Program-made: the position numbers and the translations under genes
The notes under the pieces: generated by a model
What the model was told of the DNA's origin: nothing
Database searches by the model: none
Seen by the model: the letters and a program-made list of their open reading frames with translations, nothing else
Shown here: in pieces, positions 1 to 64,000 of the stretch
Layout: each line of letters begins with the position of its first letter
Numbering within the stretch: position 1 is the stretch's first letter
DNA from: Lingula anatina
Taxonomy: Eukaryota; Animalia; Brachiopoda
Direction of reading: 5' to 3'
DNA length: 64,000 nt
Assembly (NCBI GenBank): GCA_051362555.1
Contig: CM120645.1
Coordinates: forward strand, 11,780,001 to 11,844,000

Positions 1-190
1 GCGATTTTAAGTAATTACTTCATCAATACACACTGACTTTTTTTCGTCATAACTCTCTCTGGAATTGTAATCCTCCGTGTTTTGCTATATATTACAGGTA
101 ATCTGTTCATACCTCGATCTGTTGGCATACTAGTCATCAAATTCACTATTTTTATCGGTCAAACCAGCCACTACTACATACATACATATG

Positions 191-877
191 TTTATGTCTC
201 CTCCATCTCAGTGTACCACAAACTTTTATAGTCTCATTCATAGCAAGAAAGAAGGTAACAAGGAATATTGTTTGTTCGTGATTTGGCCAAACCAGGCCGC
301 TTTTATTATATAACCCCTCTATCCTAATCGTTTTAACAATAATAACAATGTAGCAAATTGTTGCCTGTATTAAATGTTATGGCCTTAGGGATAAAAATTA
401 TATATCAAATATTCAATGAGACTCATCATCCTAAAAATTATGATGCGACGAGTCAGCAAAAGTTATTATTTACCAACAATTTTGCACAAATTGAGGCCCC
501 CTTTGTGGGGTTTTCCTTGCCCAGTGCATTTGGGCACCAGTCAAGGTTATGGCCTCTTTGCAACCCCACAAATGAAATTTGTGCAAAATTGTTGGTAAAT
601 AATAACTTTTGCTGACTCGTCGCATCATAATTTTTAGGATGATGAGTCTCATTGAATATTTGATATATAATTTTTATCCCTAAGGCCATAACATTTAATA
701 CAGGCAACAATTTACTACATTGTTATTATTGTTAAAACGATTAGGATAGAGGGGTTATATAATAAAAGCGGCCTGGTTTGGCCAAATCACGAACAAACAA
801 TATTCCTTGTTACCTTCTTTCTTGCTATGAATGAGACTATAAAAGTTTGTGGTACACTGAGATGGAGGAGACATAAA
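191..877. mobile_element. Fold-back/MITE-like element with ~302-bp inverted arms
   Basis: 191-492 is the reverse complement of 576-877, with one mismatch seen (tagcaaa vs tttacta). The 83-bp spacer has its own small inverted repeats. No coding capacity. Confidence 0.7.
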
Positions 878-1287
878 GGAAAGTTTGGCGTAGTCAAACG
901 ACATTTTATGGCGACAACAATCTCCAGAGAGCTTATTTAAGCACATGTGCATTCTGCTCATGCTCAATTGTGCCCTAGAGGGGTAATCTCCTTAGAGGCA
1001 CATGTTGCTACTTATACCATGGTAAAATGAAATTTTTTGAACTGAAGATTTCAGTTGCAGATTTGAGATAACTTGTAGCTTAATTGTATCATGCTCGTGA
1101 ACAGAATGAATCAAGCAAAATGAGGCCAGGCAGTGATGCCCCATGGTATAAGTAGCAACATGTGCCTCTAAGGAGATTACCCCTCTAGGGCACAATTGAG
1201 CATGAGCAGAATGCACATGTGCTTAAATAAGCTCTCTGGAGATTGTTGTCGCCATAAAATGTCGTTTGACTACGCCAAACTTTCCTT
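876..1287. mobile_element. Second fold-back/MITE-like element with 147-bp inverted arms
   Basis: 876-1022 (aaggaaagtttggcgtagtc...taccatgg) is the reverse complement of 1141-1287, around a 118-bp spacer. It abuts the first palindrome. TSD unclear. Confidence 0.7.
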
Positions 1288-3183
1288 ACTGGATGAATAA
1301 AAACGAGTCTTATTTGTCCAACTTCGAGTCATTTCATCCTAAAACACCCCTAAAATCGAATAAAGTGAACCTATATCACGCTCTAGAGATGTTATACGGA
1401 ATAAACTCGTCCACGTGCGCTGGTCACCTCCCGCCAAATTCTTACGTAATGTCTGACCAATTTGGTCAATTTTTGCTAAATACTTGTCGTGGACGTTCAA
1501 CTGGCTTGAAAGGTATTTAATCAACCGTCGACACTGACCATGCGCGTCTCGGCTGAGCCACACCTAGCTGGGACTGCTGCGGAAAAAGGGTTCCAAGGCA
1601 AAACCTCTACTTTTTAGTGACATTTCTGATAAACAAGGAGCGTCGGAATGGAATATATATAATTTTTCACAAGTGCAAAGGAGAAAGAAATTTACTTTTT
1701 GGTGATATTTCTGACAGTTTCGGAATATAGTCAAAATCAAATGGATGTTTATTTCAAGTCCACAGGAGTAATAATTTTACGTTTTGGTGACATTTTTTAC
1801 TACGAGGCGGTTTCGGAATATGCATGTGCTAGTTTTCATAGCATTCATGTGCTACATGTAATTACAAGTTCAAAGGGGGGATATATTTGATTTTTACCGA
1901 TATATCTGATAAAGAGGAAGAATTAACAGCTTAAAAACAAAAGGTAAATAACACAACCCTCGTTAAAAAGTTATAGATTTACAAATAATTTGTCTGCACG
2001 TGTGGCTTAAATGTAAACGAATTCCCGTTTTCAAACCATACCCATATGATATGACATAGTGTAATAAAATTATAAATAATAATTGTTAAACGTGAAAAGT
2101 TTATGCTATTTTTTTAAGAGTGTGAGAGATTTTACATTTTTCTACTAGTAGTTATATAACGCAAGCAACGTAACTATTCTCTTGATGCCAAGAAGGTCGC
2201 ATGATCACTCTGTCTTTGGCTTTCAGCATTTAAGAGACCTCGACTGATTTAACCAAGATGTAGTCGTGGAATTCTAGACTACATCGAGGTTAAATCCGAG
2301 TTTTCCGAGAGACGCTACGCAGAAATGTCGAGTGAAGTGAGATATTTTTGGGTAGCGGCTCGAGGTTGCCTTCGATCTTCACTGAAGCTTGGCTAAATGG
2401 ACAGGCTTCAGTGATCATCATATCGCCACGGTCACATAACATCCCTAGGTATGTATGACAGTAAATAAGGAGCTTTAGGCGAAAGGTGACAATACCCTTA
2501 ATATCTTAACTGTCTATTTATTTATTAACTTTATCAATCTTATTCTGTTCAATTTAGACTATAAAAAAATCATAATAATTTTTTATTATTAAGCATTATT
2601 AATTAAGGCTTTTCTATAGTGTAAGTCATTTCTTGCTTTTTAACACTGCTTTTCGTTTTCACAGTTCTGACATCTAAATGTTTATGTCCAGTTTGTGTCC
2701 TCATAGACAGTTTACAGCTTTATTTTAATGAGTATCTTTTCACAGCACTGACAGTTAAACAGTTTTTCTAAAATAAGAGTCATGATGTAAAGCCCCTATA
2801 AAGACTTATTTTTTGTGGTCGAAAATAAAGATTCTAAATGGTCTCATCAACAATCGCTTTCTAACTTCAAAGATACTTTTTAATTGTTTAACTATAACTA
2901 ACATTTTCCTTCACGTCGTTTTTGTTAAGATGGTGCTCTTTTCTTGGAATTACTAACATTATGTGCTAAGGCAGGATTATTGACATGCTTTACTTAATGA
3001 ATTAAAAGTTCCTGACACCATATACAACCTTGTTATTACAAAAGACTATTTTTCTTTCACACACAATCTGGATCTTACAATGTCTTTTGCAAGTTAGCAA
3101 AATTTAAATTTTGCAGTAATTAAAAAAATACATTTTGATGCAGTAATCAAACAAGATATTGCTGTCTGTTAACTTTTTTGTAG

Positions 3184-3466
3184 CCCGCTCTCTGGCTGAA
3201 GACGGGGTTATGAAGAGGAGTGTCATCAGTGACGTACTTCAAGCCATTTGCGTCACCGTCATGGACTCCGTGATCGGTCTAACGAATAGCGGATGCGCCC
3301 TTCTCTCCTCTTTTGCCGACAGCACATGCGCACAGCTTACTGACCAGTACCTTGGCAACTTCCTCTCTGCTCTGTTCGCTGCCCCTGTTGCATCCATGTG
3401 CAACAAAGAACTGAGCAAAACTTTGCCGGCAGCGTTTGTGGTCAGCTCGCCAACGCCGTTGGTTAG
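3184..3466 (+). pseudogene. Cys-rich prepropeptide family pseudogene (copy A, mature-peptide exon only)
   Basis: Acceptor tag|cccgctctctggctgaagac encodes RSLAEDGVMKR-SVISDVLQAIC.... There is a 33-bp deletion between Cys4 and Cys5 (gtgc microhomology) plus a 1-bp frameshift. No signal exon was found upstream. Confidence 0.8.
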
Positions 3467-3584
3467 ATTACGGGTTTATTGGTGAGAGGATATTATTGGT
3501 AGTTATGGTGCAAAAATAAAGCGTTATCTTCGAATATATGCACATGTCTTTTCTGCTTTCATTAATAGTGGCATCAAATAAAGA

Positions 3585-3625
<41 letters not shown>

Positions 3626-3842
3626 GCACTGCGTCACAGTTAACAGATATAACGCCTTATTTTATTTTGTTGTTGAACTCTTAAGTTAGCATTACACGGG
3701 TGTCCGGTTCTTCGATAAATCCCAAATTGTTAACGATATGAATATCTGAATTTATAAAACAAACTAAGTAATTTTTCCAATTTGTCACTTCATCAGTAAT
3801 TTTGAGAATGCCCCTTATGTTGATAACGACAACCCGAGCAAC

Positions 3843-3976
3843 ACGTGAAGTTAGGGAACCTCAAACCAACGAGGTAAAAATCGTGCCAAGACTGATCCCC
3901 AGCGCGTGGGCATGTGCTCCCCAACCTATATATAGCTAGAACTGGCGGCAAACTACATACTTTTGCGGACTCAGTC
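3843..3976 (+). promoter_or_regulatory. Conserved promoter block with TATA box of the peptide genes
   Basis: acgtgaRgttagg...aaaatcgtgc...gatcccccagcgcgtgggcatgtgct...TATATAGCTAGAACTG recurs upstream of each copy (~3843, 7164, 12163, 18433, 22857, 24793 with TATA deleted, 27845). It is followed by a probable non-coding exon with donor aggttt (4007) and acceptor ...caacag (4209). Confidence 0.7.
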
Positions 3977-4233
3977 AAATACGGTATTCACCAGAACTTT
4001 TTCGAGGTTTGTTGGTGCTTCTTCTTGCAGTAAACAGTGTAATAATGACAACTTATTGCCTTCAATGATTGGAACAAATAACAACGTACAATTTGTATTC
4101 GACTTCTGTGATGACCCACCAAAGTTCTGATTTGTAAAACAAAACAATTTTTTAATTCTAAGGCTGCAAGGATTTTGTTTTTAATCAGCTGTTTTATCTT
4201 TTTCAACAGGTTTGTTCCGCGCATTCTGTTACC

Positions 4234-4607
4234 ATGAAGGTTTTGATCCTAGTTGCTTTGGTTGCCGTTGCAACGGCTAAACCAGCTGAGAACTCCATTG
4301 AGCGTCTTGGTAAGTAGACTTGATTTTTTTATGTTGGTCCTTCGAATGATTTAGTCAATAATTTCAATTTGTTTCGACAATTTTCTCTTGACAATTTAAA
4401 TTATAACTTAAACATGAATCTCCAAATAGCTCTTCAGGTTATGGCTTTCAGACAAACTATCAATTTGGAAAACCGACGCCATTAAATAAAGGAATAGTAT
4501 TTGAAAGTAAGAAAATGTTATATTCATCAATTACTTTCCTCCAACAATTATTCCACTTTTCTTTATATCACAAAAATAAGTGTTTTCTTTCTTTTCAAAA
4601 TGTTCTG

Positions 4608-4640
<33 letters not shown>

Positions 4641-5105
4641 TAATTCATTCCTATTTTCTTTTCATTATAAACTATTTAAATATATACCTGTTTTGTTTTT
4701 AATTTAAACGGATCTGTTGGCAAAGATGAGCTTAAAAGGGTATTTTATGAAATATCATAATGGTTGTATGCTCGCTTTTTTTTTGCAGCCCGCTCTCTGG
4801 CTGAAGATGAGGTTATGAAGAGAGGTGTCCTCAATGACGTACTTCAAGCCATCTGCATCCCCGTCATGGACTCCTTGATCGGTCTGACCAATGTCGGATG
4901 TGACGTAGTGTCTGCCAAGGCCCACAGCAAATGCAAAGAGCTTGCTGAGAAGTACCTTGGCAACTTCCTCTATGGTGTGTTCTCTAAACCTGTTGAATCC
5001 ATGTGCAAAAATTTGGCCGATCTCGTCATCATCGAGTGCGAGAAAGGAACCGTGCAAAACTACGCCAGCGGTGTATGCGCCAAACTTGCCAACTTAATTG
5101 GCTAA
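4234..5105 (+). CDS. Secreted six-Cys prepropeptide, intact copy B (130 aa)
   Basis: Exons 4234-4309 (MKVLILVALVAVATAKPAENSIERL, G|gtaagt) and 4789-5105 (phase 1; ARSLAEDEVMKR/GVLNDVLQAIC...CAKLANLIG*). AATAAA at ~5136. Confidence 0.9.
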
Positions 5106-5737
5106 ATGTACTTTTTGTAAATTTCCTGTGCCAAAAATAAATGTAGGGAAGACAAAAAGAAATATATTGATGATTTGCACAACTTACATATTTATTTTAA
5201 TGCGCGTTGCTAAGTGTGTGTGTTTGTGTGCGCGCACGCATGTGATTGTGTGTGTGAGAGAGATAATTCTTATTTGCTTATCATATATTATTTGTGATCC
5301 GGAAAATATGGGGACGCCATGCATATTATGTTTTGGTGCATACATAAAGCTTATATATCAAGCAATACCATGTTTCCGATTCTCAGATTTACAAAAAATT
5401 AGTAATTTATATTCTTATCATTTATTTTTTCATCATTTAGACCTTACAGTTTGAAATTTTACGTAGAACCTACCGTTGGCAATACCAAAATTATAATGCA
5501 TCGCAGTTGACCCGACAGAATTTTCACAGCCGTGTTCCAACGTTGGTCAGTTGGACAATATGCTGTTAACCCACCGACAACATTAACCGGTGGCAACACG
5601 TAACATACGTTTAATTGGTCAAATAGCTTTTTTTTTACATGTTTCTTTAATGTAAATGTGACGATGGTATTGACTTGATGTTACTGATGACTCGAGGTAA
5701 AAACTAAACAATTTTTTTGTTCCTTCATACATTTTAT

Positions 5738-6054
5738 TAGAGGTTTACCAAACGACGAACAACGAAGACGAAGGACGAATTGACGTCGCTCACACATTAC
5801 TACACCATCGATACACGTCAAATCACGTTTACTGGTAAATGAACATATGTTGCTTCTTATGATTGCCTTCAGGTTGGTTTATCGTAAGTAAAAACGGATG
5901 TAAAATTGTTACAAACTGAACATTTTTTTCTCACGACCTCTATTGTTTTCGTATTCGTTGTTCGGTGTTTGAGAAACGGCAGCTACAACATATGACGTAC
6001 GAACCTTTTTTCCGTACTTCGTCTACGTTCTTTGTCGTTTGCTAAACCTGTCTA
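5738..6054. mobile_element. MITE-like insertion
   Basis: Imperfect TIRs tagaggtttaccaaacgac / gtcgtttgctaaacctgtcta. Absent from the paralogous spacer near 13861-13890. Confidence 0.55.
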
Positions 6055-6925
6055 TTGTCTCTTCCTAACTACGTTATCTACATTTTCTTTTTCTCCCTTC
6101 AACCTCCTACATTGTTTTCCTACAACCTTTTACATCGTTCTCACTCGTTTACATTACATTCTGTACTTAAGTACGACGAGATCATGTCAATCAACTCAAA
6201 TTACTCTACAAAACACTCCCAGCTCTTTATTCACTCGTGGCTGTCAATAACTAACATTACATAAATTACTTATTTAGATATTTGTGCAAAATAAAATTTA
6301 AAAAAATAAACGTTTTTTCAGCATCGTATCGGTCTTAACCGTATCGTATCGTTCCCCTAACCGGGCACGTCTTACTGGAGCCGTGCAAAATTGACAATTA
6401 ATGGAGTATCTTCCCTGTAAGTAGCAGTAGACGTGAACAAACGGAAATATACTTAAGCGTTTTTCCAATGAGTACCGAAACTCATTACGTCTCATAAAAG
6501 ATGTATGAACAATTATTTGGAAAAGAATAATTAAATCGAAAGCAAGAAGTGCTCGCCATTCTGAAAACCAAAGCAAGTAGGCTTATATAGACGCAACATT
6601 GAACCTAAAATTCAGGTTATTAACCCAGTATAATACAGTAGTCCTCCAATTAAACAAATCAATTTTTCTAGAAAACTTTCTAGAAAAAAGAAACTATTTT
6701 CTGGTGCCAGTATGTTCGAACATGACTACAATATTGGTCCAAGAGTGCCGGGAAGAGTGCCGGATTTTGCTGGGGCAAAGGTCAATTTTCCAGTACCCAC
6801 CAATGATTAATGGATCCGTTCTGATATTCAAAGTTACTGTTTCTCGATTATTTTCTTTTTTTAAGTGTTGTTTATTATAATCTCTAAAAAGATTATTACA
6901 GTGTGTGGTCATCTATGCAGTTCAA

Positions 6926-7088
6926 AGATGTGGCCTTCTGTCCTCTTCTGCCGACAGCACCTGCATAAAGCTTGCTGATCAGTACCTTAACAACTTCCTC
7001 TCTGGTTTGTTATCTAACCCTGTTGCATCTTCATGCTCCAAATTGGCACAACTCGCCTTCAACGAGTGCAACTATGAAAATGTGCAAA
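6926..7088 (+). pseudogene. Peptide family fragment (copy C)
   Basis: Encodes CGLLSSSADSTCIKLADQYLNNFLSGLLSNPVASSCSKLAQLAFNECNYENVQ. Both ends are truncated. Confidence 0.8.
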
Positions 7089-7532
7089 TTTTACCAATTA
7101 GTTATTTTATTAATAATTACGTGAATGCTTTGACTCTTATATTGATAAGGACGACACGAACAGTACGTGAGGTTAGGAAATCTCACGCAAACGAGGGCAA
7201 AATCGTGCAAAACCCGATCCCCCAGCGCGTGGGCATGTGCTTGCTGACCCTTTATATAGCTAGAACTGGCGGCACACTGCGCACTTCGGCGGATTTATTC
7301 AACTACAGCATTCATCAGAGCTTTTAAGGTTGGTCTGTGCTTTTTCTTGCAGTGAATAGTATAATTATGACAACTTCTTGCCTTAAATAGTCGGAACCCA
7401 TAGGGACGTTTAATTTGCATTTGGCGTCTCTGATAAGACCTACCAAAATTAATCCTAAGGCAGCAAGGGTTTTGTTTTCAATCAGCTATCATATCATTTA
7501 TCAACAGGTTTGTTCTGCATATTCCGTTTACC

Positions 7533-8357
7533 ATGAAGTTTTTGATCCTAGTTGCTTTGGTTGCCGTGGCAACGGCTAAACCAGCTGAGAACTCCATTGA
7601 GCGTCTTGGTGAGTAGACTTTATTTCTTATGTTGGTCCTTTAAATAATAAAATCAATTATTTCACTTGGTGTCGAAAATTTTCTCCAGATAATTTGAATA
7701 ATTACTTACGAACAAATCACTTAATAGCCATTTGAGATATGGTTCACGGAAAAACTCCCAACTTGGGAAACGACGAGTCTAAATAAAAGAATAGTATTTG
7801 AAAGTCAGAAAAATTGTATTCACCAATCACTTTCCTCACACAATTAACCCACTTGTCTTTGCATTACATAAAGGAAAGTTGTTTTCTTTTTGTTTCCACG
7901 TTCTGGTGTTTTTTTATTCTGTTCCTTATAAACTATTCAGGAATATATCCGTTTTGTTTTTAATTTAAACGTAAATATTAGCAAAAAAAGAACTTATAAA
8001 AAGATAATTTTTTTAGATATGTATGCCTGCTTTTTTGCAGCCCGCTCTCTGGCTGAAGATGAGGTTATGAAGAGAGGTGTCCTCAATGACGTACTTCAAG
8101 CCATCTGCGTCCCTGTCATAGACACCGTGATCGGCCTGACCAATGGTACATGTGCCATAGTGTCCGCTACTGCTGACAGCACCTGCATACAGTTTGCTGA
8201 GAAGTACCTTGGCAGCTTCGTCTCTGGTCTGTTCTCTTCCCCTGTTGCATCCATGTGCCAAAACTTGGCCAAGCTCGTCATCATTGAGTGCGAGAAAGGA
8301 ACCGTGCAAAACTACGCCAGCGGTGTATGCGCCAAACTTGCCAACTCAATCGGCTAA
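7533..8357 (+). CDS. Secreted six-Cys prepropeptide, intact copy D
   Basis: Exons 7533-7608 (MKFLILVALVAVATAKPAENSIERL, gtgagt) and 8041-8357 (...KR/GVLNDVLQAICVPVIDTV...CAKLANSIG*). TATA at ~7253. Confidence 0.9.
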
Positions 8358-8459
8358 ACTTTTTTGTAAATTTCCTGAGCCAAAAATAAGTGGAAGACAA
8401 AAAGAAATATATTGATGATTTGTGCAACTTAAGTTTTTATTTCAATGCGTGTTAATCAA

Positions 8460-8460
<1 letters not shown>

Positions 8461-8515
<55 letters not shown>

Positions 8516-8530
8516 CGAGAGCGAGAGAGA
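8461..8530. repeat. (GT)n(GA)n microsatellite downstream of peptide genes
   Basis: Compound GT/GA tract. Similar tracts follow other copies (3586, 11907, 15663, 18218, 19766, 25487, 27600, 30481). Confidence 0.9.
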
Positions 8531-9062
8531 GGATTTTTTAAAAACTCATTACATATTATTTGTGCTCCGGAAAAATTGAGGAGGTTCTGTTTTGATGCAT
8601 ACGTAAAGGTTAAATATTTCTAGCGATAAAACGTATCTGGTTTTCAGATTAATAATTAAAATTCTTATGATTTATTTTATCGTCATTTGGACGATAAAGT
8701 TTTGGAATTTTACGCAGTATCTACCGTTGGAAATACGAAAATAATAAAACAATATTGCAGGTGCACTGCAGTTGACCCAACAGAATTTTCATTGCCGCGA
8801 ATCAGCGTTGGTCAGCTTGAGAATATGACGATAACGCACGAGCGACAATTACTGGTGGCAAAACGCACCATACGTTTACTCGTTCAAATAGCTTTTTACA
8901 TGTTTCATTTATGTTTTCATAATACTTTTTCAGATATTAGTGCATAAATAATAAATAAATTAATTAATTAATTAATTAATAAATTAATAAATAAATATTT
9001 GTTTTTAGCATCGTATCGGTCTGCGTACCTTAACTCTACGCATGTGTTAAATGTAAAATGAA

Positions 9063-9066
<4 letters not shown>

Positions 9067-9128
<62 letters not shown>
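9067..9128. repeat. (TA)n microsatellite
   Basis: About 31 TA units. Confidence 0.95.
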
Positions 9129-9130
<2 letters not shown>

Positions 9131-10683
9131 TGTACATTACACCTAAATTTAAGTCGTATTAATCCAGTATATTACAGAAGTCCTTCCATTGAACGAATCA
9201 TTGTTCCGGTTATAGAAATTTTTTCAGGAAAAAAAAGAAACGCTTTGCTAGAATCAGTATGTTTGAAGATATCTACAACATTGGTCTAAAAGTTATACCG
9301 ATGACAACTCTTCATTTTGGCGGGAAAGTGCCATAAAACGGATTTTGCTGGGGCAAAGGTCAATTTTTCCATACTTTCCAATGGTAAGTGGATCTGTTGT
9401 GACATTTAAAGTAACTGTTAAAGTAACATTTAAAGTACTTGATTGTTTTTTAAGTGTGCTTTTTTATAATCACTTAAGACATTGTGACAAAGTGTAGCCA
9501 TCTATGAAGTTCGAGGATGTCTGATGGCAAGCGCGGATTCTATAATAATTTCGAGAACTTTTTTTAGATGATAAAGTGGAATAACTTATATTTGTGAAAT
9601 TTTAAAACACATATAAAGAGTTGTTATCCACGTAAGTCCGGGCATAAGTCCTTTTTTAAAAAAGATTACTGAATGGTGTGCGTGCCTGGGCAGTAATAAA
9701 GTAGTCTGTCGACTTGACCTCACCGTGACCTCGCTGAACATGCGGGTAACAACAGCTATCTGATATCAGGGACCTCTAAAATAGTACAATAGGCCTAATA
9801 ATTTTGTTACAGTACTTCAGCGGACCATATGGCCAAGGTGTAGGTAACAGCAGTCTGGTGGTGCGTGAATCCTGTAACCCCAGGTACACTTTTTCATCTT
9901 TGTGAATCAGTTCGTTGTGCACATGCCAAATCGATGAATTCACACCGCCCACAAATGGCCGTTTGGTGGTACGGCACGTAACAACATTTGTACAAAGTCT
10001 GCAAAGCCATGCTGTTGTAGATGGCGCCACCATTCTGATCACCTAAATTGCTTTCTGTGTTCCATTCAACACGTTGCTGTAGATAGGGATCTGCTTTTTT
10101 TCGTATGAAATTTTTTTCACAATGCTGATATCTAAAAGGGTTTTCTTTAGTGAGTGTCCCCTCAGGCTGTTTATAGTTATATTTTAATGAATCTCTCTTC
10201 ATAGTACTGAGAATTAAACTGATTTTCTCAAGTGTGAGTCAGTGGCTGAACCAGCTGAGAATTCCACCCAGCGTCTTGGTAAGTAGACTGAACGTTTTAT
10301 GTTGGTCCTTGAAATAATATAACCGGTTATGACAAATGAAATTAAGGTCCTTTTAAGAATTATTTTAGTGATCGAATAAAAGTAAATAACGATTCTAAAT
10401 GGTGTCATCAATAATCTCTTGTTTTAACTTTAAAGATACCTTATAATTGCAAATAACTCAACTTTTGTTTCCCGTCGTTTTTGTTAAGATAATGCTCTTT
10501 AGTTGTATACTAAGGCATTAATTCAGACCAATTCGACTTAAACAGAATTCATGATGATTCAATTCCATTATCGATCCGCTTAATTCGTTATAAAATCAAA
10601 ATATTCTGTTTCATTCAGACTTGTTCACTGGGCTATTACTACAAATCATCTTGGAATTGCACTTGTAATTTAATGCCTTTAAT

Positions 10684-11082
10684 CAGGGCCGTAGCCTCCG
10701 GGGGGCAAGGGGGGGCAGCTGGCCCGCCCCCTGGCATTTGAGGTGCAAAAGAATAATAATAATCGCAAAGGTGAAAAAAATAATTGCAAAGTTGGTATCA
10801 ATTCTGTGAGAAAATGCACTCATGGCCACTAGACAATCATTCAACAATCTGTTTACAAAGGCGTGTTGTGTTGAAAAAATGACTATACTCATGGCAAAAT
10901 GAACCCACAATTTCTGACTTCTGATCGAGCAATAATTAACAGTTAAAATGCACCAGAATGCAGTATTATACATACAGTTTTTAAAAATTTTCCACACCAA
11001 GGGAGGGGGATCGACACCCCCTCCCACACCCTCCCCCCTCGGGGTCTTCGCCCCCTGGCATTTTGCTCAGGCTACGGCCCTA
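10684..11082. mobile_element. Non-autonomous DNA transposon (CAGGG-ended, 5-bp TSD; hAT-like)
   Basis: TIRs cagggccgtagcct / aggctacggcccta, flanked by ttaat on both sides (10679-83, 11083-87). GC-rich subterminal tracts. Confidence 0.75.
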
Positions 11083-11626
11083 TTAATGAATTTTCACTTT
11101 TCTCGACTTTGAAATATCAAGTATAAAAATGATCGATTCAAATTCATTCAATTTAACTTCCAATGTTGTTATATAATATTATGTGTCCTGAATGTAATTT
11201 GTTTTATTATATAGCTGTGTGAGTTAATGTCTTCAGGATGTATAATGAGTATACTTATATAGTTAGTTTACAGGTCACAAGTCAGTTTGCATAGTGTCAC
11301 GCCAGGTAACTTAATTGAATAAGAGGTCATATCTTTGATTAATAGAAGATCCACCTCAAATGTATTTAGAAATGGTCCTCTGTCTTGGAACGATATCATT
11401 GACCTTGATCCATAATATTAAGTTACCAACCTATTGTCTACTAGAAGTCATTTAGATCTCAATTTGGAAGTCTACTCTATCATATATGTAATTGAAATAA
11501 AGTGGCCACTCCGGCAATCCACCTGGCTGGGAAGCAATTAATATATTGTAATTGTATATGTGAAGGTATATGAAGATAGATATAAATGTGGCGGTCGGTA
11601 GTCAGTAGTCAGCACTTGGAGAGGAC

Positions 11627-11829
11627 ACACCGTCACCAACTCTGTGATCGGTCTGACGAACGCCGACAGCACCTGCATGAAGCTTGCTGATCAGTACCTT
11701 GGAACCTCCCTTCTGGACTGTTCTCTTCCCCTGTTGCAATCATGTTCCAAATTCGCAGTCAACGAGTGCATAAAGGAAACGTGCAAAACTTCGTCGGCAC
11801 CATGTCGACCACCTCGCCAACATCGTTAG
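11627..11829 (+). pseudogene. Peptide family pseudogene (copy E, 5'-truncated, internal deletions)
   Basis: ...tctgtgatcggtctgacgaacgccgacagcacctgcatgaagcttgctgatcagtaccttgg..., with frameshifts and no KR or signal exon attached. Confidence 0.8.
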
Positions 11830-11904
11830 TTAGAATACTTGTTTATTCGTGTGAAGATTTTATTGGTAGTTATTGTGCGAATATAAGCCATTATCTTTGA
11901 ATAC

Positions 11905-11941
<37 letters not shown>

Positions 11942-12544
11942 CACTCTGTCACATTTCCCAGACATAATATCCCTTATTTAATCTTGTTGTTGAACTCCAA
12001 GTAAACAATAGGCGTGTGTCCGTTTCTCCGATATATATCTTACATTGATAACGATATAACACTTGAATATATTAGTAACTTAGTAATTTTACCAATTAGT
12101 CACTTCATTAGTGATTTCAAGAATGTTTTCATCCTGATATTGATAAGGACGACCCGAGCAATACGTGAGGTTAGGTAATCTTAAACCATGCAGCGAGGGC
12201 AAAATCGCGCCAAGACCGATCCCCCAGCGCGTGGGCATGTGCTCGCCAACCCTTCATATATCCAGAACTGTCGACATACTGCGTACTTCTGCAGACTCAG
12301 TCAAATACGGTATTCACCAGGACTTTTCAAGGTTTGTGTGTGCTTCTTCTTGTAGTAAATAGTTTTATTATTACAACTTTTTGCCTTCAGTAATTGAACA
12401 ATAACGACTTACATTTTGCATTTGACTTCTATGATAAATCTGCCAAAAATCTGAATTTTAAAACAGAAACAGTACTAATTCTAATTGTGTTTAATCGGCT
12501 ATTATATCATTTTTCAGCAGGTTTGTTCTGCCCATTCCGTTACC

Positions 12545-13290
12545 ATGAAGTTTTTGATCCTCATTGCTTTGGTTACCGTGGCAACAGCTAAACCAGCTGA
12601 GAATTCCATGCAGCGTCTTGGTAAGTAGACCTAATAATAAATAATCAAGTAAAGGATTTCACTTGGTGTCAACAACAAGTTTCTCTTGACTATTTCAGTA
12701 ATTACTAAGAAGAATCTAAAAAACCACTTGGGTGATGGCTTATGTAAAAATTTCCCAATTTTTGGAACGTAGGGTCTCAATAAAGGAATAGTATTTGAAA
12801 AGTCAAAAAAAGTATATACATCAATGCCTTTCCTCCAACAATTAACCCACTTTTTTGCATTACAAAAAAGAAAGTTTTATTTCCACATCTAATCACAGTC
12901 TCACCAAAATTTATTTTAAAGATAAGGGCACTTTATGAATTATCATCATGACTGTATGCTCGCTTTTTTGCAGCCCGCTCTCTGGCTGAAGATGAGGTAA
13001 TGAAGAGGGGTGTCCTCAATGACGTACTTCAAGCTATCTGCATTCCCGTCATGGATTCTGTGATTGGTCTGGTCAATGGTGGATGTGCCGCACTGGCCGC
13101 TTCTGCCGAAAAGAAATGCAACGAGCTTGCTGACCAGTACCTTGGCAACTTCCTCTCTGGTGTGTTCTCTGCCCCTGTTGCAAATATGTGTAAAAACTTG
13201 GCCGATATCGTCATCAAAGAGTGCGAGAAAGGAACCGTGCAAAACTACGCCAGCGGTGTATGCGCCACACTTGCCAACAAAATCGGCTAA
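12545..13290 (+). CDS. Secreted six-Cys prepropeptide, intact copy F
   Basis: Exons 12545-12620 (MKFLILIALVTVATAKPAENSMQRL) and 12974-13290 (...KR/GVLNDVLQAIC...CATLANKIG*). TATA is degenerate (catatatcc). Confidence 0.88.
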
Positions 13291-15429
13291 AGGAACTTTT
13301 TGTAAATTCCCTCTCCCGAATATAAATGCAAGAAAGACCGAAAAATATTGATGATTTGCACAACTTACACAATTATTTCAATGCGCGTTGTTCAGTGTAT
13401 GGGTGTGTGTGTGTGCACGCACGTGTGTGATTTTCTGTGATAGAGATAATTCTTATTTACTTATCATATATTATTTATGATCCAAAAAATATGAGAAGGC
13501 CCATGCAGATGATGATTTAATGCATACATAAAGCTTAAATAAAATGTATCTGGTTCTCATATTTACAACAATTTAATAATTTAAATTCTTATCATTTATT
13601 TTTTCATCATGCTACAGTTGGAATTTTACGTAGTACCTACTGTTGGCCAAATAATAATGCATCACTGTATCCCAATAATGCAGTTGACCTGACAGTATTT
13701 TCATTGTCGCATATCAAAGTTGGTCAGCTGGACAATATGTCGATAACCCGCCGGCGACATTAACCGGTGTCAAAATGCACCATACGTTTATTTAGCTTTT
13801 TACATGTTTCTTTAATGTAAATGTGACGATGATATTGACTTTATGTTACTGATTACGCGAGGTAAAACTTCTCTTTATTGTCACTTCCTTACTACGTTAT
13901 CTACATTTTCTTCCTCTCCCTTCAACCTCCTGCATTGTACTCCCTAAAACCTCTTACATCGTTCTCATTAGTGAACATTAAATTCTGCGCTAAAGTATGA
14001 CGAGGTCATGTCAATCAACTCAAATTACTCTACAAAACACTCCCACTCCTTACTCACTCGTGGCTGTCAATTACTAACAATACATAAATTATTTGTTTAG
14101 ATATTTGTGCAAAATAAATAAATAATGAATAATTTGTTTTTTGAGCATCGCATTGGTCTTAACCGTATCGTATCGTAACCTTAACAGTACGTGTCCAACC
14201 GGTACGGTGCTAAATGGACAATTAATAGGGCATCTTCCCTGTAGTAACAACGGAAATACATTTAAACGTTTTCCCAATGAGAACCGAAACTCATTTAGTC
14301 TCATAAAATATGTATGAACAATTATTTGGAAATGACTGATTAAATCGAAAGCAAGAAGTGCTCCCAATTCTGAAATCCAAAGCAAGAGGGCCTATACATG
14401 TATAGACAAAGCATTAAACCTAAATTCGGTTTTATTAATCCAGTATAGTACGGTAGTCCTCCAACTAAACGAATTATTGTTAGTATTTAAGAAAACTTTC
14501 TAGAAAAAAAAACAATTTACTAGTACCAGTATGTTTGAAGATGCCTACAATACATGTTTAAAAGTTATAGGAATGACAACTCTTCATTTTGGCGGGAATT
14601 TGCTGGGGCAAAGGTCAATTTTCCATACGTTCCAATGGTAAATGGATCCGTTCTAATATTGAAAGTTACTGTTTCTTGATTTTTGTCATTTTTAAGTGCG
14701 GTTATAATCTCTTGAGAGATTATTACGGAGTGTGGCCATCTACAGGTATGGAGTTCAAGGTGGTCTGATTTTTTCATAATAAAATGGAATGACTTATATT
14801 TCTATGTGTTGCTTAATGTATTGGTTGAGAAATGTTGACACACATATGAAGAGTTGTCTTAAGTCTGGGCATTAGTCCATTTTTGTGAAAGCGATAATGT
14901 CTGCGTGTCTGAGCAATTATAAGGTGGTCTGTCTGTTTGACCTCACCGTGACCTCGCTGAACATGCGGGCAAGGAGTTATAACTCCTTGATTTACACACA
15001 CACCTAAGAAGCAAGCAGTTCATTTTTACACATACACCTAAGAAGCAAGAATTTAGTCATACAAAAGAGGACATAAAAATGTAAGTTTCATTTACTTGTA
15101 CTTTATATAATTGTCATTATCACTATTAAATTTATATGGAGTTAAATTTTGGTTTTGGGTATGTATATTGTGGTTTTTACAAGTAAAATTTGGGTGTGGA
15201 CACGTGGATAATTTCAAAAGTAGTGTGTCATTTTTCTTTATTATTCAATGTATTCACTTTATTAATATTTATTTATCTGTTTATTTTTTATATCTATATA
15301 TAATGTGCTCTAGGGTTTCTAGGGTTTCAGTTATTTAAGCATTTTTTATTATTTTACAGATTTGAACCATACATACATAAGTACAGTCACACAAGTTTGT
15401 GTAAAGAGACAATAAATCAAATAAATAAA

Positions 15430-15552
15430 TCTAAACCTGTTGCAGACATGTGCCAAAACTTGGCCGATATCGTCATCATCGAGTGCAAGAAAGGAACCGT
15501 GCAAAACTACGCCAGCGGTGTATGCGCCGCACTTGCCAGCAAAATGGGCTAA
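15430..15552 (+). pseudogene. Peptide family 3' half (copy G)
   Basis: Encodes SKPVADMCQNLADIVIIECKKGTVQNYASGVCAALASKMG* plus the family 3' UTR. The 5' half is replaced by unrelated AT-rich sequence. Confidence 0.85.
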
Positions 15553-15662
15553 ATGAACTTTTTTTGTAAATTTCCTGAGCCAAAAATAAATGGAAGAAAG
15601 ACAAAAAGAAATATATTGATGATTTGCAAAACTTACACACTTATTTCAGTGCGTGTTAGCAA

Positions 15663-15694
<32 letters not shown>

Positions 15695-15718
15695 GGGGGG
15701 AGAGAGAGAGAAAGAGAC

Positions 15719-15764
<46 letters not shown>

Positions 15765-15964
15765 TTAATTATCTCGTCATATATTATTTGTGATCCGGAA
15801 AAATATGAGGAAGTTCATGCAGATTGTGTATTGATGCACACATAAAGATTAAATATTTCAAGCGATGAAACGTATCTGGTTCTCATATTAATAATTTAAG
15901 TTCTTCTCATTTATTTTATCGTCATTTGGACCCTACAGTTTGGAATTTTACGTACCTACCGGTA

Positions 15965-16236
15965 AGCCTAGATTACTTTTACACGGGCGCCGTACTATAA
16001 AATTGTCCATACTATTTATTTATTTATTTTATTATTATCATTATTATTATTATTATTTCTTTTTTTTTTGAAATCGTAAGAAGCTACGGCCTACGCCGAG
16101 TATGTCTACATTACATGGCCTTAAATCCGATTTAGCACGGCCACCGTCTACCTCCGCTCAGACGCCGTACGAAAAGGGTGTTACGGGCTGTATACGTGCA
16201 CCGTAAGGGCATTGCATTTCAAATGTAATCTAAGCT
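15965..16236. mobile_element. MITE-like insertion
   Basis: TIRs agcctagattac / gtaatctaagct. Interrupts the motif tacctaccgttggaaatacgaaa that is continuous in paralogous spacers. Confidence 0.6.
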
Positions 16237-17850
16237 TTAGAAATACGAAAAAAATAATGCATCTCAAGCGCGCTGCAGTAGACCCAACAGTATTTTCATT
16301 GTCGCGTAAGAGAATACGACGATAACCCACGAGCGACAATAACCGGTGGCAAAACGCACCATACGTTTGTTCAAATAGCTTTTTATACGTTTCTTTTATC
16401 TAAATTACTTATTCAGATATTAGTGTAAAATTAATAAATAAATAAAGCATTGTTTTAGCATTGTATCGGTCTACCTACTTTAACCGTACGCATCCAACTG
16501 GCGCCTTGTTCAGTTTTTTAGGGCATTTTCCCTGTAAGGAACAGTAGACGTCAACAGTGGGAAAATATATTTAAACGTTTTCCCAATAAGAAATGAAACT
16601 ACATTAGTCGCATAAAAGATGTATGAGCAATTCTTTAGAAAAGAATGATTAAATCAAAACAAGCAGTTCTCGCCATTGTGAAAACCAAAACATTTAGGCC
16701 TATATAGATACAGCATTATACCCAAAATTCATTAATTTTTATTAATCCAGTATAATACAGTAGTCCTCCAAATAAATGACTCTTCGACCCTGTTTTAGAA
16801 AACTTTCCAGAAATACAAAAACCATTTACTAGTACAAGTATGCTTGAGGGTGACATCATTATTGGTCTTAAAGTTATAGGGATGACAAATTCCATAAAAC
16901 GGATTTTACTGGGGCAAGGGTCAATTGCCCGATACGTTCCAATGGTAAATGGATCCGTTCTGATATTCAAAGTTACTGTTACTCGATTTTTTTTAAGTGC
17001 GCTTTTTATAATCCCTTAACAGAGTATTGCAGAGTGAGGCCATCTAAGAAGTTCAAGGTGATCTGATGGCAAGCACGGATTCTATAATAATTTTGAGAAC
17101 CTTTTTTCAGTGATAAAATATAACTATACTTATATTCCTATGTGCCGCTTGTGAAAATTTGAAACAAATATGAAATGTTGTTTTTCCCTTAAGCCTGGGC
17201 ATAAGTCCTTTTTTTTTTTGGAAAACGTAATATTCTGCGTGTCTTGGCAGTTATAAGGTGGTCTGTCCTTTTGACCTCACCGTGACCTCGCTGAATATCC
17301 TGGTACAACTGCATGAATATTCGGTTTTGTTGACTTTGAAATAGCAACTATTAAATGATAAATTCAAATTCATTTAATTTTTATTTCCAGAAGTTTATAA
17401 GGCTGTTATATAATATTATGTGTCCTGAATGTAATTTGTTTTATTATATAAATGTGTGGGTTAAATGTCTTCAGGATGTAATTAGTATACAGGTCAAGTT
17501 AAGGAAGTCAGTTTGTATAAATTCACACTAGGTAACATGATTAAATGAGAAGCCAGATTTTTTATTAATGGAACATCCACTTCAGCTAGATTTAGGAATG
17601 GTCTTTTGCCTTGAAACTATATAATCCACCTTGATCAATCAGTTTAAATTATCAACCTTTTGTCTACTGGTAGAAGTCATTTAGAACTCAGTCTTGAGGT
17701 CTCCTCTATCATACGTGTAATCAAATTAAAGTGGCCACTCCAGCAACCCACCTGGCTGGGAAGCCAACGTAATGTAATAGTATATGTGAAGGTATATAAA
17801 GATAGATGTAACTGTAGGGGTCGGTAGTCAATAGTCAGTACTTAGAGAGG

Positions 17851-18101
17851 ACACCCCTGTCATCGTCTCTGTGATTGGTCTGACCAATGGCGCATGTGCC
17901 GTACTGTCCGCTACTGCCGACAGCACCTGTACACAGCTTGCTGACCAGTACCTTGGCAGCTTCCTTTCTGGTCTGATTCTATCCCTGATGCATCCGTGTA
18001 CTCTAACTTGGCCAAACTCGCCGTCAACGAGAGTAACTATGGAAATGTGTAAATATTCGCCGGCAGCGTGTATGGCCAACTCGCTAACGTCGTCGGTTTG
18101 A
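17851..18101 (+). pseudogene. Peptide family pseudogene (copy H, 5'-truncated, frameshifted)
   Basis: VIGLTNGACAVLSATADSTCTQLADQYLGSFLSGL followed by a frameshift. Same 5' junction as copies E and L. Confidence 0.82.
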
Positions 18102-18792
18102 TAACTGTTTATTCGTGTGAAGTTTTTATAGGTATTTATGGCGCGGAAGTAAACTATTATATTTCAATACCTATCTTTTCTGCTTCTATTACGATTGACA
18201 TCAAATAAAGGTATCTAAGAGAGAGAGAGAGAGAGAGAGAGAGAGCACTATGTCACCGTTCACATATATAACATCCCTTATTTAATCTTGTTTTATTCTA
18301 GGCAAGCATCATTTTGATAACGATATGAACATTTGGGTTTATTACTTACTTAGTAATTTTACCAATTAGTTACTTTATTTATTATTACGTGAATGTGTTG
18401 ACCCAAATATTGATAAGGACGACACGAACAGTACGTGAGGTTAAGAAATTTCATGCAAACGAGGGCAAAATCGTGCCAAACCCGATCCCCCAGCGCGTGG
18501 GCATGTGCTCGCTAACCCTTTATATAGCTATAACTGACGGCATAATGCAAACTTCGGCGGACTCAGTCAACTACAGCATTAACCAGAGCTTTTAGGTTGG
18601 TCTGTGCTTCTTCTTGGTGTGAGTAGTGTAATTATGGCAACTTCTTGCCTTAAATAATCGGAAACCCATAGCGACGTATTTTTTGCACTTTCGATAAGAC
18701 CTACCAAAATTTATTCTAATGCGGCAAGGATTTTGTTTTCAATCAGCTTTCATATTATTTATCAACAGGTTTGTTCAACCCATTCCCTTACC

Positions 18793-19670
18793 ATGAAGTT
18801 TTTGATCCTAGTTGCTTTGTTTGCCGTGGCAACGGCTAAACCAGCTGAGAACTCCATTGAGCGTCTTGGTAAGTAGACCTTAATTTTTATGTTGGTCCCT
18901 TAAATAATAAAATCAATTATTTCACTTGGTGTCGAAAATTTTCTCCAGATAATTTGAATAATTACTTACGAACAAATCACTTAATAGCCATTTTGAGATA
19001 TGGTTAACGGAAAAACTCCCAATTTGGGAAACGACGAGTCTAAATAAAAGAACAATATTTGAAAGTAAAAAAAATTGTATTCACCAATCAATTTCCTTAT
19101 ACAATTAACCCACTTGTCTTTGCATTACAAAAAAGAAAGTTGTTTTCTTTTTGTTTCCACGTTCTGGTGTTTTTTCTAATTAATTTTTTTATTTATTTTC
19201 ATCCTTTTTAACTATTCAGGAATTTCAAGAATATATATTTCAGGAATACACCTGTTTAGCTTTTAATTTAAACGTAAACCTTAGCAAAAATGAATTAAAA
19301 GATAAGGGATTTTTATGACATATCATCATGGGTGTGTGCCCATTTTTTCGCAGCCCGCTCTCTGGCTGAAGACGAGGTTATGAAGAGGGGCATCTTAAAT
19401 GACGTAGTTGCTGCCATCTGCGTTCCGGTCATGAACTCCGTGATCGGTCTGACCAATGGTACATGTGCCATAGTGTCCGCTACAGCCGACAGCACCTGCA
19501 TACAGCTTGCTGACCAGTACCTTGGCAACTTCCTCTCTGGTCTGTTCTCTAAACCTGTTGCAGACATGTGCAAAAACTTGGCCGATCTCGTCATCATCGA
19601 GTGCGACAAAGGAACCGTGCAAAACTACGCCAGCGGTGTATGCGCCATACTTGCCAGCAAAATCGGCTAA
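18793..19670 (+). CDS. Secreted six-Cys prepropeptide, intact copy I
   Basis: Exons 18793-18868 (MKFLILVALFAVATAKPAENSIERL) and 19354-19670 (...KR/GILNDVVAAIC...CAILASKIG*). TATA at ~18520. Confidence 0.9.
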
Positions 19671-19981
19671 ATGAACTTTTTGTAAATTTTCTGAGCCAAA
19701 AATAAATGGACGAAATACAAAAAGAAATATATCGATGGTTTGCACAACTTACACATGGTAATCAATGTGTGTGTGTGTGTATGTGTTTGTGTGCGCGTGA
19801 AAGAAAGAGAAAGAGAGAGAGAGAGAGAGGATTTTAATTATCCATTATATATTATTTGTGATCCGGAAAAATATGAGGAGGTCCATTCAGATAATGTTTT
19901 ATGCACACGTAAAGGTTAAATATTTCTAGCGATAGAACGTACCTGGTTCTCAGATTAGTAATTAAAATTCTTAGCATTAAT

Positions 19982-20095
19982 TTTATCGTCATTTGGACGC
20001 TAAAGTTTGGATATACGCAGTATCTACCGTTGGAAATATTTATCGTCATTTGGACGCTAAAGTTTGGATATACGCAGTATCTACCGTTGGAAATA
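19982..20095. repeat. 57-bp tandem duplication
   Basis: tttatcgtcatttggacgctaaagtttggatatacgcagtatctaccgttggaaata, present twice. Confidence 0.9.
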
Positions 20096-22057
20096 CGAAA
20101 ATAATAATGCATTGCTGATGCACTGCAGTTGACCCAACAGTATTTTCATTTTTTAATTCCAATGCTTCAAGGATTTTGTGTTCAATAGGCTTATATATAA
20201 TTTTTAACAGGTTTGTTCTGCACATTCAGCTAGCGTAAAGGTTTTGATTCAAGTTGCTTTGGTTACCGTGGCAACCGTGGCATTGCCGCGTATCAACGTT
20301 GGTCGGCTGGACAATATGACGATAACGCACCGGCAACAATAACCGGTTGCAAAACGCACCATACGTTTAATTGTCAAATAGCTTTTCACCCGTTTCTTTT
20401 ATCTAAATTGCTAATTCAGATGTCAGTGCAAAAATAAAATAAAATGAATAAATAAATAAACATTTGTTTTTTAAGCATCGTATTGGTTTATGTACCTTTT
20501 AACCGTACGCATCAAACTGGCGCCATGTTAAATGTACAATTTATAGGACATCTTCCCTGTAAGTGGCGTCAACAAAGGGAAGTATATTTAAACGTTTCCC
20601 TAATGAGAGCTGAAACTCCTTTAGTCTCATAAAAGATGTATAAACAATTATTTGGAAAAGAATGAATAAATCAAAAGCAAGCAGTACTAGCCATGGTGAA
20701 ATCCAAACCATGTAGGCCTATATATTTCCCTGTATATAATTCCCTGTATAGACGCAGCATTACATACAGATTTCAGTCTTAATCCAGTATAATAGAGTAG
20801 TCCACCAATTAAAAGAATTATTGTTTCTGTTTTAGAAATCTTTCTAGAATAAAGAAACGATTTAATAGCACCAGTATGTTTGATGATGACTACAACATTA
20901 GTCTAAAAGTAATAGCAATGACAACTCTTCATTTTGGCGGGTAAGTGCCATAAAACGGATTTTGCTGGGTCAAAGATCAATTTCCTATATGTTCCAATGG
21001 TTTTTGACATTCAAAATAGCTAGGTAACTTTTTTTAAGTGAGAGATTGTTACAAAGTGTGGCCATCTATGAAGTTCAGGGATGTCTGATGGCAAGCGCAA
21101 ATTCTATGATAATTTCGAAAACTTTTTTTCAGTGATAAAATGGAATGACTTATATTTCTGTGTTGCTCACAATGTATTGATTGTGAAATTTTAGAACACA
21201 TATGAAGAGTTGTTATCCACTTAATTCCGGGCATTAGTCCATTTTTGTGAAAACGATTACTGGTGTGCGTGTCTGGGCAGTTATAAAGGGGTCTGTCCAT
21301 TTGACCTTACCGTGACCTCGCTGAACGTGTGTGTGGCAACTGCCATCTGATGTTAGGGGCCTTTAAAATAGTATGCAAAATTAAAGTACAATAATTTTGT
21401 TACAGTGCTTCAGCAGACCTTATGACCAGGTTGTGGGTAACAACAGTCTGGTGGTGCGTGAATCCTATAAGCTCAGGGGATTTTTTTTCATCTTTGTGAA
21501 TCAGTTCGTTGCGCACATGCCAAATGGATAAATTCACACCGCCCACAAATGGTCGTTTGGTGACACGGCACGTGACAACATTTGTACAAAGTCCGCAAAG
21601 CCATGCTGTAGCAGATGGTACCACCATGCTGATCACCTAAATTGCTTTCTGTGTTCCATTCAACGTGTTTACACGTTGCTGTAGATAGGGATCTGTTATT
21701 TTCCGTATGAAATCGTTTTTCACAATACTGGTATCTAAAAGGGTTTTAGGATATAATATTGTGACAGAAAAAAACGTAAATCACTATTCTAATTAGTGTC
21801 ATCAACAATCTCTTTTTATAACATCAAAGATACACCTTATAATTGCAAAACTGTAACTCACCTTTTTTCCGTCATTTTTTGTTAAGATAATGCTCTTTTC
21901 TTGGAATTGCTTAAAATCGTATACTTAGGCAGTATTTCCGACCAGTTCAACTTAAAACAGAAAGATTCACGATGATTCAATTCCATTATCGGTACGTTTA
22001 ATTCACCATCAAATCAAAATATTCTGTTTCACTCAGGCTTGTTTGTTCTAACCCTTA

Positions 22058-22282
22058 GGGTGCATTCCCAGAGATTTAGATCGATCAACAGATTTAGATT
22101 TATATCTACCTAACTGCCTGGGGGTTCACACTAAATTGCAGTCAGCCGAGCGCGCACCATAGTTAATTACCCCCTTGCAGCTTTTAGTAGGCGGGACAGC
22201 CGCTTAAGCCGGCTAAGCTGACAGTAATCTAGCGAGACTCCCCACAGGGATAGATCGATCTAAAATCTATGGGAATGGGGTC
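22058..22282. mobile_element. PIF/Harbinger-like MITE
   Basis: tta|gggtgcattcccagagatttagatcgatc ... gatcgatctaaaatctatgggaatggggtc|taa. Imperfect TIRs with TTA/TAA flanks. Confidence 0.55.
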
Positions 22283-23253
22283 TAAGTGTGTATGTACGCG
22301 TGCGCACGTGTGTGTGTGTGAGAGAGAATTCTAATGTTCTCATATATTATTTGTGAAAAAATATGAGCAGGTACATGCAGATGATGTTTTAATGTATATG
22401 TAAAAGTTAAAAATATTAAGCAATAAAATGTACCTGGTTCTTAGATTTTCAACATGTTAATGATTCAAATCCTTATCATTCATTTAATCATCAGTGCAAT
22501 ATACAGTACAGCTTGGTATTTTACGTAGTACCTACCGTTGGCAATACGATATTAATAATGCATCTGAAGCGCGCTGCAGTTGACCAGACAGAATTTCTAT
22601 TGCCGAGTACCAATGTTGGTCAGCTGGACAATATGACGTTAACCCACCCTTGACATTAAAACCCGTGTCAAACCGCGCGGTTTGTTAAATTAGTCAAACA
22701 GTTTTTTTATATGTTTTTTATGTAAATTACTTTTTCAGATATTTGTGCAAAAATTAAACATACCGTTTTGAGCAAAGTAAATGTTACCAGTTAGTCCCTT
22801 CATCAGTGAATTCGAGAATGCTTTTACCTTTATTTCGATAAGGACGACCACAACAGTACGTGAGGTTAGGAAAACTCAAGTTAACGAGGGCAAAATCGTG
22901 CCAAACCCGATCCCTGGCGCGTGGGCATGTGCTCCCTGACCCTTTATATAGCTAGAACTGACGGCATACAGTGTACTTCGGCGGATTCAGTCAACTACAG
23001 CATTCACCAGAGCTTTAAAGGTTTGTTTGTGCTTCTTCTTGCAAAGAATAGTGTACTTATGACATACTCTTTCCTTCAATAACTGAAACCGATAACAACG
23101 TATAGTTTGTATTTGACGTGTGTGGTAAGATCAACCAAAATTCGGATTTGTCAAACAACACAAAAGAAAATAAATTCTAAGGCTGCGAGGATTTTGTGCT
23201 CAATCGGCTATTGTATCAATTTTCAACAGGTTTGTTCTGCACATTCTGTTACC

Positions 23254-24129
23254 ATGAAGGTTTTGATCCTAGTTGCTTTGGTTGCCGTAGCAACGGCTAA
23301 ACCAGCTGAGAACTCCATTCAGCGTCTTGGTAAGTAGACATACGTTTTTTAAGCTGATTCTCTAATTAATTTTATCAATGATTTCACTTGGTGCCATCAA
23401 CAATTGCCTATTTCAACTTTAAAATAACAACTTTTCTTTAAATAGCCCTTTAAGGTGATAGCTTACGTAAAAATCTCCCAATTTTGGAAACGTGGGGTCT
23501 CAATAAAGGAATAGTAACTTAAAGTCAAATTTATATTTATCAGTTACTTTCTTCCAACAATTAATTCACTTTTCTTTGCACTACAAAAAATAAACTAGTT
23601 TTTTTCTTTTTGACATGTGGCGGCGTTTTTTATTCTTATTTTCTCTTACTCATAAACTATTCAAGAATAATACCTCTTTTGTTTTTTATTCAAAATTAAA
23701 TCTAATCGTAATCTAAGCAAAGATCAAATTTAAATATTAGGGAATTTTATAAAATATCATCATTGATTTTTGCTCATTTTTTCATTGATTTTTGCTCATT
23801 TTTTCGCAGCACGCTCTCTGGCCGAAGACGAGGTCATGAAGAGGGGTATCCTCAGTAACGCAGTTAATGCCATCTGCGTCCCCGTCATGGACTCCGTGAT
23901 CGGTCTGGCCAATGGCGCATGTGCCTTTCTGGATACTGCCGACAGCATCTGCATACAGCTTGCTGACAAGTACCTTGGCAACTTCCTCTCTGGTCTGTTA
24001 TCTGAACCTGTTGCATCCATGTGCCTCAGCTTGGCCAAACTCGCCGTCAACGAGTGCAACAAAGGAACCGTGCAAAACTTAGCCTCCAATGTATGCACCA
24101 AACTTACCGACTTACCTATAATCGGCTAA
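23254..24129 (+). CDS. Secreted six-Cys prepropeptide, intact copy J
   Basis: Exons 23254-23329 (MKVLILVALVAVATAKPAENSIQRL) and 23810-24129 (...KR/GILSNAVNAIC...CTKLTDLPIIG*). TATA at ~22944. Confidence 0.9.
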
Positions 24130-25123
24130 CTGAACTTTTTGGAAATTTCCTGTGCCGAAAGATAAATGCAAGTAGGGCAATAAAATGCTGATGATTTGCA
24201 TAATGTACACAATTACATCAATGCCCGTTACTCAATGTGTTTGTGTGCACGTGTGTGCGTGAGTAAGAGAGAGAGAATTCTAATGTTTTCATCATATATA
24301 TGAGAAGGTCCATGAAAATGATGATTAAATGTATACGTAAAAGTTAAAAATATCAAACAATTAAATATACATGGCTCTCATATTTTGACATTTAAGTGAT
24401 TAAAGTCCCTATCATTTATTTTATCAACAGTACAGTAAGGTAGAGTACATGTATGGTATTTACGTAGTACCTACCATTGGCAATTCGAAAATAACAATAC
24501 ATCTCAAGCACGCTGCAGTTGACCCAACAGAATTTTTATTGCCGCGTACCAATGTTGGTCAGCTGTACAGAATGATGATAACCCACCGGTGTCATTAACC
24601 CTTGTCAAACAGCACGGTACGTTAAATTGGTCAAATAGTTTTTTTTACGTTTTTTTTGTAAATTACTTTTTCAGATATTTGTGCAAAAATTAAACATACC
24701 TTTTTCAGCAAAGTAAACGTTACCAGTAAGTCATTTCATCAGTGCATTCAAAAATACGTTTACCCTTTTTTCGATAAGGACGACCCTAACAGTACGTGAG
24801 GTTAGGAAATCTCAAACAAACGGGAGCAAAATCGTGCCAACACCGATCCCCCGGCGCGTGGGCATGTGCTGACGGCATGATGCGCACTTGGGCGGACTCC
24901 ATCAAATACGGCATTCACCAGAACCTTTTCATGGTTTGTTTCAGCTTCTTCTTTCACTAATTATGACAGGTAATTGTGTATTTTACTTCTGTGATAAGAC
25001 CTACAAGAATTCTGATTATAAAACAAAACAATCTCGATTCTACAGTGTCTTTTGCAAGTTAGCAGATTTCAAATATTGTGGTAAATAAAAGATATATATA
25101 TTGGTGTCTGTCAATTTTTGCAG

Positions 25124-25369
25124 CCCGCTTCCTTGCTGAAGATGAACTCCGTGATCGGTCTAACCAATGGTAGGCCTACATGTGCTGTACTGTCCGCTTC
25201 TGCCGACATCACCTGCATACAGATTGCTGACCAATACCTTAGCAACGTCCTGTCTGGTCTGTTCTTTGCCCCTGTTGCAAAAATGTGGGAAATTTTGTCC
25301 AATCTCGTCATCATCGTGCAAAACTACGCCAGCGGTGTATGCGCCACACTTGCCAGACAAATTGGCTAA
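25124..25369 (+). pseudogene. Peptide family pseudogene (copy K)
   Basis: Acceptor retained, but KR/Cys1 is deleted, Cys4 is replaced by Trp and the Cys5 segment is deleted. The upstream promoter block lacks its TATA and the signal exon is missing. Confidence 0.85.
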
Positions 25370-25482
25370 AGAATTTTTTGAAAATTTCCAGAGCCCAAAA
25401 AATGGAAGAGAGACAAAAGGAAATATATTGATGATTTGCACAACTTACACATTTATTTCAATGCGTGTTAATTATTGTGTGA

Positions 25483-25548
<66 letters not shown>

Positions 25549-27250
25549 ATTTCAATTATTTCGTCATACATTATTTGTGATCCGGAAAAATTAGGAGCTC
25601 TTTGCAGATTATGTTTTGTTTCATACGTAAAGGTTAAATATTTCAGGCGATAAAACGAATTTGGTTCTCAGATTAGTAAATTTAATTCTTATTATTTATC
25701 TTATCGTCATTTGTACCAATACCTACCGTTAATAATGATGCATCCCAGTTGACCTGACAGAATTTTCATTGCCGCGAACCACTGTGAGTCATCAGGAGAA
25801 TATAATGATAACCCACCGGCAACATTAACTGGTGGCAAAACGCACAACACGTTTAATTGTTCAACTAACTTTTTACACGTTTCTGTTATGTAAATTACTT
25901 ATTCAGATTAGTGCAAAAATAAATAAATAATTAAACATTTGTTTTTTTAACATCGTTTCGCAGTCAAAGTAACTGTTACACGAGTTTTTTAAGTGTGCTT
26001 TTTTATAATCTCTTAAGAGATTATGACAGAGTGTGGCTATCACTGAAATTCGTTAATGTCTGGTGGCAAGCGCGGATTCTATAATAATTTCGAGAACTTT
26101 TTTTCGGTGACTAAGTCGATTAACTTATATTTCTATGTGTTGCCTACAATGTATTGCTTGTGACATTTTGAAAAATGGGGCCGGGTTGAAGTCTGTGTGA
26201 AAACTATTACTGGCTTGTGTGTCTGGGCAGTTACAAGGTGGTCTGTCCGTTTGACCTCACCGTGACCTTGCTGAACATCCAGATAACAACAGCCCTCCGA
26301 TATCAAGTGGAAATTTTGTAATAGACTCCCAGCGGGCCATGTGGACAGGGTGTGGGTAATAACTCCTATTACCCGAGGGAAACTTTTTATCCATTTTTGT
26401 GAATCGATACGTTGTGCACATGCAAAGTTGATGAATTCACACCGCCCACAAAAGTCTGTTTGGTGATATGGCACGTGACAAAATTTGTACAAAGTCTGCT
26501 AAGCCAGCTGTTAGAGATGGCACCACCATGCTGATCAACTTATACGCTATCTATCTGTGTTCCAGTCAACATTTACACTTGTTGTAAATAGGGATCTGGT
26601 ATTTTTCGTATGACATTTTGTTTTAACAATACTGACATTTAAAAGGTTTATGTCCAGTGTGTTGATCTCAGGTTGTATACAGTTATATTTTAATGAACCT
26701 CTCTTCATAGTACTGACAGTTAAACAGTTTTTCTCTAGTGTAAATCATTGCCTAAACCAGCTCAGAATTCCATCCAGCATCTTGGTAAGTAGACTTAACT
26801 TGTTATGTTGTTCCTTAAAATGATATAAACGGTTATCACAAATAAAGTGAAGTCTATTTAAGATTTATTTATTGTGATCGAATCTCTTGTTATAACCTCA
26901 AAGATACCTTATAGATACAAAACGGTAGCTTACCTTTTTTTCCGTCATTTTTGTTAAGATAGTACTCTTTTCTTGGAATTGCTTAAAATCGTTTACTAAG
27001 GCTGTATTTCAGACCAATTCTACTTAAGACAGAACGATTCATGATGATCCAATTCCATTATAGGAAGTCATTTAGAACTCAGTCTGGAAGTCTTCTCTAT
27101 CATATGTGGAATTGAATTTAAGTGGCCACTCCGGCAACCCACCTGGCTGGGAAGCCATTGTAATGTAATTGTACATGTATATGTGAAGGTATATAAAGAT
27201 AGAAATAAATATAGGGGTCAGGGATCAGAAGTCAGTACTTCGAGAGGAAT

Positions 27251-27471
27251 CCACCGTCATCGACTCTGTGATCGGTCTGGCCAATGGCGGCTGTGCCCTT
27301 CTGTCCGCTACTGCCGACAGCACCTGCGTACAGCTTGCTGACCAGTACCTTGGCAGCTTCCTGGCTGGTCTGTTCTCTGCCACTGTTGCATCAATGTGCG
27401 CCAACTTGGCACGACTCCTCGTCAACAAGTGCAACAAAGAAACCGTACAAAACTTCGCCGGCTGCCAGCTA
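27251..27471 (+). pseudogene. Peptide family pseudogene (copy L, 5'-truncated)
   Basis: VIDSVIGLANGGCALLSATADSTCVQLADQYLGSF...KCNKETVQNFAG, with a 3' deletion. Shares the 5' junction with E and H. Confidence 0.82.
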
Positions 27472-27599
27472 GAATTGGTTAGAATAATGGTTTATTCGTG
27501 TAAATATTTTATTGGTAGTTATGGTGAAAAAAATAAAGCGTTAATTTTGAATACCTGTCTTTTCTGCTTTCGTTTCTTCGATTAACACCAAAGGTATCT

Positions 27600-27630
<31 letters not shown>

Positions 27631-28237
27631 AGCGCACTCTGTCACTCTGTCTCTGTTCACAAACATAAGATCTTTTTGTTAAATTCTAAGTAAACATCAT
27701 GCGTGTGTTCGTTTCTGCGATAAATCTTTCATTGATAATGATATGAACATTTGATTTTATTACTTTCTAAGCAAATTTACCCATCAGTCACTTTATTAGT
27801 ATTTTCGAGAATGCGTTGACCCTAATATTGATAAGAACGTACTTATGGTTAGGAAATCCCACACAAACCAGGGCAAAATCGTGCCAAATCCCCCGGTGCG
27901 TGGGCATGTGCTCGCTGAAGCTTTATATAGCTACAGCTGACGGTATACTGCGTACTTCGGCAAACTCAGTCAAATACGGCATTCACCAAAGCTTTTTCAA
28001 GGTTTGTTTTTGCTTTTTCTTGCAATGAAAAGTGTAGTTAGGATTTATTGCCTTCAATAATTGGAACCAATAACGACGTACATTTTGTTTCTCACCTCTG
28101 TGATAAGACCTTCCAAAATTAAGATTTGTAAAGCAAAACAAAAACAAAAAATAATTATTTCTATGACTGCAAGGATTTTATGTTCAACCGGCTATTATAT
28201 CATTTTTCGATAGGTTTGTTCTGCACATTCCATTACC

Positions 28238-29105
28238 ATGAAGGTTTTGATCCTAGTTGCTTTGGTTGCCGTGGCAACGGCTAAACCAGCTGACAACTCC
28301 ATTCAGCATCTTGGTAAGTTTTCTAACTTGATTCTCTAATTAATTTTAATTGATTTATAAATCAATGAATTCAGTTGGTGTCATCAACAATTTGCTCTTG
28401 CCTATTTCAAGAACAACTTTAAAACGAATCTCTAAATAGCCTTTTAAGGTGATGGCTTACGAAAAATATCTCCCGATTTTGGAAACGTGGGGTCTCAATA
28501 AAGGAAAAATAATTAAAAATTCAAAAAAAAATTTATATTCATCAATTACTTTCCTCTAACAATTAATTCAAGTCGTTTTTTTTTTTTCTTTCTTTTTTTT
28601 TTTTTTTTTTTTGGAGGGGGGGGGGGTGGCATGTTCCGGTGGGTTTTTTTTCTTATTTTGTCTTCCTCATAAACTTTTCAGGAGTGTATTGTGTTTTGTT
28701 TTTTGATCAAACGTAAATATGATCACAATCTAAGCGAAAATGACCTTTAAAGATAAAATTTTATGAAATATCACCAGTAGGTGTGTTTTTTTTTCAGTCC
28801 GCTCTCTGGCTGAAGAGAAGATTATGAAGAGGGATATCATCAGTGTTGTAGTTAATGCCAATTGCGTATGCGCCATAAACTCCGTGATCGGTCTACCTTA
28901 TGGTGGATGTGACTTTCTTTCCTTTTCTGTCGCCAGCAAATGCAAACAGTGCTTTGGCAGCCACCCCTCTGCTCTGTTCACTCCTCCCTTTACATCCATA
29001 TGCTCCAACTTGGCCAAACTCGCCCTCAACGAGTGCAACAAAGGAACCGTACAAAACCTCGCCGACAGTGTTTGCCCCAAATTTGCCAGCTCAATGATTG
29101 GCTAA
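28238..29105 (+). CDS. Secreted prepropeptide, copy M (eight-Cys variant)
   Basis: Exons 28238-28313 (MKVLILVALVAVATAKPADNSIQHL) and 28798-29105 (VRSLAEEKIMKR/DIISVVVNANCVC...CPKFASSMIG*). Open frame and canonical splice sites. Confidence 0.8.
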
Positions 29106-29358
29106 ATGAACTTTTTTTAAGTTTCCTGTGCCAAAAATACTTGCAAGGAAGACAAAGGAAATACATTTATGATTTGCATAACTTAAACATTGTATGCAAC
29201 AAACTTATCAACTTACCTATTATCGGCTAAATGAACTTTTTGTAAATTTCCTGTGCCAGAAATATATGCAAGAAAGACAATAATTATTAAAAAACATTGA
29301 TGATTTGCATAACGTACATGTTTATTTCAATGTGCGTTACTTAGTGTTTGTGCACGCA

Positions 29359-29399
<41 letters not shown>

Positions 29400-29639
29400 G
29401 TGTCAGTGCGAGAGATAGGGAGAGGATTCTAATTCTATTGTTTGTGGGTTAATATGAAAAGGCGCATACAGAGTATGTTTTAATGTATACGTAAAAGTTA
29501 AAAATATCAAGCAATAAAATGTACCTGGTTCTCAGATTTTCAACATTTTAGAGATTGAAACTATAATCATCGGTACAGTACGGTACAGTCTGGAATTTTA
29601 CGCAGCACCTACCGTTGGCAATACCAAAATAATAATGCA

Positions 29640-30351
29640 TGGCAACAGCTAAACCAGCTGAGAACTCCATTGAGCATCCTGGTATTTAGACTTTTTTCAA
29701 TGATTCCACTTTGTGTAATTAACAATTTTCTCTTACCTATTTCAAAAAAAAAAAAACTTTAAAACAAATCTCTAAATAACTCTTTAAAGTGATGGCTTAC
29801 GGAAAAAATCTCAATTTGGAAACGTGTAGTCTCAAAAAAGGATTAGCAATTAGAAAGTCAGAAAAAATTATATTCATCACTTACTTTCCTCCAAAAATAA
29901 ACCCACTTTTCTTTGCATTACAAAAAGAAAGTCGTTTTTACGAAAGTTTTTTAATTCATTTTTATTTTCTCTTCCTAATTCACTAATCAGGAATAAACCC
30001 GTTTTGTTTTTTATTCGACTGCACATGTAACCTGATCACAAACTTATCAAAAATGAAATTTAAAGATTAATGTTACGACATATCGGAATGGCTGTATGCA
30101 CGTTTTCGAAGCCCGTTCTCTGCCTAATAGGTTATGAAGAGGGGTGTACATAATCAATAACGTCATTGCCGCCATCTTCAAACCCGTCATGGATTCTGTG
30201 ATGGGTGTGACCAATGGCGCATGTGACCAATTGTACTCCTATATCTACAAATTCTGCATAAAGCTTGCTGACCAGTACCTTGGCAACTTCCTCTCTGGTG
30301 TGTTCTCTGTCCCTGCCCCGTGTGTGGGAAAATCGACAATGTCGTTGGTTA
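29640..30351 (+). pseudogene. Peptide family pseudogene (copy N)
   Basis: Partial signal exon (ATAKPAENSIEHP, 29640-29681) and a degenerate mature exon at ~30111-30351 with frameshift, lost Cys1 and a 3' deletion. Confidence 0.78.
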
Positions 30352-30478
30352 GATTACCGGTTTATGTGAAGATTTTATTGGTAGTTATGGTGCAAAAATA
30401 AAATTTTAGCTTAAAATACCCGTTTTTTTTTTTTTTTTTTTTTTTTGCTTTCATGATTAATACTAACAAAAGAGGTCT

Positions 30479-30513
<35 letters not shown>

Positions 30514-31388
30514 CACTCTGTCGCAGTCCACTTATATAATATCCTTAACTTAATCTTCTTGCTCAACTCTAAGTAAGCATCACGCGTGTGCATGTTTCTC
30601 CGATATCTCACTTTGATAACGATATGAACATTTGTTTGGACAATATGACATTAACCCACTGGAGACATTAACCGGTGGCAAAACGCACCATACGTTCAAT
30701 TGGTCAAATAGCTTTTTAGGCATTTCTTTTATGTATATTACTTATTTAGATATTAGTGCAAAAAATTAAACACAGGTTTTTTTAGTAAAACTTTTGCATT
30801 CTGTTTCTCACGTGTCCGATCCGCAACCGCGTGCGCGCGTGTGCGCGTGTGTGTGTTAAAACCTAAATCCCACTTTGTTTCCGATCAACTTAATATATCA
30901 GAACTATCTGTAACTTAAATTTGGACATAGATTGACCTTAAAATTGATATGGGACACAAAATTCACACGTGTCATTTTGGGTTATCATATAAACAGGGAC
31001 AATATCGTGACGAGACAGAGTCCTTGACGCGTGGACAGCTTCACATAGCAAGAACCTTAATTATTAAAGAACCACCGAGGCTCTTAGTATTTACGTCAGC
31101 GGACTTGTTTACCAACTGCAATCGCTTTAAGACCGTTTTCAAGGTTTGTTCATGTTTTAGTAGTCTTTACATAACAGCAACTCACTAGTACACTTTTGCA
31201 AATGTATCGTCTTTATTCGACTGAACCAACGTCTATAATAACAACACAATTTTTGCATTGGCATGCCTACTAAAAGAATTGTGAAATGTTGTATTAAAAA
31301 TTCTCGTAACTCTAAGTTTGGAAGAACTTTGTGTTCAATCAACTGATGTTACATATTTCCAGCAGGTTCGTTCTTCAGACGCCGTACC

Positions 31389-32287
31389 ATGAAGGTTTTG
31401 ATCCTCGTTACTTTGGTTGCTGTAGCAACGACTAAACCAGCTGATACCGCCTTCCAGCATGTTGGTAATTCTTCTTCTGCACTTATAAGAATAAAAGACT
31501 AATATAAAATGCCAAAGCAGCCCTTTTACTTGTAACAGATAACTTATGGCGATTCCATAAAATCCCAGCATCTCCAACAGTTGTCAGCTATCATTATCAA
31601 AATTTGACCGAGCAGCAAACTCAGAATATTTGGGGTCTTAATGAAGGAAAAGGCATTTGAAAGTCAGAAATATTAGTATTCATCGAAAACTTCTCGCCCA
31701 CCACACGCCAACCTGTCTTTGGAATATGAAAAAGAAAAACGTTGTTTCCTGTGATGTCTTATTTTATATATTCCTTTTTTTGTTTGTTTGTTTATTGTTT
31801 GATCTAAACCTTGGGCCCATTACGCACATGTTCAAGTATCAACTTTTTTATGTTTGTCTCTTGCAACGTGAATCTGATCACCACCTTTGGGTGCATGATT
31901 TTCAAATATTTTGAAAAAAAATTATGAAACATAATCATGGCTGTGTGGCCGCTTAATTTTTTTTTCACAGCTCGCTCTCTGGCTGAAGACGAGGTTATGA
32001 AGCGAAGCGTCATGTCTGACGTTGCTTCCGCCATCTGCACCCGCGTCATAAACTCAGTGGATTTTCCAACCCAAACCAGTATGTGTTTTTCCGTGACAGC
32101 ATATGTCTCAAGCACATGTACACTGTATGCTGAAGACAACCTCGGCAACCGCTACAGGCAGTACACTCAAAAGATCCTTTCAATGTGCTCCAACTTGGCC
32201 CAGCGCGCCGTCAGGGAGTGCTACAAAGGCCAGCTACAGAACATAGCCGACAGAGTATGCAAAAATCCTGAAACCTTAATCGGCTAA
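31389..32287 (+). CDS. Secreted six-Cys prepropeptide, divergent intact copy O
   Basis: Exons 31389-31464 (MKVLILVTLVAVATTKPADTAFQHV) and 31971-32287 (ARSLAEDEVMKR/SVMSDVASAIC...CKNPETLIG*). All six Cys are kept. Confidence 0.87.
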
Positions 32288-32400
32288 ATGATATTTTTGT
32301 AGATTTTCTTTGCCATGAATGCTATGGAGATAAAGAGAAATAGATTGATGATTCGCATTTCATTATTTGCGTTAATTTGTGTTTCATGTGCGTTGCTCAA

Positions 32401-32434
<34 letters not shown>

Positions 32435-34071
32435 CGACAGAAATAGTATTTTGGTTTCATGACGTAAATGGTCTATCACAACCCGCCCAAAATGACAGTT
32501 TCTTTTAACAAAGTAAAAAGGACCAGGAGTAATTCAACTTCGAGAAAAAATTATCTTCCATGCATACAAATGCGTACATTTCAAATTGTAATGTTACGCA
32601 TGGTAAAACTCTGACTAGTGCCGTTATTATCTTATTGTGTTCTGCACAAAGTTATACAAAATTATCGACTATAAATTATAGCATGAAAACTAATAATAAG
32701 CTTTACAACCATTAAACACGCCTACGGGCATGGGGAGGGGTTTTCAACGTGTTTCAAAAAAGAGAGACAAAAATCATTTTAGACAGGAAAAGGTGCAGTC
32801 TACATCTATGTTATTATTATGTTTAAAGAATCCATTTTTTTATGAAGAAGCGCCACCTCCTACAGTGTCTCACTACCGCGCGGGTGACGCATGTGTTTCT
32901 TGAATCGCGTGACACTACAGTTAGAAAGTACAATGGATGTATCTGGGAAGAAATTATTCTCCAGACAATTTTGACACCAACAGTTTGACGACCCAGTTGT
33001 GTACATAATATAACATTTATTTTGTACAAACACACTTGTTTCACTCGTCTACATTAATTAAATAACTACAAAAATGTGTACAGTCAATGCTTTTTTTTCT
33101 GACCTAAACGGACTGTAATGTCAGTAAAACCGTTACCTCAAAATGTAAGTCATTCAACACACTGAATGCTAAAAGCAAATCAATCAGCATCAAAACAATG
33201 TTTCACAAATTGATAACACCTTAGGGCAGTGAAAATGGCCTTTTTTTCTTTCTTTCTCATCCAACGTGACACTTGAAATAAAATAGTGATAAAGTGAGAT
33301 ACATATGTATTGTAAACAGTGTAAAGTGGGAATGGCACTGATAATACTGAACAGCATCTTAAAAAGTTTTCAGATTTTTTCTTTCAGTGTTTCTACACAT
33401 CAACTACAGTATCATACAGATTGAAGTACAAGCATATTGCAATGCTCTGCGAAGTTATCTCTTTAAATTGTTTTTTTTTAATTCAAAGATGCTGTTAAAC
33501 ACCTATCAAGATCTCTGACCAATGTTGCTCTCAAAATAGTCTGTTATCTAATTTTTTTTTTTTTTTTTGGCCCCTGTCGAGACTGCATACAGTGCATTTT
33601 AGTCATAACAATATCAATTTTTCACATGAAACCTTCAACATGTTTAACATTCCTTGGTTTTCAGTCTCTGCAAAGCCCCTGCCTCATTGTTCTGGTGGCA
33701 AACTACTGATAAGCTAAGTTGTAACAATACATAATTGGCTAAAAAACGGAGAAAATACAGGTATATGGGGATTTCGGCCAGGGCAGTTGGGGGAGGGGGA
33801 CAGCCAAATACCTACTCTCTAAAATCAGCACTTTAAGGTCGACCAGTTCTTTAAATTAAAAAGTGACCATGTACATGTAGCTTCCTCATTAACCTGATTA
33901 ACTGTAATGACTAGATGCCACTTCATATCATTGCATCTCTGATTATTCATTTTAATGAATAAAATACTTTGTGACTATTTTTAAAAAGCTTTCTATAAAA
34001 ATAAGCAAACCCTTTTAACTCCTACATACTACAATATACTATAATATTACTACCCCCAATGACAATTCTCA

Positions 34072-40829
<6,758 letters not shown>

Positions 40830-41312
40830 AATTTCTCTAAAGTCGACGGTAAAATTAACACAAGTCGTGCCTTTGCGAATAAAACCTCACGTCCGCTTAT
40901 CTTTCCGTTCAATTTGATAAATTACCACATTTACTCTTAAGTTCCGTCAAATATGTGAAAACAATCTAATCCATGTGTTTATATGCCTTTAAACTCGGTC
41001 AAGGTGAAAGGCATGACGTACGTGCCGATAAACCAATCGATTTGTTTTTCGCAAACACACCCCTTTTTCACACAACTGCCCTCTAGCGGCGTCAACGTCA
41101 CCAAATTTATCGCTAGGAGTCCCGAGCCAGGGATAAGAAATTTGTTTCCAGTTAGTTTAAAGGACCAACAAAATATATATAATATTTATATGCTAAAAAT
41201 AAAACGAAGTTGTTTTCCGAGTATAAGGAAACGGAATCTTTGTTTCTACAGCTATCACTGCAGAGGACCGACATTTCTGCGGGGCTGATATGGACCTAGT
41301 TAGGAAAACGGC
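40830..41312. promoter_or_regulatory. Bidirectional promoter shared by CDA and NOC2L
   Basis: Divergent start codons at 40829 (-) and 41313 (+), ~480 bp apart. Locally CpG-richer, with tgacgt-like motifs. Confidence 0.7.
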
Positions 41313-44300
41313 ATGGCATCTGCTAAAAAGAGGTAAGGGATGTTTTTGCCCGTCTTTTTTTGATAAAGAAACTTTAAAACGTTCTTTCCATAGTATGCTC
41401 TTGTCATAAAGTCATGGGCTAATTATTATTCGGTTTGGTTTGTAAGGTCAGATCTTTAGCTCGAAATGGACATTGAATTAAACGTAAGTAAATTTCGCTA
41501 GTACTACCAGTAGTACTACTTGCACATGTACTACATGTAGTACTAACAGACTAATTTTGAATGAAGATTTATACTTAATATCACGCTTGCTGTCGGCCAG
41601 AATATGATCTCAGTTTTGTCCTATTTAAAAAAGAGATGGACAGATGAAACGAAAAAATAACAATGACAAAATAAACTACTGTACATTTCTCATCCCTGTA
41701 GTGCCAACGGGTATGTTTATGTCTCGATCTGAAAAGGCAGATCACATGACAGGACTGAAAGCGAGACTGACTGACAGATAGTTTTTAGCCGGACTTCTAC
41801 ATGAAAAGACGTGCTATCCAAGAAATTAAGAAAGTGACAATTTGGTTCAAGCTAAAGAGCTTTAAAGGTAAGAAACATACTATTACCTTAATTAGAATCC
41901 AAAGGGAATTCTACATTGGCGACGAGGAAGCACGAACTCACGTAGCTTTAGTAAAATTCAAAAAAGAAAAAATTGTGAGGACACGAGGTAAGTGGTGAAA
42001 GCGCCCGTCACTCGTGTATTAGAATTCACTCGGTCAGCGATATAACAATAATATACTGTCAGTAAAAGTGCTGTTAGTATTATTGTGTATTGTGTTAGTG
42101 TTATCTAGGTTGTTTTGTCTTTTTTGAATCTTATTTTTGGGTATTCGTTGTAATTTCGTTCAAAAGTGAACACTATTCTCAAAATGGCGGGTCACGTGGA
42201 TAGATTCTACATCAATTATGCCACTGACCTTCAACTTCAAGACATACCCGGTGTCACATCAGGGCAGGCCCGAATGTTATATTTGTTAAGAGCTCAAAGG
42301 GGTAACTTAACAAAAGATTTGGTAGAGGAATGGTTGGAAGTTCAGTTGTCTCCTTTAGCCCTTAGTGTGATAGACTTTTCCCCTAACCCTCATTTATCGG
42401 GGTCAGCAGATTCTAGGTCATCTTGGATACCAAATTTAGGTCAGAATTGGTTATGGCAATCTGCTAAAAAGTTGTTTAGTTGGGGGAAAAGGAAACCGAC
42501 TGTTTTAAATACAACAAATCCCTTTCAGTCTGTGGCTAAAAATTATGAGACTAGTGAAAGCACTTTTCTCAAAACTCCACCCCAGAGGAGACTTTTTCCA
42601 TCCAACCCTGAGGTTCAAAGGAACTCAACAAACCCTCAATTACAAAATGTTGCTGTCTACCCTGAGGTTCAAAGAAATCCGACTGGTTCAATTTTTCGAA
42701 ATGTTGCTGTCTACCCTGAGGTTCATAGAAATCCGACTGGTTCAAATTTTCAAAATGTTGCTGTCTACCCTGAGGTTCATAGAAATCTGAATGGTCCACA
42801 TTTTCAGAATGTTACATCCAATGTCAACCCTGAGGTTCAAAGGAACTCAAATATACCACATTTGCAAAGTTTTTCAACCAGTGTCAACCCTGAGGTTCAA
42901 AGGAACCAGACTAGTCCACATTTTCAAAATTTTTCAGCCAGTGATAACCCTGAGATTCAAAGGAATCTAATTAACCCTCATTTTCAAAATTTCTCAGCCA
43001 ACCCTGAGGTTCAAAGGAACCAAAATAACCCAATTTTTGTCAATTCAAATTTTGGCACTAATATTGCAAATACACCAGCTTTTCCCATTAACGCAATGGG
43101 AGGGGAGGATTATTATCATTCACAAGAATCCCCCATGCAAATAGATCAACCTACAATTCCAAACATTTCTGCATCTAGACGTATGGTATGCCCCCCTAAA
43201 AATCTAACTTTCAATGGAAAGACAAGCTGGGCAGCCTTTAAACTAGTATTTTTAAGGCACGCAGAAAGAGAGGGTTGGGATTCAAATATGTGCCTGGATG
43301 GACTTTGTTTATGCCTCAGTGGAAAAGCACAAGAGTGTTGTGTAAATGTGACCAAACGGGAAGGCATGTTGACCTACAAGGGCCTCTTAGAAGAATTGGA
43401 GATGTGCTATGGAGAAACGGATACACCAGTGACTGTGCGTTCGCGACTCCATAATTCACTACAGAGTGAAACTGAATCAGTGGATGAATGGGGTGTGCGC
43501 GTTCTAAGGCTCGCGTCACAAGCCTACCCCAGCTTGCCTAAATCATTTGTGGACTCAGAGGCTGTTAACAGATTCTGCGCTGGAATGTTGGATACAGAAG
43601 CTGGACAAGCCATTTACATGCAACGTCCTCAAACCTTACATGAAGCTATGCAATTAGCTAAAATGCATAGAGAACTTAAGGTCACCATGGAAACAAAGAA
43701 GGGGCGCACTATGACCAAAAGGGTTAATAGTGTGACACAACAGCCTGATATGAAAGATGAAAAGTCATCCAGTAATATCTCTGAGATGGTAACTTTTAAA
43801 GAAGAACTAGGAAATGTGCAAAAGGCACTTAAAGAAATAGCACAACAATTGAATCAAAGACCAATGACCAGTGGGGGTGGTGTAATTCAAAGGAATTATA
43901 ACCCCAATCCATCTTATGCAGGTAGAGGACGTGGCAGAGGTAGAGGGTATGTAAATTGTTTTTCCTGCGGAGCTGGAGGTCATTTTGCCAGAGAATGTCC
44001 ATCTAATCCACAGGGAAATGGCAGAGGGTCGGGGAAATAGGCCAACCCTCGACCCATGAATCAACAGGCCCAGACGTCAAGGAAAAGCCCTGCTTTAAGT
44101 CTCTTAAGAAGATGAATTCAGCACCCAGTCATTCCTCTCCATTAAAAGTAATGGAAGGAAATGAAATGTTAATGATGCAGAGAAAGAAAGAAGTCAAAAG
44201 TAAAGAGGGAAAACCAGCACCCAGTCATTCCTCTCCATTAAAAGTAATGGAAGGAGATGAGAATTTAATAATGCAGAGAAACAGAGAAGTCAAAAGTGAC

Positions 44301-47300
44301 AAATCTGTAATAGTGTTATGTAACATTGTTTCATCATCTTGCTTAACACTAAAAATACAAGTAGGAGATAAGAAGATTAAAGCTGTATTAGACACCGCAG
44401 CTGATGTAACTATATTATCAGACAGAGTGTATGAAAGTATGAAGAATCCTCCTAGAAAATTGAATGATGTGAAAATGTTATGTGCTGGACGCAAAATGAC
44501 AATGGAGGGATTCACAGCAGGGCCATTGAAATTAAAAATAGGAAATAAATGGTATCAAGAACAGGTGTATGTGGCACCCATAGAACAAGACATGTTACTT
44601 GGACTAGATCTTCTTACCCAAAGGGGTCGAGCTATAATTGACACCCAGAATAGAACTCTGCATTACGATGGCATGACATTAACCATGGATAATGACCCAA
44701 AGGGGACATCTCCACAAGTGGCAAGAGTAAAAGTACTCAAACGTCAAGTAATTCCTCCTAACTCAATTGTAAAAGTGCAATGTGTAATGGATGTGAATCT
44801 AATTGATTATGTCATTGAGCCAACAGAAGGGATGAAAGGTAAATTCCTAATACCTAGGGTAATTCGTAATGCAGGGACAGAGCCCATCATGGTACTAATT
44901 AACCCTAGTTACCGTCATCGCCTATTAAAGAAAGGTGCTGAAATAGGAAGGGCTTTTGTTTATGATCAAATAATGACGCCTGGGAAAGAAGAAGAGCAGG
45001 TAATGTTACCATCATGTAATACTTGCTATGATATATCAGAGCATAAAGATGCAACTAAACTAGCAAAGGCTACTTTAGAAAAACATGCAACTTCTAGGAA
45101 GGGAAATCCAGTCACCAAAAGGGTGAATAAAATCACCATAGATGAAAATGAGATCAATGATAAGATGTATGTACCACCCCACTTACAACAGGTGTTTAAA
45201 GAATCTTGCACTGAGCTAAAAGTAGGTCAGTGTGAGCAGTTGGCACAAGTACTGAGAGAATACCAGGACGTTTTCGCAAAGGATGAATTCGACCTAGGCA
45301 ATTTTACAGCGATAGAACATGTGATAGAGACTAGTGGTGCGAAACCTATAAAACAACGAATGAGACGGACACCAATTTGTTTTGCAGAAGAAGAAGGGGC
45401 CCACTTGCATAAGATGTTACAAGCTGGTGTGATTAAAGAATCTACATCAGATTGGGCATCACCTCCAGTGTTAATTCGAAAGAAAGACGGATCAGTTAGA
45501 TGGTGTATTGATTATCGTGCACTTAATGAAGTGACGGTAAAGGACGTGTTTCCATTACCACTGGTGGATGACTGCCTTGATACATTATCAGGTAATGTCT
45601 ATTTTTCCAAGTTAGATGCTAACTCAGCTTATTGGCAGGTACCAATAAGGGAAGAAGACAGGAAAAAGACAGCCTTTATAACCAAGTATGGCCTTTATGA
45701 ACATGTGAGGATGGCTTTTGGTTTATGTGGAGCACCTGCGACTTATGCCAGGATTATGAATCTAGTTTTTAGAGGAATGACATGGGAAACTGTGCTAGCT
45801 TTCCTGGATGATATAGTGGTTCTAGGAAAGTCTTTTAATGATCATTTAAAGAACTTAAGAGAAGCCCTCACCAGATTTAGAATGTATGGACTGAAATTAA
45901 AGCCTAAAAAATGTGCATTTTTGCAAAAGAAAATTGAATTTCTAGGTCGCACAGTAACAGGAGATACTCTTGCTGTATCAGATCATGATGTAAAAATTGT
46001 AAAGGACTGGCCAACTCCGCAAACTTCAAAGGAAGTAGAAAGATTTATGGGCCTAGCTAACTATCACAGGGCTTTTATTAAAGATTTCAGCAAAATTGCT
46101 ACACCATTGTATGCAGTGACTGGAAAGAAGAACTTCCAATGGGAAGAAAAACAGGAAGTAGCCTTTAATCGCTTAAAAGAAGCATTAACTACTCCCCCTG
46201 TTCTCGCAGTGCCAACGGGAACTGACGAGTTTATATTAGATACTGATGCCAGCGAATATGCCATAGGAGCTGAATTAATTCAGGTTCAGAATGGACAGGA
46301 GAAGGTGATTGCATATGGCAGTTATGGTCTCACTAAAGAGCAGAGACGTTACTGCACAACTCGTAAAGAACTACTGGCAGTTGTAAGATTCACTCGACAG
46401 TTCAGACATTACTTACTGGGAAAGCCGTTTAAAGTAAGGACTGACCATTCAAGCTTAAGATGGTTGATGAGATTTCGGGAGCCGCAGGGACAGTTAGCGC
46501 GATGGATGGAGGAATTATCGCAATATAATATGGTGTTATCCCATAGAGCGGGGCGTAAACATGGGAATGCTGATGCGTTGTCTAGAGTTAGCCATACCGG
46601 GCAGTGTGTCAACATAAGCACCAAAGGGCGGCTGGTTGACCTACCTTGTGGTGGGTGTGATTATTGTAAGCGGGCTCAGAAGAACTGGGCCAGGTTTGAA
46701 GAAGAGGTGGATGATGTGGTGCCATTGGCGACTCGGGGAGTTAATAGCCAAAGGGCAATAGACATCCAGGGTGAAGATTTCTCATCAGACCAAATATGCA
46801 ACAATGGCAAGACGGTCTATACAGTAACGGTAGACTCAGAAAGGGAGTATACTGAACCAGAAGTGCTGGGAGAAAGAGTAGATGGTATTCCAGAGGAAAG
46901 TATAGAAGATATGCCAGAATTTAAAGTTATGCAGTGCATAATTGACAACATTCCGTGGGATCCAGGAGAATTAATTCAGGTGAATATGGTAAAGACCAGT
47001 CACCAGGCACCAGGGGGAGCTACTCAGAAAGCTGATGATAGCTCTTCACAATTAACCAGTTGGGGTTATTCTGTTGATGAAGTGAAACAGGCACAGTCAG
47101 CAGACAGTGAGTTGAAAGTGATAATAGATTACAAAGTGGATGCTAATGAACCAGATCAGTCTATTCTATTTAGAGGCAGTCAGGCATTGAAAGCATACTG
47201 GCTGAATAGAGACCTGTTTACCATCATTAATGATATCTTGTATTGGTGTGATCCAATTAGTGAGGATAAAAGGTTAGCGTTACCCTCCAGTTGGCGTGAG

Positions 47301-50300
47301 GAGGCCATGAGGATGCATCATTGTTTACCATCAGCAGGGCATCAAGGAGCTAAAAGGACTAAAGAGCGCCTTAAAGAAAGATTTTACTGGTACGGCATGG
47401 GCCGTGAAATTGATAACTTTGTCATGGGATGCCCGAGATGTAATCAGAATAAAAAGTCATCAAGACAGGGAAAAGTCCCTCTTAGAGAATTCCAGGCAGG
47501 TGCACCCATGGAGAGAGTACACTTAGATTTCCTTGGCCCTTTACCAAAGACGGCTAAAGGAAATGAGTATATTTTAATGATGGTGGATCAATTTACTAAG
47601 TGGGTTGAATGCATCCCACTTCCGTCTCAGTCAGCTGAAGAAACTGCAAAGGCAGCTATAGATCAATTTTTCTCTCGTTTTGGAGTTCCTTTTGAAATTT
47701 TTACAGATCAAGGGAGAAATTTTGAATCAAAATTATTTTTAGAAGTGTGCCGGGTTTTAGGAATCTATAAAGCACGAACAACACCATACCGTCCCTCAAG
47801 TAACGGTCAAGTAGAACGCTACAATCGGACATTGATGGATGCAGTGAGGTGTTTTACAGAAAAGTCACAGAATACCTGGGATGTGAATTTGCAACAAATA
47901 GCTGGAGCATTAAGGGCTTCAGTGAACAGGATGACCGGATTCACAGCAAACAGACTAATGTTAGGTCGTGAGGTGAATGCACCCGCTGACTTAATGTTTC
48001 CTCAAAGGAGGATTAATAATGAAGATCCTGAAAATTATGCTGCACAGTTAGCTGAAGATATGAAGGAAGCACATGAGATTGCTCGCAGAAAGCTGCAAGC
48101 AGCCTCTAAACGTATGAAAAGAGATTATGATCTCAGGATACTGGAGAGAGCATATGAGGTTGGTGATGCAGTGTATATATTGGACACAGCAGATACTAAA
48201 GGCAAATGTAGAAAATTATGTCCACCGTGGAAAGGACCTGGAGTGATTGTAGCCAAATTAAGTTCTAACTTATTCCGAGTGAAGGTTAGAAATGCAGTGT
48301 TTGTGGCCAATCATGACCGACTTAAGCCGTGTAAAGACACGGAATTACCACAGTGGATTGGACATTGGAGGAAAAATCCAGAGAGTCATGCGACCCGAAG
48401 GGGTGATGACAGAGTCTACTGTAACTGCCGACAGCCATGGCACGGTAGATTTATGATACAGTGTGACTTCTGTGGTGAATGGTACCATGGCTCCTGTGTG
48501 AATGTGACTGCTACTGATGCCTTGGAGATTAATAAATATAAATGTCCGGATTGTTTACGCCGAGCAAAAGTGCTGGTGTAAAAGAATGTACATTATAGTA
48601 AAAGTACTGATTTCAAGGGACAAGTAGCAGAGGGAGGAGATCCTAGCAAAGGCTAGTATATATGTAGATCGGTTGGCACCAGAAATGTAATTTGTTTTTC
48701 AGGCCAGACTTGGTATGACCTGGTTAGATGGTCGTGGCAGGGGTGTAAGTGACATTCCTGACTGCGAGTACTATGTACACAGCCCTGAAAGTGAAGGGAG
48801 GTGTCTAGTAAGGTGGGGGTTCAATCTTTTTGGATAAAGAGGGGAAGAGTGTAGTGCCAACGGGTATGTTTATGTCTCGATCTGAAAAGGCAGATCACAT
48901 GACAGGACTGAAAGCGAGACTGACTGACAGATAGTTTTTAGCCGGACTTCTACATGAAAAGACGTGCTATCCAAGAAATTAAGAAAGTGACAATTTGGTT
49001 CAAGCTAAAGAGCTTTAAAGGTAAGAAACATACTATTACCTTAATTAGAATCCAAAGGGAATTCTACATCCCAGTGAAATAAAAACTTGTAGAAACTCGC
49101 CAAGCAAACTTAAATATTCCATGGTAAAATTTACCAAGTTTATTTTCCAGAAAGCTGGCCGAACTGTCTGTGGAAGAGTTCATGCAGCAAAGTTTTGACA
49201 CAGGGAGTGAGGACACAGACACACCTGGGACAAGCTCTGAACAGGGAACAAACCAACATGAAAGTAAAAAGAAGAAAAAGAAGCAGCTTAAGAAAAATGC
49301 TAAGAAAATAGAAAAGTATGGATTTACTCAACAGTTAGTGAATTAACCACTGCTTTATGAACGCATACTTTTTTTTTACCAAAATGAGAATGTTAAATCA
49401 TTGCTTGATTTTAAACTTTTTAGGGCTACTTTGAAGCTACATAGGGTAATATTAACATTTGAAATACAAAGTACAAGATGATGTTTGATATTATTGGAAT
49501 GATGTTATATGGGTTATCCCAAAATAATTTTATTTTTCAAAATAGAAAAAGTACTGTACACTTATTAAAGTTAGTATTACATTTGTTTTGATTACATATA
49601 TTAAACTGTAAAGAAGCAGTTTCATGTTTATTTGAAACACATATCAATGCAATGAAGTTTTTTTTTTTTTTTTTAAGTCAAGTTTCTGTTTTTCCTATGC
49701 CAATGCATGCCTTTTTTATTTGAACATCAGTTGACCATACAGCCTTTGCTGCCTAGTTAATTCTAATATAGTAGGGTACTACTCTAAAAATTAATTTATA
49801 ATTTAGAGGCAGCAAAAAAGTGGATCAGGATCCAAATCCATCATCTAAGAAAACTTCAGAAGCAAGCAAACATAAACAGTCGCTGGGAAAACTGAAGGAC
49901 AGTGATCCTGAGTTTTATGAGTTTCTGAAGGGAGAGGACAAGGAACTTCTGGACTTTGACTTGTCTGGAGATGAAGATGATGGTACAAGTGATGAAGAGC
50001 AGGTGCACAAAGTCCCCAGTAAGCTTGAGGTAATGGAAACATGTCCATGTCCCCATGTTTTAATCACTATGATTGTTTTATTCAATTTGCTCTAAGCATA
50101 TGTGACTCTAATCGTTTTGCTTATTATAAAAGATGGAGTTTCTTCAGATTAAAATGGTTTAGACTGGAAATAACATATAAGTTTTAATTGGTTATTTTCC
50201 TGGCACCATCAACACACTCTTTAATAAAAAATCACCTTCACAAGTTCCTGGCACTTACCTGTTATTAATTTTTTCCTTAATTTGGTTTAAGTGAAGTATA

Positions 50301-53300
50301 CATAGTAAATCATAATGTGAATAACATGAAAAATGTATGCTTACTAAAAGAGCATAGTAATTATCACAACCAAGAATACACAGAATACTATTTTACAAAG
50401 ATTTTTGTGAGAAACCTAGTACCCAGAAATTTTACTTTTTTTAGAATAAAAAAACTGTTTGTACAGTGCAACTACGTATGTGTCTGCAGGTACCCCTGAT
50501 GAGCGTTATTGGCTATGGATAGGATAAAGATAATTTACACTCTTTTCATTTACCACCAGGTTGCCAGTGATGATAGTGAGGGAGAGTTGTCCATCCCCAG
50601 CTCTGATGAAGATGAAAGTGAATCAAAGAAGAAAACAAAGAAGAAAATTTCAAGTCGTACTTTGGTCACTCTGAAGATGGTCAATCACTGGACACAATCA
50701 TTACAGGTAGTCAAAAAAATATATACTGTTGCAGGGTTAAGAAAAAGTATACGGTTATTACAAATACCAAGCTTTACACTTTGGGACTGAAAAAGTTGTA
50801 TGGGTCTCATGTAAGGCTCAAAAGGTCTCAATAAGTCCCAGTGAAAAAAAAAAAAAAACATTTCACAAGACACAGTCAAGATAAACAGGAAGTTTAGTCT
50901 TGCAGTGTTGAGGTGATCAAACAATATAGACACAGTCCTATATTAGCAAAAAGTTTGGAGGGTGACTCAGTAGTGAGAAAGAACTGTATTATAGTATAAG
51001 TAATCTTGCTGTGAACCATTAAGTGAGAAGTTACAATGGCACACTTTAGTGTACTATATGTTGTTGTTCCTTCAGGAGGGGTCTTCACTGTCCATCCTCC
51101 ATGATGTGGTGGCAGCATTCAAGGCTGCTGTGCAGCAAGCAGGGGGTGAGGATGACGCAGAGGTCAATAAGTACAAAGTAGAGGGCAGCACAGGTCAGTA
51201 TCCTATAGTTACTGTAACACTATCTTACACTGTAAATCTTTGACCTAATAGGATGTCTTACTGCCTAACACTTTTAAAGCAGTCATTATGACTTAATTTA
51301 TAAGAAAAAAATCCAAATCGAAATCATGCTGGAAAACCTGTTTTGATAAGAGATGGCTATTTGGTGTTGCTTTGTCATATGATCTAAGAAATGCATTTAG
51401 TTACACCATTTTGAGAAAATAGATGAGATGAATTCGAATTGGAGCAGTCAAAGTCAGTTTTGTTAATGATTTGCCATGAGATGAACTTGTCAATATGTTT
51501 TTATGGACTCTTGTATTAAATCAAATTGCATAGAGAGTGAATATCAGTAGTAAGTCAGTTGAGCTTGATTTTGTTAGAAAGCTCTCTTTGTACTTTGTTG
51601 AACAAACTGTCATTTTATAGTCCATACTTGTGTGAATGTACATGTTTACTTTAAGTTTTCATATTTTGTCTGTATTCCAGTTTTCAATGCCATTGTACGC
51701 CTGTGTTTAACTGAACTGCTACCAGCCTGGCGACATGTTCTAGCACTGCCAGAAACTAAAGAAAACAAGAAGCCACCTCTTCCTTCTACTAGTAAACAGT
51801 GGGCCAAGGTGCGACTGGATGTGAAGTTGTACCTCACAGAATTGATCAGGGTATTTTTTCGTTTTTATTTTTCATATTGCATTACAATACTTGATGTGAA
51901 AATACTAGTATATATTTACATGGCAAATTCATGAGATTAAATCTTTTCTCTGAAAAAATGTTTTGTTGTTAGTTTTCTTACAGTACTTGAATATTATTTG
52001 TATTAGGCACCTGAACTAATTGTCAGATTGTAGTACAGATTATGGCAGTTTCAAATTTTGAACAAAATTCTATCATATTTCCTTGTACAACTTGGCAGGT
52101 TGTGAAAAAAATATTATTACGCTCTCTGTCATTTGTTTTGTTGCATTTTTTCTTCCAAAGGATATCAGTTTTTCCGATGTTGTTAATAAAGAAAAATTTA
52201 AAATATTCATAATTTTAAAACCTTTTTCTTTTCCAGTTACTGAGTGAAGTGGGGGAATCTACCATTGTAAATATACTGCTGAAACATGTCCACCAGTTGG
52301 TGCCTTTTATTGCTTGCTTTCCAAAAGTGGCTCGTATTGTTGTCAAGGTGAGGGTCATAAGATGTCAAGGTCACCAGGTGTCAAGGTCACTAGATAGTCA
52401 GCAGGGGCTCATTTCAAAGGAAACCTGAGTTTAAATTTATTCACACACACAATATAAAAAACTAAAAACTGTGGTCTGTTTTATTCTAGGTCAGTTAGTA
52501 GAAGTTTACATTAAAAGTAGGGACTGTCTACCTGAAACAGTAGCCGATGCTCTTGTGAGACAGTTCTAATACCCTGGGGCCGGTTTCACAAAGCAGTAGT
52601 TAGTTATAACAACTAACTACTGAACTACCTCGCTAACGAGCAAACTTAGCGATTTTCGAGGGGTGTTTCACGAAGCAGTCGTTAACTCATCGCTAAGTTC
52701 AGTCGTAAAGTTCGGTCGTTAGTTCTCTCGTTACTCACCGTAGTCTCGAAACCGTCTGCCGGAAGAAGAACTCTTGCGTAAAAGTGTCACGAAAGCACTA
52801 ACTCTCCAATTTTTGGTGGCTGGAAATGCATAAGAACGTCTGCTTTGAGGTCGTCGTAAAGGATCTCCACCACCTTTTTGCGTCTCTTTTTGTCACAGCT
52901 AGGCGCAACCTCTCGTAAATTGCATCATCGTGTGTATATTCTAATAGATTCTGCCTTTCATGAAAACGTCGTAGTCTACGTTGCCGTCTGGCGGTACGGA
53001 TAGCAAGAAAAGTAGCCGCCATATTGGATACAAAGACAAACGACAGACAACGGTAACTAAGCAACCTTTTTATTTCACTCATTACGCATGCGTACGATGA
53101 AACTCTAGAGTTAGCGACTGGTCTGACCAGTCGTTAAATATCCAAGGCAACAACGAGACAATAACGAGCGAGAGAACTAGCGACTGCTTCGTGAAACGGC
53201 ACTATAACTAGCGATAGGCTAACTACCGATCGCTAACTAACTACTGCTTTGTGAAACCAGCCCCTGAAGACCACTAGTTTGTTTCTCACGTCTTTAAATA

Positions 53301-56300
53301 ATTCATCTGGTCATCTCAAATAGGGTAGATTTCAAGATTTTTTGAGACATTTTATTGTCAGTAGTAGGTTGCATATTTCTCCTTTTACTACCCTATATTG
53401 CACAATCATATTAAACTTAAATGAAATGGTCGAAAGTGGTTGTTTTCAAGGGAGTTATACTGTTTTTCAGAAACTGATTTCACTGTGGAGTTCTACAAGT
53501 GAGGAGACTTGCAGGGTGCTGTCGTTTCTGTCCATTAACAAGTTGGTGAGGCTGTTGCAGAATGCACTGCTGGAGCCCACACTCAAGGTAGGAGAAATAG
53601 GGATAAAGAAATTCAGGGCTTTTGATTTTATTAATAAATGCTCATTATAGTAGCTAGTATTCAAACAGTAACTGTAGTTGTTTGGGTAGCTTATTAGTCA
53701 TTTTTCATCGTTATTCCTGGTGAAAATGAGTAAGGAATGCACATTCAGTACCTCTTAGTATGAAAAAATTCTAGCTTAGGGGATACCTGATGATAAATGA
53801 TGCATTCTGCTGTGCTGCATACAGTCGGAAGAAATCGCCTAATTTGCATTTTGCACACAAACTCCATTGTGTTAACATTTGAATTCTCTTGTGCGGAATC
53901 TAAAGTGGCATCTCACCAAGGCAGAATTCAAATATACATGATTTGAACTACTTCTTGACAATGACAAATATACATTTTAATGTATTGTAATTGCAGCAAA
54001 TGTACATGGCGTACGTCCAGAACTGTAAGTTCACATCACCCTCCACACTGCCGATGATCAACTTCATGCAGCGCTCCCTGGTGGAGATGTTTGCCATTGA
54101 TGTCAGGCTGACCTATCAGTATGCTTTCATCTATATCCGCCAACTGGCTATTCATCTGAGAAATGCCATTACAGTAAAGAAAAAGGTGAGTCACTGGAAA
54201 GAAATTAAGGAGGATTATAGAAATGAAGTGAATGCTAGCTGTTTAACCAGTTTGAATATTATCAGATAAGGTTTACATTTGTAATTGTAATCATTATAAT
54301 CGCTTTATATTTATCTCCAGACTTATATTTAGAACTATTTAAATCACTGCTTAAAAAGTGGCCCATCATTTTAAGTCTGTGTGTTAGGAATTGAAAGTTC
54401 TCTTAGATTAGGATTCCCAAAACTAGCATTGGTGGGAAACTTTTCATGGTTTGATATCAACCAGGCTACTTTTTTTTCTTAATTGTATTATACATGATTT
54501 CTCATATTAAATTTATTATACTAGTCTGGGCTGTTTATTTTAAAATTTCTTCACACAGTGATAGGTCTAAGAACTATTGACCTGGCCTTTGTCAATCTGA
54601 TGTTATTTACCAGCAGTTGAGAATGCATTGTGTATATTTGTAGGATATTTGCCAAGCATTATATAATTGGCAGTATGCTCACTGTGTATATTTGCAGGAT
54701 ACGTGCCAAGCAGTATATAACTGGCAGTATGTTCACTGTCTCTACCTCTGGGCAAGGTTACTAAGTACAGTCTATCCCAGCGACACCCTGGAACCACTGA
54801 TATATCCACTCACCCAGACCATTATTGGTACCATTAAGTAAGGGATGTAGTTTAGAATGAAAATAATGTTTAAGTGTACATTCTTTGACTGAGTGACCTA
54901 TGAAACACACACACACACGAAAAGTGGATTATGTAAATCTTTTTGTCTTTCATAAAAAAGGGTGTGATATTTCTAATCCTCTCTGTTACATATTTATAAA
55001 GTGTTAAAATCCTTCTCTCTTTCCAGATTGATACCTACAGCCAAGTACTACCCACTGCGTTTCCACTGTATAAAAACCTTGAACATGCTGAGCAAGGCCA
55101 CCAATACCTTCATACCAGTGCTGCCATTTATACTAGAGGTAAAACGATAGTTTTTTATATTACTGATGTTCTTTTTCTTACTCTTCATGTAACATGCACA
55201 GAATATTAGTTATGTAAGCAAACTTCTGCTGATTTGTCCTAGATCATAGTAAGTAGTTTAAATAAACTTCTTTTAGGCATTTACTTTTGGTTTGTCCATA
55301 GTTGTTTTATTTTCACCTATGACACTTAGGCAAAATAAGTTTTAAATTAAATTTTCTATTTTGAGTTGGGCCTTTTATGTCCCAACAGTGCAAGCAATTA
55401 CTGAGGCACTATTGTGTTGGAAATAAAACCATTAAAAGTGGTGTCCTAATAAAGAAGTGCAGTTCATTGATAAATTTGACACATTTCACATCATTTCAGG
55501 TGTTGGAGCAGACAGACTTTAACAAGAAGCACTCCAAGGCCAGTTTCAGGCCCTTGAACTTTGCATGTATTCTGAAAGTATCCAAAGCTCAGCTGCAGGA
55601 AAAGGCATTTAAGGTAGACAGTTCAGCAGTTATAACTTTTCGTTTTTAGTTACTCAAGTGCATTTTCTTCTGGAAATCAGTTTCCCCACAGAATCCTTCT
55701 CTGTTGACTTTTGTAATAAATTGAATAAATTTATATTATTCACCTAATAACAGATTTGAAGCATAACTATCTATTTTTTAATTGAAAATTATAAAAAAAG
55801 TTATATTTTAAATTTGAGGATTTTTTTTATTGAATGACCTATGAAACAAATATTATTATTATTATTATTATTATTATTCTTATTATTATTATTAAGGACG
55901 GGTTGATAGACCAGGTATATGAGCTGTTGCTGGAGACATTCAATATCCATGCACATACTATTGGTTTTCCTGAGTTGGTTTTACCAGCTGTTATGCAGGT
56001 AAATATGGCTGAGTGCAGACAAATGCCCTCTTATGGCAGAAGGGCCTTCCCTAGGGAACATGTCATTTAACTTCTTTTAGAAATTAGTAAACCGATTTTA
56101 AAGCAACTCCTTGTAAATGTTTCTTCGATAATGTTAACCTCTTTGACAGCTAGAAGAATCTTTTTAAAAATGCAAACTTAAAAACTACTGCTATGTTGCA
56201 TTCTATTTTACAGTTAAAGGAGTCATTAAAGAAGTGCAAAGTTGCTAATTACTGTCGTCAGCTGAAGCAGGTTTTGGAAAAAGTGAATGAGACAAGCAAA

Positions 56301-57614
56301 GTGATTGGTCAGAGGAGGAAAGAGGCAACCTTTGACCTCAAAGACCCTAAATCTGTGGTAAGCTTTAACTCATTTTTTGTTTCAAATGGTCATTTTGTTA
56401 AAAGAAAGAACTGTGAAAAATGAAGAAAAGTGTGAAAAAAGGGTAAAAAAAAGAAATTGCAATTACCTCCAACCAATTTTATCAATCTAAGCGATTGTAA
56501 AGACAGAAATTTTAAGTTTTAGGTGACAAACTGGTCACTGTAAGGGATCCATTTTTTGATGACATCTCTTGAGACACCTTATATTTGAAGAAATTATTTT
56601 TTTAGGATGCTTGGGACAGGAAAAGCAAGGAAGAAGGCACTCCACTTGGGAAATTCTACGCTCAGTGGCGAAAACTGAGGGACACAGAGCTGCAGCATGA
56701 GATAGCTGGAAAAGAAAGAGTGAGCACTGATTTTCCCTGTCCCTCTGTACTTCTTGGAATTAGATATGACTGATTTTTAAAAATATCTTTTAATTCTAAA
56801 TATGCTGAAAGCTTGTTGCTCAGTTAAAGTGCTTTTGCCTTTCTTTCAATGCCATTGCAGGGCCATAACCAGATCAGATATCTCAAACAAATTATTCAAG
56901 ACTTAAATTTTGTGGCTTGCTTTTATTTTTCCCCGGTAATATATTCAGGTTATACAGATTATACTTTAATATATGCTAACACCTAAGTATGTAAAAGGGT
57001 GGAATAAAAGTTAAGATTTATATTATACAAAATACATTTTTTGCACAAAGGTTTGTAGTTTTATTGGAGACAAATTCTGTCATTCATTTCTATGGTAACA
57101 GTATATTACCATCTATAAAAATTGGTTACATTCAGCGAATGAGGGCAAGGGGATAATAAGGGGTATTAACAGTAAGCAATTTTACAAGGAGTTAATATTT
57201 TGTAACACACAGTTTTCAGTTTTCATATAATTGCTTTCAGATATCTACAGACAAGTTGCCAGAGGTGGTTCGACAAAGAGGACCTCAGAAGGCAACAGCA
57301 GATGAAAGAAAGGAGTTTTCTGCATTGTTTGATTCCGAGAGTGAGGAGTCCATGGATGATGAGACAAGGTACTTGATTGGGTAAAAGTAGGATGGTAGAC
57401 ATTGGTTGTTTAATACTCAGTGATGAATTTCTTCTGTAATGTCAGTCTGAGAAGAATTTCATCAGCTGTGTAATGTTACAAGAGTAAAGTTATTATCTTC
57501 ATTTGACAGCTAATATTGAAATGCTTTACCTCCAATATTTCAGTGTCTGTCCAGAGCTTCTTCATCTGGGAATGATACTATCCAGGTGAATAGCCTTTAT
57601 TCAGGAGATATACT

Positions 57615-57646
<32 letters not shown>

Positions 57647-58321
57647 CCACCACCACCACCACCACCACCCCCCACCCACCCACCCACCTAATGTCTTAAG
57701 AAAAACAAGTATAGGTCTGTTATGTCCTTTTGAAATGCCATTAACAAATGTTGGTGGAACGTACCCTGTGAAGGTGGTCCATGCCTCTCTGAATTGCTCA
57801 TCACTCGTGTTAAGAGAAAGTGCCCTTAGTTGTCATTATGAGCTCTAAAGAATAAAAAAATCTTTTTCAGATTTCAGCCAAAGAGTGAACGTCAAAAGAA
57901 GAAAAAGAAAAAAGAGACTAAAGAAGAGTCTGATTCTGAAGAAGACTATAGGTATGTTTTCCTGGTTGTTTGATTTCTTAGCCAAAATATTCAAATACTT
58001 AGTTTTATGCAAATATTGTAAATACTTCAACACAATAACAAATATCTAAGGAAATTTTCTGAACTTTCTTTACACACATTTATTGAATTGGAATCGGTTA
58101 AATATTTTTCTCTGACTTATCCAAATGCAGGCCATCGTATTACCATACTGTGGTATCAATTATTTGAGACAGTATGATCTTTCATCAAGTTTTATACATT
58201 GTGACAATCAACTTTTGTCATAAAACTGTTATAGATATGAAAATGCGATCTGGTATATTTCATATTTGAGCTATGTAATTATCATGACAAGTTGGCACAG
58301 TGGGAGTGAGTTTAAGTACAG

Positions 58322-58380
<59 letters not shown>

Positions 58381-58623
58381 TCAAAGAATATTTCACTGAA
58401 ATGATTTCTTTATTTCAGTGATTTTGACTCTGATGAGTTGGAGCAGCTGGCTGGTGATGGCAGTGAGGAGGACCCTGAGGAGGAGGAGGAGGAGGAGGAG
58501 TCGGGAGATAATGAGGGAGATGAGGAGATGGAGTCTGAGAACAGTGAGGAGGAGGAGGAGGAGGAGCAGGATGCAGCTGATGTTGTGGAAGACTTTGAAC
58601 TGTCAGATGATTCCAGTGACTGA
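41313..58623 (+). CDS. NOC2L: Nucleolar complex protein 2 homolog
   Basis: Exons 41313-41332, 49151-49315 ([12 protein letters not shown]), 49807-50029 ([12 protein letters not shown]), 50560-50706, 51076-51193, 51681-51850, 52237-52347, 53471-53587, 53997-54185 ([18 protein letters not shown]), 54698-54837 ([10 protein letters not shown]), 55027-55138 (YPLRFHC), 55500-55613, 55897-55998 (IGFPELVLP), 56214-56357, 56606-56719, 57241-57368, 57871-57951 and 58419-58623 (acidic tail). These motifs match Noc2. Confidence 0.93.
41697..41915 (+). repeat. 5' LTR
   Basis: tgtagtgccaacggg...gggaattctaca. Confidence 0.95.
41917..41928 (+). other. Primer binding site, probably tRNA-Ser(GCU)
   Basis: TGGCGACGAGGA, 1 nt after the LTR. 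It is complementary to the 3' end ...UCCUCGUCGCCA of metazoan tRNA-Ser(GCU) as I recall it. Confidence 0.8.
42184..44040 (+). CDS. gag: Retrotransposon Gag (N-terminal HhH-like motif, internal repeats, capsid, CCHC knuckle)
   Basis: ATG at 42184; capsid-like [10 protein letters not shown] and [14 protein letters not shown]; RG repeats; [14 protein letters not shown] at 43957-43998. Confidence 0.92.
   Translation: MAGHVDRFYINYATDLQLQDIPGVTSGQARMLYLLRAQRGNLTKDLVEEWLEVQLSPLALSVIDFSPNPHLSGSADSRSSWIPNLGQNWLWQSAKKLFSWGKRKPTVLNTTNPFQSVAKNYETSESTFLKTPPQRRLFPSNPEVQRNSTNPQLQNVAVYPEVQRNPTGSIFRNVAVYPEVHRNPTGSNFQNVAVYPEVHRNLNGPHFQNVTSNVNPEVQRNSNIPHLQSFSTSVNPEVQRNQTSPHFQNFSASDNPEIQRNLINPHFQNFSANPEVQRNQNNPIFVNSNFGTNIANTPAFPINAMGGEDYYHSQESPMQIDQPTIPNISASRRMVCPPKNLTFNGKTSWAAFKLVFLRHAEREGWDSNMCLDGLCLCLSGKAQECCVNVTKREGMLTYKGLLEELEMCYGETDTPVTVRSRLHNSLQSETESVDEWGVRVLRLASQAYPSLPKSFVDSEAVNRFCAGMLDTEAGQAIYMQRPQTLHEAMQLAKMHRELKVTMETKKGRTMTKRVNSVTQQPDMKDEKSSSNISEMVTFKEELGNVQKALKEIAQQLNQRPMTSGGGVIQRNYNPNPSYAGRGRGRGRGYVNCFSCGAGGHFARECPSNPQGNGRGSGK
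44013..48581 (+). CDS. pol: Retrotransposon Pol (PR-RT-RNase H-IN-PHD), probably expressed by -1 frameshift
   Basis: Frame open from 44007. LDTAA protease; FLDD RT; TDAS RNase H; HHCC and D-D-E integrase (HLDF, TDQG, VERYN); WKGP; terminal C4HC3 PHD finger. Confidence 0.95.
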   Translation, partial: GKWQRVGEIGQPSTHESTGPDVKEKPCFKSLKKMNSAPSHSSPLKVMEGNEMLMMQRKKEVKSKEGKPAPSHSSPLKVMEGDENLIMQRNREVKSDKSVIVLCNIVSSSCLTLKIQVGDKKIKAVLDTAADVTILSDRVYESMKNPPRKLNDVKMLCAGRKMTMEGFTAGPLKLKIGNKWYQEQVYVAPIEQDMLLGLDLLTQRGRAIIDTQNRTLHYDGMTLTMDNDPKGTSPQVARVKVLKRQVIPPNSIVKVQCVMDVNLIDYVIEPTEGMKGKFLIPRVIRNAGTEPIMVLINPSYRHRLLKKGAEIGRAFVYDQIMTPGKEEEQVMLPSCNTCYDISEHKDATKLAKATLEKHATSRKGNPVTKRVNKITIDENEINDKMYVPPHLQQVFKESCTELKVGQCEQLAQVLREYQDVFAKDEFDLGNFTAIEHVIETSGAKPIKQRMRRTPICFAEEEGAHLHKMLQAGVIKESTSDWASPPVLIRKKDGSVRWCIDYRALNEVTVKDVFPLPLVDDCLDTLSGNVYFSKLDANSAYWQVPIREEDRKKTAFITKYGLYEHVRMAFGLCGAPATYARIMNLVFRGMTWETVLAFLDDIVVLGKSFNDHLKNLREALTRFRMYGLKLKPKKCAFLQKKIEFLGRTVTGDTLAVSDHDVKIVKDWPTPQTSKEVERFMGLANYHRAFIKDFSKIATPLYAVTGKKNFQWEEKQEVAFNRLKEALTTPPVLAVPTGTDEFILDTDASEYAIGAELIQVQNGQEKVIAYGSYGLTKEQRRYCTTRKELLAVVRFTRQFRHYLLGKPFKVRTDHSSLRWLMRFREPQGQLARWMEELSQYNMVLSHRAGRKHGNADALSRVSHTGQCVNISTKGRLVDLPCGGCDYCKRAQKNWARFEEEVDDVVPLATRGVNSQRAIDIQGEDFSSDQICNNGKTVYTVTVDSEREYTEPEVLGERVDGIPEESIEDMPEFKVMQCIIDNIPWDPGELIQVNMVKTSHQAPGGATQKADDSSSQLTSWGYSVDEVKQAQSADSELKVIIDYKVDANEPDQSILFRGSQALKAYWLNRDLFTIINDILYWCDPISEDKRLALPSSWREEAMRMHHCLPSAGHQGAKRTKERLKERFYWYGMGREIDNFVMGCPRCNQNKKSSRQGKVPLREFQAGAPMERVHLDFLGPLPKTAKGNEYILMMVDQFTKWVECIPLPSQSAEETAKAAIDQFFSRFGVPFEIFTDQGRNFESKLFLEVCRVLGIYKARTTPYRPSSNGQVERYNRTLMDAVRCFTEKSQNTWDVNLQQIAGALRASVNRMTGFTANRLMLGREVNAPADLMFPQRRINNEDPENYAAQLAEDMKEAHEIARRKLQAASKRMKRDYDLRILERAYEVGDAVYILDTADTKGKCRKLCPPWKGPGVIVAKLSSNLFRVKVRNAVFVANHDRLKPCKDTELPQWIGHWRKNPESHATRRGDDRVYCNCRQPWHGRFMIQCDFCGEWYHGSCVNVTATDALEINKYKCPDCLRRAKVLV
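48850..49068 (+). repeat. 3' LTR
   Basis: Identical to the 5' LTR; preceded by PPT aaagaggggaagag. Confidence 0.95.
52577..53263 (-). mobile_element. Non-autonomous PIF/Harbinger element in a NOC2L intron
   Basis: TIRs gggccggtttcacaaagcagtagttagtta / taactaactactgctttgtgaaaccagccc with CTG TSD. The minus strand carries a remnant resembling a Harbinger transposase N-terminus ([24 protein letters not shown]). Confidence 0.85.
58324..58377. repeat. (TA)n microsatellite
   Basis: TA tract in the last NOC2L intron. Confidence 0.95.
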
Positions 58624-59682
58624 TGTTTGTTATAAAACAGCTAAAAGAGAATGAGAAGACATTCATAGCCAATAGAGAACCAGTTTCTGGGAGAATCATG
58701 AGCCTGTTAAAATATTCTTCCCCTATAAGTCAAGGTGACAAAGATAGAAGAGCACACCATTGCCTGATAGATGTACAATAAAATTGCAAGTCTGAAAATG
58801 GCTTCAGCAAATAATTTTCAGCCAATTCGAAAAACATTTCTGCAACATTCGGCTGTGCATTAAGTTGAACATACAAGTATTGCTGAAAACTGCATAACAC
58901 ATTTGTGTTTTAGAAGCTTTTATAGATATTTACTCTATTTATTCCAATATGTATACTTCAGACTCCATTATTGTACTAAAAGCATTCTGCTGTAATGAGG
59001 ATAATAAACCACTACAAAAATAAATTATTTTTTCATCATGTAAAAAATGCAGCATTACCTAGGATACGAAGTAAAAGTTGTAATTTGTTACTTTTAAAAA
59101 GTTAACGACATCATAAATAATTGCCAATTTAATATGACGGTAGTAGAATGACCCCCTTAAAAAAAAAAGATGACAGTTGACTGATAAAAGCCTACTACAC
59201 TGTAGCCAAGAAATTTTTTAAAATGATCATTTGGTGATGTTACTTGTGCTTTTTATTATTTCTAACTTTTTAGTATTTCCCATGAAATAAACGCTTCATC
59301 GACCATTAGGGCCGTATAATCGACACTTTTAGATACTTTATTTTTTAGCCTAGCAACTTTTATTTGTTTTAGCCTAATCCCTTTCGTTATTATTATTTTT
59401 AATAAGCCTACTTAAGCACCGCTTGTCCCCAAATTTAATTTTTTTTTTAAATTCACATCGAAGGCGTTTCTCGTATATGGAGATCTAACCAAAGTACAAG
59501 TCGGCATAGAATAATGCGTTACTCAAAAACAATTGCGCTTTGGTGTTACATTGGATATTCTACACTTTCAGTTCTATTCAATCTTGTGAACACACACCAA
59601 AAAAGAAAAAAACACTTTTTTCTATTTAGGGCGCATGCATATTGCACGTGATAGATATATCCTTAAAAGGCAAAACGTATTG

Positions 59683-59690
59683 TGACGTCA
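59683..59690. promoter_or_regulatory. Palindromic CRE upstream of the kinase gene
   Basis: TGACGTCA ~110 bp before the first in-frame ATG. Function untested. Confidence 0.4.
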
Positions 59691-59799
59691 CTGGCCCGTG
59701 CCGACGTAACCAGGCAGCACAAAAGCTATTGGAGATATGCTGAGCGCCAGCGAAGTGAATACGGAGATTTTCTTTTGAGTAAAAAAGACGATATAAACA

Positions 59800-62700
59800 A
59801 TGATAGTTGCGTCTCATTTGGCCTTTTTAGGCATGAAATACAGTTACATGTACTTTTTTCACAGAGAAATATTCAGACTCGAAAACGAGGTAAGATATTG
59901 CTTTTTTTTTTGCAGAACAAAAATCGAATACCCAACTGTTTGTTTCAGTATATATGTATGTTACCCCAGGTAAAGCTATTTATTACTTAGATTCTTATTA
60001 ATCAAAATAAGATTCTGTGTGGCGTCTTTTTAATAAGTATCAGAGGTAATCGGACAATTTCATTTAAGTATCCATATAACTTATTCTGATAATTTCACTC
60101 GCCAAGAAGATTAAATCAAGGAAATTCCTGGTAACTGGGCACGCAGTTTCAGTGAATTCATATCGATGATATGCTCAAATAAAAACAAATTAAAATCTAC
60201 GTTTGCACCTTTTAATCCAATCTCCTTTTATTCAATGTTTAAGGTTCGGGCTCTTTTCTGGAAGGAAGACACTATGCTTCCTATTTTGGGAGGTGGAGGA
60301 TTCGGTTCGGTGTACAAGGTAATGAACTTATCATGATAAACGAACTAAAGTGATACTGGGATAACGGGAATAGCTATAGCAGTATCAATGGTAAAAACAG
60401 TTATGGCAGTAATTATAGATTTTGAAGCATAAGCAGCAGAACAATATATGTTTACAGTGATTAATCATTTAGTAATTTTACCAGTTTTTCTATTATTATG
60501 CTTATTTACGGATGTGCCATTCCACTAACTGCTCGAAATATTTTATGTTTAGTTTAAAAACAACCTAGCATTAAAGGTACCAGCCTCTGCGGCCTATGCA
60601 AGGTCCATCTACAGTGAAGTTTCTTTTATGAAGAGGATAGACAGCAAATTTATCTTAAGGTGTTTGATACAAACGATTTATATTCGAATTTGTAAAATTA
60701 AATGCCTATGAAACAGATGACTTTTACAAAATACGCCATGTAACAAACGCTTCACCTCGTAAAATAATATTCTTAATATGCTCACAATTGTCCACAGGTT
60801 TCTGATATTATATCACAATATTGTTACGTTAAAAGAGTTGAAGAACACTTTAGACGGACAATCTACATAAACAATCTACAATCTACAGTAACTGTAAAAT
60901 CTCAATTTTTTATAAAACAATAAAGAATTAATCATTCAATCTTCTCTCTATCTCTCAGTGTGTCTCAATCTGATATGAATTTCCGTTCCAGACTAGTTCA
61001 TTCATTTGAAGTCAGGCCTGGTTTCCCTATCTTACTTACGGAATTATGTCCCATGGACCTGGAAATACTTCAAGAGTATTGGGAAACATTTTTGTAAGTA
61101 ATTCTGTTACTTTCTTTTCTTTAAAAAACACTTTTTTTTTGTATTTTTATATAGCATGATTTTTTAATGTAATTTTATATAGCTTAATTCTTAACTTATT
61201 CATTTTACGTTTTTCAACAAAACATTTTTCATTAAATGTTTACAAGAATAGTATACTGATAGTTCCTTTAATTTATTTCTTAGGGACGCAGTTCCTCTTC
61301 AGATGGTGAAATATATTGCCACTTGCGTCTGTATGGCTATTGGGCACTTGCACCAACTGAACTTAGCCCACTTTGATATAAAAACAAACAACGTGTTGAT
61401 TAGTATACACGGGGTCCCTAAACTGGTAAGATGTTCTCTTTGTTGTGTGTCACTTTGTACTGTGTAATAAAATAATGAGGTTATTTTTCTCTTCTTGCTA
61501 TAAATTTCCTAGGTCGGGCCAGATTTCGAATTCCAACTCGCTCTTTTCTATAACTTGATTTAACGTACCTATCTGTAAATGTGTCACCAATGTGCAATAA
61601 TCTAAACGAAAACATATAACGACTAGTAAAATATGATTTTGTTTTAGATTGATAACAAAAGGCTTGGATATACTCAACACTTTCACTTTGGTACCCAGAA
61701 AAACAATTTTTTAATGCGGTTTTATTTGTTCCAGTGTGATTTAGGGTCCGTTCACCCTCTCAGTGAGACTGGTGAAAGCATACACAGGGTGGAGTCAATG
61801 AACTTCACCCTCTACAAAAACATGCCTCCAGAGGTACTGAGGGGTGGTGCCCCCTCGTGGAGAGCAGATTATTACGCCTTGGGTGTCATGTTGTTCGAAT
61901 TAATGGAGGGAAGGTAAGTAAGCAAAGGATGCAGTTCTGTAAATAATGGCTTTGAAGTGTTAATCTTCTCTATTAGAAAATATCAGGCCATGGAGTATGA
62001 AGACTTTTACTAATAATAGAATAGTACGAAAAGTTGGAGTGTTTTAAACGTTTTGTGACAATTCTTCTCGATTTATTTAGACACCCACTTTGGACTGAAT
62101 TGCCAACAAGAGCAGACGCCAGAATAAAAATCCTCCAAGGCGCCATCATCTACACAGATACAGAGCACGTCTTCAGGGATCTGATTGACAAATTAGTCTG
62201 GTAGGCAATTCCACATTACGATTTGTAAATATTTGTGCTGTAAATTATTTAATGGAATATCGTGGCCAACTATGACTCGAACTATATAACTATAACTTGA
62301 ACTATTTCTCTCTGTAACATTTCAGCAATGTGGAGCAGAGAATTGACAGCATGACTGGCTTTTTGAGTCATCGGTACGTATTTCATCAATATTTTTCTTC
62401 CTGCAAAGATACTTTTAACTAAAAAATTTTAATTAACTTTTCTGAACCATTTCTTTAAAAATTTCATTTAATTTTCATTGTCATTTATTATGAATTTTGT
62501 ATTGAATCTATCTTTTATCACCATGTTCATTTGTTTTTATTTTCACAATCTTTTATAATCATTTATTCATTTATTTATTTATTTAATTGCAGTTGGCTCT
62601 GTGACTACTACGTGAATAATTTTCCAACCGATATGGTCACCTCTCCCATTTTAGACATTGCTCAGGTAATGTCTGGTTTTATTATACTGACCAATTCTAA

Positions 62701-62958
62701 TGAAGTAGATTCTCGCTGGTTTCTTATGACCAAATGTCAACGACTCTTTAGCCTAAATGCAGATGAAAAATAGGGATATATTTTCCGTAAGCGCTTACTA
62801 AATTTAACCTATCATGCATGCTTGTGATACTTTATACACTTAACAGACTGCATATATTTAACTTTTTGTCATAATAGGAAGTGCTGGAGGAAGAACAGCT
62901 TGAGATGGGTCCTTTGACAGCAAACTCCAGCGTCCGCAATATTGTCGGCGATGGCTAG
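59800..62958 (+). CDS. Divergent Ser/Thr protein kinase (non-RD)
   Basis: Exons 59800-59889, 60244-60318 (LGGGGFGSVYK), 60553-60659 (ALK...SEVSFM), 60992-61093, 61284-61425 (HFDIKTNNVL), 61735-61913 (CDLG...PPE...DYYALG), 62081-62200, 62326-62373, 62593-62665 and 62878-62958. Frame is continuous. The start codon (59800 vs 59833) is uncertain. Confidence 0.88.
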
Positions 62959-64000
62959 GAGGATACCGTCACCACCGGCTTCTTCGATGCCTCCCGCTAG
63001 TTTCACGATTTATCTGGAAGTAGCCGACTTTGCGACAGGAACTTATCCACTTCATTATAAATATAGACGACTTTATAACATAAGCCTTCAAAAGCCCAGG
63101 GCGATTAATAAAACGTCTCCAAATATCAATTAAAATTAAAAAAAAAAAACTCAAGAGACTATGATGACTTTCATTCAAGTTTTCCATTTTTCTGTAAAAT
63201 ATACAACGTATAATACAGTTTCAATTTGTAATTTACAATCAAAAAAAAAAAAAAAAAAAAAAAACTTCAGAGGCGTTAGGGAATATATATCTTGTTTTAT
63301 TTGTATGTGCACAGGCTGTTTCACAAAATCACAATAGTGTTGATAATTGCTTGATAGAAAAGTCGAATAAATATTTGAAAAAAATTTTGTTGGCCTATTT
63401 CTTTTTCAGTAATTCCACAGGATAATAAAAACGTGTCCCACCAAAACATGTAGGTAGACCCTATATATATATATATATATAATGAAAATAATAAAGTTAT
63501 TATATGACTCCAGGTTATGGAACAAAAGACATTCGGGATGTAAACAATCGCTGTTACCAAGTTTGAAGAACTAGTTTACAGCTTCACTTGGTCGAGTCAA
63601 GGATGCGTTTATATGTTTTTTTTTTTTTTTTTTTTTTCAATGAACGAATGGCTGAATGTACCAAATCATGTGAATTCATCAAAGAGAAGATCGTGATATT
63701 GTAAGGTTGCCTTTGTACATGTACCCAGCAGGTAGAACGTAAACAATTCCTGTTACCACGCAAATTTTAGTATCTGCTACAATGTATCGAACACGCTATG
63801 CCACGCATGCTATGGCCTAATAGATTTGGAGTGCTACCGTTTACAAGTTCCCAAACTTCATATTTAATATAAAAAATTTATGAACTTACGTGTATTCGTG
63901 GCCTTTTTAAGGCCGTCTGCCATCCGCTCTCGGCTTCATGTGTTATTCACAATGTCTGATCTCGATTTAGACTCTATACATGTTGATCTAACATTTTTTC

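Follow-up and report, generated by a model that had tools for sequence, protein, structure and literature searches.

A Ty3/Gypsy retrotransposon with a predicted histone-reading PHD finger at the end of its integrase lies beside the CDA/NOC2L promoter of Lingula anatina

The window analysed here, a 64-kb stretch (64,000 nucleotides) of Lingula anatina DNA, carries the divergent genes CDA and NOC2L and an intact Ty3/Gypsy retrotransposon at 41697-49068 (Table 1). CDA was identified by a cytidine deaminase match (E 1.9e-5), and the later NOC2L exons match a NOC2 homolog (E 3e-8). The NOC2L splice from 41332 to 49151 is backed by 12 RNA reads and was also seen in run X4, and the CDA exon 1 junction at 40804 is backed by 57 and 6 reads in two RNA runs. 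Because NOC2L exon 1 is spliced to 49151 in RNA, the gene is expressed and the element occupies its intron 1. It begins 384 bp downstream of the NOC2L ATG at 41313, in agreement with the ~385 bp given by an earlier sequence-only reading of this DNA. That reading had also placed a bidirectional CDA/NOC2L promoter next to the element, and this is borne out: both genes are spliced in RNA, and CpG observed/expected is 1.2-1.6 in 40500-41500 against 0.0-0.35 in both gene bodies, although high values are not promoter-specific, since the gene-array part of the window has them too. The element lies at the downstream edge of the promoter, where the ratio drops from 1.2-1.6 to <0.4. Overall, the CDA/NOC2L promoter looks active.

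Table 1. Coordinates of the retrotransposon and neighbouring gene features in the window
Feature	Position	Strand	Description
CDA exon 2	35572-35696		cytidine deaminase match
Divergent CDA/NOC2L promoter region, CpG-retaining	40500..41500	.	CpG observed/expected
CDA exon 1	40804..40960 (far end approximate)	-	57 + 6 spliced reads at 40804
NOC2L exon 1, coding part	41313..41332	+	RNA reads spliced to 49151; frame open across junction
Left target-site duplication TCCC	41693..41696	+	identical 4 bases at 49069-49072; single copy in empty alleles of X3, X5
5' LTR, 219 bp, TGT..ACA	41697..41915	+	identical to 3' LTR
Primer-binding site	41917..41928	+	TGG start, one base past LTR
gag, 618 aa	42184..44040	+	N-terminal helix-hairpin-helix, short repeats, capsid-like region, CCHC knuckle
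pol, 1524 codons, single open frame	44007..48581	+	protease, RT, RNase H, integrase, PHD; catalytic motifs present
Candidate -1 frameshift heptamer G GGA AAT	44013..44019	+	in gag/pol overlap, read from sequence
Integrase	47283..48356	+	H2C2 finger, D-D35-E core, C-terminal domain with WKGP module
C4HC3 PHD finger	48414..48554	+	ends eight residues short of pol stop
3' region, 268 bp (pol stop to 3' LTR)	48582..48849	+	acceptor-like site near 48700, 40-codon ORF, polypurine tract
3' LTR	48850..49068	+	219 bp, same as 5' LTR
Right target-site duplication TCCC	49069..49072	+	matches 41693..41696
NOC2L exon 2	49151..49315	+	splice junction from RNA reads

Since the LTRs are identical and an empty allele is present in two other samples (runs X3 and X5), the insertion is young, and it is polymorphic. 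No contig bridging the filled junction was found among the contigs listed. A splice-donor-like site lies inside the 5' LTR at 41866; in about 6% of each RNA run, cover of the element was sparse and no joint from the 41866 donor to 48700 was seen.

The element carries the structural hallmarks of Ty3/Gypsy elements, namely paired LTRs, a primer-binding site, a polypurine tract and a short target-site duplication, and its pol, placed after gag, runs PR-RT-RH-IN and has the catalytic residues. The primer-binding site, presumably of tRNA-Ser type, has the same TGG start in relatives L041 and L055. In Gag, Pfam finds zf-CCHC and, weakly, Ty3_capsid/PNMA; HHH_3 is found in the Gag of relatives, which aligns with that of the NOC2L element. 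The candidate frameshift heptamer at 44013-44019 is probably in use, and structure prediction makes the integrase C-terminal domain beta-rich. Pol has no chromodomain (Pfam, E up to 0.1) and a PHD finger there instead, so the element is not a chromovirus; nor is it an errantivirus by its 3' end, where the 268 bp before the 3' LTR hold no env ORF. The 40-codon ORF at 48715-48837 has no convincing homolog among related loci. In most relatives pol is followed by a third gene, TatD, which is absent from the family of the NOC2L element.

The sequence-only reading had Pol ending in a complete C4HC3 PHD finger, and its coordinates proved exact: PF00628 matches Pol residues 1472-1516 at E 4.8e-7, above the Pfam cut-off. 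The cage that it described as occupied (Y, aromatic, M, W) corresponds in our alignment to Y1471/W1478/M1483/W1492, opposite Y7, Y14, M20 and W29, the cage positions of the PHF2 PHD (PMC9898751). The predicted structure (pLDDT 84.6) overlays the fingers of BPTF, PPS, DIDO, KDM7A, PHF8 and PHF2 at ~1 Å rmsd; the modelled fold thus matches that of H3K4me3-bound PHD fingers, in line with the likeness to H3K4me3 readers that had been proposed. Pfam and the model together indicate the C4HC3 zinc ligands and PHD fold of an H3K4me3 reader, and by alignment the cage of that class (an invariant Trp, plus Met and Tyr) appears present as well.

These features are conserved in relatives. In the 111 of 127 proteins whose finger is complete by a strict pattern, the zinc ligands and the core cage are invariant (M1483 and W1492 in 111/111, Y/F/H at 1471 in 111/111), and D1487 is found in 102. 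The fourth cage position, W1478 here, varies (W in 45, D in 35, Y in 17, C in 8, others in the rest), and Gln replaces the Arg2-binding Glu22 of PHF2 in 92; because of these two features, affinity or methyl-state preference may differ. dN/dS is 0.056 in the PHD versus 0.20 in the integrase core, an estimate based on just 3 pairs and dominated by one of them. PF00628 is carried by 52 of 58 Pol homologs, and by all 120 matches listed of 177 to a C-terminal profile, a count biased by the PHD in the query. The expectation that related copies would keep the finger undegraded therefore held, and we consider it very likely that the finger reads methylated H3K4.

The label 'PHF8/KDM7-type' given by the same reading is too narrow. 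The first loop is one residue shorter than in PHF2/PHF8/KDM7A, with 8 residues in 51/51 element fingers and nine in that subfamily, and Cfp1 fits at least as well: a family profile matches Cfp1 best, gap-free at 66 bits, versus 63.7 bits for PHF2, and the Cfp1-type Asp occupies the fourth cage position in 35/111 fingers. Membership of the PHF2/PHF8/KDM7 subfamily was rejected on the loop of 8, its one-residue gap and the Gln for Glu22. Across its 49 columns, a PHD-only tree counts 6 changes and has no resolved grouping, and is compatible with a single origin of the finger. Donor searches matched element fingers and multi-PHD host proteins, with no single host donor. We infer that an H3K4me3 reader from the Cfp1/PHF2-8/BPTF/DIDO group served as donor, with Cfp1 as the best fit.

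Integrase trees were built with quick IQ-TREE and FastTree runs; the FastTree one drew on a PHD-independent locus scan and left out loci of unknown PHD state and matches <230 residues, L073 among them. In it, one long branch with support 100 unites all 97 rows with a PHD and 5 protein records without one, while 22 PHD-less loci and P0060 fall outside it. This points to one PHD gain, an old event, at the root of an integrase clade that spans molluscs and echinoderms. Thus, of the proposed capture of a host reader, the fusion is real, and its attribution to the NOC2L element itself gives way to acquisition at the base of the clade. Within that clade, integrases are 56-75% identical. Three members, P0057-P0059, lack the PHD in protein records, possibly as gene-model artefacts, and L073 is apparently a damaged copy from the PHD-bearing L037 family. 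No relatives were found in viral contigs.

In the sister integrases, the slot held by the PHD is filled by a disordered, acidic terminal tail that carries the motif (T/S)RxGR..P..LxD(Y/F). The motif occurs in its strict form in 11/22 sisters and in a loose form in 19/22, versus 0/47 PHD loci, and its Arg residues resemble nucleosome anchors. Hence, the C-terminal slot was already specialised when the finger came to occupy it.

Other copies say less about insertion sites. Host flank is missing from almost all related contigs: of the 94 loci, which stem from metagenomes and host-contaminated MAGs, most are LTR-collapsed circles or break off within the element. The 16 long fused gene models scanned hold no host domains that reveal an insertion position. 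L029 is the only other intact copy with host flank. An exact motif pair, which we take to be NRF1 plus YY1, lies 1.3 kb away from it; as a promoter hint this is weak, because NRF1/YY1 motifs also occur inside LTR regions of relatives L003 and L080 and none is found in the CDA/NOC2L promoter. Two broken copies with flanks, L048 with a nested LINE and L086 beside an NXPE-like exon, are not visibly at promoters. The 30-base flank of another copy (run X2, probably also X4) starts with CGCCATnTT, an observation made post hoc and given little weight, since the window has 4 instances of the motif, one of them at the element's own gag start.

Judged from the NOC2L site plus these weak hints, promoter targeting by the PHD-bearing integrase is likely. 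The explanation that we favour, and regard as probable, is that a conserved, predicted H3K4me reader tethers the integration complex just downstream of active promoters. The mature integrase would retain the PHD finger, which, on a linker of 15-20 residues, would hold an H3K4me3/me2 tail, with Trp1492 and Met1483 packing against the methyl-lysine and Asp1487 near Arg2. Nucleosomes just downstream of active promoters would then be the tether point, insertions would be more frequent at the 5' ends of germline-expressed genes, and first-intron copies would be spliced out and hence tolerated. Many LTR elements favour open 5' regions in general, and with a single site PHD steering and such a preference are inseparable here. 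With an engineered PHD tether, 50.3% of HIV-1 integration events fell within 2.5 kb of TSSs, versus 3.8% (PMC4176367).

Alternatively, the finger may bind methylated H3K4 as a general chromatin anchor, serving integration efficiency or nuclear retention with little positional bias, and the NOC2L site would reflect open chromatin. We hold this to be unlikely. It would suit a finger that replaced a tail with an anchor-like Arg motif (the arginine-anchor concept is from PMC9040877, which does not give the sister-tail motif itself), the high-nanomolar to low-micromolar affinities of isolated PHDs (PMC3241642), and the single firm insertion site. Yet mass action should give a reader of a 5'-confined mark a positional bias, as with the engineered tether, and the one firm, young site agrees with targeting.

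Less probable again is that the finger reads another ligand, either H3K4me2/me1, at enhancers and over broad 5' regions, or a non-histone protein that carries methylation; targeting of active chromatin would then be looser, or the role regulatory. The Asp at the fourth cage position is found mainly in deeper branches, and the cage Asp of PYGO1 is linked to a roughly 2-fold me2 preference (PMC3241642); the PHF2 finger also binds methylated VRK1 (PMC9898751). Cfp1, however, shares that Asp and was crystallised with H3K4me3 (9c0o), and Trp gives the NOC2L element a full four-residue cage. We regard as very improbable a structural or passenger zinc domain that plays no part at chromatin and lies adjacent to a promoter by chance: even though P0057-P0059 would fit such a domain, the surface cage residues, beyond the zinc ligands, are invariant across the clade, and PHD dN/dS is low.

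Our literature search found no paper describing an IN-PHD fusion of this Gypsy type. In REM1, the PHD lies in a separate ORF. REM1 (Chlamydomonas), the CR1 ORF1 PHD and the Chlamys PLE PHD are cases of PHD-encoding retroelements (PMC6673714, PMC8557442); outside REM1, the finger is in ORF1, RT or endonuclease and not at a DDE-integrase tip. The integrase of Ginger1-9_HM is Gypsy-like, and one of its C-terminal domains is a PHD, but the element is a cut-and-paste DNA transposon with the PHD paired with Ulp1, one of 16 families listed in PMC2836005, and the passages cited give no H3K4me3 cage analysis. PMC6673714 describes CopiaMBD of arthropods, in which a host epigenetic reader was also captured into LTR-element pol as a proposed insertion guide; it is a Copia element that reads methylated DNA, with binding tested, whereas PHD binding here is predicted. 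Engineered PHD-LEDGF (PMC4176367), the RAG2 PHD (PMC3241642) and yeast Spp1 in meiotic breaks (PMC5828529) are described as recruiting a DNA-cutting or DNA-joining enzyme to promoters through an H3K4me3-reading PHD, but they are artificial or host systems whose reader is a separate subunit, whereas here it is part of a natural mobile-element integrase.

Chromoviruses share the Gypsy domain order and likewise have a reader of a histone mark joined on behind the integrase GP module, their C-terminal chromodomain being credited to Gao et al. 2008 in PMC6673714 and bioRxiv 10.64898/2026.05.21.726589. They combine a chromodomain with heterochromatin, whereas the PHD clade combines a PHD with a predicted active-promoter mark and belongs to animals, with an HhH-Gag and, as a rule, TatD as third gene. 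If the favoured reading is true, the clade would be the active-chromatin counterpart of chromoviruses, showing that one integrase C-terminal slot can be adapted to opposite chromatin states. To our knowledge, promoter-seeking elements borrow host adaptors. The known built-in readers of LTR elements (chromodomain, MBD) have been described as guides to silent chromatin. We give about an even chance to the full proposal of an undescribed, old animal Gypsy clade that swapped an Arg-anchor tail for a Cfp1-like reader and targets itself, with no host adaptor, to the first nucleosomes of germline-active genes.

Such targeting would be a standing source of first-intron insertions in mollusc and echinoderm housekeeping genes, and it predicts recurrent regulatory polymorphism at housekeeping promoters of bivalves and gastropods. 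PHD-bearing families and their tail-bearing sisters share animal groups, which offers a clean natural comparison for reader-guided targeting. The PHD clade also explains many PHD proteins annotated as 'uncharacterized' or 'NYNRIN-like'.

The element is an intact Ty3/Gypsy retrotransposon whose Pol runs through protease, RT, RNase H, H2C2 and integrase core into a C-terminal PHD finger (PF00628, E 4.8e-7), with eight residues between the finger and the pol stop. Its LTRs are 219 bp each with no difference between copies, TCCC flanks the element on either side, and a polypurine tract lies ahead of the 3′ LTR. Within the gag/pol overlap, the heptamer G GGA AAT at 44013 is a candidate −1 frameshift site whose use we infer from sequence. 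The LTR, ORF and domain calls confirmed exactly the coordinates that a sequence-only reading had assigned to element and finger. A helix-hairpin-helix (HHH_3) module, common to the clade, sits at the start of Gag (42193–42390).

Coordinates of the element and its parts in the window
Feature	Position	Strand	Description
Gypsy element	41697–49068	+	paired LTRs, target-site duplication, gag, pol
primer-binding site	start 41917	+	
gag	42184–44040	+	overlaps pol, −1 frame
pol	44007–48581	+	open along full length
PHD finger	48414–48554		C4HC3, ends Pol

The neighboring genes are NOC2L (homolog match, E 3e-8) and cytidine deaminase (CDA). Because 12 RNA reads of run X12 join NOC2L exon 1 (ATG 41313, end 41332) to an exon at 49151, the element lies in NOC2L intron 1, in sense orientation, 384 bp from the ATG; the CDA exon 1–exon 2 junction is carried by 57 RNA reads in X12 and 6 in X15. 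CpG observed/expected is 1.2–1.6 across 40.5–41.5 kb versus 0.0–0.35 within both gene bodies. In invertebrates, promoters are unmethylated and housekeeping gene bodies methylated. We read 40.5–41.5 kb, from its composition, as a putative unmethylated promoter flanked by methylated housekeeping gene bodies, with the insertion at its downstream edge. This CpG signal is not promoter-specific, since the upstream gene array also has high-CpG windows.

In sequencing runs X3 and X5 the allele is empty and has TCCC only once; X2 has another allele at the insertion site, and no contig among those listed from six contig runs bridges the filled junction. The empty alleles and the lack of a bridging contig therefore indicate a young insertion, little filtered by selection. 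NOC2L intron 1 (41378–41696) is itself variable, with other sequence in X2 from 41691 onward, 5 bp short of the insertion site, and 13–14 additional bases in X3 and X5 at 41378 and 41496; it is possibly an insertion hotspot.

Contig depth over the element is ~1–5× that of the flank, suggesting that the family is small. Derivatives with internal deletions occur in X1 and X3 (window 44995–48586 and 41928–45643). Run X4 is labeled DNA yet is RNA-like, with the NOC2L junction spliced and the intron without cover; in it the LTR (41697–41915) reaches a depth of ~50–400 versus 7.5 for the internal region. LTR-containing transcripts appear abundant.

The PHF2 cage residues Y7, Y14, M20 and W29 (PMC9898751, in excerpt) align with Y1471, W1478, M1483 and W1492 of the element. 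A strict complete-finger pattern is passed by 111 of 127 family proteins, in which the cage Met and Trp never change; residue 1471 is Y in 95, F in 12 and H in 4, and D1487 is retained in 102; position 1478 varies (W45, D35, Y17, C8, others 6). A 34-locus set has identical invariant positions. In three pairs only, dN/dS is 0.056 for the finger versus 0.20 for the core. In an AlphaFold2 model (pLDDT 84.6, pTM 0.55) the finger overlays BPTF, PPS, DIDO, KDM7A, PHF8 and PHF2 at ~1 Å; because pTM is 0.55, the relative placement of the model's two domains is undefined. A cage of this type is missing from H3K4me0 readers (PMC3241642, in excerpt). We consider it very likely that the finger would bind methylated H3K4.

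The PHF8/KDM7-type label first given to the finger lacks justification. The first loop has 8 residues in 51/51 element fingers, one fewer than in PHF2/8/KDM7A. The top match of the family profile is Drosophila Cfp1, gap-free but by a small margin (66 versus 63.7 bits). Asp occupies 1478 on deeper branches, as in Cfp1. A PHD tree gave no resolved grouping of the element fingers.

Related copies keep the finger: an integrase-end search found PF00628 in 52 of 58 Pol proteins. The other six comprise a frameshift at the finger start, a partial record, a distant element and three in which the finger may have been lost or the gene model may be at fault. A profile search returned 177 matches, with a PHD in 120/120 of the matches listed. 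Named hosts are bivalves (Pinctada, Ostrea, Mytilus, Pecten, Mercenaria, Dreissena), gastropods (Nucella, Haliotis, Babylonia) and the crinoid Anneissia. A PHD-independent pattern scan yielded 94 loci, its metagenome part being the best 80 of 135 stretches. In an integrase tree of 125 rows (FastTree, midpoint root, without AU test), 97/97 rows with a PHD, together with 5 protein records lacking one, share one long branch with support 100; 22 PHD-less loci and the Pol record P0060 fall outside, a topology that fits a single gain of the finger. L078–L094, loci of these animal retrotransposons, lie in bacterial MAGs (15 of 17 in one Sedimenticola MAG), most likely as host contamination.

Integrases outside the PHD clade end in a 70–190 residue tail, mostly acidic, with an Arg motif (strict pattern in 11/22 PHD-less loci, loose in 19/22, the broken L073 left out); near the finger the strict motif occurs in 0/47 PHD loci. 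Because PHD-less relatives carry a tail there and PHD loci lack the strict motif, the finger replaced an existing C-terminal module. In L005, L006, L008, L009, L043, L055 and others the tail is acidic and disordered and ends in (T/S)RxGR..P..LxD(Y/F), and we take it to resemble viral nucleosome anchors.

Both groups usually carry a third gene that the window's family lacks, an ORF after pol with a TatD nuclease domain at its end (Pfam E 1e-27 to 1e-50; e.g. L001, L003, L005, L012, L017, L080). It is present in 28 PHD loci and absent from 1, with 17 too short to tell; among PHD-less loci the counts are 13, 1 (a GDSL lipase in its place) and 9. The window's family has been recently active despite TatD absence; in X1 its short 3′ region passes directly into the LTR at high depth. 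Our literature search found no paper describing this gene; non-env third ORFs are known in rotifer elements, TatD not among them (PMC5408684).

For a PHD ending an animal Gypsy integrase, a search outside subscription journals, Repbase, Dfam and GyDB found no describing paper; a remark on the fusion may exist in one of those three databases. The whole word "PHD" was not found in portions of three mollusc/annelid LTR surveys (PMC6238403, PMC8220671, PMC8556966) or in the main texts of PMC13524379 and PMC5890265, and portions of PMC13621724 and PMC10799480 held nothing further on the fusion. In excerpts of the respective sources, PHDs are said to be widespread in retrotransposons and are proposed as insertion guides (PMC6673714), Ginger1-9_HM has Ulp1 and a PHD behind a Gypsy-like integrase (PMC2836005), PHDs occur in Chlamys, CR1 and Rehavkus (PMC8557442), and chromovirus targeting is restated (bioRxiv 10.64898/2026.05.21.726589). 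The fusion is real and conserved, and as a variation on the theme of reader-tipped integrases it is apparently undescribed. The window contributes an insertion, young and polymorphic, at the edge of an active promoter, a tail-for-finger swap and a Cfp1-like signal.

Whether the finger steers integration, as the sequence-only reading proposed for H3K4me3, has to be weighed against a general liking for open chromatin, which could also account for the NOC2L site; one site cannot separate the two. Assuming round figures of 25,000 genes and 1 Gb, we estimate that a few per cent of random insertions would land no farther than 0.5 kb from a start codon. Host DNA is rare in related contigs. The only other intact copy with flank, L029, carries paired NRF1 and YY1 motifs at a distance of 1.3 kb from the LTR, a weak hint because such motifs also lie inside relatives' own LTR regions and none occurs in the CDA/NOC2L promoter. 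The broken copies L048 and L086 are uninformative or speak against promoter siting. On the side of steering, the share of HIV-1 integration near TSSs rose from 3.8% to 50.3% with a PHD tether (PMC4176367, in excerpt). By analogy, reader-guided targeting would be highly plausible mechanistically, and we lean toward an element that biases its integration to promoters.

Elsewhere in the window, ~3100–32300 holds a tandem array of at least 10 small genes, whose peptide of ~100 residues has six cysteines and a dibasic site. Five copies tested had no Pfam match; our impression of the cysteine spacing is saposin-like. A minus-strand frame at 52798–53133 resembles the start of a Harbinger-type transposase, for which Pfam gave no support. 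CDA intron 1 contains a ~570 bp tandem duplication (38600–39730).
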